The notes under the pieces were generated by a model. That model made no database searches. It was not told the DNA's origin and was given only the letters and a program-made list of their open reading frames with translations. From NCBI GenBank assembly GCA_963707505.1, contig CAVPQB010000004.1, positions 896,001-960,000 on the forward strand: 64,000 nt of DNA. Reading direction: 5' to 3'. Of this stretch, positions 1 to 64,000 are shown piece after piece; the stretch's first letter is position 1, and every line of letters begins with the position of its first letter. The position numbers and the translations under genes were made by a program. This DNA is from an uncultured Gemmatimonadales bacterium. Lineage in GTDB: Bacteria > Gemmatimonadota > Gemmatimonadetes > Gemmatimonadales > Gemmatimonadaceae.

Positions 1-390
1 TGTGTCTGACCGCCGGGCACGTTCGTGTGGGCGAGCTCATCGACCAGACGCGACAGCGGGTGCGCGCGCGATCACCGCATCTGCGTCCATTTCTTCGAGT
101 ACGACGCCGCGATACTCGACGCGCCGGCGCGGAATCACCTCGAGGTTGGCAAGTTGCGCTTCGGTCTCGGCGCGTCCGTGTGACTCGACGAAGGCGGCTA
201 CGATGTCGATGCCACGTGAGCGAAGCGCGTTACCCTCCTGCAACATTCGGTAGGTCTTGCCGACGCCGGCGAACGAACCGATGTACACCTTGAGCTTCCC
301 GCGCTCGCGGCTCTCGAGCAGGCGCAGGAAGTCAGCTCGATCCGAGCGCTGCGTCGATGCCCTTCTGTCGCCGTTACTCGGGGCGTTCAT
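1..390 (-). CDS. kdpD: KdpD N-terminal sensory domain protein (runs off window; frameshift near 48)
   Basis: RGKLKVYIGSFAGVGKTYRML Walker-A-like KdpD motif, VESHGRAET and EMDADAV. The conserved LVDELAHTNVPG continues in a shifted frame at positions <50. Confidence 0.88.
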
Positions 391-399
391 TCTGATTCC

Positions 400-1819
400 T
401 CACATCTTTACGAGAAGCGCCAGGTTGAGACGGGTCTCCGTCTTGCGGAGATCGGGCGACCAGCCCTGTACCATCGATCCGGGCGGCGCCCATATTTCCG
501 CCGGGCGGCGTGACGCCGCCGGATCCGGCGAAGTACGGCACGTTTGCCGCGCGGTGGTCGAGCTCGAGTCCGGAACGTCGTGAACTCGTCCGGCATGAAA
601 TCGAGTGTCGCCGATGCGTCCCACGCCTTGAACTTGTCGCCGGGGTTCTCGGTGAAGTAGGGAGTTCCTGAAAATGCAGTTGCACCGTTGATCGGCGGCA
701 TGAGGACGAGATATCGTCCGGGGTTGTTCATGGCACCGCCGCCTAGCGTCACGCCGATCGTGTTACTCGCAAACCAGGTTCTGTTGTAGAACATGAAGCC
801 GAGAAAATTCTGCGCCGGCCCGCCTGCGCCGGATGAAGTGCACTGCACGCCGCCACCGCTCTCGCATCCCGCGTCGACTGTGAACGAGAACGCCGCTCTG
901 TCGAGCTGTCTCGTCGGATGATCGTAGTACTTGACCTGCAGGCTGTTGTCGGTGTGGACACGCATGCGATGAGGGATGCCGAGCCAGTCGTGACCGTAAT
1001 AGCTGTTGGAGAGAACCGAGACGGCACCATTCGGGCGCCACAGCACCTGAAGACCGGCGCCGGGCGTCCCGTTGAACATTCCGTATGACTGCCAGCCGTT
1101 GACGAGCCACGGCTCGATCTTGAGCTTGTCGTTGACGAATATCTGTAGCCGCACGCCGTTGAAGAACCATGGCGTGTTGGACGACACGTAGGACGGCTGG
1201 TACGCCCAGTTATCGTAGTTGTAGTAGCTGAACAGCCCCACGTACGACATGAAGATGCCGGCGTCGAGGTTGACGCCGCTCAGCTTGTTCCAGTGATATC
1301 CGCCGTACGCCTCGGACAGGTAGCGATATGCGTTGGCAAGATCCCACTGGCCGCGTGCAGGGGCTGGCGTCGTTGCGCGGGGTCATCGTGGAATACATTC
1401 CGAACTGCGTCATCAGCCGGCCGCGCGCGTGGCCGCAGTGAAAATCGCCGCCCACGCCGAGCTGCTGCACCTGGAATTCACCCGTGCGGCCGCTCTCCGA
1501 CGTGCCGACGAGCGTGTGATCCTTCGGCTTGTTGAAGTCGCCGATGTAGCTGACGTCGGCGCGGAACTCGCCGGTGAATGCCTTTGTATCGAGCACCGAT
1601 ACGTGCTGTCGACTGTTGCCGTTCAGCCAGGTGAAGTCGGCGAACGCAAACGGCGCAGGCGCGCTGTCAGTGCCGCAGATTGACGTCTCTGTGGCGGTCG
1701 CAGCTGTCCTTGCTTTGAGGATGAATCGGGCAGTTGCGCCGCAACGCTCGCGGGTTCGGCGATGGCGAGGATCAGCACGAACATGGTTGCTTTCACGGGC
1801 GACGGTTCGAGTTGGTCAT
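400..1819 (-). CDS. Outer-membrane beta-barrel porin-like protein of the kdp operon (several frameshifts)
   Basis: Pieces lie in ORFs 1623-1862 (signal peptide), 1210-1596, 408-1250, 374-685 and 400-624 (C-terminus ...RLNLALLVKM). They show aromatic/Gly-rich alternating beta-strands. ATG at 1819 overlaps the kdpC stop (ATGA). Confidence 0.7.
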
Positions 1820-2415
1820 CTTGTGGCCCTGGTGGCAAGAGCGAGTGCTGAATCGAGCGCAAGATTCAGCGAGAGAACGTTTACACGTGGCTCGCCGAAC
1901 AAGCCAAACTGGCGTCCCTGGATGTGTCGGGCGACGATGTCGGCGACTGTCAAGGAATCGACGTTGCGGGCACGCGCGACGCGCGCGATCTGAAGCATCG
2001 CGCTCGCCGGCGAGATGTCAGGATCCAGGCCTGAACCGGATGACGTCACCAGGTCGGCAGGGATTCCACCACGGTGCGCGCCGTCATTTGCAATAATCGA
2101 GTCCACGGCGTTGGCGATGAGCGTATCGGCGAGCTTCCGGTCTGTCGGACCCTTGTTGGTACCACCGCTGGCGAGCGGATCATAGCCGGCCCCCGCTGCT
2201 GATGGACGTGGATGGAAATATTTCGAACCGGAGAAGCGCTGGCCGATGAGCCTGCTTCCGACGATCCGACCGTTTTCGATTATGAGTGAGCCGTTGGCCT
2301 GGTCCGGAAACAGAAGCTGTGCAATTCCGGTCACGAGCATCGGGTATGCGAGGCCGGTGAGAATCATGAGAACGGCCGTCACCGATATGGCGGTCCAAAT
2401 CTGGCGGCGTATCAT
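1816..2415 (-). CDS. kdpC: K+-transporting ATPase subunit C
   Basis: [38 protein letters not shown] and GEPRVNVL motifs. Confidence 0.97.
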
Positions 2416-4463
2416 GATACGGCTCCAGTAAAGGTGAGGACTACGTCGATGATCTTGATTCCGATGAAAGGCACGATGATGCCTCCTACTCCGTAGATCA
2501 GAATATTACGCCGCAGTATCTGCGCGGCTGACGACGGACGATACTTCACTCCGCGCAACGCGAGAGGTATCAGCGCTACGATTATCAATGCATTGAAGAT
2601 CACCGCGCTCAGGATCGCGGACTGTGACGAGTGCAGACGCATCACGTTGAGCGCGCCGAGCACCGGGAATGCTGTCAGAAAGATTGCCGGGATGATGGCG
2701 AAGTATTTGGCGACGTCGTTCGCAATGGAGAAGGTCGTGAGCGAGCCACGCGTCATCAGCAGTTGCTTACCTATCTCGACTATCTCGATCAGCTTGGTTG
2801 GGTTGGAGTCGAGATCGATCATGTTACCGGCCTCGCGTGCCGCCTGGGTACCGGTATTCATCGCGACACCGACATCGGCCTGCGCCAGAGCTGGTGCGTC
2901 GTTGGTTCCGTCACCCGTCATGGCGACGAGTCGTCCGCCGTTCTGCTCCCGCCTGATGAGCTCGAGCTTGTCCTCGGGCTTTGCCTCGGCGAGAAAGTCG
3001 TCCACACCCGCCTCGCGCGCGATAGCCGCTGCGGTGAGTGGATTGTCGCCGGTGATCATCACCGTTCGGATTCCCATCGCGCGCAGGCGGTCGAAGCGCT
3101 CCTTCATTCCGCCCTTGACGATGTCCTTGAGATATATGGCGCCAAGCACGCGCGGCGGAGCACCGTTGCGCTCCGTCACGACGAGCGGTGTGCCGCCTTC
3201 GCGTGCGATACGTTCGACGATGTCACCGATGTCGCGTGGCATCACGCCTCCAGCGAGCGTCACGTATCGCGCGACCGCATCCGATGCGCCCTTGCGCAGC
3301 TCGCCGTCCGCCAAATCGACGCCGCTCATGCGCGTGGTGGCGGAGAAGGGAACGAAACTCATGTGTTGCTGGGCTCCGACCTCGCGGCCGCGAAGCCCAA
3401 AGCGCTCCTTCGCAAGTACAACTATGCTGCGTCCCTCCGGTGTCTCGTCCGGAAGGGACGCCAGCTGTGCGCGATCGGCCAGGTATTCGAGCGCGACATC
3501 AGATACCGGATAGAGCTCGACCGCCTGTCGATTTCCCAGGGTAATGGTCCCCGTCTTGTCCAGAAGAAGGGTGTCGACGTCTCCCGCCGCTTCGACCGAC
3601 CGGCCACTCATCGCGATCACATTGTGCTGGACCAGCCGATCCATCCCCGCAATACCAATCGATGAGAGCAGGCCGCCGATGGTGGTAGGGATGAGGCATA
3701 CCAGGAGAGCGACAAGCACCGGAACACTTACGGATACGCCGCTGTAGGTCGCAAACGGTGCCAGCGTTACGACTGCCATCAGAAATACGATCGTCAGCCC
3801 GGAAAGCAGCATCGTGAGTGCGATTTCATTGGGCGTCTTCTGTCGCGATGCACCCTCGACGAGCGCGATCATCCTGTCCATGAACGTCTCGCCGGGATTT
3901 GCGGTGATGCGAATCACCAGGTAGTCGGAGAGCACACGCGTGCCACCGGTGACGGCCGATCTGTCGCCGCCGGATTCGCGGATCACTGGTGCAGACTCAC
4001 CAGTGATGGCCGACTCGTCGACCGATGCGACTCCATCGATCACTTCGCCATCGCCGGGAATTACATCGCCAGGCAGACAGAGCACCGCATCGCCCCTGCG
4101 CAGCGCTTCAGCAGAAACCAGATCGATATCGTCACGATTCGCCGGATCCCGGAGTCGTTTCGCCTGCGTTTCATGGCGCGAGCGACGCAACGAGTCGGCT
4201 TGCGCCTTGCCGCGTCCTTCGGCCATGGCTTCGGCGAAGTTTGCGAACAGCACAGTGAACCAGAGCCATACGGCCAGCTGCGCATTGAACCCCACATTCG
4301 CGGGATCGCGCGCAATGGCAATTGTGGCCAGTACGCTGCCGACGAACACGACGAACATCACCGGATTGCGGACCATGTGGCGCGGATGCAGTTTGCGAAA
4401 TGCATCGACAATGGCTGCGCGCGCGATGACAGGGTCGAGCAGTGTTCGTTTGGTCGCGGCCAT
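2412..4463 (-). CDS. kdpB: K+-transporting P-type ATPase subunit B
   Basis: DKTGTIT phosphorylation motif, TGES and [16 protein letters not shown]. The real start is ATG 4463 (MAATKRT); the upstream ORF extension is the kdpA C-terminus. Confidence 0.97.
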
Positions 4464-6194
4464 TAGAAGAGCTCTCCCGGCGTGCATCAGGAAGTGCTCG
4501 ACGATCGGCCCGAGCGACAATACGGGGAAGAACGTGAGCGCGCCGACGATCAGGATCACGCCGATCAGCAGCATCACAAAGAGCGGCGTGTCCACGGGAA
4601 AGCTGCCGGCCGATTCGGCGCGCGATCTTGCGCTCTGACAGGAAACCCGCGAGCGCCAGTACTGGCACGATCAGCGACGAATCGCCCGACCAGCATCGCG
4701 ATCGCCAAGCGTCGTATTGTAGAAGTAGGTCGAGCCGGTCAGTCCGGCGAACGCACTTCCGTTGTTGGCGAACGTCGAGGTGAATGCGTACAGTATTTCA
4801 CTGAGGCCGTGTGGCCCAATGTTGTTGCGTCCCGCGAGACCGGCCGGAAGCACTGCGGCGATGCCGGTCATTCCGAGCACGACGATCGGCGCCGCGAGCA
4901 CGTACAGCATCACCATGCGCACTTCGCGGCTCTGGATCTTCTTCCCGAGATATTCCGGCGTGCGGCCAACCATCAGGCCGGCGATGAACACAGTCAGGAT
5001 CACCATGCTGAGCATGCCGTACAGACCCGCGCCGACGCCGCCGAAGATGAGCTCACCGAGCTGCATGTTGACGATGGGTACCAATCCGCCGATCGGTGTG
5101 AACGAGTCGTGCATCGCGTTGACGGCGCCGCACGATGCGTCGGTCGTAACCGTCGCGTACAGCGCGGACGCTGCGATGCCGAATCGTACTTCCTTGCCTT
5201 CCATGTTGCCGCCGGACTGAGCCATCCGGCCGGATGCTGCGTGCACGTCGATGCCTTCCGCAGCATGTATCGGATTGCCAGCCGCTTCGAACTTGTAGGT
5301 AACTGCTGTCCCGCCGATGAACATGATGAACATCGCGGCCCAGAGCGCCCATCCATGCTTCTGGTGCTTCACCGCGCGACCGAACCAGTAGGTCAGCGCC
5401 CGCTGGCACGATGAAGATCGCGACCATCTGACAGGAAGTTCGTCCACGGCGTCGGGTTCTCGAATGGGTGCGCCGCGTTGGCGTTGAAGAAGCCGCCGCC
5501 GTTGGTGCCGAGCTGCTTGATTGCTTCCTGACTCGCGACGGGTCCCATTGCCAGCACCTGCTTGGCCCCCTCGATGGTTCCGACAGTCAGATAGGGCTTG
5601 AGATTCTGTAGTACGCCCTGCTGCACGAACAGGAGCGCCAGGACGATGGCGCCGGGAATGAAGATGTAGATCACGCCACGAACCAGATCGGTCCAGAAGT
5701 TCCCGAGATGACCCGCGGACCGACTGGCGATGCCGCGCACGAGCGCCGCGGCGACGCACATTCCCACCGCTGCCGATGCAAAATTGTGAAACGCGAGCTG
5801 CATCATCTGCGACAGGTACGACATCGTCGATCTCACCGGCGTACGATTGCCAGTTCGTATTGGTGGTGAACGATGCGGCCGTCTCGAATGCCTGCCGGTC
5901 CACGACGCCTGGCAAATGTTGCGGATTGAGGGGAAGATGCCCCTGCGCCCGCAATGCGACGTAAGTCACCAGCATCGACACTGCGCTGAACAGCATCATT
6001 GCAATGAGATAGTCCAGCCAGTGCTGATTCTCACTCGGATCGATCCCGCAGACACGGTAGATCACCCGCTCGGCGCGTCCGAGATAGTGCAGTGATCCGT
6101 CGTACACGCGCGTGATATAGATGCCCACCGGCTTCGTGACGAGGAGCACCACGACGCAGAATGCGAGTATCTGAGCCCACCCGTTCCACGTCAT
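4463..6194 (-). CDS. kdpA: K+-transporting ATPase subunit A (multiple frameshifts)
   Basis: [67 protein letters not shown] and LSLGPIVEH are spread over several frames. Confidence 0.93.
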
Positions 6195-6283
6195 CAGAAC
6201 CTGTCCGGACGAAGCAGCGTATAGAACAGGTAGCACACGAGCACGACGCTTACGATCGCGGCTACCATCGAATCGGCGGTCAC
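6194..6283 (-). CDS. kdpF: K+-transporting ATPase subunit F (29 aa)
   Basis: GTG start after GGAGG; (M)TADSMVAAIVSVVLVCYLFYTLLRPDRF has the typical YL..LLRP.RF end; its stop overlaps the kdpA ATG. Confidence 0.9.
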   Translation of the reverse strand: MTADSMVAAIVSVVLVCYLFYTLLRPDRF

Positions 6284-6396
6284 GGATCCCTCCGGTCCGC
6301 AACGGCGTCGCGCCCCAGCGCTCGGCAGCCATAGCCGTATGCGATCATCAAGGCGAAAAAAACCAACGTCGCCGCTACATAGATTGCGTCTGTCAT
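6280..6396 (-). CDS. 38-aa hydrophobic peptide preceding kdpF
   Basis: Translated by hand: MTDAIYVAATLVFFALMIAYGYGCRALGRDAVADRRDP*, one TM-like stretch; its TGA overlaps the kdpF GTG (GTGA). Confidence 0.7.
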   Translation of the reverse strand: MTDAIYVAATLVFFALMIAYGYGCRALGRDAVADRRDP

Positions 6397-6511
6397 GATG
6401 GTGCTTGCCCACCTCTACTCGCTCGCCGTTCAATCCGGGACGGCTCGGACAACTTCACATCGGGACGTTACGCGAGACGCCGTGCAGGGCGCACAATGAG
6501 GCGGGACGGCG

Positions 6512-6530
6512 GTACAAAGATTGTACAAAG
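6512..6530. promoter_or_regulatory. Candidate KdpE-binding direct repeat
   Basis: GTACAAAG-att-GTACAAAG with an 11-bp period, between the divergent kdpF and kdpE; the minus strand reads TTTGTA-N5-TTTGTA, like OmpR-family tandem boxes. Confidence 0.6.
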
Positions 6531-6609
6531 CCGCCGCACGACATGGATCGCGCGTCCGCGGTCGGACCCAGCGGTAGCGTTGGGGCGGCAATACTGTAGA
6601 CTTCATGTC

Positions 6610-7299
6610 GTGCCGCGCTCCGCCGTGATCATCGAGGATGACCCGCCCATTCGACGCGTGCTGCGCCACGCGCTCGAGTCCGACTTCGACCGGGTACTCG
6701 AAGCAGGCGCCGCGGCCGCAGGCATCGATCTCGTCGCGTCGGAGCAGCCTGCGCTGGTGGTGCTCGACCTCGGCCTTCCGGATGCAGAAGGGGTCGACGT
6801 GTGCCGAGAGCTGCGCGCGTGGTGTGTCGCACCGATCCTGATTCTGTCGGCGCGCCATTCCGAATCGGAGAAGGTAAAGCTGCTCGACGCGGGCGCCGAC
6901 GACTACATCACCAAGCCTTTCAGCACGGTGGAGCTTCAGGCCCGCGTGCGCGCGCTGCTACGGCGGGCAAGCGTCGGCAACGCGCCGTCGCTGCGTATCG
7001 AGTTTGGGCCCTACGTCATGGATCTCGCCGGCAGAACTCTCCGGCGCGATGGCGAGATAGTCCACCTTACTCCCATCGAATGGGAATTATTGCGGACGCT
7101 CGCTGTAAATGCGGGACGCACTCTCACTCATACTCAACTCTTCGGGGCGGTCTGGGCGGGACGACGGTATGGTGACGCGCAGCAATACCTGCGCACGCAT
7201 ATCGCCAACCTGCGACGCAAGATTGAAGAGGATGTGCTGGACCCGCATTATGTAGTCACCGAGCCAGGAATCGGATACCGCTTTGCCGGTGCGTCATGA
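6610..7299 (+). CDS. kdpE: OmpR-family response regulator KdpE
   Basis: IIEDD, LDLGLPD, LDAGADDYITKPF, HLTPIEWELL, LRRKIE..P.YVVTEPGIGYRF; lies next to the kdp operon; probable GTG start at 6610. Confidence 0.9.
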   Translation: MPRSAVIIEDDPPIRRVLRHALESDFDRVLEAGAAAAGIDLVASEQPALVVLDLGLPDAEGVDVCRELRAWCVAPILILSARHSESEKVKLLDAGADDYITKPFSTVELQARVRALLRRASVGNAPSLRIEFGPYVMDLAGRTLRRDGEIVHLTPIEWELLRTLAVNAGRTLTHTQLFGAVWAGRRYGDAQQYLRTHIANLRRKIEEDVLDPHYVVTEPGIGYRFAGAS

Positions 7300-7354
7300 T
7301 GGAACGTCATGATGGGAACGTCATGATGGGAACGTCATGATGGGAATGTCATGA
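7293..7354 (+). repeat. Tandem repeat, unit GTCATGATGGGAAC (about 4.5 copies)
   Basis: Units at 7293 (13 bp), 7306, 7320, 7334 and a partial unit at 7348; spans from the kdpE stop to the kinase start. Confidence 0.95.
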
Positions 7355-8376
7355 ATCGTCGCGCCATGATTATGTGGACAGTGTGGACGCTTTCTCTGCT
7401 TGCGGTCACACTGCTTCTGCTCACGTTCCGCTCGCATCTGGACAAGGCCCATGTCATCCTCGTCTTTCTCCTCGTGATACTCGGCGCAAGCGCTGCGGGA
7501 GGACGAGCGCTCGGCGTGGTATTGTCGCTTGTCGCGTTTGTAATCTTCGATCTCGTGTTCCTGCCCCCGTACGGCACACTGGTCGTTCGGAATCCGCTCG
7601 ACTGGCTCGCGCTCGTGGCGTTTCTTGTAACCAGCCTCGTAGCCGCGCAGCTCCTGTACATGGCTCGAGCGCAGCGCGCGGCGGTCGAGCGAGAGGTTGC
7701 AGCGCGCGAGGGAGAGCGACTCAAGGACGCGTTGCTTGCCGCGGTCTCACACGATCTGCGGACGCCTCTCACATCGATCAAGGGTCTCGCGCACGAGCTG
7801 TCGCAGGATGGGGACGAGCGTGCGGCGATAATCGAGGAGGAAGCTGACCGGTTGAATCGCCTGGTTACCGACCTGCTCGATGCCGCCCGAATGAGTGCTG
7901 GCAATTTTCCGGTTGCTCCCCAGCCGAATGCGCTCGACGATCTACTTGGCGTCGTAGTGCGTCAGTTCGCCGGCCGGGCAGACAGGAATCGCCTTGACGT
8001 CTCGCTGGATCGTCCTGATGAGCTCGTCATTGGAATGTTCGACTTCGTGCAGACGCTGCGAATCGTGACGAACCTCGTCGAGAACGCTCTCAAATACTCA
8101 CCAGTGGATGCGCACGTCCAGCTTTCTGGAGGCGCGGAGGGCGGGCAAATGGTGGTCCGCATTTCCGACCGCGGGCCGGGCATCGCTGAACATGGAGAAT
8201 CACGCGCTCTCGACACAGCCTACGGAGACACGCGGAGCGTTTCTGCCGGACTGGGACTTTCAATAGCGCGCGGTCTTGCCGCGGCGCAGCGCGGTAGCGT
8301 GGAGTACGAGTATCGCGCAGGCGGCGGAAGTGTGTTCACTCTCATCCTGCCGCTCGCACAGCAGATCGCCTTGTAA
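7351..8376 (+). CDS. KdpD-like sensor histidine kinase (DUF4118 TM domain, HisKA, HATPase)
   Basis: Four TM segments with FLPPYGTL; SHDLRTPLTSI, NLVENALKYS, DRGPGI and GLGLSIA. Confidence 0.88.
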   Translation: MNRRAMIMWTVWTLSLLAVTLLLLTFRSHLDKAHVILVFLLVILGASAAGGRALGVVLSLVAFVIFDLVFLPPYGTLVVRNPLDWLALVAFLVTSLVAAQLLYMARAQRAAVEREVAAREGERLKDALLAAVSHDLRTPLTSIKGLAHELSQDGDERAAIIEEEADRLNRLVTDLLDAARMSAGNFPVAPQPNALDDLLGVVVRQFAGRADRNRLDVSLDRPDELVIGMFDFVQTLRIVTNLVENALKYSPVDAHVQLSGGAEGGQMVVRISDRGPGIAEHGESRALDTAYGDTRSVSAGLGLSIARGLAAAQRGSVEYEYRAGGGSVFTLILPLAQQIAL

Positions 8377-8387
8377 CCACCGTGTAG

Positions 8388-9968
8388 CTACGGCGACGGA
8401 TGATTCTCGCGACCGCCATCGCCATGCATTATCCCGTTTCGCACTGTTACTGCTTTCGCGGAGGCATTCGGCGTCTCCGTCACTCTCACCCGTCCTTTCG
8501 CGCCGTCACGCACTGCGCGCAGACCTGCTAGCGCAAGCACGGCGTCGACCGGCATGGGTTCGCGTCCGTCGATGTAGCGCCGCCTGAAATCATCGAATGA
8601 CTTGCCGCCGCTCGCGCGACTGACTTCCGACCACCAATCGGAGCTCGTGAAGCCCTTTCCCTGCTTGTATGTGTTGTTGTACAAGTTGCGCATTACGGTA
8701 TCGAGCGAGTTCCTGTTGCTGCTCGCGTCGCGGATCATGATGTCGAGGAGAAACCCAGCCAGGCCGCCCTTTGGATAATAGATTCCGTCCATGCTGTTGG
8801 TCGGATTCACCCACACAGATAGCGATGCGTCGCTGAGCGACACCGCGCCCGCGTGATCGGTAGCCATGATTTCGTTGGCAATCGCGTTGTAGAATCCCGT
8901 GCTGTCCGTAATCCCGCCGCGCACCAGTGCCACATTGGCGTAGTAATCGGTTATTCCTTCGCTCACCCAGAGCCACGTGGTCGGCTGGGCGTCGCCGTAG
9001 CTGTACGGGACCATATCCGCCGGCCGGAGGCGCTTCACATTCCACGAGTGGAAGAATTCGTGCGAAAACAGGCTCGCCGGAGTCTCTTCGAGACGCGCAA
9101 GCGGTATCTCATCCATCTGGGAGTTCTGGTGCTCCAGTCCGCCAGCGTTGACGACGGTATCCGCTACGAAGAAGATCGTGTAGTTCCTGAACTCGACATC
9201 CCGGAACACAGCCATCTCGGCCGGAACGAACCTGTCCACCCATCCGAGAAAACGTTCGCGCCGCGCGGGCGTCATCACCGTATCGGGGTACATCGCCAGC
9301 CTTATCCAGTGATTCTGAACGTTGGTGCTGTCGATGGCGAAGCGACCCACGAAGAACGGCATGTCGACCAGGTCGTGATACCGTGTGGCGGAAAAGGTGT
9401 TGGGTTGGGTCGACGGTGTCATCCCGGTTGCGACACGCCACGACGGCTCGGTGTGAACGGTTACGCTCGCCCCCCATTCGAGGCTACGACCTGCTGGATA
9501 CATGAACAGGTTGGTCCCGTTGAAGAACGAAAAATTCGGTTTCGTCCACGCAACCGCACGATCGATCGTGTCGGCCAGATATTTGAATGATACCCGAATC
9601 GCACCCGGCGCCCTGGGGATGATCTCCCACGTCTGGTAGTCGACCATGTGCCACTCCAGTGCGGAGCCGTTCGACTCCGCGTTGAAGTTCGAGACTCGGC
9701 GCGCGAACCAGAGCAACGTGTAGTGACCCGGCGACCACGCTGGAAGCGCGAGCACCACGGGCTTCGTACTGCTGGCGCGGAACGTCATGGCGACGCCGAG
9801 CTCGTGGCTTCCAACGGATGCCGAGTCAGCGGTTACGTCGTAGTGGACGGCCGAGATCGGCGCCGAAACCAGTCTGGTCTGTGACTGGAGCGTCGTCGCA
9901 GGAACTGCGGCAAGTGTGCAGGCAGTGGCGATACCGAGGCCACGCCAGTTGGCACGAAGCAGGGACAC
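8388..9968 (-). CDS. Secreted M61-family (glycyl aminopeptidase-like) metallopeptidase
   Basis: LPAWSPGHY, GGLEH, HEFFHSWNVKRLRP, LWVSEGITDYY and YYPKG; signal peptide; GGAGG before GTG 9968 (the ORF-track extension to 10373 is unlikely). Confidence 0.9.
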   Translation of the reverse strand: MSLLRANWRGLGIATACTLAAVPATTLQSQTRLVSAPISAVHYDVTADSASVGSHELGVAMTFRASSTKPVVLALPAWSPGHYTLLWFARRVSNFNAESNGSALEWHMVDYQTWEIIPRAPGAIRVSFKYLADTIDRAVAWTKPNFSFFNGTNLFMYPAGRSLEWGASVTVHTEPSWRVATGMTPSTQPNTFSATRYHDLVDMPFFVGRFAIDSTNVQNHWIRLAMYPDTVMTPARRERFLGWVDRFVPAEMAVFRDVEFRNYTIFFVADTVVNAGGLEHQNSQMDEIPLARLEETPASLFSHEFFHSWNVKRLRPADMVPYSYGDAQPTTWLWVSEGITDYYANVALVRGGITDSTGFYNAIANEIMATDHAGAVSLSDASLSVWVNPTNSMDGIYYPKGGLAGFLLDIMIRDASSNRNSLDTVMRNLYNNTYKQGKGFTSSDWWSEVSRASGGKSFDDFRRRYIDGREPMPVDAVLALAGLRAVRDGAKGRVRVTETPNASAKAVTVRNGIMHGDGGRENHPSP

Positions 9969-10166
9969 ATATCCTCCGTAACGAAAACGATGTTGCGCCG
10001 TCGGTAGCGGGCGCCCGAATAATATGTCCCCAACGCGTGTCCTCCGCAGGAGCGTCGAGCAATCGCGCAACCGCCGGCCGCAGGGCGCGTAAACTGCTGT
10101 TAATAACGCGCACCAATGCGAGCCTGAACAGCTCACATTGGCAAGTCTTGCCCAAAGGAGTGCATC

Positions 10167-10367
10167 ATGTTCGATCCATACCCACGCCACAGCCATCGCA
10201 CGCCGCAACAGATCGCCGAGGATACCGGTGGCACGTTCGAGCCGACGCGTCCGCACCGGCGCGCCCACGAGCACGATGGTGACAACGATTCCATGCACGG
10301 CGCTGCAAATAACGTAGCCACCGCGGCCGAATCGAAAAGGACCCCGGACGTATCCCCGCCGCGTTAG
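10167..10367 (+). CDS. Small hydrophilic hypothetical protein (66 aa)
   Basis: AAAGGAG RBS just upstream of the ATG; fills the gap between the M61 and esterase genes. Confidence 0.5.
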   Translation: MFDPYPRHSHRTPQQIAEDTGGTFEPTRPHRRAHEHDGDNDSMHGAANNVATAAESKRTPDVSPPR

Positions 10368-10373
10368 CGGCAA

Positions 10374-11720
10374 CTACATGCCACTGGGATAGGTTTCCGG
10401 CTCGTCACCAGAGACGTGCACAGGCAGGTGCAGCGGATTCACCGCACGCGTCTCGTCAATGAAAAGCAGGGCATCGTATCTGCGCGGAACGATAGTCGGC
10501 ACATAGTTGCCGTATCGTTCCGCACGCGGATCGTATACCACACCAATCGCACGATTGTCCAACGGCGCATCGAGCCCTTCTATACCGCCGTCCTCGGAAC
10601 CATCGAAGACAAACAGTGCATCACCACCGTCGGTCGCGCGATGAGCGAGATCCTCGATACTTCCCATCCGCGCGTTCGGCACCTGCATCCGACGCATCGG
10701 TGCACCCCACTCCCGGCCCGCGATGACGGTTCCGTGATGCGTTGCGAAGCCAGCCAGCACAACCCCTTCCGACTCGTGACTCTGCCGCACGAGCTGTCCC
10801 ACGTTCACCATGCCCGCGCGCGCCATGTCCGTGAAACGGGCGTCGCCCACATGTGTATTGTGCTCCCATACGATCGCCTTTGCGCGGGCGCCGTGGTGCA
10901 GCATGAGCCGATCCAGCGTGTCCACCATGTGGTGATCACGCACGTTCCACGACGTTGGTCCACCGCGGACCATGGTCCTGTAATACAACTCCGCACCACG
11001 CGTTACAATCGCGTTCTGCTCTGCGTTGAAGTACGCCTCGCGCCCGTCGTCGCGGAACTCTGGGGCTTTGGATCGTAGCTCACGCAATACCCGAACGGTT
11101 TCGTCCTGACACGACATCGGGACTATTGCGGTCGCGCGTGCATACTCCTGCACATCCTGGTTGAACGGCTCGAAACAGTTGTACGCATTCCTTGCCGTGC
11201 GCGCGAATTCCGGATCGACTGCATCGAGATAATCCACGACGGCCGACATCGACTCCCAGAGCGAATACACATCGAGTCCATAAAATCCCGCCCTCTCCTC
11301 TTCCGGCAGGCGTCGGTTGTGATCGTGCATCCATTCTGCGAGTGCGACCACTTCGCGATTGGCCCACATCCACGTCGGCCATCGGTCGAACGCATGCAGG
11401 ACTTCCGCCGCACTCGCTCCGGAGTTCTGGTATCCCTTGACGAAGCGATTGACCCGATAGCAGTCCGGCCAGTCGCCCTCCACGCCTATGAACGAGAACT
11501 GCTTCTCGATGATGAGGCGCCTGGACAGCTCGGTTCTCCATGTGTAGAACTCGCTCGTCCCGTGCGATGCCTCGCCGAGGAGGACGTATCGCGCTTCTCC
11601 GATCGCCTCGATTAGGGGGTCGAGATCATCCGCATTGTTCAGCGGCAGCGATGCATCGCCAAGCGATCTGGCGAGCCCGCGCGCCGCAAAGTCGTATTTG
11701 TGAACACCCGATGAGATCAT
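10374..11720 (-). CDS. Erythromycin esterase family protein
   Basis: VLLGEASHGTSEFY, VEGDWPD, RWPTWMWAN, WNVRDHHM, VWEHNTHVGDAR and RAIGVVY. Confidence 0.92.
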   Translation of the reverse strand: MISSGVHKYDFAARGLARSLGDASLPLNNADDLDPLIEAIGEARYVLLGEASHGTSEFYTWRTELSRRLIIEKQFSFIGVEGDWPDCYRVNRFVKGYQNSGASAAEVLHAFDRWPTWMWANREVVALAEWMHDHNRRLPEEERAGFYGLDVYSLWESMSAVVDYLDAVDPEFARTARNAYNCFEPFNQDVQEYARATAIVPMSCQDETVRVLRELRSKAPEFRDDGREAYFNAEQNAIVTRGAELYYRTMVRGGPTSWNVRDHHMVDTLDRLMLHHGARAKAIVWEHNTHVGDARFTDMARAGMVNVGQLVRQSHESEGVVLAGFATHHGTVIAGREWGAPMRRMQVPNARMGSIEDLAHRATDGGDALFVFDGSEDGGIEGLDAPLDNRAIGVVYDPRAERYGNYVPTIVPRRYDALLFIDETRAVNPLHLPVHVSGDEPETYPSGM

Positions 11721-11881
11721 TAGAGGCTGGCAGGTAGCGTAGTACGGAGGGTGGAACCGTGGCGATGTGAGCCTGTATCCAACTCTGTCTCGCAGTACCT
11801 CGCTTTCTCGCATGAAGTGTGCAAGGACGGGGTAGGCGAGCGGTACGGTGGCGTTCGCTCATCCCTCGACTCAAGGCTCAA

Positions 11882-12238
11882 ATGGCAACTGCCGGTATAA
11901 TCGCCTTTGTGGTTCTTCTGATCGCGGTCCCGATATTCCTCGTGAACCGGGACCTCGTCGCCCGGCGAGTCCGGCACCGGCGCCATCGAAGCACCTCAGC
12001 GCCGCCATTTCTCTTCTTTTCGACCACAAATGAGAGCGACGTTCCGCCGCCAGCGCCGGCGTGGAATGGGCGGAGCGGCGGACTGCCATCGTCGGGGCGC
12101 CCTGCGGTTCAGCCGGAGCCTGGAATCGCCGATCTTCCGCCCAAGCCAACATCCGGCGCCGCCGGCGACGCCGGAGCCCCGGCGCCGCGAGACACCCGCA
12201 GCCGGCGCTCAGTTCCCGACCGCAGGACGGCCCCGTAA
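11882..12238 (+). CDS. Hypothetical single-pass membrane protein with a Pro-rich tail
   Basis: N-terminal hydrophobic helix followed by a basic, Pro-rich region; occupies an otherwise empty interval. Confidence 0.45.
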   Translation: MATAGIIAFVVLLIAVPIFLVNRDLVARRVRHRRHRSTSAPPFLFFSTTNESDVPPPAPAWNGRSGGLPSSGRPAVQPEPGIADLPPKPTSGAAGDAGAPAPRDTRSRRSVPDRRTAP

Positions 12239-12326
12239 CACGAGTGAAAAGGCCCGCGTGAGCCGTTCGCGGGCCGCTTGTGGATCAACAGTCGCTGTGT
12301 TGATCCGATGGCGCCGAATCTAACTG

Positions 12327-12755
12327 CTAATTGTTCGCTGGCGCTTTCACTATCGCTATCGTGCATCGCGCCACGCAGACCGTGCGATCCTCCTCGTCAG
12401 CGATCCTGATCGACCACACATGGGTCGTACGTCCAACATGAACCGGCTCCGCTGTCGCCCGAATCGACCCCTCTCGCTTGGAGCGAATGTGGTTCGCGTT
12501 GATCTCGAGGCCAACGGCAGCGAACTGAGTCGGGTCTATGTTCGCGAACGCACCGAGCGATGCAGTCGTCTCCGCGAGAGCGACCGACGCACCGCCGTGG
12601 AGCAGGCCAAACGGCTGTCGGGTCCGGTCATCCACGGGCATCGTCGCCACGACACGCGTCGGCGTCAGCTCCACTACCTCGATGCCAAGTGCATCCGGAA
12701 GTCCGCGGGTCCTGAGCGCGCGAAGCCAGTCCAGTCGGTCGATTTGTTCAGGCAT
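12327..12755 (-). CDS. PaaI/MenI-like hotdog-fold thioesterase
   Basis: MPVDDRTRQPFGLLHGGASVALAET, VGLEINANH and HVGRTTHVW. Confidence 0.9.
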   Translation of the reverse strand: MPEQIDRLDWLRALRTRGLPDALGIEVVELTPTRVVATMPVDDRTRQPFGLLHGGASVALAETTASLGAFANIDPTQFAAVGLEINANHIRSKREGSIRATAEPVHVGRTTHVWSIRIADEEDRTVCVARCTIAIVKAPANN

Positions 12756-12885
12756 CGTGAAAGCTACACTGACCGGCGTAGTACGTTGTTTTGGGACCGG
12801 AACTCGCATGATGTGGGGATGGGTCACTTCTGTGACCTTTCGGCCCTGACGGGGTAGAACTGGTGACGGTTCAGAAGGAAGGTAT

Positions 12886-13428
12886 ATGCAGCGAAGAATC
12901 TCGAAATTCGGCAGATACGCGGCTCCCGCCCTATGCGCGCTCGCGCTTGGGGCTTGTTTCCATCCGGCGCCACAGGAAGCCGTGGTGCCAGCGGGGAACT
13001 ATGGCGGCACGGTCGTCGCCTACCCGGTTGGCGGTTACGGATACGACCCGTATCCAGGCTATTACGGCTACGGGTACGCGCCGTATGGGTTTCCCTACGG
13101 TTACGGCTATCCGGGCTACGCGTACGTGCGACCCCGAGTCATCGTGACGCCTCCTGTGTATCGGCGCGGGCAGCCCAGTGGGACTGTCCGGGTGCCCGGA
13201 CAATACGGGCTACATCCGTGGAACGGCAACGCCAGACAGGGACAGCTGAGACCGCCGATGCGCGGGATGCCGATGAATCCACCGACCACGGGGCGCATCG
13301 CCCATCCAAGGCCCGTGGCGCCGCCGCCGCCGCGGCCAACGGTCATCCAGAAGCCAGGCGTGCCCGCGCAGCGCATCGCGGTCCCCAGGCCTGCACCGCG
13401 CCCGCAGCAGCCCGAGCAGAGACACTAG
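12886..13428 (+). CDS. Hypothetical lipoprotein, Gly/Tyr-rich then Pro/Arg-rich
   Basis: AGGAAGG RBS; lipobox LGAC; low-complexity YGYG repeats. Confidence 0.7.
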   Translation: MQRRISKFGRYAAPALCALALGACFHPAPQEAVVPAGNYGGTVVAYPVGGYGYDPYPGYYGYGYAPYGFPYGYGYPGYAYVRPRVIVTPPVYRRGQPSGTVRVPGQYGLHPWNGNARQGQLRPPMRGMPMNPPTTGRIAHPRPVAPPPPRPTVIQKPGVPAQRIAVPRPAPRPQQPEQRH

Positions 13429-13448
13429 CGGAACTTCGTGGAGGCTGA

Positions 13449-13505
13449 GGTGGAAAGCGACATCGTCAATCCGGCTCTAGCGGGATCACGATGTCGCTTT
13501 CCGCC
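13449..13505. terminator. Long hairpin between convergent genes
   Basis: 18-bp arms GGTGGAAAGCGACATCGT / ACGATGTCGCTTTCCGCC (one G-U pair) plus an inner stem. Confidence 0.6.
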
Positions 13506-13690
13506 CTTCGTCAGCGCTTGGAAGTGTGACCGCTCAGAAAGGTTGCGGTCCAGGCGGCGAACGCGACGATCAGTAGTACGGGGAGCATGATCACGTCGCG
13601 GAGCTGATTGTGCTGGTGCGGATGCATGATCTCTCGAAGGGGGTGTCACCCCAAGTATCGGGAGCTCGCCGCCGAATCATCACCACGGGC

Positions 13691-14374
13691 TCACCGTCCG
13701 AGCTTGAGAGCCGCCAGGCTTGCGTAGACACGGTCCGGATATGAGCTCATCTCGCCCGTTCCATTGTTGTAGGCCGCCAACGCGCGATCATTGTCACCGT
13801 GATGGTTCCGGAGAAACTCCCCGAAGATGTGTGCGCCGAAGCAGATGTTGACGCTGGGGTTGTGCAGCGACGTTGGCGTCATCTTGCCGCAACGCGACTC
13901 GTATTCTCTCCACGAGTCACGCTCGGGAAGCACCTGCATGAGACCGATAGCGCCAGCATGACTTTTCGCGCGCGGATTGAACTCGGATTCGGCGTACGCG
14001 ATAGCGACAAGCAATTTGGGATTGACTCGCGCCTGTTCACCATACGTCTGAAATTCGCGCGCCCATTCAAGTGCAGTCACTGAATCGACGTGCTTGCGTG
14101 TCAGCATGCGCGCAAGTGTGTCGCGACGCAACTCGAGGCGGCGTTGCAGCATCGTCGGTGCGAGCACGATCACTGGTGACATCGGAAGCGGCCTGACCGG
14201 CACGTGAGGAGCAACATTCGCGATCAGCACGCCACACGCAAGCAACATTACCGGATAGGTCAGCGGCTTTGCGTTGCGCAGCTTGCGCTTGATTGCGCTC
14301 GGCCGAGGGCCAGGGGTCCACGCGTCGGCAGAGTGAGGCAGAACCGACAACGGACCGCAGACGACCGGAATCAC
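13691..14374 (-). CDS. Lytic transglycosylase (SLT domain)
   Basis: AIAYAESEFNPRAKSHAGAIGLMQV, N...GA and ALAAYNNG; start uncertain. Confidence 0.88.
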   Translation of the reverse strand: MIPVVCGPLSVLPHSADAWTPGPRPSAIKRKLRNAKPLTYPVMLLACGVLIANVAPHVPVRPLPMSPVIVLAPTMLQRRLELRRDTLARMLTRKHVDSVTALEWAREFQTYGEQARVNPKLLVAIAYAESEFNPRAKSHAGAIGLMQVLPERDSWREYESRCGKMTPTSLHNPSVNICFGAHIFGEFLRNHHGDNDRALAAYNNGTGEMSSYPDRVYASLAALKLGR

Positions 14375-14829
14375 AACCAGCTGTTGAACAGAGCGCTTCG
14401 CACCACGAATGTGGTGCTGACAACTTCAACAATGTGTGTCAACATCTGTGCACCCCGGGTTCAAGATCCGTGGACTTGCGAAGGAGCTTCCGCACGCAAT
14501 CTAATGTGAGATTACATGCGTCGTTTGTGCATTTTCTACATACGCACAATCGATCTCTAACGCGGAATGCGTGCCACTACGAAACTGTCGAGAACATGCG
14601 AATTGTCATTCGTGCGCCGCTGGTATTTGCGACATAATTCCCTAAAAATGACCACTTCGGGCTGCTACTGGATTACATCGCGTTAGTGGCTCACGACGCA
14701 GATGTCGCACCGTTGCATCAGGAAATCTGTTCTGTAGCTCTCGATCGACACTTCATGCATCGTGCCAGAACCGCATCCACGCATGATTGGGCATGCCGGA
14801 ATGTGATGGTGCATTAGCACCTGGCGCCC

Positions 14830-15528
14830 CTAGTGATGCCGGCCGAGCGGCGTGTTGCGAAGCAGAAATCGCTTTATGTCCGGGGTGAATTCCTCCGAAA
14901 CATTGCCGGTAGCGTAGCTCAGCACTCCGGCAAGCGACAACATCAGAGCGTGATGCTGACTGTGCATGCGACGCGGCTCCCAGCTGTTCACCGTGAATCC
15001 CGTCACGACTGCGGCGACGGCGCGGGACCACGCGATTCTGTGACTTCCGTCGTCGGTGCGGACGAAGAGTGTGTTGTGCAACGCGTCTTCAGTACGCGCC
15101 GTGAAGCCGTTACGCGTGGATCGCTCGAAGCGCGGATCTTCGTGAAGCAGGGCGCCCACTCCGAACTCGACGGTGTGCCGAACGACGCCTCCGCCGTATG
15201 CGGCTGCATCGCGCCGCGCATAACCGCTGATGCCAGCACCCCATTCCCTGGGAGTGCCGCGCCACTGGGCGATCCCGGCGGCGTACGATGCGCCGAGTAC
15301 GGTACGAATGGAAAACGTTCTGTCAGAATAGAATTCTGCTTTCTGGGCGAACGTCATTGGGAGCAGCGGCGCAGCGCTGTCGGAGGCTGCGGTGTCTGCG
15401 CGAGTGAGCGCGCTCGTGCGTACGGAGCCGGAATCGGCGCTGGTCGAATGTTGCGCGCGGACCGGCGACGCCGGTAGCGTGAGAGCGATTCCAAACAATA
15501 GAAGGACGCGGAGTGCGCGCGGTAGCAT
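14830..15528 (-). CDS. Hypothetical exported/membrane protein
   Basis: Signal peptide; EWG.G..GY.RR, LHEDPRF and EEFTPD motifs look conserved. Confidence 0.7.
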   Translation of the reverse strand: MLPRALRVLLLFGIALTLPASPVRAQHSTSADSGSVRTSALTRADTAASDSAAPLLPMTFAQKAEFYSDRTFSIRTVLGASYAAGIAQWRGTPREWGAGISGYARRDAAAYGGGVVRHTVEFGVGALLHEDPRFERSTRNGFTARTEDALHNTLFVRTDDGSHRIAWSRAVAAVVTGFTVNSWEPRRMHSQHHALMLSLAGVLSYATGNVSEEFTPDIKRFLLRNTPLGRHH

Positions 15529-15565
15529 CCGTGAAAGGTAGCTCCGCGCGCGACACCGATCGGCG

Positions 15566-16378
15566 TTACTGCTTGGTTGGAGGTGCTGCAGGCAGTTGAG
15601 CCAGCCGTCGCTTCATCGACTGGAAGGCAGGGGAATCAGTCTGCAGCGAGGCGAGCTGCGAGGCCGGAACCTTGGCGAGCATTCGTTGAATGTCAGCTAT
15701 GCGGTCCTCGGTTCCAGGGTGGTCCGAGAACCATGCCGCTGACGATCCGGAGCTTCCCTGCGACTGCTCCTCGGCCAGCAGCTTCTTGAAGAAGCTCAGC
15801 ATGCCGGCCGGACTGATGCCCGCCCGCATTACGTTCTGAAATCCGCCGTCGTCCGCCTGCACTTCGTCCTCTCTGCTGAACTTGGCGAACACAGCGGTAC
15901 CGCCGATGTTTATCGCCGTCGCAGCTGCCTGATTGTTGCACACATTGGTGAGCGAGCACGCGATCGCGAGACCGACGTTCGCGCCCTGCTGCTGTTGCAT
16001 CTGCTTCACGGAATGACGCAATACGACGTGCTCGATTTCGTGGCCAAGCACGCCGGCGAGCTCGTCCATGGTGCTCGCGCGCTCGAGAACACCGCGATTC
16101 ACGTACACGAATCCGCCTGGAAGTGCAAATGCGTTCACAACGTCAGTGTTGACCACGGCAAAATGCCAGTCGAGATCGGCGCGGGATGTGCGTTTCGCGA
16201 TCTCATTGCCGAGGTCGTTGACGTACGCGTTAACCTGCGCATCCTGCAACATCGGAAGCTGCGTAGAAACCTGTTGAGCCTCCTGCTGCCCCATCTGGAC
16301 TTCCTGCTGTGTGGACACCGCGCACCCCGCGAGGAGCGCGGCGCCTGCGAGTGAAACAGCCAGTGAAGTGGTTCGCAT
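15566..16378 (-). CDS. M48-family zinc metalloprotease lipoprotein
   Basis: Lipobox LAGC; VNAFALPGG, LAGVLGHEIEH, FSREDEVQAD and SDHP. Confidence 0.93.
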   Translation of the reverse strand: MRTTSLAVSLAGAALLAGCAVSTQQEVQMGQQEAQQVSTQLPMLQDAQVNAYVNDLGNEIAKRTSRADLDWHFAVVNTDVVNAFALPGGFVYVNRGVLERASTMDELAGVLGHEIEHVVLRHSVKQMQQQQGANVGLAIACSLTNVCNNQAAATAINIGGTAVFAKFSREDEVQADDGGFQNVMRAGISPAGMLSFFKKLLAEEQSQGSSGSSAAWFSDHPGTEDRIADIQRMLAKVPASQLASLQTDSPAFQSMKRRLAQLPAAPPTKQ

Positions 16379-16542
16379 TTTGATCCCGGGGTGGTGCATC
16401 GTGTCCTCTCAAAGTGAGATGTTGCTCCGTGGTGACAGGAAAGGCACGAACCGGACCACCGAATCGGGAGCCCGTGACGTTGCCCGGCAGGGTTCTCGCA
16501 GATAAGTTGGCATCAGGCCGCGTCAAACCGGAGGGTTACCGA

Positions 16543-17205
16543 ATGCAGATGACCGCTGTGGATCTCGTCACCGTGTCGCGGGAGTATGGTGCTGGGGGGA
16601 GCGATTTCGCGCTCGCGCTGGGTGCTGCGTTGGACTGGGCGGTACTGGACGGGGATCTCTCCGAGCGCGTTGCCGCCAGACTGCATGTGCAATGTGGCGC
16701 GGTCCGGCAACGGGACGAGCAGACGCCGGGCCTGTTCGCCAGAATCGCCTCGACGCTGCTCATATCACCTCCCGAAGCCCCGATGCAAATCGAGACCAGC
16801 GACCTGCTTATGCCGGATTCCATCGCACAGGCGGCTCATGCAGAGATTGTGGAGGCCGCGGCTCATCCACCGGCAATAATTGTCGGGCATGGTGCGCAGA
16901 TGATCTTTCGCGAGCGACCCGGAACCGTGCATGTCCGGCTGGTCGGAACGCCCGAATCCTGTGTCGAGCGACTCGTCGCACGCGACGGAGGGACGCCCGA
17001 GGAAGCTGCGGCGAACGCGCGACGCATCAACGGCCAGCGACAGGCGTACGTCCAGCGCTATTATCATCAATACTGGGCCGACCCGTTGCTCTTCGACATT
17101 CAGTTCAACACTGCTCGTGTGACGATCGAGCAAGCAGTGACGTGCGTCAGGTCGATCATTGTCGCACGCGGGCAGGCGAGCCCCGTACACGCGTTGAGCA
17201 GTTGA
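16543..17205 (+). CDS. Cytidylate kinase-like family protein
   Basis: VTVSREYGAGG, IIVGHGAQ, HVRLVG and W.DP..FD...NT; GGAGG RBS. Confidence 0.85.
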   Translation: MQMTAVDLVTVSREYGAGGSDFALALGAALDWAVLDGDLSERVAARLHVQCGAVRQRDEQTPGLFARIASTLLISPPEAPMQIETSDLLMPDSIAQAAHAEIVEAAAHPPAIIVGHGAQMIFRERPGTVHVRLVGTPESCVERLVARDGGTPEEAAANARRINGQRQAYVQRYYHQYWADPLLFDIQFNTARVTIEQAVTCVRSIIVARGQASPVHALSS

Positions 17206-17226
17206 CACTTTCCAACCACTGGTGAC

Positions 17227-17628
17227 ATGAAATTCATCTCCACACCTGACGCGCCAATACCCGCCGGACACTACTCACAGGGAGTCGTGCACGGCGGTTT
17301 TGTATTCGTAGCGGGGCAGCTTCCAATCGATCCCCGGGATCCGTCGCGTGAGCTGGGCACGATAGAAGACCAGACCGCGCAGGCGCTCGCCAACGTTGCG
17401 GCGATTCTCAGCGCAGCTGGAACAGGGCTCGATCGCGTCGTGCAGATGACGGTGTATGTATCCAACGTATCGCTATGGGGAAAGGTGAACGCGGTTTACT
17501 CGCGCGTTATGGGAAATCATCGTCCCGCGCGGGCGGTCGTGCCAAGCGGAGAGCTGCGACACGGAATGCTGATCGAGATTCAGGCGATTGCTGCGATAGA
17601 GCCGACCGCTCCAGAGGCAGCCAGGTGA
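17227..17628 (+). CDS. RidA/YjgF enamine-imine deaminase
   Basis: AP.PAGHYSQG, VAGQLP, N.VY, RPARAVV and IEIQAIA. Confidence 0.92.
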   Translation: MKFISTPDAPIPAGHYSQGVVHGGFVFVAGQLPIDPRDPSRELGTIEDQTAQALANVAAILSAAGTGLDRVVQMTVYVSNVSLWGKVNAVYSRVMGNHRPARAVVPSGELRHGMLIEIQAIAAIEPTAPEAAR

Positions 17629-18599
17629 GCGACGCGGCGCTCATCTCTCGCGCAGATGTCGATGCCGCGGCAGTGAGACTTCAGGGACAGGCCGTTCACA
17701 CGCCGATGATTGCGGCACTCGATCTCGCCGAACGCCTTGGAGTTGCATGCGGGGTCAAGGCCGAATCGTTTCAGCGTACCGGCTCGTTCAAGTTCCGCGG
17801 CGCCTACAACTACATCGCGACGATGAATCCAGCTGATCGGTCGCGCGGCGTAATTGCGCCGTCGTCGGGCAATCATGGGCAGGCCGTCGCGTGTGTCGCG
17901 GCCATATTCGGAATTCCGGCGACGATCGTAATGCCGACGACTGTAACACCGATCAAGCGCGCCGGGGTGGAGCGATGGGGCGCGACGGCTGTGCTCGCCG
18001 GCACTACCACAGATGATCGCATGTCCGCCGCGGAAGATCTGTCCCGCAATACTGGGGCGATGATCGTTCCGCCATACGATAACATTCGGATCATCGCAGG
18101 GCAGGCGACCTGCGGCCTCGAGATACTCACCGATGAACCGGACGCGATGACGTTCGTCGTCCCGGTTGGCGGCGGCGGGTTGAGCGCTGGTATTGCGACG
18201 ATCGTCAAGCTGGTGCGACCAACCGCGCGAGTGATAGTCGTCGAGCCGGAAGGCGCGGCCAAGCTCTCCGCTGCATGGCGCGCCGGAACACCCATGCCCA
18301 TCGACCGTGCGCAGAGCGCGGCCGACGGATTGTTAGCGGTGAAGATCGGCGCGCTCAACTTCGCGCATCTGCATCGTTACGCCGACGAGATAATTACAGT
18401 GACCGAAGCCGAGATCGCGGAAGCCGCCGCCTATCTATTTCGCGAACTGAAGCTCGTCGCGGAGCCAAGCGGTGCGACTGCACTCGCGGCCCTGCTGGCA
18501 GAGAAGGTGAAGCCGAGCGGCGAGACGATCGCCGTACTGAGCGGCGGTAATATCGCGATGGATGCGCTGCGCGAGTTTACCGTTAATCAGTCTCGATAA
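17625..18599 (+). CDS. PLP-dependent threonine/serine dehydratase (no regulatory domain)
   Basis: KAESFQRTGSFKFRGA, SSGNHGQ, PVGGGGL, EPSGA and LSGGN; its GTG overlaps the ridA-like stop. Confidence 0.92.
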   Translation: MSDAALISRADVDAAAVRLQGQAVHTPMIAALDLAERLGVACGVKAESFQRTGSFKFRGAYNYIATMNPADRSRGVIAPSSGNHGQAVACVAAIFGIPATIVMPTTVTPIKRAGVERWGATAVLAGTTTDDRMSAAEDLSRNTGAMIVPPYDNIRIIAGQATCGLEILTDEPDAMTFVVPVGGGGLSAGIATIVKLVRPTARVIVVEPEGAAKLSAAWRAGTPMPIDRAQSAADGLLAVKIGALNFAHLHRYADEIITVTEAEIAEAAAYLFRELKLVAEPSGATALAALLAEKVKPSGETIAVLSGGNIAMDALREFTVNQSR

Positions 18600-18613
18600 G
18601 CCGTCGCCGCGTT

Positions 18614-19099
18614 CTACGCCGCGCTCACTCGTGGCCGCGGAGTTCCGTTGTCGGTCCATGCCACGAGTAATCTTCTAATCGTTCCGCGCGCGGTATCCTG
18701 CGTGACACCAGCGGCGCGCAACGCTGACGTGGTCGGATCATCGTGCACCGAAATGATCGCGAGTAGCAGGTGCTCCGTTCCGACACGGCGATGACCGAGC
18801 ATCGCGGCTTCCTCCTCGGCTCGACGAACGATCATGTCGAGCGAAGCCGGCCTGACCGGAAATCTGCGGAGCGGCAGATTCGCTTCGCGCTCACCAGCAA
18901 TCAGATCGGCGCGGTCCAGGACCTCGTCGATGGTCACTTCGAGCGCGGTGAGCACACCGCGCGCGAGAGACGGCCCGCAACCTTCTATCGCCCGCAAGAG
19001 CTCCGTACTCGCCAATGCCGACGGGTTCCGCCTCAATGCAATCCTGGTATTACCGAGCGTATCCTCAGCGCGGTCTGTAAAGCCACTCTTCCACGACAT
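18614..19099 (-). CDS. Stand-alone Clp N-terminal domain protein
   Basis: AEEEAAMLGHRRVGTEHLLLAI plus a degenerate first repeat; no AAA domain. Confidence 0.8.
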   Translation of the reverse strand: MSWKSGFTDRAEDTLGNTRIALRRNPSALASTELLRAIEGCGPSLARGVLTALEVTIDEVLDRADLIAGEREANLPLRRFPVRPASLDMIVRRAEEEAAMLGHRRVGTEHLLLAIISVHDDPTTSALRAAGVTQDTARGTIRRLLVAWTDNGTPRPRVSAA

Positions 19100-19214
19100 G
19101 ATGCGCCTCCATATTCTCGCCCGCTCCGCAATGGCGGGCTCGTATTACTTGTGTCACGCCCGGGCGCGAGACGGTTTGCCCCGGCTGGCGACTGATCGTG
19201 GATCGACGCCGAGG

Positions 19215-19244
19215 TTGACGCAGTAGGACGCCCAGGGGTATTCT
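19215..19244 (+). promoter_or_regulatory. Putative sigma70 promoter of the ABC operon
   Basis: TTGACG-N18-TATTCT, 20 nt upstream of ATG 19265. Confidence 0.45.
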
Positions 19245-19264
19245 CCCGCTCCACCAGAGCCGCC

Positions 19265-21004
19265 ATGCTTCAGCCCCTACCCATTCCAACGCAGGCAAAC
19301 GCAGCCGATCGACGTGGCGGCGTGCGTCCGACCCCCTGGTGGCTCGACCTGCTGCTGGTACTGTTCGTGGCATCCATCGCATTCGGGATCGCGCGCGCCG
19401 CAGCGCGGTGGAGCTCACCACTCTCGCCGAATGTGCGAATCGACACGTCGATCTCGCTGCTCCCGATGTACGCGGGACTCTCGACGCTGCGCATGGCCGT
19501 GGCGTATGTGGTGTCGCTCGTATTCAGCCTCGTCTATGCGCGCGCCGCAGCCGCGAGCAGGACGGCCGAGCGCATCATGCTCCCGGTGCTGGACATACTG
19601 CAGAGCATTCCGATTCTGTCGTTCATGCCAGGCATCGTGCTTGGACTCGCTGCCGCTTTCCCGGGTCGTACGCTGGGGCTCGAGCTGGCGGCGATTCTGC
19701 TCATCTTCACGAGCCAGGCGTGGAACCTCGCCTTCAGTTTCCATCAGTCGCTCACGACCATCCCGCGCGAGCTCAACGAGGCCGCCGACGTGTACCGACT
19801 CGGACTCTGGCGCAGGTTCACGCGACTGGAGCTTCCATTCGGCGCGATCGCGCTGATCCAGAACAGCATGATGAGCTGGGCGGGAGGCTGGTTCTTTCTC
19901 ATGGCGTCGGAGCAATTCGTGCTCGGCGCCAACAACCTTCGTCTCCCGGGGCTCGGTTCGTATCTCGCGGCAGCCTCGGAGGCGCGCGACACCCGGGCAA
20001 TCATATGGGGAATCGTCGCCCTCGTTACGGTGATCGTACTGCTGGATCAGATACTGTGGCGCCCGTTGGTTGCGTGGTCCGACAAGTTCAAGTTCGAGCA
20101 ATCCGGCGGTGACGCTTCGGAATCGTGGATGCTGGATCTGCTGCGTAATTCGGCGCTCGTCGCGTGGCTGCACGATCATACGGTTGCTCCGTTGGAGAAA
20201 TCGCTGGATCGGCCGCGTGAGCCCCGCCACCGCTCGATTCCGATCGTTCCGCGATGGATACGCGTGCTGGGAGGATTGCTTCTCGGCCTGGCCGCGGTAG
20301 CGATCGTCATCTGGGGTGGTCTCGCTGCGTTCCACGCGGTGTCCGGTCTCACTGGAAGAACATGGTGGACGATACTTGTCGCCACGCTCGCGACGTTCGG
20401 TCGCACGCTCGCGGCGTTGATCATCGCGACGGCGTGGACGGTACCATTCGGTGTCGCCGTCGGGATGAGTCCCAAATGGTCGCGCAGGTTGCAACCGGTG
20501 GTGCAGGTGATCGCGTCAATTCCGGCAACTGCGCTGTTCTCTGTTCTTCTACTCATACTGCTCTCACTTCCGGGCGGCCTCAACATCGCCGCCATCGCCC
20601 TGATGGTGCTCGGCACACAATGGTATGTTCTATTCAATGTGATTGCTGGAGCAATGGCGATCCCATCCGATCTCAAGGAGGCGGCAGGTGTGTATGGACT
20701 CACGGGCTGGCGCCGATGGAAGTTGCTCATCATACCGGCGATCTTTCCGTATCTCGTTACAGGATTGATCACCGCGACCGGTGGCGCGTGGAATGCGAGT
20801 ATCGTCTCGGAGTACGTGATATTTGCGGGCCACAAGATAAGCACCGTCGGATTGGGCGCGTTGATCGCCGAAGCCGCTGACGCGCAGAATTTTCCGCTGC
20901 TGCTGGCTTCGACGCTCGTCATGGCGGCGGTCGTGATACTTGGGAATAGACTTGTGTGGCGCAGGTTGTATCGCATCGCACAATCGCGTTATCGTCTGGA
21001 ATGA
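19265..21004 (+). CDS. ABC transporter permease with two permease domains (NitT/TauT-like)
   Basis: LDILQSIPILSF, FTSQAWN, NSMMSWAGGWFFL and GGAWNASIVSE; two EAA loops. Confidence 0.9.
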   Translation: MLQPLPIPTQANAADRRGGVRPTPWWLDLLLVLFVASIAFGIARAAARWSSPLSPNVRIDTSISLLPMYAGLSTLRMAVAYVVSLVFSLVYARAAAASRTAERIMLPVLDILQSIPILSFMPGIVLGLAAAFPGRTLGLELAAILLIFTSQAWNLAFSFHQSLTTIPRELNEAADVYRLGLWRRFTRLELPFGAIALIQNSMMSWAGGWFFLMASEQFVLGANNLRLPGLGSYLAAASEARDTRAIIWGIVALVTVIVLLDQILWRPLVAWSDKFKFEQSGGDASESWMLDLLRNSALVAWLHDHTVAPLEKSLDRPREPRHRSIPIVPRWIRVLGGLLLGLAAVAIVIWGGLAAFHAVSGLTGRTWWTILVATLATFGRTLAALIIATAWTVPFGVAVGMSPKWSRRLQPVVQVIASIPATALFSVLLLILLSLPGGLNIAAIALMVLGTQWYVLFNVIAGAMAIPSDLKEAAGVYGLTGWRRWKLLIIPAIFPYLVTGLITATGGAWNASIVSEYVIFAGHKISTVGLGALIAEAADAQNFPLLLASTLVMAAVVILGNRLVWRRLYRIAQSRYRLE

Positions 21005-21014
21005 GGCAAGCACC

Positions 21015-22430
21015 ATGACAACGGCCATATCTGCACCACCGGCGAACGAGCGCGGCGCCGTCATACTCGAAGCGCGTGCCGTGGACAAGTATTACGGTGA
21101 CGACCGCACACCCGTGCTGGATCATGTCAGCGTTGCGTTGCACGCTGGCGAATTCGTCGCGTTGCTCGGTCCGTCGGGATCCGGCAAATCGACGTTGCTG
21201 CGATTGCTCTCCGGCCTGATGCCGCCGTCGTCGGGTCGCGTTCTGTCTCATGGTGAGGATCTCACCGGAATCAATCCGAACGTTGCGATCGTGTTCCAGA
21301 GTTTTGCGTTGTTTCCGTGGCTCACCGTCCTGCAGAATGTTGAGCTCGGTCTGCTCGCCGCGGGCGTCCCGTCAGAGCAACGCCGGGAACGCGCGGTCGC
21401 CGCGATCGACCTCATCGGACTCGACGGTTACGAGGAAGCGTTCCCGAAAGAGCTTTCCGGCGGCATGAAGCAGCGCGTCGGCTTCGCCCGCGCGCTGGTG
21501 GTGCAACCGGAAGTGCTTTTCATGGACGAGCCGTTCTCCGCGCTCGACGTGTTGACTGGTGAGACGCTGCGCGCCGAGCTGCAGGAGCTCTGGAACTCTC
21601 GGTCGATGCCGACCAAGGCAGTCCTGCTTGTCACGCACAACATCGAGGAAGCGGTGACGCTCGCCGATCGCATTCTCGTGTTCGGCGCGAATCCGGGACA
21701 CATTCGGATCGAGCTCCCGGGATTACCGGCGCACGAGCGCGCGCATCACGGACCCGCACGACAGCATCTCGTCGACGCGATCTACCGCGTGATGACCAAC
21801 CCGGGTGAGGACGCATCGACGCTCGTCGGCCGCCCGAGTGCTCCGACACGGCCCGAGCGTCCGCGGCGCTATCAGGTGTTGCCGGACGTTGGAATCGACG
21901 ATCTCACGGGATTCGTGCAGTACCTGTCGACAATGGGCGGCCGTGCCAATGTGCACGATCTTGCGCGCGATCTACAGCTCCGCAGCGACGACGTACTCGC
22001 CATCGTCGAAGCCAGCGACCTGCTCGGCTTTGCCGATCTCCAGGATCGCGCAGTCGTCATCACACAACCGGGAATCGAGTTCGCCGACGCCGATCTCGAC
22101 ATCGAGAAGGCGATGTTCCGGCGTTATGCCCTGGCTCACGTGTCGCTGCTGCGACATATAGTGCGAGAGCTGGACGCCTCTCCATCCGGTACGCTCGACT
22201 CCGACCGCCTCATGGAGGAGCTGGAGGAAGCGTTCTCCGGTGGCGAGGCGCGTCGTCAGTTCGAGACGGTCGTCGACTGGGGTCGATACGCCGAGTTGTT
22301 CTCTTACGACGATGCGAGCGGCGAGCTGCGGCTGGATCCAGAGACCGGAGTCGGAGCTGCCGATGCGCTGCGTGAAGCGATGACAGCGGACGGCTCAGCG
22401 ACCTGGTCGGTGGAAGGGGACGAGAGCTAG
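21015..22430 (+). CDS. ABC transporter ATP-binding protein (NitT/TauT-like) with a C-terminal AAA-associated domain
   Basis: GPSGSGKST, LSGGMKQRVGFARAL, MDEPFSALD and C-terminal WGRYAELF. Confidence 0.92.
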   Translation: MTTAISAPPANERGAVILEARAVDKYYGDDRTPVLDHVSVALHAGEFVALLGPSGSGKSTLLRLLSGLMPPSSGRVLSHGEDLTGINPNVAIVFQSFALFPWLTVLQNVELGLLAAGVPSEQRRERAVAAIDLIGLDGYEEAFPKELSGGMKQRVGFARALVVQPEVLFMDEPFSALDVLTGETLRAELQELWNSRSMPTKAVLLVTHNIEEAVTLADRILVFGANPGHIRIELPGLPAHERAHHGPARQHLVDAIYRVMTNPGEDASTLVGRPSAPTRPERPRRYQVLPDVGIDDLTGFVQYLSTMGGRANVHDLARDLQLRSDDVLAIVEASDLLGFADLQDRAVVITQPGIEFADADLDIEKAMFRRYALAHVSLLRHIVRELDASPSGTLDSDRLMEELEEAFSGGEARRQFETVVDWGRYAELFSYDDASGELRLDPETGVGAADALREAMTADGSATWSVEGDES

Positions 22431-22459
22431 ACGGAGGCGGTAAGAGCTGTTAAAAAGGT

Positions 22460-22573
22460 CGTCGTTGCCGCGAAAGCGGGAATCCATCCGTTGCCGACCA
22501 GCTGTTGGGGCGACGCATGCGTCGCCCCTGCTACAGATCGATCACATGGATTCCCGCTTTCGCGGGCATGACG
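22460..22573. repeat. Composite REP-like palindromic element
   Basis: Outer inverted arms have a perfect 20-bp core CCGCGAAAGCGGGAATCCAT; the inner 22-bp palindrome GGGGCGACGCATGCGTCGCCCC (22507-22528) is perfect. Confidence 0.85.
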
Positions 22574-22590
22574 ATACGGCGGTGCGCCGC

Positions 22591-23067
22591 CTACTTCCTT
22601 ATCGCCCCACAAACCGCCGCGTACGCCTTTCCGGCGCTGCTTCCCGGCGCCCGTTTTGCCCAGTCGATCTGCGCGAGCTGCGAGTCCGGCGTATCGTAGC
22701 CAGCGACTGGCTTGCCATTGGCGTCATATGTTTGCGCCGAAATCGGCTTTATTCCCTGCGTGGTGCAGTCGATCATCTTACGGTCGACCATCATGCGGTA
22801 GGCGTGCCTGGTGCCGATCATCTGGTTCGTCGGGTATTGCCAGCGGAGCCGTACGCGATAGGTGCCGTCGGGAGCGCGCTTGGTCTGGGTCGTGTCGAGC
22901 GCGACTTTTACCGTGGCGTCGCTGTAGACGCTGCGCCACGCGCCGGATGGCCCCGAGCTGGTGGTCCTTGCCTTCGCTGTCGTGTGCCGTGCCGCCTTCT
23001 GGGCACCGGCTGGAACGGCCAATACTGCCACGGCGAGCAGCGCCGGAATGAGTTTGCTATGCACCAA
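22591..23067 (-). CDS. Hypothetical secreted protein (surface-adhesin-E-like)
   Basis: Signal peptide; W..V, IDC...YD..G and a terminal A.C cysteine pair. Confidence 0.7.
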   Translation of the reverse strand: MVHSKLIPALLAVAVLAVPAGAQKAARHTTAKARTTSSGPSGAWRSVYSDATVKVALDTTQTKRAPDGTYRVRLRWQYPTNQMIGTRHAYRMMVDRKMIDCTTQGIKPISAQTYDANGKPVAGYDTPDSQLAQIDWAKRAPGSSAGKAYAAVCGAIRK

Positions 23068-23073
23068 CTGACC

Positions 23074-24447
23074 TCACTGGTTTGGAATGGGTTCTGACCC
23101 CAAAGCTTGGAGCACTCCTTGTGCCGCTCTCAATCCGGTGGCCAGTGCCCCTTCGACCGTGCCACTGTAACCTTCCGTATTCGTGGCCTCTCCGGAAAAG
23201 AAAACCGTCTGTTCGACGGGCCTCGAAAGCTTCCTCGCTGAACCGCTGCCGCCGACGACTGCATAGCTGTAGGCTCCGCGCGAGAACGGATCGCGCTCCC
23301 AGTTATGCATCCAGCTTCCGATCACCAGACCGGCCAGGCGCTCGTAAGTCGTACCGAGGTGCGCCGCCAGATCGTGCAACGCCATTCGCTCGATTTCCGC
23401 GTCTGGAAGGGCGCACAGCGCTGCCGCTGGCGGACCGCCGACCCAACCGACGAGAATCGGCGCGCGCACTGGAAACTGCGTCCACCAGACCGGAAAGTTC
23501 GCCCCCGGGCTGTGAAGGAAGCTGAGCGACATCAGCCCGCTACCACCGTGCCTGGGCGCGTTCCGCAGGCCCATTTCCCAGAAGCGCTCGCTGAATGCGA
23601 AAACGGTTCGGAGTGCGCTCCCCATTGTCAGACCATTCACCGCAGCCGTCACCGCGGGAATTTCGGGTTCGAACGCGATCGCGCCAGGCGCCGGTTGTGC
23701 GGCCTGCAACACGCCGATGGGCACCGTGACTATCACTGTCCGCCCGGAAACCGTACGAAGCTCGCCAGCGGCGTTCCTGCAGCTCACGACGACGTTTCCG
23801 CGCTCCCACTCGACTCTCGTCACCACGGTATTGAGCTCGATCGCGTCATAGACGTCACGCGCCAGCCAGGCCGCCACACGATCGTAACCGTCGACAACGC
23901 GCCCGGTGCGTTCATCCTCAGGGCTCGCGGCAGGGTCGCCACCCTTCGCGAGCCAACGCTCGCTCACGAGTGATATGTCGGCTGCGTGAAATCCCTGGAC
24001 GAATTCGATCGCACTACTGCGCGCACGGGCGTCTTTTGGCTTTCGCTTGCGTGCCGCGCGCTCCGCAAGGTAGTCCCTGAAGCTCCGGTCCGGTGTGCGG
24101 TGCTCGTCGAGCTTCCGGAGCACTTTTTCGATCCGCTTCCAGAAATCGACCTGTCTGAAATCTCCTTCGCGCGCTTGCCAGTGCTCGCCCACCACGTCGA
24201 ATGCCGTCAACCCTGCGGCGTCGATTATCGTATCTGTGTTGGGAGTGGCGCCGTGTAAAAATTCGGCACCAAGCTCGATTGGAACTACCACTGAAGGGTC
24301 GCGGTATGTGAAGATTCGGCCACCGACGCGGCCGCGCGCCTCCAGAACGACGACGCTACGCCCGTTTGCGCGCAGCTCCTTAGCCGCGGCGAGACCAGCC
24401 GCACCCGCACCAATTATTATCGCGTCGAATACGTCAGCCTGATCCAT
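23074..24447 (-). CDS. Flavin-containing amine oxidase family protein
   Basis: IIGAGAAGL, LEARGRVGGR, ELGAEF, W..DPFSRGAYS, FSGEAT and GTVEGAL.TG. Confidence 0.92.
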   Translation of the reverse strand: MDQADVFDAIIIGAGAAGLAAAKELRANGRSVVVLEARGRVGGRIFTYRDPSVVVPIELGAEFLHGATPNTDTIIDAAGLTAFDVVGEHWQAREGDFRQVDFWKRIEKVLRKLDEHRTPDRSFRDYLAERAARKRKPKDARARSSAIEFVQGFHAADISLVSERWLAKGGDPAASPEDERTGRVVDGYDRVAAWLARDVYDAIELNTVVTRVEWERGNVVVSCRNAAGELRTVSGRTVIVTVPIGVLQAAQPAPGAIAFEPEIPAVTAAVNGLTMGSALRTVFAFSERFWEMGLRNAPRHGGSGLMSLSFLHSPGANFPVWWTQFPVRAPILVGWVGGPPAAALCALPDAEIERMALHDLAAHLGTTYERLAGLVIGSWMHNWERDPFSRGAYSYAVVGGSGSARKLSRPVEQTVFFSGEATNTEGYSGTVEGALATGLRAAQGVLQALGSEPIPNQ

Positions 24448-24477
24448 TCGGACTGAATTATACACGGCAATTCCCAT

Positions 24478-25089
24478 ATGCAACGCTTTGTATCCAGATC
24501 ACTGTCCCGGAATGCCGCGGCCCTGCTTGCCGCGAGCTGCTTCGTCACGCTGGCGACCGGCTGCAGGCCTGCGTCGTTTCACGGTACCAGCTACGAGCCG
24601 CCGGAAGTCGCCCCGTCGGTCGTGCTGCAACGGACCAACGGCGCCAAATTCTCGCTCGCCGCGCAACGGGGCTCGGTGGTGCTCCTGTACTTTGGCTACA
24701 CGCACTGTCCGGACGTCTGCCCCACGACGCTCTCCGACTGGAAGCGCGTCAAGGCCACCCTCGGCCGCGACGCATCGCGCGTGCGTTTCGTTTTTATCTC
24801 GGTAGATCCGGATCGCGACGATCCGGCCACATTGCAAAATTACGTGTCCCGTTTCGATCCGGAATTCATTGGCGCGACCGCCGATTCCGCGACACTCGCG
24901 GGAATCGAGCGCTCCTTTCACGTCAATTCATCACGCGAGGAATCCACATCCGCGGGCGGCTACTCGGTGACGCATCCTTCGCAGACATTCGTCGTGGATA
25001 AGAGCGGCAATCTTCGCCTGCTCTACTCTTTCGGAATGCAGACGAGCGATATCGTTTCGGACATTCGCCAGCTGCTGCGCGGCGCATGA
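24478..25089 (+). CDS. SCO1/SenC copper chaperone lipoprotein
   Basis: FGYTHCPDVCP, SVDPDRD and the conserved His in YSVTH. Confidence 0.93.
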   Translation: MQRFVSRSLSRNAAALLAASCFVTLATGCRPASFHGTSYEPPEVAPSVVLQRTNGAKFSLAAQRGSVVLLYFGYTHCPDVCPTTLSDWKRVKATLGRDASRVRFVFISVDPDRDDPATLQNYVSRFDPEFIGATADSATLAGIERSFHVNSSREESTSAGGYSVTHPSQTFVVDKSGNLRLLYSFGMQTSDIVSDIRQLLRGA

Positions 25090-25532
25090 GGGTGTCGGTT
25101 GTGCGGGCGCTCGCATTGATGTTTACGCTCCCTGGATTCGCCGCATGCCATCGCGAAGCAGCGATCTCGGCAACGACTTTCGAGCTTCATGACGCATGGA
25201 TTCGCGCGACACCGGATTCAGGTTCGACCACAGCCGCTTACATCCGATTCGTCAACGGCACCGCGGATACGGTCTGGGTGTCGCGCTTCTCGTCCGACGA
25301 TGCAAACAGGGTGGAGCTGCATCAATCATCCGACATCGCGGGCGAGATGCACATGACGATGCACGATTCACTCGCCGTAGCGCCGAATCATACCATAACG
25401 ATGCGCCCGGGCGGCTATCATCTGATGCTGATCGGCGTGACGCACGCACTCGTGCCGGGTACGATGGTGCGAATCGTGATGCATCTCTCGAACGGTGCTG
25501 TAGTCTCTACATCCGCGAGAGTCAAATCCTGA
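25086..25532 (+). CDS. PCu(A)C copper chaperone
   Basis: DAWIRAT, VELH...MHM and PGGYHLML; ATGA-coupled to the SCO gene. Confidence 0.92.
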   Translation: MRVSVVRALALMFTLPGFAACHREAAISATTFELHDAWIRATPDSGSTTAAYIRFVNGTADTVWVSRFSSDDANRVELHQSSDIAGEMHMTMHDSLAVAPNHTITMRPGGYHLMLIGVTHALVPGTMVRIVMHLSNGAVVSTSARVKS

Positions 25533-25573
25533 GCGAAACCATCACGCACTGACGGATCCGTCCGGACCGCCGG

Positions 25574-27484
25574 TCAGATCTCCAGCTGCGCGCCGAGCTC
25601 CACCACGCGATTCGGCGGAAGGCCAAAGAAAGCTGTAGCCGGCAGCGAATTTCGCGCCATGAATGCGTAAAGTTTCTTGCGCCACCGGGCGAGCTTCGTG
25701 CTTCCGATTGGAAGCAGCTGCTCGCGACCGAGATAGTAGGTGGTCTCCATGCGCTGCGCACGCAGCCCGAACGCGCGCGCGGATGCAAGCAGTCGTTGTG
25801 CATCTGGCGCTTCCATGAACCCGTACTGTGCGATCACGCGCCAGAAGCCGAGTGGCAGCTTGGTCACGGTCATTCGCTCGCCGTCGATCACCTCGGGTAT
25901 CTCCTTCACCTGTATCGTGAGCAGGATCACCTCTTCGTGCAGCACCTTGTTGTGCTTGAGATGATGCAACAGCACCATCGGCGCACCGCTCGAGTCAGCA
26001 GTCATGAAGACCGCCGTGCCCGGGACACGCACGACATGATTCTCTGCCAGGCTCTTCAACAGCGCATCGAGCGGGAGACTCGCGTTACGCAGCAACGCGC
26101 GCGTGATTCTGCGACCCGAATGCCACGTCGTCATGAGCGTGAAGATCGCGCCCGCGATCGCGAGCGGCACCCAGCCACCCGATTCGATCTTGACCATATT
26201 CGAGGCGGCGAATCCGAGATCGATGATCAGGAAAAAGGCGGCGAACGATATGTACTGCCACGGCTTCCAATTCCACTTCATCTGCGCTAGCTGGGTGAAC
26301 AGCAGCGTAGTGATTACCATCGTGCCGGTCACGGCTATGCCGTAGGCAGCACTGAGAGCCGCGGACGAGCCGAAGCCCAGCACCATTATGACGCAACCGA
26401 TCATCAGCGCGTGATTCACTTCCGGCACGTAGATCTGACCTGCTTCCTCGCCCGACGTGTGGATGACGTTGAAACGGGGGCTGTATCCGAGCTGCACGCA
26501 CTGGTGCGTGAGCGAGAACGCGCCGGTGATGAGAGCCTGTGATGCGATGACGGCGGCGATGGTGGCGAGCGCAATCAATGGATACAGCATCGCGTGTGGC
26601 GCGAGTGCGAAGAATGGATTCTCGACGCTCGGCGGATTTTCGAGTACGATTGCGCCCTGGCCGAAGTAGTTCAGCGCCAGAGACGGAAGTACCAGTGCGA
26701 ACCATGCGATGCGGATCGAACGCCGCCCGAAGTGCCCCATGTCGGCGTAGAGCGCTTCCGTACCGGTGACGGCGAGCACAACCGCGCCAAGTAGAAGGAA
26801 CGCGGTACGGCCGTCGTTCAGAAACAGCTGCACACCGTACATCGGACTTATCGCGAGGAGAATGTGCGGGTGTTGCATGATCGAGGAGGCGCCAAGCACG
26901 CCGATCGTGCCGAACCAGAGCAGCATCACCGGGCCGAACACCCATCCGATGTTGGCGGTTCCATGTTTCTGGACCAGAAACAGCAGAACGAGGATGATTA
27001 CCGAGAGGGGTACTACGAGGTGGCTGAGCGTCGGTGTAACTACCTCGAGTCCCTCGACTGCGCTCAGCACGGTGATCGCAGGGGTGATCACGCCGTCGCC
27101 GTAGAGCAGGGCAGCGCCGATCAGTCCCGTCATGACGAGAATGACGCGCCATCGTTTGGACAATCGCTCGCGCTGCTGCAGGATGAGCGCGAGAAGCGCA
27201 AGAATTCCGCCTTCACCGCGATTGTCGGCTCGCATGATGAAAACGATGTACTTGATGCTCACCGTGAGGATGAGCGCCCACAATATGAGCGACACGACGC
27301 CGTATACGTTGTCTGGAGTCCGTGCCAGCCCGTATTCCGCCCGGAACGACTCACGGAACGCATACAGCGGACTCGTACCGATGTCGCCGAAGACGACGCC
27401 AAGCGCGAGCAGCGAGAGCTTGCCCAGTCTGCGCCCGGTCGGCTCTTCTACAGGTGGCCGTTCCGAGATTGCCGGGGCCGACAC
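25574..27484 (-). CDS. kup: KUP/HAK/KT potassium transporter
   Basis: ALGVVFGDIGTSPLYA, ADNRGEGG, EALYADMGHFG, GQIYVP and PPNRVVELG. Confidence 0.97.
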   Translation of the reverse strand: MSAPAISERPPVEEPTGRRLGKLSLLALGVVFGDIGTSPLYAFRESFRAEYGLARTPDNVYGVVSLILWALILTVSIKYIVFIMRADNRGEGGILALLALILQQRERLSKRWRVILVMTGLIGAALLYGDGVITPAITVLSAVEGLEVVTPTLSHLVVPLSVIILVLLFLVQKHGTANIGWVFGPVMLLWFGTIGVLGASSIMQHPHILLAISPMYGVQLFLNDGRTAFLLLGAVVLAVTGTEALYADMGHFGRRSIRIAWFALVLPSLALNYFGQGAIVLENPPSVENPFFALAPHAMLYPLIALATIAAVIASQALITGAFSLTHQCVQLGYSPRFNVIHTSGEEAGQIYVPEVNHALMIGCVIMVLGFGSSAALSAAYGIAVTGTMVITTLLFTQLAQMKWNWKPWQYISFAAFFLIIDLGFAASNMVKIESGGWVPLAIAGAIFTLMTTWHSGRRITRALLRNASLPLDALLKSLAENHVVRVPGTAVFMTADSSGAPMVLLHHLKHNKVLHEEVILLTIQVKEIPEVIDGERMTVTKLPLGFWRVIAQYGFMEAPDAQRLLASARAFGLRAQRMETTYYLGREQLLPIGSTKLARWRKKLYAFMARNSLPATAFFGLPPNRVVELGAQLEI

Positions 27485-27558
27485 TAGGCCTTGATCCTCA
27501 TGGCCAGCAATCGGTCACCGAATATAGGTAGTGCTCGCGTGAGCGAAGAGTGCATAAC

Positions 27559-27624
27559 TAACTAAAAGGAAGCCGGCGACTTTGCCGGCCGTCGCTGCCC
27601 TGGCAACCGCCAACGCAACCGGAG
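27559..27624 (-). promoter_or_regulatory. Riboswitch-like leader with intrinsic terminator upstream of kup
   Basis: Stem CCGGUUG/CGGCCGG encloses a UGGC-GGUU-GCCA hairpin; its 3' strand overlaps a GGCCGGC/GCCGGCU hairpin followed by UCCUUUUAGUU. Confidence 0.6.
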
Positions 27625-27745
27625 AAACATATAGCAAGGGGCCGGCCGATTGGCCGTTCCGCGCGAATCGGGTGCAACCTACTCAGTTTCGGCACCTGGA
27701 GGTGGGGCGGGCTATCAATTCACACGCCTTTGTGATATAAAGTAC

Positions 27746-27773
27746 TTGACTGTGCCGTGGACTCTGCTAGAAT
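27746..27773 (+). promoter_or_regulatory. Putative sigma70 promoter
   Basis: TTGACT-N16-TAGAAT upstream of the gene at 27856. Confidence 0.5.
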
Positions 27774-27855
27774 ACCGAGAGATGGCCGGCCCGGACCGCG
27801 GACGGTCGTCAACTCAGCGCTGAAGACAATCGGGCGGTCACCCATCACACTCCTC

Positions 27856-29328
27856 ATGCGAATCGGCCTTCTCTGGACCCTCGCCGCGATTGCGGGCGCG
27901 CTCGGCGCCATCGTGCTCTTCGACGCCCGCCCCGGAATCAACTGGGGTCTGTGGACCGCGGTGACGATTGCCGGCCTGCTGATCTATCGACGACCGGATC
28001 ACCAGACGCTCCAAACACTCGCACTGCCACTCGGCTTTGCGGCCATACTCGCCGCTGGCGCCGCGGTCACCACGACTCCAATGCTCCTGCTCGCGATCGT
28101 CGCCATCGTTGCATCGCTGATGGCTCTTGCTGTCCTCCTGGCCAACGAGCACACTGCCACGAACGATTACGGGCCGATTGACATCATTACGGCGCCGATT
28201 CGCGCCCTGGCGAATACCATACGCAGCGCGGGCTCGGTCGTCGTCCTGACCGTTGATTCGCTTGGCTCGACACGAGAGCGCCCTGTATTGCGGGGCGCTC
28301 TGATTGCGACGCCCGTTGTATTCGTGCTCGCTCTTCTGTTCGCAACCGCTGATCCGCTTCTCGCACAAGTTCGCGATGCCATCGACAACTTCTTCAGTAG
28401 CTGGAATGGGACGCCGCGCATCGTATTCGGAATATTGATCGCACTATTCGTATCGGGAGCGTACGCGGCGACTCGCGCGATACGCTCCTTGTTTGTGCGC
28501 GATGCACCGTCGCCGGCCACCGGCACCGTCACAATTGGATTGACGGAGCGACGCATCGTACTCGGCGCGGCGGCTGCGGTATCGTGGCTGTTCGTCCTGT
28601 TGCAACTCAGCTATTTATTTGGAGCATCGCCAGCGATCGCTGGCTCAGGTGTGACTTTCGCGGAGTATGCGCACCGCGGCTTTGGTGAGTTGACCATTGC
28701 GGCGACGATCGCAGCGCTTCTGATCGTCGCTGCGCACAGGAACGTGGACATCGGTAAGGACAGGCAGATGCGAGCCGCGATTACGTGGCCGGCGCTGGTG
28801 CTTCTGGCGGCCATCGTGTGCATCCTCGTCTCCGCGTTCCACCGCATCATGCTCTATGAAGATGCGTACGGCTACACGACAATGCGTGTGTATGCGCAGG
28901 CGTACATGCTTCTCGCGCTTGCGATCCTGTTCGTGCTTGCGTGGCACGTGTGGCGGATATTCGACGTGCGCGCGCTCGCGCGACAGATAATGACTGTAGC
29001 TCTCGTGACACTGGTATTTCTGGTTTTCTGGAACGGAGATGCATGGGTCGCGCAGGCCAACCTCGATCGATACGTGCGCATCGGCAAGATCGACATCCCA
29101 TATTTGACCCACGGCCTTTCACTGGACGCGTATCCCACGCTGGTTCAGGCACTTCCGAATGTCCGGCAGCCCGAGCGCGCACAACTTGCTACCGCCCTCG
29201 CGCAGGAATACACGCGTCGCCGCGAGCCACGTCCGACTACGCGATGGTACGAGTGGAACCTGAGGCGAGAGCGCGCCATGACCTTCGTCGTGGTCAGCCA
29301 ACCCGCGAATATTCTGCCGCCGTTATAG
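27856..29328 (+). CDS. DUF4153/DUF4173-like polytopic membrane protein
   Basis: LFATADP, YAHRGFGEL, R..LYE.AYGYT..R and WYEWN; many TM helices. Confidence 0.85.
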   Translation: MRIGLLWTLAAIAGALGAIVLFDARPGINWGLWTAVTIAGLLIYRRPDHQTLQTLALPLGFAAILAAGAAVTTTPMLLLAIVAIVASLMALAVLLANEHTATNDYGPIDIITAPIRALANTIRSAGSVVVLTVDSLGSTRERPVLRGALIATPVVFVLALLFATADPLLAQVRDAIDNFFSSWNGTPRIVFGILIALFVSGAYAATRAIRSLFVRDAPSPATGTVTIGLTERRIVLGAAAAVSWLFVLLQLSYLFGASPAIAGSGVTFAEYAHRGFGELTIAATIAALLIVAAHRNVDIGKDRQMRAAITWPALVLLAAIVCILVSAFHRIMLYEDAYGYTTMRVYAQAYMLLALAILFVLAWHVWRIFDVRALARQIMTVALVTLVFLVFWNGDAWVAQANLDRYVRIGKIDIPYLTHGLSLDAYPTLVQALPNVRQPERAQLATALAQEYTRRREPRPTTRWYEWNLRRERAMTFVVVSQPANILPPL

Positions 29329-29350
29329 TTTTCGGTCTGGAGGAGTTCAG

Positions 29351-30148
29351 ATGACAGACCAGACAGCCGAACAGCCGCCCGAGACACTCGAGGGGTGGTA
29401 TGTTCTGCACCAGATATACCGAATCGACCGCGAGCGAAACACCCCCGCCGGTGCCGCAGAGAGCGATGTTTTCGGAGCCGCGAAGGAGCCGGGCCGGGGA
29501 TGGAGCGAGGCCGTCGCTCTCATCGGCTCGACGTCCGATGTGATGTTCATCCACTGCCGGCCCACCCTCGACGAGATCGGCGACGTGCAGCGTGAGCTCG
29601 CTCGGCAACCGTGGATGCGGCGGCTTGTCCCGACATACTCGTTTCTGAGCGTTACCGAAGCGGGTCTCTATCACATGACGGCGAAGATCGCCGACGAGGC
29701 GATCGCGCGCGGCGGAACGGTCGGCGATGCGGATTACATCGCAGCGGTCAAGGCAAAAGCGGAAACCGAGCGAACCAACCCGTATGTCCAGCGGCGGCTT
29801 TATCCTCAACGTCCCGAGACGATGCCGTACGTGTCGTTCTATCCGATGTCCAAGCGCAGAGACGTCGGTCAGAACTGGTATTCGCTACCGATCGCAGAGC
29901 GAAGCCGATTGATGCACGAGCACGGACTGAGCGGGCGGCGTTACGCCGGTCGTGTGCAGCAGGTCATCACCGGCGCGATCGGGTTCGACGCGTGGGAATG
30001 GGGAGTGACGCTGTTTGCCGGCGATCCGCTCGACTTCAAGAAGATCGTATCGGACATGCGCTTCGACGTCGCGAGTGCGGAGTACGCGGAGTTCGGACCG
30101 TTCTATGTAGGCAAGGTCGGTGCGCTCGCCGAGGTGCTGGGCGGATAG
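29351..30148 (+). CDS. hemQ: Coproheme decarboxylase (ChdC/HemQ, chlorite dismutase superfamily)
   Basis: ETLEGWYVLH, FYPMSKRR, NWY.L...ER..LM.EHG, GFDAWEWGVTLF and MRFD..SA.YAEFG.FYVG; GGAAGGAG RBS. Confidence 0.9.
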   Translation: MTDQTAEQPPETLEGWYVLHQIYRIDRERNTPAGAAESDVFGAAKEPGRGWSEAVALIGSTSDVMFIHCRPTLDEIGDVQRELARQPWMRRLVPTYSFLSVTEAGLYHMTAKIADEAIARGGTVGDADYIAAVKAKAETERTNPYVQRRLYPQRPETMPYVSFYPMSKRRDVGQNWYSLPIAERSRLMHEHGLSGRRYAGRVQQVITGAIGFDAWEWGVTLFAGDPLDFKKIVSDMRFDVASAEYAEFGPFYVGKVGALAEVLGG

Positions 30149-30168
30149 CGCCAGCTTTGCGTGGACAG

Positions 30169-31575
30169 TTAGAACTGATAATAGAGGAACGGTGAGTTTG
30201 TACCATTCATGAATAGGTACGCGACGAGAAAGCCGGCGGCGTAGACGCCGGCCCATCGTCGTGTAGTTCCGAATTTGAAGTCCCAGGTCTCGGGCAGGAA
30301 CGCAATTGCGAGCAACGCGACGCCGATCCATCCCAGGACCATCGGCGCGGCTGGCAGTGAGACATCACGCGACAGGCCCACGGTGAACATGCTTCTGAGC
30401 CAGCCTGCGGCCATACGGAATGATGTTGCGCGGAAGAATACCCATCCGATGACCACGAGCACGAAGGTCTGGGCGCGATAGACTATCGGCGGATATCGCC
30501 TGAAGACGGGATGGAACCACCGGTCGATGATGAGCAACACACCGTGGTACCCGCCCCATATCACGAACGTCCAGCCTGCACCGTGCCAGAGTCCGCCGAG
30601 CAGCATGACGATCATCAGATTGACGTAGGTGCGTCGCTTGCCCTTGCGATTGCCGCCAAGCCCGAAGTACAGGTAATCGCGCAGCCACATGGAGAGACTG
30701 ATGTGCCATCGTCTCCAGAAATCCTGAATACCGAGTGAGCGATACGGCGCGTCGAAGTTTTGCGGAATCCTGAGGGAGAACAGATAGCCGAGCCCGACGG
30801 CCATGTCGGAATATCCGCTGAAATCGAAATACAGCTGGCAGGTATAGCCCAGGGCCGCGGTCCACGCCTGGCCAAATGTGAGCGCGTGGATGGAGCCATT
30901 CGCGTATGACGCGAGCAGCGGATCGATGCCGGCGCCGATGTGATCGGCGACAATCACCTTCTTGATCAGTCCAACGACGAAGAAGCCGATTCCGATCGCG
31001 ATCCAGTCGTTGCGCGGCGGTCCGTCGATCTGCTCGAGATCGGCTTCGATCTGGCGGTAACGTACGATCGGCCCTGCAACGAGCTGTGAGAACAGGCTGA
31101 CGTAGGTGAAATACTCCGCGATGTTGCGCGTCGCCTTCACGCGCCCGTTCGCGACGTCGACGACGTACGAGATCGTGTGGAACGTGTAGAAGCTGATTCC
31201 GATCGGAAGGATGATGTGCAGCGCGGCAGGTTGCGCGCGTACGTTGAGCCAGTCGAGCGCAATACCCAGATTCGCTGCGACGAAATTGTAGTATTTGAAG
31301 AAACCGAGCAGTGTTAGGTCGACACTCACCGCACCGATCACCCAGGCGCGCTTGCGGGTAGGCGAATCAGTGCCATCGATCGCAAGCCCGGCTACGAAGC
31401 TCACGATGCTCGAGAAGGCTAGCAGGATGCAGAAGCGCCAGTCCCAGTAACCGTAGAAGACGTATCCGGCGATCGCAAGCAGAACGTAGCGTTGTTGTTT
31501 TCCTTTCGACATCCAGAAGAGCGCGAAGACGACTGGCAGGAAGGCGAAGAGGAATACGTTTGAATTGAAGATCAT
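30169..31575 (-). CDS. MBOAT O-acyltransferase (AlgI/DltB-like)
   Basis: MIFNS..F, LPIGISFYTF, QLVAGPI, YFDFSGYSDMA, FWRRWHISLS.WLRDYLY and GLWHGA. Confidence 0.95.
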   Translation of the reverse strand: MIFNSNVFLFAFLPVVFALFWMSKGKQQRYVLLAIAGYVFYGYWDWRFCILLAFSSIVSFVAGLAIDGTDSPTRKRAWVIGAVSVDLTLLGFFKYYNFVAANLGIALDWLNVRAQPAALHIILPIGISFYTFHTISYVVDVANGRVKATRNIAEYFTYVSLFSQLVAGPIVRYRQIEADLEQIDGPPRNDWIAIGIGFFVVGLIKKVIVADHIGAGIDPLLASYANGSIHALTFGQAWTAALGYTCQLYFDFSGYSDMAVGLGYLFSLRIPQNFDAPYRSLGIQDFWRRWHISLSMWLRDYLYFGLGGNRKGKRRTYVNLMIVMLLGGLWHGAGWTFVIWGGYHGVLLIIDRWFHPVFRRYPPIVYRAQTFVLVVIGWVFFRATSFRMAAGWLRSMFTVGLSRDVSLPAAPMVLGWIGVALLAIAFLPETWDFKFGTTRRWAGVYAAGFLVAYLFMNGTNSPFLYYQF

Positions 31576-32627
31576 CTTGCGGCAACAGTTTCGGTGCTGC
31601 CCGTATTCGCGTCGCGCACCGCCGTTGCAAGCGAGTGAGCGATCGCGACCGCGTTGGTACCGTCGAAGTGCATGCAGTCGTACCAGCCCGTCTGGCTTGG
31701 GAGGTTCGACGTTTCGTTCTCGTCCGCCATGGTGACCAGTGGTCGCCTGGCGCTGGAACGGAGATAGGAGACCACCCGTTGATAGTTGGCGCTGGACGCC
31801 GGCTTGTCGCGTACGGAGTCGGCGAGTGCAGGGTTGAACGGCGGTATCCAGAGAACGATGTGCACGCCTCTGGTCGTCGCCTCGGAGATCAGCGAGTCGA
31901 GCATCGCGCGCTTGGAGGCGCCGAGGCTGTCGTAGGTCGCGAACTCGCCCTGCTGCACCGCGGCGCAGTCGGCGTAGTGTTGCTGCCAGTCGTACGTGCC
32001 CGCCCTGCGCTCGCGGTCGGCCTTGGGGTATTGCAGGATTCCTTCGGCGTTGAACGAGTACGCGGGTTCCGGCGGATGCGCGGCGTTCCGAAGTGACCTG
32101 ACGACGTCGGCGAGGTACGAGACCGTGAGCGCGTCGCGGTATGCTCGCGCAACGACGATCGCGCCACGCAACGGACTGTCCACGCTGCCGCTCAGCGCGG
32201 TCGAGAGGCGGGCGTTGTGGGTGAGCTCCGGGAGTGGTCCCATGTGCGCGTCGAACGACTGCGGGTCGATTCCCACGACGAGGTTCCGGACGTTCGGTGC
32301 TTTCGCGAGCACGTAGCGCGCGACGGCGAGATCGTCCTCGATCGTTGCATTGAAGACGCCGAAGTTGAAGAAGCGCTCGCCCGTCACGGAGGTGAATTCG
32401 TCGGTTGGGAGATTCATCGAGCGGCTGGAGCCGATGATCACGCCCGCCGGCGGCTCGTGGGCCAGGGCGGAATCGAAAAGATCGCCCTTTAGCTGACGGG
32501 TATTCAGCTGGAGGGCGGGGAAGCGAGTTCCTGAGAACTCCCGGCGAGGGTTGACGACCGCCAGTGCACTGAGCAGAACGCCGGTGAACAGTCCGATCCA
32601 TCCCAAAAATGCCCAGAGAAATCTCAT
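31572..32627 (-). CDS. Membrane-anchored partner of the MBOAT (SGNH/DltD-like)
   Basis: N-terminal TM helix; IIGSSRS, FFNFGV and WYDCMH (Ser...D-x-x-H); ATGA-coupled to the MBOAT gene. Confidence 0.7.
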   Translation of the reverse strand: MRFLWAFLGWIGLFTGVLLSALAVVNPRREFSGTRFPALQLNTRQLKGDLFDSALAHEPPAGVIIGSSRSMNLPTDEFTSVTGERFFNFGVFNATIEDDLAVARYVLAKAPNVRNLVVGIDPQSFDAHMGPLPELTHNARLSTALSGSVDSPLRGAIVVARAYRDALTVSYLADVVRSLRNAAHPPEPAYSFNAEGILQYPKADRERRAGTYDWQQHYADCAAVQQGEFATYDSLGASKRAMLDSLISEATTRGVHIVLWIPPFNPALADSVRDKPASSANYQRVVSYLRSSARRPLVTMADENETSNLPSQTGWYDCMHFDGTNAVAIAHSLATAVRDANTGSTETVAAR

Positions 32628-32757
32628 TCCCCCAAGCTTCGGCAAAAACGGCTGGCGGCTGTAACAGCAATTGCGACAACATCTTACGTCGCTGTTGTGC
32701 CGAGGTCGGTCGTGCGGTAACTTTCGGGTTCGTTATCTGGCGGATGAGAGCCGGAAA

Positions 32758-32831
32758 CGGGATGTGGCGCAGCCCGGTAGCGCACCTGAATGGGGTTCAG
32801 GGGGTCGCAGGTTCAAATCCTGTCATCCCGA
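32758..32831 (+). tRNA. tRNA-Pro(GGG)
   Basis: Acceptor stem CGGGATG/CATCCCG; D arm GCGC/GCGC; anticodon stem CCTGA/TCAGG with loop ATGGGGT; T loop GGTTCAAATCC; CCA not encoded. Confidence 0.97.
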
Positions 32832-32870
32832 TTTACTAAACAATTGAAACGCAAGAAGTTAGAAGCGAAC

Positions 32871-32906
32871 TCAGCCCCATTCATACTCCGATATGAATGG
32901 GGCTGA
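32871..32906 (+). terminator. Hairpin downstream of the tRNA
   Basis: Perfect 15-bp stem TCAGCCCCATTCATA/TATGAATGGGGCTGA with a 6-nt loop. Confidence 0.7.
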
Positions 32907-33130
32907 TGTCACATGGGGATAAGTCCTCACGTTCCGGCCACTGGGGCGCGTTGCAGGCACCTTTCCGAAAGAGACTCGTCGCGTCGAGATCGATGGCGAA
33001 TGGACTCGCGCAGCGCTCCGCCGAGTCCAGTTCGGAAAATCCATAGCGCTGTAACAAAGCTGTCAGGCACGCGTGCTATTCTGCGGCGTAGTCAGTATCT
33101 GGCTCAGAAACTCGCACCGTCCCACTCATC

Positions 33131-35578
33131 GTGCCTCGATCGAAATTCCGCTATCTGTACGGCTCGTTTGCCGTGCTCTTTCTCCCATTCGCCGGCGTCA
33201 GCGCCCAGTCGTCATTCCCTGCGAGACACATCCATGGCCGTGTCGTGCACGCCGCTTCAGGCGCTGCGATCAGTTCGGCCACCGTTGACCTCACCAACGT
33301 CGCCACCGGTGCTTCCGCTGGCCACGTCGCCAGCGGAGCCGACGGCAGCTTCAACTTTCCTCGCCTTTCGCTCGGGCGATACCGCGTGAAGGTCCGCGCG
33401 CTCGGGTTTGCGTCGAAGACACTGCCGCCCGTCACGCTCAGCGCGGGGCATCCGGACGTTGACGTCGGCGTCGTCGCGCTTACGGCGGTCGCCGTTGCGC
33501 TCCAGGCCCAATCGGTCACGGCGCAACGCGAGGAGGTACAGCTGCAGCCGGATCGGACCACCTACGTCGTGCGCGACATGCCGACGACGAAAGGCGGCAC
33601 CGCGCTCGATGTGCTACGCAACGTGCCCTCGGTCGACGTCGACATCGACAACAACGTAAGCCTCCGCGGCAATTCCGGTGTCGTGATCCAGATCAACGGG
33701 CGGCCGAGCGCACTCAAAGGCTCGCAGCTCGGTAACTTCCTCGAGCAGTTGCCGGCCGACGCGATCGATCACGTCGAGATCATTCCAAACCCGTCGGCGC
33801 GCGAAGACGCGGACGGGGTGGCCGGCATCATCAACATCGTGTTGCGTCAGACGCCCGATTCTGGAACGAATGGCGGAGTGACCGTTGGCGGCGGAACGAC
33901 GGGACACATCGATGCCGGTGTCAACGGTGGTTTGCAGCGCGGGCCGTTCTCGGCCTACGGCAGTTACTCGCTCGTGCGCGACAGCAGACCACGCTACGAC
34001 GACATCTTTCGCCAGAACTTGTTCGAGAGGCCGCTCAGCTATCTGCAGGAAAACGGCACGCGCACGCAGATTCCGCTCGTCCATACCGTCACAGGCAATG
34101 CGACGTATGCGCCAACCGCCCACGACGAGTTTTCCATCGACGGGTTATACAGTCAACGTCGCGAGTGGGAAACGCAGGCCATTGCGTATCAAACGCTCGA
34201 CACGACGTTCGCCGTCACCAATCTCACCGACCGCCATTCTCGCGACGTCAATCACGAGGGCAGCGCTGACGCAGCGCTGAACTACAAGCACGGGTTTGCG
34301 GCCAAGGGGCACACGCTCACGAGCGAGCTTCGGTTCGAAGAGCATTTCGAGGGCGGCCCCACGGACATTCTCGACCAGGCGCTGTGGCCAGCGAGTGCGC
34401 CGGCGGCGACGATTTTGCAGCAGACGCGCACGGTGTGGACCCACTCGAGCACCACGTCCTTCAAGGTTGATTACGTACGCCCCTTGAATGGGGTCTTGCG
34501 CGTCGAGACCGGTTACAAGGGCTCCCTTGAGCGCATTCGCACCACGCAACAGGTACAGAACTACGACGCCGCGCTTGCGGCGATGCTCACCGATACCACG
34601 CAGACCAGCGATTTTGCTTACGATGCGCTGGTGCAGGATGCCTATGGCGTTCTTGATGGACATATCGGGCGCATGCAGTTTCAAGCCGGTGTCCGCGCCG
34701 AGCACGCAGGCACGACGTTCGATCTGCGCACGCGTGACCAGCGATTCAGCAATCCATACAACAGCCTGTTCCCGAGCGGACTCGTCTCGTTCGCCCTCGA
34801 CGATGCGGATCGACTCAAGGTGTCGTACTCGACACGGATCAGACGGCCCGACGATCCCGATCTGCTCGATCCGACACCGCACGCGCTCGACGCGCTCAAC
34901 ATCTCAATCGGCAATCCGCATCTCCGGCCGGAATACATTCGCGCCTTCGAGCTCGGCTACCAACGGATCGGCGACCGGGTAACCGTGCAGGTCACACCGT
35001 TCTACCGGCACTCGTTCGATGCGGTGACCAACATTCGCACGGTCGACACGACTGGCGTCACCACGCAAACCCGGGCCAACATCGGCACGACGGACTCTTA
35101 CGGCACCGACGCCACCGTGGCGCTCGGGAGCGGTGGGCGATTGAGCGGATTCGTTGGCGGGTCGGCGTATCACCAGAAGAGCAACGCCGGCAATCTCGAC
35201 CCGCTCCTCTCCGCGAGCACGTTCGGTTGGAGCGTGCGTACGAACGCCGCGTTGCGCGTGTCGCGCGCCATCGATGCGCAGGCCCTCGTGACGTACTCCG
35301 GACGGACGACGGTCGTGCAAGGTTGGAACGCCGCCCGCACGCGCGTGAGCTTCGGCTTCCGCGACAAGTTGATGGCGGATCGTCTGAGCATCACCACGCG
35401 CATCATCGACCCGTTCAGCACCTCGCGCGAGCGTTCAGCCACGCTCGATCCAGCGTTCACGCAGATCAACAGCCGGTTGCGTCCAAGCCGCGCCGTCCAG
35501 GTGAGCGCCACGTGGATGTTCGGCCGACAAAACAGGAAGGAAGACGACCAGATCGACCTGTCGCCCAGCGGTACCTAG
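33131..35578 (+). CDS. TonB-dependent receptor / outer-membrane beta-barrel with an N-terminal carboxypeptidase-regulatory-like domain
   Basis: Signal peptide; plug motifs DVLRNVPSV and IEIIPNPSA..DADG..GIINIVL-like; GNP.L.PE. Confidence 0.9.
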   Translation: MPRSKFRYLYGSFAVLFLPFAGVSAQSSFPARHIHGRVVHAASGAAISSATVDLTNVATGASAGHVASGADGSFNFPRLSLGRYRVKVRALGFASKTLPPVTLSAGHPDVDVGVVALTAVAVALQAQSVTAQREEVQLQPDRTTYVVRDMPTTKGGTALDVLRNVPSVDVDIDNNVSLRGNSGVVIQINGRPSALKGSQLGNFLEQLPADAIDHVEIIPNPSAREDADGVAGIINIVLRQTPDSGTNGGVTVGGGTTGHIDAGVNGGLQRGPFSAYGSYSLVRDSRPRYDDIFRQNLFERPLSYLQENGTRTQIPLVHTVTGNATYAPTAHDEFSIDGLYSQRREWETQAIAYQTLDTTFAVTNLTDRHSRDVNHEGSADAALNYKHGFAAKGHTLTSELRFEEHFEGGPTDILDQALWPASAPAATILQQTRTVWTHSSTTSFKVDYVRPLNGVLRVETGYKGSLERIRTTQQVQNYDAALAAMLTDTTQTSDFAYDALVQDAYGVLDGHIGRMQFQAGVRAEHAGTTFDLRTRDQRFSNPYNSLFPSGLVSFALDDADRLKVSYSTRIRRPDDPDLLDPTPHALDALNISIGNPHLRPEYIRAFELGYQRIGDRVTVQVTPFYRHSFDAVTNIRTVDTTGVTTQTRANIGTTDSYGTDATVALGSGGRLSGFVGGSAYHQKSNAGNLDPLLSASTFGWSVRTNAALRVSRAIDAQALVTYSGRTTVVQGWNAARTRVSFGFRDKLMADRLSITTRIIDPFSTSRERSATLDPAFTQINSRLRPSRAVQVSATWMFGRQNRKEDDQIDLSPSGT

Positions 35579-35738
35579 TGCCGCGTGTGACGAGCGTATG
35601 CTCTAGATGGTATGCTCTAACGATGGGTGGCACCGCCGCTCAAAGTGCCCCGGGTGGCGCAATCACCGTGTGGCTGTAACCCTTCTGTCAGATTGGGGCG
35701 CTAGTTTTATCGCATCATCGACCTTTTCCGGGACTCCC

Positions 35739-36680
35739 ATGTTCAGCATTCGCTCGCTCGTCGCCGCTTTTGCGACCGTCTCCTGCGTCAGCACCGTTGC
35801 TATCGCGCAGACGTCCCACTATCACGTCGTGAAGACGATCGACATCGGCGCTGCGCGCGCCGACTACATCATCATCGATCCCGTCGGCCGCCGGCTCTAC
35901 GGCCTCGGCGACAAGGTGATCGACGTCGATAACGACTCGATCGTCGGGACGGTGGAAGGAGGCGGTGGCGGCTACGCGATCGACCACGAGGACAACCGCG
36001 GCCTGGTTCGCAATGGCACACTCTTCGATCTCAAGACCCTCGCAGTCACCGGCCACCTGGACATCAAGGGCGACGGAAGCCGCTACGATCCCGTCACGCA
36101 CCGGGCGTTCGTCTGGGAGGACAAGGATGGTTGGGTGGTCGACATGCGCACTGGCACGCTGGTGTCGAAGACGATGATCGGGGACGGCCTCGAGTCAGCC
36201 GCGGCAGACGGGCATGGGAAGCTCTATGCCGCGATCGAGGCCAAGGGCGGCCTCGAGCAGTTCGATACGCGAACACTGAAAGTCGAAAAGACGTGGGACG
36301 TTTCCGGTTGCGGCCGCGCGCAGGGCCTGACGATGGACACACAGACGCGTCGCATCTTCATGGCATGTGACACAGATGTCGTCGTGCTGAACGCCGACAA
36401 CGGAAGCGTCGTGTCTCGCATCCGCGTCCCGAGCCGCGCCGATATGAACTGTTTCGACCCGACGACCAAGCTGGTGTTCAATCCCAATCGTGCCGATAGC
36501 ACATTGTCGGTGATCCACGAGGATTCACCGTCCAAGTTCACCGTCGTCGAGAAGGTGCCGGAGGGCGGCGCGGCGCGTACCTGTGCGGTCGATGAGAAAA
36601 CGCACAAGGTGTACGTGTTCTACTACGAAGGAAATCCGCGGCAGGGCGGCAAGTTGCTCGCGTCTGTCCTCGCGCCCTGA
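35739..36680 (+). CDS. Secreted YncE-like beta-propeller protein
   Basis: Signal peptide; repeated D...RLY/VF blades; GAARTCAVDEKTHKVY. Confidence 0.8.
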   Translation: MFSIRSLVAAFATVSCVSTVAIAQTSHYHVVKTIDIGAARADYIIIDPVGRRLYGLGDKVIDVDNDSIVGTVEGGGGGYAIDHEDNRGLVRNGTLFDLKTLAVTGHLDIKGDGSRYDPVTHRAFVWEDKDGWVVDMRTGTLVSKTMIGDGLESAAADGHGKLYAAIEAKGGLEQFDTRTLKVEKTWDVSGCGRAQGLTMDTQTRRIFMACDTDVVVLNADNGSVVSRIRVPSRADMNCFDPTTKLVFNPNRADSTLSVIHEDSPSKFTVVEKVPEGGAARTCAVDEKTHKVYVFYYEGNPRQGGKLLASVLAP

Positions 36681-36709
36681 CGCATCGCCGCTGCCGGCCT
36701 CGGCCGGGA

Positions 36710-36858
36710 GTGGGTCGCGCTCCGATCGAAGCGGTTTACGAGCGTGCAGCGAGCGTCGGATGCACGCTCGCTTACTGGCGAACGCAGGAGACCAATCTCA
36801 CGGCGATGAAGTTGTATGATGGAGTCGCCGAGCGATCAGGGTTTGTCGTTTACAGTGA
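36710..36858 (+). pseudogene. C-terminal remnant of a GNAT acetyltransferase
   Basis: GRAPIEAVYERA...YWRTQETNLTAMKLYD.VAERSGFVVY resembles a GNAT C-terminus; the N-terminal part is absent. Confidence 0.65.
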
Positions 36859-36907
36859 TGTGCGTGCTAGCCGTGTGTCAAACCATCAACGACGAGGACA
36901 AAGGCTG

Positions 36908-37531
36908 ATGAAACCTTACATCTCCGCCGCAGCGATCGCGGCTTTGCTCGTGGTCACCATTGCGCCAGTGACTGAGGCACAACAGGCTCCGCCGGCCGCG
37001 GAAGTTGGCGCATCGCTGCTCGCGATCCCGAATCTGCGCGCGAAATCCGCCGCGAAGCTGACTGTGAGCACTCCCGCGTTTGCACCAGGCGGCGACATAC
37101 CATTCGAGAATACATCGTACCGCGGAAATGTCTTCCCGGGGCTCAAGTGGTCCGCTGGTCCGGCCGGGACCAAGTCTTACGCGGTGATAATGCAGGACGG
37201 CGATGCAATGTCGCGCGGTGCTCCGATTCTGCACTGGACGATGGTGAACATCCCGTCGACGATGACGGAGCTCGATGCAGCCATGAGCGAGCCGCCGGCC
37301 GGCGCGCAATACGGACCCAATATCCGTGGGGCAGCGCATGCATACATGGGCCCGCACACGCCTCCCGGACCGAAGCATCGCTACCACCTGCAGGTCTTCG
37401 CGCTCGACACGTCGCTTCCGGCTGAGTCGCTCGCGACCTACGCCGATCTTACCGCAGCGATGAAGGACCACGTGCTCGCGAGCGGCGAAGTCATCGGTCT
37501 CGGTCAGGCGCCCGCGACCACCACGCCGTAA
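36908..37531 (+). CDS. YbhB/YbcL (PEBP/RKIP-like) exported protein
   Basis: GAGGA RBS and signal peptide; P.L.WS..P.GTKSYAVIMQD.D, HW, Y.GP..PPG..HRYH.QVFALD. Confidence 0.9.
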   Translation: MKPYISAAAIAALLVVTIAPVTEAQQAPPAAEVGASLLAIPNLRAKSAAKLTVSTPAFAPGGDIPFENTSYRGNVFPGLKWSAGPAGTKSYAVIMQDGDAMSRGAPILHWTMVNIPSTMTELDAAMSEPPAGAQYGPNIRGAAHAYMGPHTPPGPKHRYHLQVFALDTSLPAESLATYADLTAAMKDHVLASGEVIGLGQAPATTTP

Positions 37532-37591
37532 GCTTCACGCCATCCACTACCCACAGGAGTAGCGGAAACGTTCGCACCGTGAGCCCTGCGT

Positions 37592-37894
37592 TCATGTGGA
37601 ATTTGCTGCGCCGGGCAGCTTCTTCTGAGTCGCCACGGGGTCCGCTGGTGAGAGCATTTTCGTCATGAAACGCTGGCTCTCGGCGATCCGCTCGACTTCG
37701 ACAGCAATCGCGTCGATCGAGCGCTCCATCCGTTCCATGCGCTCGGCGTCCGTTGGATTCAGGAGGGGAGCAGCCGGTCGCTTGGGCGCAGCAATGCGCC
37801 GCACCAGCGCGTTTCCAAGAGGCAGAATGGTTCCAAGCGCGATCACCGCGACGACCGACGTGGTGATCAATCCCTCGATTTCATGCGGCGACAT
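37592..37894 (-). CDS. Small hypothetical membrane-anchored coiled-coil protein
   Basis: TM helix followed by ERMERMERSIDAIAVEVERIAESQRF.TK. Confidence 0.75.
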   Translation of the reverse strand: MSPHEIEGLITTSVVAVIALGTILPLGNALVRRIAAPKRPAAPLLNPTDAERMERMERSIDAIAVEVERIAESQRFMTKMLSPADPVATQKKLPGAANST

Positions 37895-38239
37895 GTGCGT
37901 CCCCGGGCTGGTGCCCTTCATCAGAATGTTTCATGTTAGTCACTGTCGCGAGCGCGTCGGTTGTGTATGTTAGAACAGTTGTTCGAAATGTAATGCCAAC
38001 ACCGACTTCGCTCAGGCAGATAAGCGTGTGGGTATCAGCCCGCCAGTTGCGTTTCGGGTCGGTGATGTGTCGATAAAATGACACGTCATACACGAATGCG
38101 CCTCGCCGATTCCGCCGGCAGTTACCGAAAGTGAAGGTGACCTTAAGATGATGACGAACGACCGCGGTACAATCCAGTACGGCTCTGCGACAACCTGCAG
38201 CGCCGCCCTCGTGTTTTTGGTGCCTTCGCGGTTTCGGTC

Positions 38240-40690
38240 GTGATCATGCCCCACGCATCGCCCGCTTTACTCCAGACCGTCCTTCTTGACAGTCCCGGGC
38301 ACTCGGTACGTCTTACCGGAGCGCCTGCGCTGGCACTGATCCTCGCAGTGGTTGCCGTCGTCGCAGCCTTCGTCATCCGATTCATCAGGCTTCGTCGCCA
38401 CGCCAGAGTCGCGACGAAGGCCAGAGGCGCGGCCGAGGCGGAGCTCCAGACGTTATTTGCGGCGATGCAGGACGTCGTGTTCGTCGTCGATAGAGACGGA
38501 AAATACACACGCGTTCCATACACGAACGCGAACGTCCTCTACCGGCCCGCTCCCGATGTCGTCGGGCGCAATGTGAGCGATGTGCTTCCCGCGGACGCAG
38601 CGAAAGTCATCTCCAACGTCTCGGCACAGGTTGTCGATACACAGCGAACGATTCAGACCGAATTCAGGATCCAGCCGGAGGGCAGGGTAGTCTGGTTCGC
38701 GGCAACTGCGTCGCCATTCGATGGACGCGCCGTGTTGTGGGTTACGCGCGACATCACGGAAACAAAGGTCGCACGCGATGCTCTTGCGCACAGCGAGCGT
38801 CGGTATCGTCTGCTGTTCGACCGCAATCCCTGCGCGATGTGGGTGTACGATTACGACACGAGACAGATCACGGAAGCGAATGACGCCGCCGTGGCGCAGT
38901 ACGGCTACGGTCGAGACGAATTCGCACGGATGAAGCTGGAAGATCTGCGCGCTTCCCACGATGTCGCGCGGTTGTCACGCCTTCTCGCCGAGATGCCGGC
39001 CGATGAGCCGCGCGTTCACACCGTGAAGCACAGGAAGAAGGACGGCAGCATAATCGACGTCGAAGCGCGTGGGCATCCGCTCGGCATCCCGGGAAGACAT
39101 CTCCGGCTCGTGGTCATCACCGACGTTACCGAGCGTCTGGCCGCCGAGAGGGTCGTGCTCGAGGCGGAAGAGCGCGCAATGGCAACCAGCCTGATGCTGC
39201 AGACACTGATCGATGCTGCTCCGCAGGCGATGATCGTGCTGGACGCAGAATGGAATGTCACGCGCTGGAACGACGCTGCGGAGGTTCTGTTCGGATGGAC
39301 TGCCAGCGAAATTATCGGTGGCCCGTTGCCGTTCATTCCCGCTGACCAGCGTGATGACGTCGAGGCATGGCGCAGAACGCTGGAACACGGCGGCACTGAA
39401 AAGCCGACAGAAGCAGTCCGAATACGGAAGGATGGCCGGCACGTCGACGTCATGCTGGCGATCGCGCCGCTGTTGGATGCTGAAGGACGCCCCGCCGCAT
39501 TCATCGCCGTGTACATGGACATCACCGAGCGCAAACAGCTCGGGGAGCAGCTCCGGCAGTCGCAGAAGATGGAGGCGATCGGCACGCTTGCTGGCGGAGT
39601 GGCACACGACTTCAACAACATCCTCACGGTCATCTCGTCGTACGCTGCAATGTTGATATCGGACGATCGGTATCCCGACATTCGCGCCGACATGGAGGAG
39701 ATAAGCAGCGCAGCACGACGCGCAACCGGTCTCACGCGCCAGCTGCTCACGTTCAGCAGGAAGGCGATCGTTCAGTTGCAGACCGTTGACATCAACGGCA
39801 TCGTCGAGGAGATGCAGCCGATGCTCCGGCGTCTGCTGATGGAACACATAGAGCTGGTCGTCAAGCCAAGCGGTGTCGCGAGCAGTGTGACAGCGGATGT
39901 GAGTCAACTGGAGCAGATACTGCTCAATCTCACGGTCAATGCTGCCGACGCCATGCCGGAAGGCGGAAGCCTCGTGATCGAGACACATAACGTGTGGCTG
40001 GACGATGCCTATGCGGAGATGCATACCAACGTCGCTCCAGGTCCGTACGTGCTGCTTGCAGTAACAGACTCCGGCATAGGAATGGACACCGACACCATTC
40101 GCAAGATTTTCGAGCCCTTCTTCACCACCAAGGAGATCGGTCGCGGCACCGGCCTCGGCCTTGCCACGGTCTACGCAATCGTCAAGCAGCTGGGCGGCCA
40201 CATCTGGGTGTACAGTGAGCCGCAGCAAGGCGCCACGTTCAAGATTTATCTCCCGCGCGACATGTCGTCGGCGCCGGCGGAAGCCGCGCCCGTGCAACAG
40301 TTGCATCCGACCGCAACCGGTACCGTTCTTCTCGTCGAGGATGACAGCGCGGTCCGGCGTGCGGCGCGACGGATGCTCGAAAAGGTAGGGTTCAGCGTCA
40401 TCGAAGCGCAGGACGGCGAGGAGGGGCTGTCGGTCGCGTCGGGCTACGACGGCGAGATCACTGTCGTGGTGACGGATCTGATGATGCCGAGGATGAACGG
40501 CGGGGATTTCGCCCGAGCGCTGGCAGCGACCAGGCCCGGATCGCGGATCGTATTCACATCGGGTTATACGGATGACGCAGTCCTGCGTAAGCGGCTTGTG
40601 ACATCCACCCACTCCTTCGTACAGAAGCCGTTCACCGGTGACCAACTCGTTCGGACCATAACATCCGTACTCGCGGAGCCTGCATCCTGA
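38240..40690 (+). CDS. Hybrid sensor histidine kinase (3 PAS, HisKA/HATPase, REC)
   Basis: PAS/PAC motifs; [35 protein letters not shown]; receiver domain LLVEDD...TDLMMP. Confidence 0.95.
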
Positions 40691-40796
40691 GGAGGCAGCT
40701 GGACCAGAGTAGTTAACGTAGTCGCGAAGTCTCCGTCACACTGGATGCGTGCGCTCAGGCCGCGCTGGCAGTGCCCTTCTCACGGAGACTCAGGTA

Positions 40797-41066
40797 ATGA
40801 TCCGCATGACGTCACTGATACATGGCGTTCCACTCGCAGCCGCGATGCTTGTCTCGGCTGGCTTCACGATGGCATGCTCGCCAACACGCAACGTTTACGA
40901 TTCGTCGTACCACGACAGCCATCGTTGGGACAGACGTGAGGATGTGGCGTACCGGCAGTGGGAGGCGGAGCAGCATCTTCGTCACCTCGCCTACGAACAG
41001 CGCCAAATCGACGAACAGCGGGCATACTGGGCGTGGCGTCACGCGCATCCGGATGATCGCGATTAG
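40797..41066 (+). CDS. Hypothetical lipoprotein
   Basis: GGAG RBS; lipobox-like TMAC; HRWD..ED.AY and YW.WRH.HPD. Confidence 0.65.
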   Translation: MIRMTSLIHGVPLAAAMLVSAGFTMACSPTRNVYDSSYHDSHRWDRREDVAYRQWEAEQHLRHLAYEQRQIDEQRAYWAWRHAHPDDRD

Positions 41067-41107
41067 CGAGGCCGGAGCCAGCCGGCAACCGATTAGGATA
41101 TGTGAGT

Positions 41108-41488
41108 ATGGGAACTGCCACGAATCGCGACGAAACGAATCCAGGCGGCCGCCCCGCGGTCCGCGGCGTGAGTACCGACGGAAAGACGCGCTGCGCACAC
41201 TATCACAGCGAAGTTGACATAGTAGCGATCAAGTTCCATTGCTGCTCCGAGTATTACGCCTGCAAGGACTGCCATGATGCGCTGGCCGACCACGGGCAGG
41301 TGCCGTGGCCGCGCGAGTCTTTCGAAACGCGCGCGGTCATGTGCGGTGCGTGCGGCGTCGAGCTGACCATCAACATGTATCTTGGGTGTGAAAGCCGCTG
41401 TCCTGCCTGCGGGTCGGCATTCAATCCCGCATGCAGCAGGCACCATCATTTCTATTTTGCGGTTCCTGAAGCAGCCGGGGCAGCCTAG
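41108..41488 (+). CDS. CHY zinc-finger protein
   Basis: RCAHYH, KFHCC..YYACKDCH, CGAC and CPAC...FNP.C..H. Confidence 0.9.
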   Translation: MGTATNRDETNPGGRPAVRGVSTDGKTRCAHYHSEVDIVAIKFHCCSEYYACKDCHDALADHGQVPWPRESFETRAVMCGACGVELTINMYLGCESRCPACGSAFNPACSRHHHFYFAVPEAAGAA

Positions 41489-41521
41489 CAGGCCCCCCTG
41501 GCGAAATGGAGTCCGATCACT

Positions 41522-41543
41522 TAACATACTCATGAGTTTATTA
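41522..41543. promoter_or_regulatory. Candidate TetR operator
   Basis: Imperfect palindrome TAAcAtACTCATGAGTtTaTTA about 50 bp upstream of the TetR gene. Confidence 0.5.
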
Positions 41544-41593
41544 CCGGCCGGTGCGCTCTGCGTCGGCTTTTCTTGCCAGGACGCTGAACGTAA

Positions 41594-42268
41594 ATGGCCG
41601 CCACAAAATCGTTGCGATGGGAACGCCGTCCCGACAGCAGACCGCAGGAGCTGCTCGACGCCGCAATCGTCGTGTTCGCAGACCGCGGCTACCGCAATAC
41701 GCGCATCGACGACGTCGCGGAAGCGGCCGGGGTCACGAAGGGCGCTGTATACCACTACTTCGCAACGAAGGAAGATCTGTTGCTTCGCGCGATCGAGCAC
41801 TATCATGACCGCGCGTTCGGACAGATCGACCAGGTGCTGCGTCATGCGCGCGGCCCTGCATCTGCCCGCATACGGCTGATGATGCGCAAGGCGTTCGGGG
41901 GAGCCGATCCCACGGGGCGGAAGATGACACTTGCGCTGATCCTGCAGGGTGCCCGGCACGATCTACCGGAAGCGCACCGACAGTGGCTACGTGGCGGACC
42001 GATCAAGGGCTGGCGTCTGCTCGCCTCGCTGATCGAGGAGGGAAAGCGCGCCGGCGAATTCCGCGCCGACGCCGACGCGGAGGTCGCCGCGCGCGTGACG
42101 ATCTCCGGTCTCATCACTCAGATCATCTGGCAACCGCTCGCGGTAGATGTACCGGCGCTGTTGATCGACGATGACAGGCTCATCGATTCGGCTGTGGAGT
42201 TGCTGCTGCACAGCCTGTGGCCCGCCATGGTCGTCAACACGACAGACACTAAACGACAACTGACTTGA
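41594..42268 (+). CDS. TetR/AcrR transcriptional regulator
   Basis: LLDAA..VF..RGY..T.IDDVAEAAGVTKGAVYHYF.TKEDL. Confidence 0.95.
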   Translation: MAATKSLRWERRPDSRPQELLDAAIVVFADRGYRNTRIDDVAEAAGVTKGAVYHYFATKEDLLLRAIEHYHDRAFGQIDQVLRHARGPASARIRLMMRKAFGGADPTGRKMTLALILQGARHDLPEAHRQWLRGGPIKGWRLLASLIEEGKRAGEFRADADAEVAARVTISGLITQIIWQPLAVDVPALLIDDDRLIDSAVELLLHSLWPAMVVNTTDTKRQLT

Positions 42269-42370
42269 GCAGCGCATTCCGCGACGGCGTGAGCCGCGCC
42301 ATCGCTTCGTTTTGCCTAGTTGCATACCCGCAAGTATGTATCGATCGGAGCTTCCATCCGGCGCCGATCC

Positions 42371-44002
42371 ATGACTGATGCAGTCCGCATCGTCGAGCTT
42401 ACCGCCGACGAAGAACCGACGGCGGTCCTCGAGCCGATCGTCAGTGAATACGAGCCCAGGAAGGGCGCCGAGCATCGGTATATCATTGCGTTCGCCGTCG
42501 TGCTTGCCGCGATGATGCAGGTGATCGACAGCTCGATCGTGAACGTCGCGCTTCCGGACATGATGGGCAATCTCGGCGCGAGCCTCGACGACATTGCGTG
42601 GGTGTCCACCGGATATCTGCTCGCGAGCGTGATCGTAATCCCGCTGACCGGCTTTCTCGGCGATCTGCTGGGGCGCAAACGGTACTTCGTAGGCTCCATC
42701 GTTCTGTTCACCGCGGCGAGCTTTTTCTGCGGGGCGTCGCATTCACTGGGCGCACTCGTCATGTGGCGCATCATTCAGGGAGTCGGCGGCGGCGCGTTGA
42801 TGACCGTTTCGCAGGCGGTGTTGTTCGAGTCCTTTCCGCTGGAAGAGGCTGGAATGGCCATGGCGCTCTTCGGGCTTGGCGTGATGGTTGGTCCCACGAT
42901 AGGGCCCACGCTCGGCGGCTGGCTCACCGACAATTACGGCTGGCCGTGGATTTTCTACGTCAACATCCCGGTGGGCATTCTGGCGGCAGTGATGATTGCG
43001 GGGTATGTCAACGATCCCGCACACCAGAAGCGACCGCGAGCGATCGACTATCTCGGAATCGCGCTGCTGATTCTGAGCGTGGGATCGCTGCAGTACGTGC
43101 TGGAGCATGGCGAGCGCGAGGACTGGTTCGCGTCCCACTTCATCTCCTGGCTCACGGTGACAGGTGTCGTCGGCGGGGTGCTGCTCATCTGGCGTGAGCT
43201 CACGACCCAGCATCCGGTGATCGACTTTCGCGTGCTCAAGCACCGGCAGATGTGGGTCGGCACCTTGCTCGGCGTGGTCATGGGAATCGGGCTGTACGCC
43301 ATGTCGTTCACGCTACCCGTGTTCATGCAGGGCAATCTGGCCATGACGGCGGAGCAGACGGGATGGATTCTGATGCCCGGCGCTCTTGCAACTGCGGTAT
43401 CGATGGCTGTGGTGGGACGGGTTACGAACAGGTTCGATCCGCGATTGCTGATCACGGCTGGCGCGCTGACTTTCGCACTCGCGGCGTGGAAGTTGTCGCT
43501 GATTACCGGTGCGAGCGGCGCAGCGGACTTCTTCTGGCCGTTGATTCTGCGCGGGGTGGGGCTTGGCCTGATGTTCGTTCCGCTGACGACCATCACGCTC
43601 GCAGAGCTCTCACCGACGGAGCTCGCGCAGGGAACGGGGTTGTACAACTTCTTCCGCCAGCTCGGGGGCTCGTTCGGGATTGCCGGTATCTCCACGCTGC
43701 TCATTCGCTATACGGCGCAGAATCGTGCGAATCTCGTGTCGCACGTATCGACACTCAATCCAATCAGCATGGCGCGCGTCGAGATGATGACGCGAGGCAT
43801 GATGGCGAAGGGAGCGGACTTCTGGACCGCGCAGAAGCAGGCGCTGTCGCTTGTTGACCATCAGCTCATGGCGCAGGCGAGTGTGCTCGCGTACGGTAAG
43901 ATCTATGAGTTGAGTGCGGCGCTCATACTGCTGCTCATTCCTCTATTGCTCCTCGTGCGGAAAACCAAGGGCGCTGCGGGTGCGCACGCGATAATGGAAT
44001 AA
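42371..44002 (+). CDS. DHA2 (EmrB/QacA) MFS efflux transporter
   Basis: DSSIVNVALP, WVSTGYL, RIIQGVGGG, GPTLGGWLTDNYGWPWIFYVNIPVG and RQLGGSFG. Confidence 0.95.
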   Translation: MTDAVRIVELTADEEPTAVLEPIVSEYEPRKGAEHRYIIAFAVVLAAMMQVIDSSIVNVALPDMMGNLGASLDDIAWVSTGYLLASVIVIPLTGFLGDLLGRKRYFVGSIVLFTAASFFCGASHSLGALVMWRIIQGVGGGALMTVSQAVLFESFPLEEAGMAMALFGLGVMVGPTIGPTLGGWLTDNYGWPWIFYVNIPVGILAAVMIAGYVNDPAHQKRPRAIDYLGIALLILSVGSLQYVLEHGEREDWFASHFISWLTVTGVVGGVLLIWRELTTQHPVIDFRVLKHRQMWVGTLLGVVMGIGLYAMSFTLPVFMQGNLAMTAEQTGWILMPGALATAVSMAVVGRVTNRFDPRLLITAGALTFALAAWKLSLITGASGAADFFWPLILRGVGLGLMFVPLTTITLAELSPTELAQGTGLYNFFRQLGGSFGIAGISTLLIRYTAQNRANLVSHVSTLNPISMARVEMMTRGMMAKGADFWTAQKQALSLVDHQLMAQASVLAYGKIYELSAALILLLIPLLLLVRKTKGAAGAHAIME

Positions 44003-44098
44003 CCGCATGCGATTGTCAAAGGCTCGGAAAATATTGATCACCGTTTTCTGACACGCCTGGTGCTGGTATCACGCCGTCGGCGCATGCATTGTTTGAGG

Positions 44099-45310
44099 AT
44101 GACCGGCAAGGCGATTATTCTGGTTCTGTTCGCGGTAGGCGCGCGAGGTGCGCTGGGGTTTGCGCAGGGCGCTGGCAATCCGGCTTTCGATCGTGGCGGG
44201 ACATTCGTTACCGTGCTCGGGCGCGACACCGTAGTCGTCGAGAGCTTCACACGCACCGGTAACAAGCTCGACGGCAATGTGGTCGTGCGCGTTCCGGGGA
44301 CGGTCTTGCTTCACTACGTTGTGGATCTGGCAGCCGACGGTACTCCGTCGCGCTCGGTGGTGGACATAACCCCGATGGGGACGTCCGAGGTCACGAGGAG
44401 ACGTGTAACGATCGACTATGCGCATGACTCGATCTCTGTGGACGTTGACTCGGCCGGGCATCACAGCAAGGGACATGCGGCGCTGAAGCAGCCGCCGTAT
44501 CCACAATTGGTCACGGGCTTCGGTCCGTCGTTCGGACTCTACGCGTCACCTGTCCTGTACGAGCTCTATGCGCCCCTTGCACGTGCGGCGGTAGGTGACA
44601 CGGTGCGACTTACCACGATCGATATCGTTCATGGCCGGCCGTTCAAGCGCGTATTCGTCAGGCGATCATCGAAGGAGCTGGATGCGGACTTCTTCGGCAT
44701 CGCTGCGACACGATTGACGCTTGATGCGGCCGGACGGATCACTGCGGGGGACGCGAGCGAAACTACAGAGCAGACGCAGATGACGCGCACAGCATTTGTC
44801 GACGTGTTGCCGATCGCGAAGCGATTCGCGGCCGCAGACCACGCGGGGAAGGGTGTCGGCGCGGTATCGCCGGAGGTGGTCGCGCGCACAAGGCTCGGCG
44901 GAGCGCCGGTGGTGGTCACGTACAGCAGTCCGCGGCGGCGCGACCGCGTGCTCCTCGGCAAGGTAATCCCGTACGGCAGCGTGTGGCGGACCGGCGCCAA
45001 CGCAGCGACGACGCTCCTCTTCGACAACAACCTGGACATCGGCGGAAAGAAAATCCCTGCGGGCGTGTACAGTCTGTGGACACTGCCCAGGAGCGACGGG
45101 AGCGTCGATCTCATCGTCAACTCGCAACACGGCCAGTGGGGAACGGACTATGACGCGTCGCACGATGTCGCTCACATCCCCATGACGGTCACGACGGCGT
45201 CGTCGCCGCAGGAGAACTTCGCGATCGCCGTCTCGGACGGCACACCAGGCACACTGCGCATGAGCTGGGGAAAGTTTGTCTGGAGCGTGCCGGTTTCGGT
45301 AGCGAAATAG
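44099..45310 (+). CDS. Exported DUF2911-domain protein
   Basis: C-terminal YSSP..R.R...G..IPYG.VWRTGANAAT, PAG.YSLWT.P and GQWGT.Y. Confidence 0.85.
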   Translation: MTGKAIILVLFAVGARGALGFAQGAGNPAFDRGGTFVTVLGRDTVVVESFTRTGNKLDGNVVVRVPGTVLLHYVVDLAADGTPSRSVVDITPMGTSEVTRRRVTIDYAHDSISVDVDSAGHHSKGHAALKQPPYPQLVTGFGPSFGLYASPVLYELYAPLARAAVGDTVRLTTIDIVHGRPFKRVFVRRSSKELDADFFGIAATRLTLDAAGRITAGDASETTEQTQMTRTAFVDVLPIAKRFAAADHAGKGVGAVSPEVVARTRLGGAPVVVTYSSPRRRDRVLLGKVIPYGSVWRTGANAATTLLFDNNLDIGGKKIPAGVYSLWTLPRSDGSVDLIVNSQHGQWGTDYDASHDVAHIPMTVTTASSPQENFAIAVSDGTPGTLRMSWGKFVWSVPVSVAK

Positions 45311-45325
45311 CGGTGATGTGACAGC

Positions 45326-46057
45326 TCAGGGCGCAAACCGGTAGCCGGCCTTGCGCGCAGTGAGAATGTGGCGGGGTTCCGCGGGATCGGCTTCCAGCTT
45401 GTGCCGCAGCCGCGCGACGTGCTGATCGACGGTGCGAGACGTGAGGCCAGGTACGTAGTGCCAGACCTCGTCCATTACATGCTCACGGGAAATGATCGCG
45501 CCGTCAGCCCGAACGAGAAAGACCAGCAACTCGTATTCGCGCGGCGTCAGCTCCACCGCGATTCCGGCGCGCGTCACGGTGCGGGTCTTGAGGTCGATCG
45601 TAACGTCACCGAACTGAATATTCCCAGTTGATGCAGCATCGCTCGCACCAGGCGGCGTGCGTGGCTCGATACGGCGCAGCATTGCTTCCGCGCGCGCGAG
45701 CAGCTCGAGAACACCGACAGGTTTGACGACGTAGTCGTCTGCACCGCTTCGGAAACCCTGAACCTTGTCCACCTCGCCATCGCGTGCAGACAGGATCAGC
45801 ACGGCCGCCGTCCCGCCGTCGGCGCGAAAGCGGCGCAGCACGTCGAATCCGTTGACTTTCGGCAGCATGAGATCAAGAATCACCAGGTCTGGCGAGTGCT
45901 CGCCGAGCCACTCCAGCGCCACCTCTCCATCGGCGGCCCAGTGGACGTTGTATCCTTCGAATTCGAAGCTGGTGCGCAATCCGAGCGCGAGTGTCTCGCT
46001 GTCCTCTATTATGAGCACAGTGTGAGCGTGATGATCGTTCGCTTGAGATTCTGTCAT
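45326..46057 (-). CDS. OmpR-family response regulator
   Basis: IIED, LDLMLP, GADDYVVKP, LTPREYELL and RTVDQHVARLRHKLE. Confidence 0.95.
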   Translation of the reverse strand: MTESQANDHHAHTVLIIEDSETLALGLRTSFEFEGYNVHWAADGEVALEWLGEHSPDLVILDLMLPKVNGFDVLRRFRADGGTAAVLILSARDGEVDKVQGFRSGADDYVVKPVGVLELLARAEAMLRRIEPRTPPGASDAASTGNIQFGDVTIDLKTRTVTRAGIAVELTPREYELLVFLVRADGAIISREHVMDEVWHYVPGLTSRTVDQHVARLRHKLEADPAEPRHILTARKAGYRFAP

Positions 46058-46062
46058 TGTGA

Positions 46063-47685
46063 TTACTCCGCGGTCCAGCGTGGGAGAAATACGGAGATCC
46101 GTGCGCCGGTGTCGGCGCCCTGCTGGATCTCCACGCGCCCGTGCATCTGCAGAATCAGCTCGCGCGCGATCGTCAGGCCAATTCCGGTGCCCGCGGTCGC
46201 GTCTTCCGGAGAATCGAGCCGGGTGAACGCTTCCCATACGCGCTCGCGATCCTTGGCTGGAATACCGGGGCCGGAATCCTCGACCCAGATCTGGACGTCC
46301 TGGGCGTCCGTCCGCACGCCGATGCGAATGGTCTGACCGTTCGGGCCGTATTTCACTGCATTATCGATGAGATTTACAAGCACCTGTTTGAGTGCGCCAG
46401 CGTCGCAAGCCGCGACAGCTGGAACGGCGTCGATCTCGATCTTCATGGAGCGAGCTGCCGCCAGCTGCTCGCAGAGCTCTGCGGAACTTGCGACCACCTC
46501 GGAGACGTCGACCGGCCCGAGCGCGATTTGCGGCCGGGTGGTGCGCACTACTGCGAGGACGTTGTCGGTGAGGCGGATGAGGCGTTGAGTCTCTGTCTCG
46601 ATCACTTCGATTGCCTTGTCATGCTCGTCCTGATTGCGTGCGCGCTTGAGTCGAAGAATCTGCACGAACAACAGGATGTGTTGCAGAGGTGTGCGCAGCT
46701 CGTGCGAGATGTTCGCAAGAAACATCTCTCGCGACTCGACAAGCCTGAACTCCCTGCGCATCATCGCAAGTGTCGCGATGGCAAGCACAATGCTGCCAAT
46801 CAGCAGGAGGAACGAGCCTGGGAGGCGCGAGCTCGAGACACCGCCAAGTACGAGTCGCCTGGCGACCTTTGGGCGGAGACCGACGGTGATCACTATCCCG
46901 CTGATCTGCGGCACTGTATCAGTGCCCAGCGCACGTACAGGAACGCTGTGTGATGGCGCCGCGTACAGAGTACGTCCGTGACTGTCCGCGACGAGAATAC
47001 TCAGGATCGAATCGGTCGGCATGCCTTCCGTAAGGAACGGCGGAACTATGCGTGCGACACGATGGACCAGTGCATAATCCCAGACATCGTATGTCCCGTA
47101 ACACGATCGGTAGCCGTACACCGCCCGTACATGACCCGCAGCGTCGCGAACTGGCGTGAAGGCGATCGCTTCCGGGAAGTCGGGAGAGTCGACGAACAGA
47201 TATCCAAAGTGCCAGGAGGCTATCTCAGGCGTGACTGCAAGCTTGGGTATGGAATCCCGGATTAGCTGCATCGCGGCTGGAATCGGCGTCCCGCCGATGA
47301 TGGTCAGGGCGCGCGAGGGGAGGTCCATCCTGAAGCGGTAAATCTTCCACAGTGGAGACCGCGCACACGTCTCGCCGGTGTCGGGAATCGCGGGAATGAC
47401 GGTCGGCGGCGGAAGGGGTCCAGTCCAGGGATCGTCCGGCCCGAGCTTGACGAAGGCTTGCAGCACGGTGCGCTCGCGCGCCATGAGATAGATCCGAGTG
47501 TCGTACAGATAGCTGGCAAAATGCGCGTACGCATCCAGCGTGCGCTGCGCGGCCTCACGCTGTGCGCGTGCGGATCGAATCGCGTCTCGTAGAGAGAGTG
47601 CAGCACCGCCGACGATCATCGCAAGCGTCACCCCCACGAGAATCGTCCGGATCTTCTTCAGTTTTGGCCGGGCGGTTACGAACAT
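46063..47685 (-). CDS. Membrane sensor histidine kinase
   Basis: Two TM helices flank a periplasmic domain; SHELRTPL, NLIDNAVKY, DSGPGI and GTGIGL. Confidence 0.93.
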   Translation of the reverse strand: MFVTARPKLKKIRTILVGVTLAMIVGGAALSLRDAIRSARAQREAAQRTLDAYAHFASYLYDTRIYLMARERTVLQAFVKLGPDDPWTGPLPPPTVIPAIPDTGETCARSPLWKIYRFRMDLPSRALTIIGGTPIPAAMQLIRDSIPKLAVTPEIASWHFGYLFVDSPDFPEAIAFTPVRDAAGHVRAVYGYRSCYGTYDVWDYALVHRVARIVPPFLTEGMPTDSILSILVADSHGRTLYAAPSHSVPVRALGTDTVPQISGIVITVGLRPKVARRLVLGGVSSSRLPGSFLLLIGSIVLAIATLAMMRREFRLVESREMFLANISHELRTPLQHILLFVQILRLKRARNQDEHDKAIEVIETETQRLIRLTDNVLAVVRTTRPQIALGPVDVSEVVASSAELCEQLAAARSMKIEIDAVPAVAACDAGALKQVLVNLIDNAVKYGPNGQTIRIGVRTDAQDVQIWVEDSGPGIPAKDRERVWEAFTRLDSPEDATAGTGIGLTIARELILQMHGRVEIQQGADTGARISVFLPRWTAE

Positions 47686-47787
47686 GGGGGCGATCCCGTT
47701 GGATCAATCAAGATACCACGGCTTGCCGGCCGCGCGCACTCGGCGATTGTATACGAATGATTCCGTACTATTCCGGCGTGTGCTGGA

Positions 47788-48288
47788 CTAACGGTCCATC
47801 GCAACGACGAGGGGGCCGACGACGAGCATGTGATGGACGAAGTTGACCACGAAGCCCGGCGACGCGATGGGGACGTGGTGCAGCTTCGTCATCGGAAATA
47901 CGACGTAGCACATGGACGACCAGATGATCGCACCAAGTAACGGCCCAACGGTTACGACACCGATCCACCCCTCCGCTGCGCGTTGCAGCGCAGTCCAGTT
48001 GCGGTAAGCCACGTAGTACAGCGTCGCCCACGCGAACGCCACCGCTGCGTGCATGGCGAGCCCGATCAGCATGCCTTCGGTGCCGAGCGCATATGCCTCC
48101 TTGCCGAGCAGCGCAGCCGCCACTCCCTGGAAGACCCGAGCGAACGACGGATGACCGAAGAAGAGAAGTCCGAGCAGATACGCGCTGAACCCGTCGACGA
48201 TTGCCAGTACGCAACCGGTTCTCACGACAGTGGTGAGATCGTCGCGGCGCGTTGACGGGAGCGCCAGTGATGCTGTGGACATCGTCAT
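47788..48288 (-). CDS. Hypothetical 4-TM membrane protein
   Basis: CAGGAG RBS; FQGVAAALLG..A and G...H motifs; hydrophobic helices. Confidence 0.75.
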   Translation of the reverse strand: MTMSTASLALPSTRRDDLTTVVRTGCVLAIVDGFSAYLLGLLFFGHPSFARVFQGVAAALLGKEAYALGTEGMLIGLAMHAAVAFAWATLYYVAYRNWTALQRAAEGWIGVVTVGPLLGAIIWSSMCYVVFPMTKLHHVPIASPGFVVNFVHHMLVVGPLVVAMDR

Positions 48289-48413
48289 GACATTCTCCTG
48301 GTTGCGATGCTGCAAGCACTAAACAGTCGCGCGGCGCCGCGCACAAGCACGGCGCCTGTCAGGGAACGGTGACGGAAATTTTCCAAAGCGCCTGCGTCGC
48401 GCAGGCACCGAGC

Positions 48414-49721
48414 TCAACGCAGACTGCGGAACGCCCGCGCTGCTGCGTTGATCGTGTGGTCGGTCTCGGTTTCGCCGTGCTCTGTCGAAACGAACCACGT
48501 CTCGAACGCCGACGGCGGTGGAGAGACGCCGAGGTCGAGCATCGTGTGGAAGAAGGCGGAGTAGCGACGCGTGTCCGACGCGCGCGCATGTGCGTAGTCG
48601 GTCACCGGCCCGTCCGAGAAGAACGGTGTCAGCATCGTACCCATGTGCGGAACCTGGAGGCTCACGCCAGCGGTCGCCGCTTCGCGCGCGAGGCCCTTGG
48701 CAAGTGCGGTTGTCGCATCTGCCGCACGCTGCCAGACGCCAGGCCTCGCCAGCTCGCGAAGAACGGCGATTCCTGCCGCCATCACGACCGGGTTTCCGGC
48801 GAGCGTTCCCGCTTGATAAACAGGGCCGTCGGGAGCAATCTGTCGCATCAGGTCGGCACGGCCGCCGTACGCTCCGACAGGAAGGCCGCCGCCAATCACC
48901 TTGCCCAGCGTGGTCAGATCCGGCGCAATTCCGAATAGCGTCTGCGCGCCGCCCGGATGTACCCGAAAGCCTGTCATTACCTCATCGAAGATGAGCACGG
49001 CGTCGTACGCGGTCGTCTGCCAGCGCAGGACTTCGAGGAAGCCGGGCAGCGGTAGCACAACTCCCATGTTGCCAGCGATCGGCTCGACGATGACGGCCGC
49101 GATCTTGTGACCGTATTCCGCGAATGCGTTACGGACCGCCTCGACGTCATTGTACGGTAGCACCATCGTGTCACGAGTTGCTGCAGCTGGAACTCCGGGT
49201 GAATCCGGAAGTCCCAGTGTCGCGACGCCGGATCCAGCGCGCGCGAGAACCGAATCTGAGTGACCGTGATAGTTGCCGTCGAACTTGATGATGAGATCGC
49301 GCCCCGTCGCTGCCCGAGCGAGCCGAATCGCGCTCATGACAGCTTCGGTGCCGGACGTCACGAATCGCATTACCTGCATCGACGGCACGAATTGCTGAAT
49401 CGCCTGTGCGAGCTCGGTCTCCTGCGTGCTCGGCGCTCCGAAGCTCGTGCCTCGCGACGCAGTCTCGGTGATCGCGTCCAGCACAACTTGCGGCGCGTGA
49501 CCCAGAATGTGCGGACCATACGCGAGCACATAATCCACCAGGCGATTGGTATCGGCGTCCGTGACGTACGCGCCCTTGCCACTTACAATGAAACGCGGTG
49601 AGCCGCCGACGCCGTTGAACGCACGCACTGGCGAGCTGACTCCGCCCGGAAAGTAGTGTCGGGCGACATCATAGAGTCGCGCGGATTCTGAGGTATCTGG
49701 CGTCGTGTCGATCGATGTCAT
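48414..49721 (-). CDS. hemL: Glutamate-1-semialdehyde 2,1-aminomutase
   Basis: PGGVSSPVRAF, SGTEAVMSA, YHGHSD, FDEVMTGFR, GKVIGGGLPVGAYGG and YQAGTLAGNP. Confidence 0.97.
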   Translation of the reverse strand: MTSIDTTPDTSESARLYDVARHYFPGGVSSPVRAFNGVGGSPRFIVSGKGAYVTDADTNRLVDYVLAYGPHILGHAPQVVLDAITETASRGTSFGAPSTQETELAQAIQQFVPSMQVMRFVTSGTEAVMSAIRLARAATGRDLIIKFDGNYHGHSDSVLARAGSGVATLGLPDSPGVPAAATRDTMVLPYNDVEAVRNAFAEYGHKIAAVIVEPIAGNMGVVLPLPGFLEVLRWQTTAYDAVLIFDEVMTGFRVHPGGAQTLFGIAPDLTTLGKVIGGGLPVGAYGGRADLMRQIAPDGPVYQAGTLAGNPVVMAAGIAVLRELARPGVWQRAADATTALAKGLAREAATAGVSLQVPHMGTMLTPFFSDGPVTDYAHARASDTRRYSAFFHTMLDLGVSPPPSAFETWFVSTEHGETETDHTINAAARAFRSLR

Positions 49722-50803
49722 GCGGCTTCCTCTTTCTGTCGTGCTGCAAGGTATGTCGCCGCTGACGCGCCGGCACGCTCGCCCGAACAAATGCAATCGG
49801 GGATTCCAATGCCGTGAAACGTCGACCCAGCTATGAAAATCCCCGGAGCCGCTGCGAGCGCGTCGCCAAGTGCTGTCACGTTCGCGTCGTGATCGGGTGG
49901 GTACACGGGGATTCCAGCCGGCCACTCGTACACCCGCGTGAATAGCGGCGTGGCAGTGACGCCTAGAGTAGAGGCGATCTCCGTGCGTATCAGTGAGACT
50001 GCATCGAGCCCACAGCCGCGAACATATCCACGCAGAAGGACAACCCCCCGCGGCGCATGAGTCGGATTCTTGGAAGACGTCCACGTGCAGGCGCTGACTG
50101 CGGACGACGGGTCCGTTACCAGATAGCCGGTGCCCGAGAGCGAGCACTGAACATCCTCAGCGTTCCACGCCATGGTTACGGTGGTCGTTGCAGGGTATGC
50201 GATTCCGTCCAGCGTCTCCGCCCCTTTTACTGCAAGCGATGACAAGAGCGTCATGGCTGCACGTGCGGGAACTGCAACGATCGTGGCATCTGCGCTCAGC
50301 GAAGTGCCGTCCGCGAATTTCGTGATCCATCGTCCATCAGCCGTGCCCTGGATCGACTCTGCGGCTGCGTTCGTGCGCACCGTAACGTCGCTCAGCGCTG
50401 CGGCAGCCACGTCGATCAGTTCCCGGACCCCGTTTCGGAAGCTCAGCAACTCACCGTCGAAAGTCGTCGATGATCGCCGAAGCTCGCCGTCCCGACGTTC
50501 GTATGTCGGCAAGTTGTCAGGATTCACACGAATCACGCGTGTACCGAGCGACAGAGCATCGAAGAGGCTGGTAGCGCGCAGCTTGTTCCCGATGCAAACG
50601 TCAGCACCACCATCGACCACGCATCCATCCACAACGTCGCCCGCGATCTTGCCGCCGAGCCGAGCCGCCGAATCAGCCAGCGTGATAGTGCAGGAGTCGT
50701 TCAGTGCACGAATGCGGAGCGCGGCTGCGATTCCCGCGATTCCACCACCGATGACAAGAATCTCTTGCGTTGCGGTTGTCTCGATACTGCCGGTCACATC
50801 CAT
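49718..50803 (-). CDS. hemY: HemY-type (copro)porphyrinogen oxidase, internally shortened
   Basis: IGGGIAG, RLGGKI, DGGAD, GTGYLV, ACTWTSSK and GIGIPDCI; lies between hemH and hemL. Confidence 0.85.
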   Translation of the reverse strand: MDVTGSIETTATQEILVIGGGIAGIAAALRIRALNDSCTITLADSAARLGGKIAGDVVDGCVVDGGADVCIGNKLRATSLFDALSLGTRVIRVNPDNLPTYERRDGELRRSSTTFDGELLSFRNGVRELIDVAAAALSDVTVRTNAAAESIQGTADGRWITKFADGTSLSADATIVAVPARAAMTLLSSLAVKGAETLDGIAYPATTTVTMAWNAEDVQCSLSGTGYLVTDPSSAVSACTWTSSKNPTHAPRGVVLLRGYVRGCGLDAVSLIRTEIASTLGVTATPLFTRVYEWPAGIPVYPPDHDANVTALGDALAAAPGIFIAGSTFHGIGIPDCICSGERAGASAATYLAARQKEEAA

Positions 50804-51768
50804 CCGGCGTCCTGAGCACGACGTGCGATGATCGATGCCAGCTGCCGCACGAATTGCGGATCGTCGTTCAGCGACGGCGGCCGTTCCAGGTGCATCCCAA
50901 GCTCGCGCGCGATACGCTGTGCGTCGATGTCGATGTCGTAAAGGATTTCGACATGGTCACAGACGAATCCTACAGGCACACTGACGATGTTGCGTATGCC
51001 GCGCGCGGCGAGCGCCGCCAGATGATCGGGGTAGGTGGGACCCAGCCATGGCTCGGGGCTGCGACCGGCGGACTGGTAGCTCCACGACCACCGGTCAGAC
51101 GGTATTCCCGCGCTCTGCGCAACGAGCTGCGCAGTCTCGTGAACCTGCGCATCGTATGGATCGCCAGCGCGAATGATGCGCTCGGGCAGGCTGTGCGCAC
51201 TGAAGATCACGTGCACCGAATCACGCTCCGCTTCGGGCCAGCGCGCGATGCCGGCGAGCACACGATCGGCAAGCGCGGCGATCAGACCGGGCGCGGTGTG
51301 ATAACTATCGACGTGCGCGAAGTCGATGTGCGTGTGGTACATCGAAAGCCCATCGGCAATCTTCGCCTGATAACGCGCGATGCTCATGCCGCTGAAGTGC
51401 GGTGCGAGGACCATGCTGACAGCACGGTCGATTCCATCGACGCTCATCCGGCCAACCGTTTCCTCGATCCACGGCGACCAGTGGCGCATCCCGACGTACA
51501 CGCGGAAGCGCTGCTGCAAACCGGCGGGATTGAGCGTGCGCTCGATACCGTCGGCCTGGCGCCGTGTCAGCTCGGCGATCGGCGAGCGGCCGCCTATCGC
51601 TTCGTAGTTACGTGAGATCTCAGCGAGTACGGCGGGCGTTGTAGGACGGCCATCGCGTATGTCCGCGAGATAGCCGGGAATCTCGGCAAGCGAGTCCGGT
51701 CCGCCGTACGCCATGAGCAGCACACCGATCGGTGCAGTTTGGGCAGCTTCGTCCGGCATGCGAGTCAA
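50794..51768 (-). CDS. hemH: Ferrochelatase (coproporphyrin ferrochelatase-like)
   Basis: GVLLMAYGGP, GMRHWSP, FSAHSLP, QSAG...PWLGP and GFVCDHVEILYDID. Confidence 0.95.
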   Translation of the reverse strand: MTRMPDEAAQTAPIGVLLMAYGGPDSLAEIPGYLADIRDGRPTTPAVLAEISRNYEAIGGRSPIAELTRRQADGIERTLNPAGLQQRFRVYVGMRHWSPWIEETVGRMSVDGIDRAVSMVLAPHFSGMSIARYQAKIADGLSMYHTHIDFAHVDSYHTAPGLIAALADRVLAGIARWPEAERDSVHVIFSAHSLPERIIRAGDPYDAQVHETAQLVAQSAGIPSDRWSWSYQSAGRSPEPWLGPTYPDHLAALAARGIRNIVSVPVGFVCDHVEILYDIDIDAQRIARELGMHLERPPSLNDDPQFVRQLASIIARRAQDAGWM

Positions 51769-52886
51769 GCGCCGTAACCGCGCGCAGTAACCTCATGCAC
51801 GTAGTCCACGAGTCTGCGCACGCTGTCGACTGGTGTCGATGGAAGAATTCCGTGACCGAGATTGAAGATGTGGCCGGGACGGGACCCAGCGCGCATCAGC
51901 ACGTCATCGACCTGCGCCTTCAACTCTCGCCAAGGCGCGAGCAGTGCAATCGGATCAAGGTTTCCCATGATCGAATACCTGTCACCAAGTCTCGTGCGCA
52001 CCGAATCGAGCGGTGTGCGCCAGTCGATCCCCAGAACGTCACCACCGCACGCCGCGACGTCGTCGATGTATGCGCCGGTGCCGGTGCTGAAGTTGATTAC
52101 GGGAACCCCGGCAGCCATGACCGCGCGGTAGAGCGCTGCATTGTACGGCTGCACGTAACGCGCATAATCGTGTGGACTGAGCGCGCCCGCCCACGAGTCG
52201 AACACTTGCAGAACATCCGCGCCTGCACGTGCCTGCGCGACGAGGTAGTCGGCAAGCACAGTAACCAGGCGGCGCATCAAGCGACTCCACGCAGCAGGTT
52301 CCGCGTACATGAAGCTCTTCGCCACGTCATAGCGTTGCGAGCTGGCGCCCTCGATCGCGTAACATGCCAGTGTAAACGGCGCGCCGGCGAATCCGATCAG
52401 CGCTGTCGACGCGGGCAGCGCGTCTCGTACGAGCCGAATCGCACCGAGCGTACCGCGCATCGTCTGCTCCGCTGGTGGAGTGCCGAGCATGTCGACGTCA
52501 CGTGAAGCGCGAACCGGGTTCGCGATACGTGGGCCGGCGCCCGCGACGAAGTCGAGCTCGAGTCCCATGCCGATGAGCGGCGGAAGGATGTCGGAAAAGA
52601 TGATCGCCGCGTCGACACCGAGTGCGTTCACGGGCTGCAGCGTGATCTCGGCCGCAGTCGCGGGATCGCCAATCGCTTCCAGCATCGTCTGTTGCGCACG
52701 GATCGCGCGATACTCCGGCATGTACCGTCCGGCCTGGCGCATCAGCCACACGGGCGTGTGCGGCACAACCTCTCGACGGCAAGCGCGAACGAGAACGGAA
52801 CCCGCAGCTACGCTCGCGGAGGGTGCGTCCCCGTGGACAGGCCGCATTGAATGATGCTGGGTTGCAGGCGGACGCGTTGCTGCCAT
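51765..52886 (-). CDS. hemE: Uroporphyrinogen decarboxylase
   Basis: PVWLMRQAGRYMPEY, DAAIIFSDIL, IGFAGAPFTL, GNLDP and HIFNLGHGI. Confidence 0.97.
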   Translation of the reverse strand: MAATRPPATQHHSMRPVHGDAPSASVAAGSVLVRACRREVVPHTPVWLMRQAGRYMPEYRAIRAQQTMLEAIGDPATAAEITLQPVNALGVDAAIIFSDILPPLIGMGLELDFVAGAGPRIANPVRASRDVDMLGTPPAEQTMRGTLGAIRLVRDALPASTALIGFAGAPFTLACYAIEGASSQRYDVAKSFMYAEPAAWSRLMRRLVTVLADYLVAQARAGADVLQVFDSWAGALSPHDYARYVQPYNAALYRAVMAAGVPVINFSTGTGAYIDDVAACGGDVLGIDWRTPLDSVRTRLGDRYSIMGNLDPIALLAPWRELKAQVDDVLMRAGSRPGHIFNLGHGILPSTPVDSVRRLVDYVHEVTARGYGA

Positions 52887-53884
52887 CAATCGTTCAGCCA
52901 CCGCGCGGCATCCTTCGCGTGATATGTGATGATCATTCCGGCGCCCGCCCGTCGCATCGATGTGAGTGATTCGAGCACGATCGCGCGCTCGTCGATCCAT
53001 CCTGCCGCGGCCGCAGCCTTCACCATCGCATATTCGCCACTCACATTGTACGCGACGAGGGGCACGCCCGGATGCGCGGCGCTCACGGCGCTCACGATGT
53101 CGAGATAGGCGAGCGCAGGCTTCACCATCAGTAAATCCGCACCTTCAGCAACATCGAGCGCACTCTCCCGCAACGCGATACCGCGGTTCGCGGGGTCCAG
53201 CTGATGCGTGCGACGGTCGCCGAACGTCGGTGCGCCACCCGCCGCCTCGCGGAACGGGCCGTAGTACGCCGATGAATACTTCACGGCATAAGCCATGATG
53301 GCGACATTCGCATGGCGTGCGTTATCGAGTGCGATACGGATCGCACCGACGGCGCCGTCGATCATTCCGCTTGGTGCGACGATGTCCGCGCCCGCCTCTG
53401 CGTGCGATATTGCAATCCGTTGCAGGGAATCGAGCGTCTCGTCGTTGATCAGATATTGCCGAGCGTCGAGAATCCCGCAGTGTCCGTGCGAGGTGTACTC
53501 GCACATGCACACGTCCGTGATGACGACGAGATCAGGTGCGTGAGTCTTGAGAGTACGGATCGCGCGCTGAACGGCACCGTCGGACGCGTAACTCTCCTTC
53601 CCATGTGGATCCTTTCGCTCCGGTGCCGGGACCCCAAATAGAATCACCGCGGAAACGCCGACTGCGATGAGCTCATTGGCGATGGCCGTTACACGATCGA
53701 CGGAAACGCGATTGATTCCTGGCATCGATTCGATCGACTCGACGACGTTTTCGCCGTCCGTGACGAAGATCGGTGCGATGAGATGCTCTGGTCTCAGCGA
53801 AGTCTCGCGCACCATTCGCCGCAGCGTGTCGCTGGTGCGCAGCCGGCGGAGTCTCACGGTGGGGAACTGGCCGGACTCGGTCAT
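52886..53884 (-). CDS. hemB: Porphobilinogen synthase (Zn-type)
   Basis: DVCMCEYTSHGHCG, APSGMIDG, YYGPFREA, MVKPALAYLD and YNVSGEYAM. Confidence 0.97.
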   Translation of the reverse strand: MTESGQFPTVRLRRLRTSDTLRRMVRETSLRPEHLIAPIFVTDGENVVESIESMPGINRVSVDRVTAIANELIAVGVSAVILFGVPAPERKDPHGKESYASDGAVQRAIRTLKTHAPDLVVITDVCMCEYTSHGHCGILDARQYLINDETLDSLQRIAISHAEAGADIVAPSGMIDGAVGAIRIALDNARHANVAIMAYAVKYSSAYYGPFREAAGGAPTFGDRRTHQLDPANRGIALRESALDVAEGADLLMVKPALAYLDIVSAVSAAHPGVPLVAYNVSGEYAMVKAAAAAGWIDERAIVLESLTSMRRAGAGMIITYHAKDAARWLND

Positions 53885-54663
53885 TGAATGGTCATCGGCG
53901 GAGTTTGCTGCACATTGTCGTGCGGGCCGATGCCGAATATCCTGGAAAGCGCGCTAACGACGCCATCCAGAGTGTACACCCCCGCAACAGCCGAGACCGG
54001 CAACCCCACCTGTGTCGCTGCTTTCGCAGTAACGGGTCCAATGCAGACTATCCGCGGCGCGACGGAGGTGCCGAAGCAGGCTACGAATGCGTGCACTGCT
54101 GATGGACTGGTGAACGTTATCGCATCGGCTTCCAGTATCCGACTTCGAGTCTCGTCCTGCACGGTGCGAGCGACTGTGTCGTACAGAATCCGTTCCACGA
54201 CGTCGGCACCCCGTGCGCGCAGCGTATCCGAGAGAACCGAGCGCGCACCGGCTGCGCGCGGCCAGAGAATTTTCATTCCTTTCACGTCGCCAAGCGCATC
54301 GGCCAGCGACTCGGCGACGAATTCAGGTGCCGTCACTGCCGAGGTCGCGCCGAGTGCAGCAACCGCCCGGGCAGTAGCCGGTCCAACCGCCGCGATCGCG
54401 CGATGCAACCGGAATGCTGTCTGATCGGCAGCATCGAGCCGAGCCCAGAACATGCGCACGCCATTCGCGCTCGTAAACGCAATCCAGTCGAAGTCCCCGA
54501 CCGAAACCGACGCGGCCGAATCATCGTGATGGACCGGCTCGATGCCGATGAGTGGAACCACGAGTGGTTCGGCGCCAGCTCGCCGGAGCGCGGTCGTGAG
54601 TGGGCCGTCTTCCATCTCGAATCGCGTCACGACGACGCGACGTCCTGCGAGCGGCGTCGTCAC
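53881..54663 (-). CDS. hemD: Uroporphyrinogen-III synthase
   Basis: LAGRRVVVTR, FDWIAFTSANGV, AVGPATA, FTSPSAV and CIGPVTA; its GTG overlaps the hemC stop. Confidence 0.92.
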   Translation of the reverse strand: MTTPLAGRRVVVTRFEMEDGPLTTALRRAGAEPLVVPLIGIEPVHHDDSAASVSVGDFDWIAFTSANGVRMFWARLDAADQTAFRLHRAIAAVGPATARAVAALGATSAVTAPEFVAESLADALGDVKGMKILWPRAAGARSVLSDTLRARGADVVERILYDTVARTVQDETRSRILEADAITFTSPSAVHAFVACFGTSVAPRIVCIGPVTAKAATQVGLPVSAVAGVYTLDGVVSALSRIFGIGPHDNVQQTPPMTIQ

Positions 54664-55382
54664 GCCTGCATCGCCCGTAACGACGAGCTCAGCTCCGCGT
54701 CCACGGCATTGTGCAATTCGATGTCGTCGATGCGCGTCAGGATGTCGAGAGCGATCGGATCGTCCGCGCGGCACTGTACTGCGAGCGCACCCTGGCCCGC
54801 TGCGGGCGGCATCGTCGTGAGATCGAATATCTCGGTGATGTTCGCGCGTAGCTGCAATCGATCGAGACCTGCAAGAGCAAGCAGCGCTGCGTCGTAATCG
54901 CCCGCGAGCACTTTCGCCACGCGCGCATCCACCGTGCCGCGAATCGGTCTTACCTCGAGGTCAGGACGCAGCGCGAGAACCGCCGCGGCTCGTCGCTCGC
55001 TCGATGTGCCAACCAGAGCGCCTGGCGGAAGCTCGCTCAGCTTGAGCGGACGCGCGCACACGAGAGCTTCGCGCGGATCGGCGCGAACGGGTACCGCGGC
55101 GATCACGAGTCCGGCAGTCGAGTCAGGCGGTAGATCCTTGTACGAGTGGACTGCGGCGTCGATCTCACCGGCGCTCAGTGCGCGCTCGAGCACATCGGTG
55201 AAAGCGTCAGGAGCCAACTGCGGCGCGGGAACGTCGAGCATCATGTCGCCCGACGTTTCGTATTCGCGCACTTCGACGTCGAGTTGAGGATGCGCAGCGC
55301 CAAGCAGTCCGGCGACGATCGCCGTCTGGCGCAGTGCGAGCTCGGACTTCCGGGTCCCAACGACGAAACGTCCTGTCATCAT
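54660..55382 (-). CDS. hemC: Hydroxymethylbilane synthase, C-terminally short (240 aa)
   Basis: GTRKSELAL.Q, DAAVHSYKDLP, RADPRE, VGTSS.RR, IRG.V..R, LALAGL.RL and PAAGQGALAV. Confidence 0.88.
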   Translation of the reverse strand: MMTGRFVVGTRKSELALRQTAIVAGLLGAAHPQLDVEVREYETSGDMMLDVPAPQLAPDAFTDVLERALSAGEIDAAVHSYKDLPPDSTAGLVIAAVPVRADPREALVCARPLKLSELPPGALVGTSSERRAAAVLALRPDLEVRPIRGTVDARVAKVLAGDYDAALLALAGLDRLQLRANITEIFDLTTMPPAAGQGALAVQCRADDPIALDILTRIDDIELHNAVDAELSSSLRAMQA

Positions 55383-56494
55383 ACCCCTATTGGGCTGGCC
55401 ATCCGCTTGGATTCCGATGCGCGGCGTGGTGGCGTACCTGTCGAACGAGCGGCAAGTCGCTCCTCGAGTATCGCGAGCTCTTCGCCGATTATCCGCTCGA
55501 CTGCCGGAATGACAGCGCGGCGCTCAGCATGGGCCGCTATCACATACGGCCCGAGATCGTCGATGCCGATCAGCTTCGCACCAGCCACGCTTCGGACGCT
55601 GACGTCGACATTACGCGGCAACGAGACATCGACGAGCGTCATGGGACGATCCGGCCTGTGCGCGAGCGCCGTACTCACCGTGCGGCTGTTGATCAACGGA
55701 AGTGTGGCGCGTGTCGCCGCAATCACCACGTCCGCGTCGCGTAGCAGAGACGGCAGAAGATTCAACGGACATGCGTCGGCGCCGTGATGCGCACCCATCT
55801 CGACAGCGGCTTCGACCGTTCGGTTAGCAATCGTGATTCTGCGCGGCGCGTGCGGCGCCAGCGAGCGGAGTGCAAGCTCGGCGATCTCGCCAGCTCCGAC
55901 GACTACCACGTTGCGCCCAGCAAGTCCGTTCGCAGCGGTCGCGGCGGCATCGACCGCCGCCGAGCCCAGGCTGGCCGCCTGAAGACGTCCCCAGATCATG
56001 CCACGAGCACGCTCACCGGCGCGAACGGCGCTCTTGAACGCCAGCTTTAGTAGTGGTGATGCAGCGTGCACTGCAACCGATTGGCGCAGCGAGCTCGCAA
56101 CCTGCCCGGTGATCTGGGCCTCGCCAATTACGACCGAGTCCAGTCCAGCGGCGACCTTGAAGAGATGCTCCGCCGCCGCCAGCCCGTGAAGCGAATAGGC
56201 GTGCGCTGCCAGTGCAGATTCGGGGATTCCACACGTCGCCGACCACCATTCGAGCATGATCTCGCGGACGTCGGTTGTGGTGGCAGGCGTCTCCGTGTAC
56301 AGCTCGGTGCGATGGCAGGTTGCGATCACCACAAGCCGCTCGATTCGCGGGTCGTGTCGCGCGGCAGCCAGCGCTTCGTGAAGCAGGGATGTGGAAAAAC
56401 CGGCACGCTCGCGCAGCTCGGATGTAGCCGTTCTGTGGCTGATTCCGAGGCAGTCTAGCCTGAGGCCGGTTTCTACGGCTATTTCAGTGACCAA
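55379..56494 (-). CDS. hemA: Glutamyl-tRNA reductase, C-terminally short
   Basis: GISHRTA..ELRE, TCHRTELY, HLFKVAAGLDS.VIGE.QI.GQV, VVGAGE, IANRT and D.SLPRNVD; TTG start uncertain. Confidence 0.9.
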   Translation of the reverse strand: MVTEIAVETGLRLDCLGISHRTATSELRERAGFSTSLLHEALAAARHDPRIERLVVIATCHRTELYTETPATTTDVREIMLEWWSATCGIPESALAAHAYSLHGLAAAEHLFKVAAGLDSVVIGEAQITGQVASSLRQSVAVHAASPLLKLAFKSAVRAGERARGMIWGRLQAASLGSAAVDAAATAANGLAGRNVVVVGAGEIAELALRSLAPHAPRRITIANRTVEAAVEMGAHHGADACPLNLLPSLLRDADVVIAATRATLPLINSRTVSTALAHRPDRPMTLVDVSLPRNVDVSVRSVAGAKLIGIDDLGPYVIAAHAERRAVIPAVERIIGEELAILEERLAARSTGTPPRRASESKRMASPIGV

Positions 56495-56627
56495 TGTGCG
56501 TGAGAATCCGGGTGGGACGGGCGAGCTGGAAAGTTGTGGGTTCCACGCCCTCTACGGTATCCGGGCGACTACGGACACCAGTCCAAACGCCAGTTCGCCC
56601 GGGAGCGTACTTTTGTAAGCTCACCGA

Positions 56628-58469
56628 ATGCAAACGTTCGGACAGACCAAACAGGGGACGCCGTTGACAGTGAAATATACCTCTCGCCATCAGCTGGCCG
56701 CGCTCGCCGGCTCAGCTCCATTGGCTCGCGCGGCCGCTGCCGCGGCGCTCGCGGCGATGCTTGTGCTGTCAGGGTGCAAGACGTCCAGCCCGGGCGCCGA
56801 GGCGCCTGGCACCGCTTCGACTCCGGCAGTGCACGCGGCGTTTCCGGACGGCTGGGGAAACAAGCGTAGAAGGCCCCCGACCGTCGAGCAGCACGCGATG
56901 GTCGTCAGCAATAGCAACCTCGCCAGCGAGGCAGGCGCCGAGATCCTGAAGAAGGGCGGAAACGCCGTGGATGCGGCGGTCGCGACGGGCTTCGCGCTCG
57001 AAGTCACATTCCCGTTCGCCGGCAACATCGGCGGCGGCGGGTTCATGGTGATCCGGATGGCCAACGGCGATGCTGCCGCGATCGACTATCGCGAGACGGC
57101 ACCCCTCGCCGCGACGCGAGACATGTACATCGAGAACGGGAAGCTCACGAATAAGAGCACCTTGGGGGGACTCGCATCCGGCGTTCCCGGCTCTGTGGCG
57201 GGAATGGCGGCGGCGCTCGCGAAGTACGGCACGATGTCGCTGCACGATGTGATGCAACCGGCCATCAGACTCGCCTCGGATGGCTTCGTCGTGGACAGCG
57301 CAACGTCGCGAGGGCTGGGGGCAAGCGCGCATCTCATCAGTCAGTTCGCCGGCGCCGCGGTATTTCTGCCGGGCGGCAAGCCACTTCCTCCCGGCACGCT
57401 GCTTCGCCAGCCCCAATTGGCGAAGACCCTGCGCCTGATCGCCGACCAGGGACCATCGGCATTCTACACCGGTCCGATCGCCGACGAGATCGTCGCGCAA
57501 ATGAAGCGCGACGGCGGGATAATCACCAGGCAGGACCTTGCGTCGTACAAGCCGGAGTGGCGCACACCGATCCTCGGGAAGTATCGCGGCTACACGCTGT
57601 ACGCGATGCCGCCGTCGTCCAGCGGTGGCGTGACCACCGTGGAAATATTGAATCAACTCGAGACGTGGAAGTCACTTCCGCCATTCAACAGCGCCGCGTA
57701 CAAGCATCTTCTCGCCGAGACGTTCCAGCGCGCGTTCATCGACCGCAACACAAAACTCGGTGATCCGGCGTTCGTTACAAATCCGCTCGACATGTTGACT
57801 GACAAGGCGTACGCCAGGAAACTCGCGTCGACCATACAGCCGGATCGTGCCACCCCGTCGCCGTCGTTCGCGGCAGCTGCGGAGCCGATGCACACCACGC
57901 ACTACTCTGTCGTCGATGCGTCCGGCAACGCGGTGTCTACCACGACGACGCTCAACAGTGGCTTCGGGTCCGGCGTCTTTGTCGCCGAGGCGGGCTTCTT
58001 CATGAACGACGAGATGGATGACTTCGCCGCTGAGCCAGGCAAGGCGAACCAATTCGGTCTGGTGCAGGGTGAGATCAACGCGATCCAGCCTGGCAAGCGC
58101 ATGCTGAGCGCCATGTCTCCGACGATCGTGCTGGATCGTAACGGCAAGCTCATGCTGGTGGTCGGTGCCGCCGGCGGGCCGACGATCATCACAGGCGTCA
58201 CGCAGGTGATTCTGAATGTGATCGATCAGCACATGTCGCTTCCCGACGCGATGTTCGCGCCACGCATGCACGATCAGGCGTGGCCGGATGAGATCACGTA
58301 CGAGAGGGGCGGATTCTCGCAGTCCGCGACTGATTCGCTCGTAGCGATGGGATACAAGCTGCACGAGGTAGGCGGTCTCACGAACGTAAACGCCGTGATG
58401 CGTGGTCCGGACGGACGCTGGGTCGGAGTGTACGAGCCACGTTCCAACGGCGGCGCCGTCGGCTACTGA
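56628..58469 (+). CDS. ggt: Gamma-glutamyltransferase (lipoprotein; start uncertain)
   Basis: GGNAVDAAVA, GNIGGGGF, DYRETAP, PPSSSGG, autocleavage HTTHYSVVD, PGKRMLSAMSP and GGPTII; lipobox LSGC. Confidence 0.95.
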   Translation: MQTFGQTKQGTPLTVKYTSRHQLAALAGSAPLARAAAAAALAAMLVLSGCKTSSPGAEAPGTASTPAVHAAFPDGWGNKRRRPPTVEQHAMVVSNSNLASEAGAEILKKGGNAVDAAVATGFALEVTFPFAGNIGGGGFMVIRMANGDAAAIDYRETAPLAATRDMYIENGKLTNKSTLGGLASGVPGSVAGMAAALAKYGTMSLHDVMQPAIRLASDGFVVDSATSRGLGASAHLISQFAGAAVFLPGGKPLPPGTLLRQPQLAKTLRLIADQGPSAFYTGPIADEIVAQMKRDGGIITRQDLASYKPEWRTPILGKYRGYTLYAMPPSSSGGVTTVEILNQLETWKSLPPFNSAAYKHLLAETFQRAFIDRNTKLGDPAFVTNPLDMLTDKAYARKLASTIQPDRATPSPSFAAAAEPMHTTHYSVVDASGNAVSTTTTLNSGFGSGVFVAEAGFFMNDEMDDFAAEPGKANQFGLVQGEINAIQPGKRMLSAMSPTIVLDRNGKLMLVVGAAGGPTIITGVTQVILNVIDQHMSLPDAMFAPRMHDQAWPDEITYERGGFSQSATDSLVAMGYKLHEVGGLTNVNAVMRGPDGRWVGVYEPRSNGGAVGY

Positions 58470-58519
58470 TCTACGGCGTGTTTGGGAGCGGCGCGTCGGG
58501 AATTGCCGGCGCGCCGCTC

Positions 58520-59269
58520 TTATTTCTTGCCGTCGCTTAGCTCTCGCTGGAGCTGATGTCGCGCGTCTGAAATGCTCTGGCGCGTCCTGTCACGAAGAGC
58601 GGGCAGGTCCGCTGAGGTGAGCCCCGTGGTTTCGATCGGCTCGAGCACTCTGCACACCGCAGTCGCACGACGAAAGCTGAACGACCCCTTCGCCATGGCG
58701 TCGCGCGTCCCTGCAATCGCGACGGGTAAGATCGGTGCTCCAGTCGAGATTGCGAGCTGAAACGCGCCGTCCTTGAAGGGAAGCAGGTCGTCGCCGCGTG
58801 ATCGCGTCCCTTCGGGAAAGACCATCACCGAGACCTTTTTGGCGAGGCGATCCCTGCAGGCATCCAGCGCCTGCTGGGCGCTCCCACGGCTGCCACGGTT
58901 GATCGGAATGTCACCAGCCATCCGCATCATCCAGCCCATGACAGGGATCCTGAAGATCGTGTCCTTCGAGAGCCACTTCATCTCCCATCGCAGATGCGAC
59001 ATCAGAAAGATGTCGGCGTAGCTCTCGTGGTTCGCGACGACGACGTATGGCCGTCGCGGATCGTGGATGGCAACGCCGCTGGTGTGAAAGTGCCAGTACG
59101 GGTTGAGCCAGGTCCCCGCGACGGCAAGATGGCGAAACGCCCGGCCGGCAGCGTACCTTCCGGGGTCGAAGGGCGCCGTGGCGATCCAGACGATCGAGAC
59201 GTAGATGAATCCGAACAGGACGATGAGAACAATCTCCGTCCACACCCAGGCGTTGACCAATCGTTGCAT
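58520..59269 (-). CDS. 1-acyl-sn-glycerol-3-phosphate acyltransferase (PlsC-like)
   Basis: NHESYAD (HX4D), FPEGTRS, FKDGAF and PILPV. Confidence 0.92.
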   Translation of the reverse strand: MQRLVNAWVWTEIVLIVLFGFIYVSIVWIATAPFDPGRYAAGRAFRHLAVAGTWLNPYWHFHTSGVAIHDPRRPYVVVANHESYADIFLMSHLRWEMKWLSKDTIFRIPVMGWMMRMAGDIPINRGSRGSAQQALDACRDRLAKKVSVMVFPEGTRSRGDDLLPFKDGAFQLAISTGAPILPVAIAGTRDAMAKGSFSFRRATAVCRVLEPIETTGLTSADLPALRDRTRQSISDARHQLQRELSDGKK

Positions 59270-59374
59270 CCGCAAAATTTGCCAGCGCGGCGGCGTGGAC
59301 GTAAGGCGGGTGCTGGCGTTGCGCCTGCGACCCGCCGGGCTTGGAGAGAACTCATCAAGATAGTCGGCCGGACG

Positions 59375-59403
59375 TTGACAACTGCCGCGGGTCCCGATAG
59401 CCT
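59375..59403 (+). promoter_or_regulatory. Putative sigma70 promoter
   Basis: TTGACA-N17-TAGCCT upstream of the leader and aminotransferase. Confidence 0.6.
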
Positions 59404-59434
59404 ATGTGCGGAAGACAAACCGCCAATAGCACCG

Positions 59435-59512
59435 ATGACCACCTCTCGCTTCATGCCGTTCAGCAAGTGCAAGCCACTCTCCTCTACGGGGATCTGGTTG
59501 ACGCATGCGTGA
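59435..59512 (+). CDS. Candidate leader peptide (25 aa)
   Basis: MTTSRFMPFSKCKPLSSTGIWLTHA*, located between the promoter and the terminator. Confidence 0.45.
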   Translation: MTTSRFMPFSKCKPLSSTGIWLTHA

Positions 59513-59533
59513 AGCTGCTCGAGTTTCATCCCC

Positions 59534-59572
59534 ATGCCCGCCAGACTTTTCGTCAGGCGGGCATTTTTTTTT
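59534..59572 (+). terminator. Intrinsic terminator/attenuator in the aminotransferase leader
   Basis: ATGCCCGCC...GGCGGGCAT stem followed by a T run, 40 nt before ATG 59612. Confidence 0.85.
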
Positions 59573-59611
59573 GCCATCAACTCACCAGGCCTCGGCCAAG
59601 GAAATCGATAG

Positions 59612-60845
59612 ATGCTCATAGCTGACCCCGAAGAATCGACAATTGCCCCCGCACCCATTCATTATCTCGATGCGATATCACTCGGGAAGATCGTTCAGAT
59701 TCGGGAGCAGTTGCTCAAGGCCCAGGCAACCGGAATGCGGGTGTTTCGCTTCGAGTCCGGCGACCCCAGCTTCAGTGTTGCTACTTCGGTGCTCGATGCG
59801 GTAGATGCCGCAGCGCGCGCAGGCAAGACTCACTACATACCGAACAACGGAATCCCGCAGCTTCGCGACGCACTCGCGGCCAAGGTCCGCAACCGCAACC
59901 ATCTCGTGGACGTTACGAGCGAAGATGTTTTCGTCACGAATGGTGCGATGCACGCGCTCTTCGTCACCTTCGGAGCATTGCTCGTTCCTGGTGACGAGGT
60001 GATAGTTCCGGATCCCATGTGGACCGAGGTTGTGGAGAACATACGGATGGCGGGCGGCGTCCCTGTCGGTGTCGAGCTCAGCGCGGCCGACGACTTCGAG
60101 TACCGTACCGATCGCATCGAGGCTGCGATCACGCCGCGTACACGCGCGATCTTCATCAACACGCCGCATAACCCGACCGGCGCCGTACTCTCGACCGAGC
60201 GATTGAAGGAAATCGTGGAGCTTGCCCGCGCCAATAACTTGTGGATCGTCTCCGACGAAGCCTACGAGGACGTGCTCTACGATCCATGGACCCACACGTC
60301 GATCGGATCGCTCGCAGGCGACTACGCCGATCGCGTCATCAGCATCTTCTCATTCTCCAAATCGCACGCGATGAGCGGGTTGCGCGTAGGGTACATCGTG
60401 ACACGGTCGCCATTGATGCACGACCGAATCCCCAAACTGCTTCGGTGTAGCATCAATGGTGTCAACAGCCTCGCGCAGTGGGCCGCGCTGGCCGCGGTGA
60501 ACGGGCCTGCAGGATCACCTGCTCGCAATGCGCAGCGAGTACGCGATACGGCGCGACATCATGCTCGGTGCGCTGTCCGGTATTCCCGGTGTCAGCGCGT
60601 TCGCAGCGCGCGGTGCCTTCTACGCCTGGGTCGAGCTCGACGACTCCGCATACCAGCGCCTCGGCGTACCCGACGCGGCCGCTCTATCCGAACGGCTTGC
60701 GGCAGCTGGAATCGGGAGCGCGCCCGGTGACGCGTTCGGCGAGACGTGCGCCGGCGCGATTCGCTTCGCGTTCAGCTGCGATACGGCGATGGTACGCGAG
60801 GGAAGTGTCCTGCTTCGCGCCGCGCTGTCCGAGGGACTTGCGTGA
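59612..60845 (+). CDS. Class I/II PLP aminotransferase (frameshift near 60508)
   Basis: NGAMHAL, INTPHNPTG, SDEAYE and SFSKSHAMSGLRVGY; the C-terminus (GAFY, PGDAFG, IRFAF) is in ORF 60528-60845. Confidence 0.9.
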
Positions 60846-61634
60846 CATCAACCGCTGAGCCGCTTCGCGTTGCGCTCGGCGAGTACGACATAGGGTGGCA
60901 TGATCCGGCTGACATCGCTCGATCGTGCGTCCGCCATCGTCGCCGCCGCGGCGATGAGCGGCGCTCATTTTGTCGTGCTGCCGGAGATGTGTACCACCGG
61001 CTTCACCATGGACGCCGATTTTGCGGAGCCACTGGAGGGAGAGAGCGTCACGCAGCTCTCGAAAATGGCGTCACAATCCAAAGTGTGGCTACTTGCCGGC
61101 GTCGCGACGCGAGACATGGATCCCGCAACGCGCACGGCGAGGAACTCGGCGTTGATGTTTTCACCCACCGGTGCGCTCGCCGCCGTTTACCACAAGCAGC
61201 GACTGTTCGCCTACGCGAATGAGCAGCGCGCCTACATTGGCGGCGAGCAGCCTCTCGTCATCGATGTAGATGGAGTGCGCGTAAGCCCATTCATCTGCTA
61301 CGATCTGCGATTTCCGGAACTATTTCGCGCGATCGCGGCGGAGACGGATCTGATCGTCGTCATTGCAAGCTGGCCCGCGGCGCGACGCGCGCATTGGGAC
61401 GCGCTGTTGCAGGCCCGTGCAATCGAGAACCAGTGCTACGTGATCGGCGTGAATCGCACGGGCGTCGGTGATTCAATCGTCTACGACGGTGGCTCCGCAG
61501 CGTACGACCCGTGGGGAACGCCGCTGGACCGATCGATTGTTCCCGGTGCAACCGACATCTCATCCGTGTCGGTTTCACCAGGAGAGGTAGGACGGGTCCG
61601 CGGGGCATATCCCTTCCTTGCCGATCGCCGTTAA
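60842..61634 (+). CDS. Nitrilase-family omega-amidase-like hydrolase (frameshift near 60908)
   Basis: LPEMCTTGF (E), YHKQRLF (K), ICYDLRFPE (C) and ARAIENQ; the N-terminus (M)TSTAEPLRVALGEYDIGWHDP is in another frame, and its GTG overlaps the upstream stop. Confidence 0.9.
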
Positions 61635-61711
61635 CGACGGTTGGACCTCGACGTCTATTCTCCTGAGCGTGCAGTCAACGTCAGTTTCACACTGCGGGAC
61701 GGAGGATTGAC

Positions 61712-62107
61712 ATGAGGTATGGACTTATTGCCGCAGCGGCGGCCGCGACCCTTTCCATAAGTGCCATTTCGGCTGGTGCGCAGGGCGTCATGCTGACACC
61801 AGCGAATGCCGCCTGGTGCAGTGTTCACCGCGATCGGTGCGCCGATGTGCGCGACGCGCGTTACGACCGGCGGGACGTTCGCCGGGACGCTCGCGACATC
61901 GCGTGGGATCGGCGCGAAATCCGCGCTGACAACCGTGTAGTCCGCCAGGACGTGCACGACATCCGCGTCGATCGTGCCTACCACAACCCCGCCGCGGTGC
62001 GCGCTGACCAGCGGTCCGCCGCAGCAGCCCAGCGGGCCGCGAACGCCGAGTATCGCGATATCTTCGGCGACCGTCGCGACATCAGAAACGATCGTCGCTG
62101 GCCGTAA
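61712..62107 (+). CDS. Secreted Asp/Arg-rich repeat protein
   Basis: GGAGGA RBS; signal peptide; repeated D-R-R-D-[VI]-R units. Confidence 0.75.
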   Translation: MRYGLIAAAAAATLSISAISAGAQGVMLTPANAAWCSVHRDRCADVRDARYDRRDVRRDARDIAWDRREIRADNRVVRQDVHDIRVDRAYHNPAAVRADQRSAAAAQRAANAEYRDIFGDRRDIRNDRRWP

Positions 62108-62117
62108 CTCCAACGCG

Positions 62118-62165
62118 AAAAAATAAGGAGGCCGTCGAGCGTGAACTCGGCGGCCTCCTTATTTT
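62118..62165. terminator. Bidirectional intrinsic terminator
   Basis: AAAATAAGGAGGCCGTCGAG / CTCGGCGGCCTCCTTATTTT between convergent genes. Confidence 0.88.
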
Positions 62166-62186
62166 CGTTGATCGCGGTCCCGTGTA

Positions 62187-62726
62187 TTATTGCGATCGCG
62201 CGTCGAGCGCCGCCGCGATGTCAGCCTCGAGTGCGCCGGTGCTACCGCACTGTACGGCCGCCGTCGACGAATTCTGATCCTTGGCCTTCGCCGCCAGGCT
62301 GGTCCGCACGATTGTCCCCGTGTTGGACGCCTGAAGCTGCGTCGCGACGCTGAGCCAAACGTGGTACGAGTTTGCGCGTTGCGTTCCGAATGGCGTGACA
62401 CCACAGTCGATGATGCGCGACATCGGCGTCTGCCCGAACCTGCCACTGAACTGCGCATTCTGGGCAGCGACTGCGAAGTCAGCGCTGTCGCGTGCAGTCA
62501 CTGGCAGTCCGAAATTGGAGTAAGCGGCATTGAGCTTCGCCCAGAGGCCGGCGGGCGTCCCCGCGACGTTTTGGGTCAGCACCCGGACGTCCTGTTTGTA
62601 CTCCAGCGACGCGCTGTTGCCAACCATCACCATTACTGGGTCCTGCCGCTGGTTCACCACAGATCCACTCGCGCAGCCAGCGATCGCGAGAACGGTGATC
62701 GTGAGCAATGACCGACGTATGTGCAT
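62187..62726 (-). CDS. Hypothetical lipoprotein
   Basis: AAGGAG RBS; lipobox IAGC; DCG and C.STG.LE cysteine motifs. Confidence 0.78.
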   Translation of the reverse strand: MHIRRSLLTITVLAIAGCASGSVVNQRQDPVMVMVGNSASLEYKQDVRVLTQNVAGTPAGLWAKLNAAYSNFGLPVTARDSADFAVAAQNAQFSGRFGQTPMSRIIDCGVTPFGTQRANSYHVWLSVATQLQASNTGTIVRTSLAAKAKDQNSSTAAVQCGSTGALEADIAAALDARSQ

Positions 62727-62804
62727 GCGACCGGCTCCTTCAGGATGGGGATGCTCTGCAGAAAGTAGCTGTTTAGGAGCGCGCCGGCTAGCGTGTTGCG
62801 GAGC

Positions 62805-63584
62805 TCATCCGCAGAGGACGCTCCCACCGTTCACGTTGACGATCTCTCCCGTGATGTGGCGTGCCAGTGACGAGCAGAGGAAGACGACGGGGCCGGCGAT
62901 GTCGGCCGGCGTCGCGATCCTGCCGAGCGGGATGCCGCCGGAAATCCGCTCGATCCCGTGACCGGAGATAGCGCCTGCCACCATCTCGGTATCGACCCAC
63001 CCCGGTGCGACGCAGTTGACGGTGACGTCGCGCGGCGCAAGCTCCACGGCGAGCGACTTGGTGATCGAGATCACGGCACCCTTCGTAGCCGCGTAGTCCG
63101 CGTGATACGCCTCACCGCGCTGGCCCGCCGTGCTCGAGATGAGCACGACCCTTCCGCCGTCTGTGATCCTCCTCGCGACTGCAGCGCCGGTGAAGAAAAT
63201 CGAGTCGAGGTTTTCACGCATCGTCCGATGCCAACGCGCAGCGTCCATGGTGCTCAGCGCCACCTCCTCCTCCGGCCAGATTCCGGCGTTGCCGACGAAG
63301 ATGTCGAGACCGCCGAGTTCGCGTATGGTCGCCTGAACGAGCTGGTGTGCGCCTTCTGCCGTCGCGACGTCGGCCGCATGTACCGCGGCGCGAACGCCGA
63401 ACGCACTGGCGTCGGCTGCAACAGAGCTGGCATCGTCGTGCCGGCTCCGGTAGCCTATCATGACGTCTGCGCCCGCCGCTGCCAGCAGTCGCGCTGTAGC
63501 CGCGCCTATCCCGCGCGACGCGCCGGTGACAAGTGCGCGACGACCTGCCAGATCGAGAATGCCACGTTCTGTGCTATGGGCCAT
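62805..63584 (-). CDS. Short-chain dehydrogenase/reductase (FabG-like)
   Basis: VTGASRGIG, NAG, YAATK, VNCVAPGWVDT and ITGE.VNVNGG. Confidence 0.93.
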   Translation of the reverse strand: MAHSTERGILDLAGRRALVTGASRGIGAATARLLAAAGADVMIGYRSRHDDASSVAADASAFGVRAAVHAADVATAEGAHQLVQATIRELGGLDIFVGNAGIWPEEEVALSTMDAARWHRTMRENLDSIFFTGAAVARRITDGGRVVLISSTAGQRGEAYHADYAATKGAVISITKSLAVELAPRDVTVNCVAPGWVDTEMVAGAISGHGIERISGGIPLGRIATPADIAGPVVFLCSSLARHITGEIVNVNGGSVLCG

Positions 63585-63671
63585 GGCACAATGTATCCGC
63601 TACACGGCTCGAGGCGGGAGGGGCGGGAGATCGCCGCCGTGCCGTCGGTGACGCATGCGAAGCCTCAGTCG

Positions 63672-64000
63672 CTAGGCGACGCGGCCCTTCATTCGGCGTT
63701 CGCGATTGACGCAGCGCGATGCGTGGCCGGCGGCCCACCCCGCGACGTCACTGCCTGGCATCGGGTGCGCAAAGAAATAGCCCTGACCATACTTGCAACC
63801 AAGCTCAGCCAGAATATCGCACTGCTCCTGCGTCTCGATCCCTTCCGCGAGCGTCCGCACTTTCATCATCTCGCCCAGCGCGACGATAGTGCGCGCGAGT
63901 GCCCCGTCACCGCCGCTGCGCGCGATTCCTTCGACGAACGTCTTGTCGACCTTCAGCACGTCGATCGGGAACCGTTGCAGGTAGCTCAGCGACGAGTAGC
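63672..64000 (-). CDS. EAL-domain protein, C-terminal part (runs off window)
   Basis: YSSLSYLQRFPIDVLKVDKTF, AEGIET and GC.YGQGYFF..P. Confidence 0.92.
   Translation of the reverse strand, partial: YSSLSYLQRFPIDVLKVDKTFVEGIARSGGDGALARTIVALGEMMKVRTLAEGIETQEQCDILAELGCKYGQGYFFAHPMPGSDVAGWAAGHASRCVNRERRMKGRVA

Follow-up and report, generated by a model that had tools for sequence, protein, structure and literature searches.

Background

Porphobilinogen deaminase (HemC) is defined by a self-assembled, cysteine-bound dipyrromethane primer. According to PMC7959689, the enzyme has a single substrate site in domains 1 and 2, and the displaced cofactor is held by Lys70, Lys74 and Lys79 of the lid together with arginines of domain 3, which in E. 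coli comprises residues 222-313 (PMC3945110). The coproporphyrinogen oxidase CgoX is itself already a soluble monomer, and its substrate cavity is walled on one side by the membrane-binding domain (PMC10740692); a substrate-bound structure of CgoX does not exist according to PMC10427985. In the literature covered (mostly open full texts), no paper was found that deals with heme synthesis in Gemmatimonadota, with a HemC devoid of domain 3 or with a HemY that has lost the membrane domain.

Domain-3-less HemC is already present in databases under the ordinary name, and HemA without a dimerisation domain is common. Model NF002202 (PRK01066, 241 positions) and Atlas clusters lacking PF03900, commonest in Chlamydiota, resemble the short HemC described here in having about 240 aa and no domain 3, but the latter scores 103.2 bits against a cut-off of 251 and, judged by this score, belongs to a different sequence family. 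The matching HemA model NF001909 (338 positions) and a Chlamydiota HemA cluster also lack the dimerisation domain; both NF002202 and NF001909 are presumably chlamydial models. In Chloroflexota and in Gemmatimonadota of other families, full-length hemA-C-D-B-(chdC)-E-H-Y-L operons (G025, G036, G038, L086, L095) share gene order and pathway type with the present locus, but have all domains and are not sister to the short operon in a HemB+HemL tree.

Organization of the operon

The window, i.e. the whole stretch of 64,000 nucleotides analysed, contains eight open reading frames in the order hemA-C-D-B-E-H-Y-L, all on the (-) strand and spanning 48414-56494 (Table 1). The first-pass annotation had reported three short enzymes free of frameshifts, and the open frames and the lengths of HemA, HemC and HemY bear this out. 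It had also described all genes as joined by stop/start overlaps; this holds for six of the seven junctions (ATGA at A/C, D/B and Y/L, GTGA at C/D, TGATG at B/E and 10 nt at H/Y), whereas an overlap at E/H requires hemH to begin with the TTG at 51768. The TTG start of hemA is kept in 10/10 aligned loci, and the conserved element upstream of it is, judged from its conservation, probably a promoter or regulator site.

Table 1. Features of the heme biosynthesis locus in the window
Feature	Description	Position	Strand	Basis
hemA	Glutamyl-tRNA reductase without C-terminal dimerisation domain, 371 aa, TTG start	55379..56494	-	profiles, alignment
hemC	Porphobilinogen deaminase, domains 1-2 plus one helix, 240 aa; without cofactor cysteine, lid remodelled	54660..55382	-	
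hemD	Uroporphyrinogen III synthase, 260 aa (normal length)	53881..54663	-	
hemB	Porphobilinogen synthase, 332 aa	52886..53884	-	
hemE	Uroporphyrinogen decarboxylase, 373 aa counted from the ATG overlapping the hemB stop	51765..52886	-	
hemH	Ferrochelatase, 324 aa from TTG, 321 aa from ATG	50794..51768	-	
hemY	Coproporphyrinogen oxidase-like flavoprotein, 361 aa; membrane-binding domain (~100-110 aa) deleted near residue 116	49718..50803	-	
hemL	Glutamate-1-semialdehyde aminomutase, 435 aa	48414..49721	-	
chdC (hemQ)	Member of the coproheme decarboxylase family, encoded apart from the operon	29351..30148	+	
Conserved element	Non-coding, 35-80 bases 5' of hemA; probably a promoter or a regulatory site	56529..56575	-	alignment of 10 loci

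Integrity of the short genes and selection

The hemA and hemC truncations are common to 15 genomes of the genus (the source genome G000 and 14 others), and the hemY deletion is found in 11 of these. Five of the 15 short-type genomes reach a completeness of 90% or more and have no more than 5% contamination. HemC measures 239-240 aa in all 15, as it does in 64 of the 91 short homologues among the matches listed, down to about 52% identity. Contigs assembled from public runs of related strains (93-96% alike) run uninterrupted across both hemC junctions (A/C, C/D) and across the site of the HemY deletion; these contigs, the open frames and the same ends in the 14 other genomes rule out a frameshift or misassembly. 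Pfam profiles, structure alignments and an all-frame genome search agree with the original description of the missing parts as discrete domains that are physically absent. In G000 (83% complete), PF03900 and PF00745 yielded chance-level matches only in any frame (E 0.09 and 0.26), and the two domains were detected in 0/15 short-type genomes versus 6/6 full-length control genomes. Split genes with free-standing domains elsewhere were thereby ruled out. One hemA and one hemC match was obtained per genome in 15/15 genomes, and no paralogue of either was found, including in genomes that are 98-99% complete.

The short genes are under purifying selection, with dN/dS well below 1 and no higher than in full-length operons. 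In six short-type pairs the values were 0.07-0.11 for hemC, 0.08-0.20 for hemA, 0.14-0.18 for hemY and 0.05-0.13 for the intact genes, compared with 0.12-0.41 (hemC), 0.15-0.32 (hemA) and 0.10-0.38 (hemY) in full-length pairs with measurable dS; all are pairwise counts, and pairs with dS above about 1.5 are close to saturation. The rate of change of hemY is about twice that of hemB, hemE and hemL. Since no further copies were found, the truncations recur and dN/dS does not exceed that of full-length operons, the erosion hypothesis is rejected, including the variant first put forward in which full-length paralogs exist elsewhere. A reading in which the three genes are in decay or have ceased to serve heme synthesis, the cell scavenging heme or using paralogues absent from the assemblies, is most improbable: the incompleteness of G000 and a hemY in three pieces in genome G020 would fit it, but the constant HemC length, the dN/dS values and the nearly complete genomes without paralogues stand against it. 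From its status as the sole copy found and its purifying selection, we infer that HemC is functional and would make hydroxymethylbilane from four porphobilinogens.

Pathway type and need for heme

Because ChdC is encoded in the window, the heme pathway is, as predicted from gene content, the coproporphyrin-dependent one, with HemE, HemY and HemH operating together with ChdC; from gene context we infer that HemH is a coproporphyrin ferrochelatase. The chdC gene, which sets the pathway type, had been missed initially. Members of the ChdC family occur in G000 and in 11/15 short-type genomes overall and were not found in the remaining four, one of which is 96% complete; in the deeper relatives L068 and L069 chdC lies inside the operon. 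HemF, HemJ, a HemG-type flavodoxin and DUF1444 were detected in 0/5 genomes tested. Heme-copper oxidase subunit I is present in 5/5 of the genomes tested, which points to a need for heme. Matches to ALA synthase stayed below the cut-off in 5/5 genomes, and a bypass through this enzyme was discarded, the two matches in G000 being BioF and Kbl.

Glutamyl-tRNA reductase and coproporphyrinogen oxidase

HemA contains the Pfam domains GlutR_N and the NADPH-binding domain but no GlutR_dimer (PF00745), and scores 244.8 with TIGR01035 (cut-off 209.55). Compared with M. kandleri GluTR (1GPJ), the catalytic and NADPH domains and the spinal helix are kept whereas the dimerisation domain is deleted; in the structure-based alignment its C-terminus falls at residue 323 of the 404 in the M. 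kandleri protein. The catalytic motif reads TCHR in place of TCNR. Residues C60, R62, H110, S120, E125 and Q127, which we take to be functional positions (C60 being the active-site cysteine), are invariant in 12/12 sequences. HemA would supply HemL while being monomeric or only loosely dimeric.

HemY gives two Pfam stretches with the middle missing and aligns to B. subtilis CgoX/HemY (3I6D) over residues 6-83 and 226-468. The FAD motifs are kept (GxGxxG in 76/77 and G[IV]PD in 75/77 short homologues), as is the equivalent of B. subtilis Asp65 (Asp68, invariant in 9/9), whereas the three-domain architecture is lost through deletion of the membrane-binding domain, whose glycine motif occurs in 0/77 short versus 34/42 full-length sequences. 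HemY may be a soluble oxidase that shed an unneeded membrane domain.

Architecture and residue signature of HemC

HemC is the actual novelty of the operon. It contains PF01379 but not PF03900 and scores 237.6 with TIGR00212 (cut-off 164). Domains 1 and 2 resemble those of canonical HemC (E. coli 1PDA, B. megaterium 4MLQ, human 7CCX) with TM scores of 0.83-0.91, and the catalytic Asp, the substrate-site and cofactor-ring arginines and the place in the operon are common to both, whereas the short form lacks the cysteine loop and the remainder of domain 3 and is altered in the lid and at the positions of Asn151 and Arg232. The protein ends five residues ahead of the cofactor cysteine position and the profile match ends at E. 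coli residue 237, so Cys242 is absent; with domain 3 delimited as in E. coli, its first helix is retained. AlphaFold gives a complete fold of two periplasmic-binding-protein-like domains, which are predicted to form a cleft (pLDDT 95.6, 1.2 A from 4htg).

The matches listed comprised 120 sequences, 91 short HemC homologues and 29 full-length ones. Residues H79, S80, K82, D83, R130, R131, R148, R154, R175 and Q197 are present in 91/91 of the short homologues among these matches, and every one of the 85 with coverage at positions 11 and 13 has R11 and S13; in E. coli numbers, catalytic Asp84 and Arg11, 131, 132, 149, 155 and 176 are all kept. In the alignment D83 corresponds to D82, the residue mutated in the B. 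megaterium enzyme. The E. coli lid lysines K55, K59 and K64, Asn151 and Arg232 are not conserved: the lid is one residue shorter, with its lysines replaced, Asp63 always (91/91 among the matches listed) and Asp59 mostly present. Among the same matches a lid lysine occurs in 3/91 short versus 21/29 full-length sequences, Asn150 (Asn151 in E. coli, here Ala, Thr or Pro) in 0/91 versus 29/29, and Arg at 231 (E. coli Arg232) in only 20/91 short ones. In crude pattern classes, the Asn is kept in 306/320 HemC with domain 3 and the cysteine, in 2/16 with domain 3 but without the cysteine and in 17/142 without domain 3. Because Cys-less HemCs that retain domain 3 also show it, the signature, as read from the alignments, tracks cysteine loss and not domain loss. 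These active-site substitutions accompanying the loss of the cysteine had escaped the first-pass annotation.

Proposed mechanism of HemC

It is tentatively proposed from the sequence, with a chance judged a little short of even, that HemC joins four porphobilinogens primer-free and untethered, within a pathway that as a whole is likely working. Two porphobilinogens would occupy the pair of tight pyrrole-binding sites located between domains 1 and 2 (Arg130, Arg131, Arg154, Lys82, Asp83). The one substrate site (Arg11, Ser13, Gln19, Ser80, Asp83, Arg148, Arg154) would then deaminate each new monomer and couple it to the chain, which would slide outward via the space formerly filled by domain 3. 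Where no cysteine takes it, ring A would keep its aminomethyl group, which the lysine-free lid with Asp63 (and mostly Asp59) may, going by the alignment, hold or help to expel. The tetrapyrrole would be released whole, without primer cleavage, and handed to HemD, which in some relatives is fused to the short HemC at exactly that C-terminal position.

The primer-free reading is favoured because the lid lysines and domain-3 arginines are the very set lost in the short HemC. It would still require the amino group to be removed from ring A, which deaminase reportedly can do on free aminomethylbilane. Several published observations count against it. The human enzyme's intermediates are all covalently bound to Cys261 (PMC7907807), the cysteine has been called invariant (PMC3949521), and domain 3 stops chain growth according to PMC7959689, so that the four-ring length would lack an explanation. 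Activity of the E. coli enzyme suffers from the substitutions R232H, K55Q and K59Q (PMC3945110), all at positions altered in the short HemC, which speaks against a working enzyme.

The main rival is that a dipyrromethane primer is still used but bound non-covalently, gripped by the arginines of domains 1 and 2 and Asp83, extended to six rings and cleaved normally. This reading, rather unlikely but to be taken seriously, accords with the invariance, in the short homologues among the matches listed, of all resting-state residues that grip the two cofactor rings. The E. coli Cys242Ser mutant reportedly keeps low activity with a loosely held cofactor, which also counts for it. However, the contacts that hold the slid-back primer (lid lysines and domain-3 arginines; PMC7959689) are lost, and with the lid now acidic an untethered primer would tend to leave in every cycle.

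Tethering of the chain by another nucleophile, namely the protein's own Cys204, Lys82 or Asp63 or a small thiol, is very unlikely. Cys204 and Asp63 are found in 91/91 short homologues among the matches listed, and a gamma-glutamyltransferase gene flanks the operon in 9/14 related loci. Cys204, however, is inherited (27/29 full-length sequences among the matches listed have it) and is placed by the model in a strand of domain 1, the other cysteine (109) occurs in only 61/91 of the short homologues among those matches, and the flanking gene is a different one in L068 and L069.

As a sole copy found in bacteria with heme-copper oxidases, the 240-residue Cys-less HemC offers a small protein on which two old questions can be tested, why the primer is needed and how the chain halts at four rings. 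Together with the putatively soluble two-domain HemY, the minimal deaminase would provide material for structure work and for heme production strains.

Relation between the three losses

The first-pass annotation had suggested, as one of two options, a minimal pathway with new mechanisms, for example a complex replacing the dimerisation and membrane domains and a non-covalent HemC cofactor. A working pathway and a HemC unable to carry a covalent cofactor are supported; the single complex is weakly supported at best. In its present form, that rival would have short HemA and HemC (HemA' and HemC') and HemD, perhaps with HemL, associate obligately, so that the cleft of HemC is closed, the rings are counted or the dimerisation of HemA is made up for; this is improbable. 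The operon genes are translationally coupled, and among the 120 clusters listed fusions of HemA'-HemC'-HemD occur in 6, of HemC'-HemD in 4 and of HemA'-HemC' in 1; L068 carries the triple fusion, and P0357 is a dimerisation-less HemA fused to a cysteine-less HemC. Against this, G004 and G011 encode a short HemY away from the operon together with full-length, normal HemA and HemC, and dimerisation-less HemA clusters are widespread (Chlamydiota, Fusobacteriota, Bacteroidota, Bacillota), which argues against a single supercomplex and for three separable losses, i.e. separate economies rather than one new machine. Since full-length HemC is commonly fused to HemD too, the HemC-HemD fusion is no proof that HemD replaces domain 3. 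The fusions in relatives may reflect a loose association of HemA', HemC' and HemD. A prediction of the HemC'+HemD complex scored 0.00, with controls that did not fold, and the AlphaFold model of fusion P0123, made without an alignment, had a pLDDT of 36.7; neither counts as evidence.

Origin and spread of cysteine-less HemC

On a wider view, to which somewhat less than an even chance is given, the Cys-less HemCs would constitute a second mechanistic class of tetrapyrrole polymerase, with no dipyrromethane primer, a free bilane at a single condensation site, an acidic lid handling ring A and more than one origin; under this reading it would have arisen in the Gemmatimonadaceae clade, in a CbiX-fused clade with an empty domain 3, in a clade near Bacillota and probably in Chlamydiota. 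If true, the operon would be its cleanest free-standing example, set in a pathway whose reductase has no dimerisation domain and whose porphyrinogen oxidase consists of two domains.

In the all-column HemC tree (145 rows sampled), the short clade groups with 15 Cys-less proteins that retain domain 3 (SH-aLRT 96). This grouping collapses when the diagnostic columns are removed, and an AU test (76 rows) does not reject one clade (p 0.31); a single origin of all Cys-less HemCs is neither upheld nor rejected. The best BLAST-type matches of the short clade are from Chloroflexota, but a simple acquisition from that phylum is not upheld, since in the trees of HemB+HemL and of HemY the clade lies amid a mixture of phyla.

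Operon organization and domain boundaries

The operon hemA-C-D-B-E-H-Y-L lies on the minus strand of the window with all eight frames open; the genes overlap at six of the seven junctions, and the seventh also overlaps if hemH starts at a TTG. All eight genes are named by Pfam and NCBIfam, with HemA lacking GlutR_dimer (PF00745), HemC lacking Porphobil_deamC (domain 3, PF03900) and HemY leaving the central stretch of its model unmatched. Against solved structures, HemA ends at M. kandleri residue 323 of 404, HemC ends at about E. coli residue 237, ahead of the cofactor (dipyrromethane) cysteine Cys242, and HemY corresponds to B. subtilis residues 6-83 joined to 226-468. These gaps and boundaries confirm the shortening of the three enzymes described in the first-pass annotation. 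The nearest homologues carry the labels Gemmatimonadaceae or Gemmatimonadota.

A non-coding element upstream of hemA, kept in 10/10 aligned loci, contains a CAACTTTC box and a pair of CCGTAG-like copies spaced 17 bases apart, and is a probable promoter or regulator site; no obvious ribosome-binding site was seen ahead of the conserved TTG start of hemA in the 10 aligned loci. A gamma-glutamyltransferase gene lies divergent from hemA and is likewise present at 9 of 14 related loci. On the 3' side of hemL, on the same strand, follow a 175-aa membrane protein (no Pfam or NCBIfam match; kept at 3 related loci) and a histidine kinase with a response regulator (kept at 5).

Coordinates of the features discussed (L, loci in related genomes; G, genomes, G000 being that of the window)
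Feature	Location	Strand	Remark
hemA-C-D-B-E-H-Y-L	window 48414-56494	-	
Non-coding element	window 56529-56575	-	
Gamma-glutamyltransferase gene	window 56628-58469	+	
Membrane protein, kinase, regulator	window 45326-48315	-	
ChdC-family gene	window 29351-30148		
HemA-HemC-HemD triple fusion, 853 aa	L068:7936-10497		Gemmatimonadaceae genome; operon with chdC and short hemY
Short hemY, G004	L144:5176-6474	-	stands alone
Short hemY, G011	L145:4889-6157	+	stands alone
hemY in three frames, G020	L045:4043-5181		
Full-length hemA, two copies, G023	C2:1237149 and C4:1479615		
Oxidase subunit I with internal TAG, G000	C4:409498-410841	-	

Conservation, copy number and selection

Among the 21 other genomes of the genus, 14 encode a short HemC (64-93% identity), six a full-length HemC of another lineage, and one yielded no match. 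In the resulting 15 short-type genomes, with gene starts picked by script, HemC is 240 aa long in 14 and 239 aa in one, and HemA measures 361-371 aa. HemY is 357-363 aa long in 10 of them, short and on another contig in G009, and was not found in G008, G019 and G021. The hemY gene of G020 is in three pieces, and several hem genes of G012 (L055) are in pieces; both being few-contig assemblies, sequencing indels are the likely cause.

Each short-type genome has one hemA match and one hemC match (15/15), and PF03900 and PF00745 were found in 0/15 of these genomes versus 6/6 controls with full-length HemC, which does not support the earlier suggestion of full-length paralogs elsewhere. Two of the 15, G007 and G017, are flagged as unpublished; without them the figures are 13/13 for single copies and 0/13 for free domains. 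Both also enter the HemC, HemA and HemY alignments, one dN/dS pair, the HemY tree and the HemB+HemL tree. Two full-length hemA copies were observed in G023.

Pairwise dN/dS (six pairs among 10 genomes) was 0.07-0.11 for hemC, 0.08-0.20 for hemA and 0.14-0.18 for hemY, versus 0.05-0.13 for intact genes, and short-type pairs did not exceed full-length operon pairs. The recurrence of the truncations in related genomes at dN/dS below 1, a check named at the outset, was thus observed, and erosion, the other explanation then offered, is not borne out, dN/dS being as low as in full-length operon pairs and HemC being 239-240 aa in 15/15. An assembly artefact is ruled out by the recurrence of the short forms in 14 other genomes and by contigs of related strains that bridge the operon junctions. 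The short-enzyme pathway is real and conserved and, judged from these sequences, probably functional.

Of the 120 HemC homologues listed, 91 (a few fragments included) have at most 256 aa and lack PF03900, 64 of them being 239-240 aa long. Scores above 400 bits were reached in 3 of 301 sampled genomes of the phylum, all three from this genus; the next score was 267.

Active site of HemC

The HemC model, built from a 60-row alignment, predicts that the two-domain fold is complete and ends in a single helix (pLDDT 95.6; TM 0.83-0.91 against solved deaminases). The residues forming the single substrate site, as listed in PMC7959689, were mapped by alignment to E. coli, with human numbers by offset; they correspond to R11, S13, Q19, S80, D83, R148 and R154, which are invariant where covered in the 91 short homologues, and to Asn169/151, which is replaced in 91/91. 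R130, R131, R175 and K82 are invariant as well. In PMC7959689 the cofactor, after sliding back, is held by three elements that short HemC has lost: the loop with the cysteine, arginines of domain 3 and lysines of the lid. The lid comprises 21 residues versus the usual 22, and a lid lysine occurs in 3/91 short versus 21/29 full-length homologues. Acidic residues are gained in the lid (D63 in 91/91, D59 in 79/91) and in domain 2 (E129 in 80/91).

A set of 478 distinct HemC domains was sorted by sequence patterns into classes, with fragments and some misfiled rows among their members. The Asn is kept in 306/320 with domain 3 and Cys, 2/16 with domain 3 only and 17/142 without domain 3, the lid Asp occurring in 2/320, 8/16 and 116/142, respectively. 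On these counts, the active-site signature tracks the loss of the tether.

The reading that we tentatively prefer, at somewhat less than an even chance, is that short HemC would act as a primer-free polymerase. Use of a non-covalent primer, the main rival, is rather unlikely. Against either stand the human intermediates, all covalent in PMC7907807, and the impairment of mutants at K55, K59 and R232 in PMC3945110; a primer-free polymerase, like a non-covalent primer, also leaves chain-length control unexplained.

HemA and HemY

The catalytic residues of HemA are kept in 12/12 aligned proteins, and the residue beside the cysteine is His for Asn in 9/9 short-type proteins versus 1/60 others. At least four phyla have HemA clusters that lack the dimerisation domain, so its loss is not special. 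E. coli HemA without this domain is reported to have lowered activity and HemL binding. The three domains of HemA and the E. coli complex are confirmed in PMC4726326.

Short HemY forms one clade (support 99); of the 120 homologues listed, 77 have 340-420 aa, with FAD motifs kept and the membrane-domain motif gone. CgoX is already a soluble monomer whose membrane-binding domain lines the substrate cavity (PMC10740692); in short HemY, unlike CgoX, this domain is deleted, and the cavity would therefore be more open. G004 and G011 carry a short HemY apart from a full-length operon of another lineage (A-E-H-C-D-B-L), so the losses in HemA, HemC and HemY are separable.

Pathway type

A ChdC-family gene is present in the window and in 11/15 short-type genomes, and lies within the operon in L068 and L069. 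HemF, HemJ, HemG-type flavodoxin and DUF1444 (presumably the CgoN family) were not found in any of the five genomes tested, ALA synthase searches gave nothing over the cut-off in 5/5, and heme-copper oxidases were present in 5/5. Among the routes searched, the short enzymes are therefore the only one found to heme, a cofactor used by these cells. G000 has four full matches to oxidase subunit I, one of which is interrupted by an internal TAG.

The operon would work like the known pathway, with a HemC that, by its sequence, falls outside the cofactor-based definition of the enzyme and is not filed here as a canonical member. NCBIfam includes a HemC model of 241 positions and a HemA model of 338, and Atlas Chlamydiota clusters lack the same domains as short HemC and HemA; a full-text literature search found no paper on such shortened heme enzymes.

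Gene fusions and phylogeny

Fusion clusters among the homologues listed join short HemA, short HemC and HemD (six, one of them, L068, seen in genomic context), short HemC and HemD (four), and short HemA and short HemC (one), so tethering is tolerated by the short forms; full-length HemC is also commonly fused to HemD.

Both HemC trees recover the main short clade as monophyletic (support 100 and 99), as does the HemB+HemL tree (99). Without the diagnostic columns, other cysteine-less groups branch elsewhere; a single origin of cysteine-less HemCs is not rejected (p 0.31), and separate origins are possible for the cysteine-less or domain-3-less HemCs branching off the main clade (P0248, P0274, P0303, P0310; P0131, P0149; P0249). 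A further HemC clade (protein entries P0250, P0289, P0304, P0342, P0357, P0369) has domain 3 without the cysteine. Many of its members carry a fused CbiX-like chelatase, and P0357 contains a dimerisation-less HemA as well. One of the apart-branching HemC groups sits beside a Bacillota protein.
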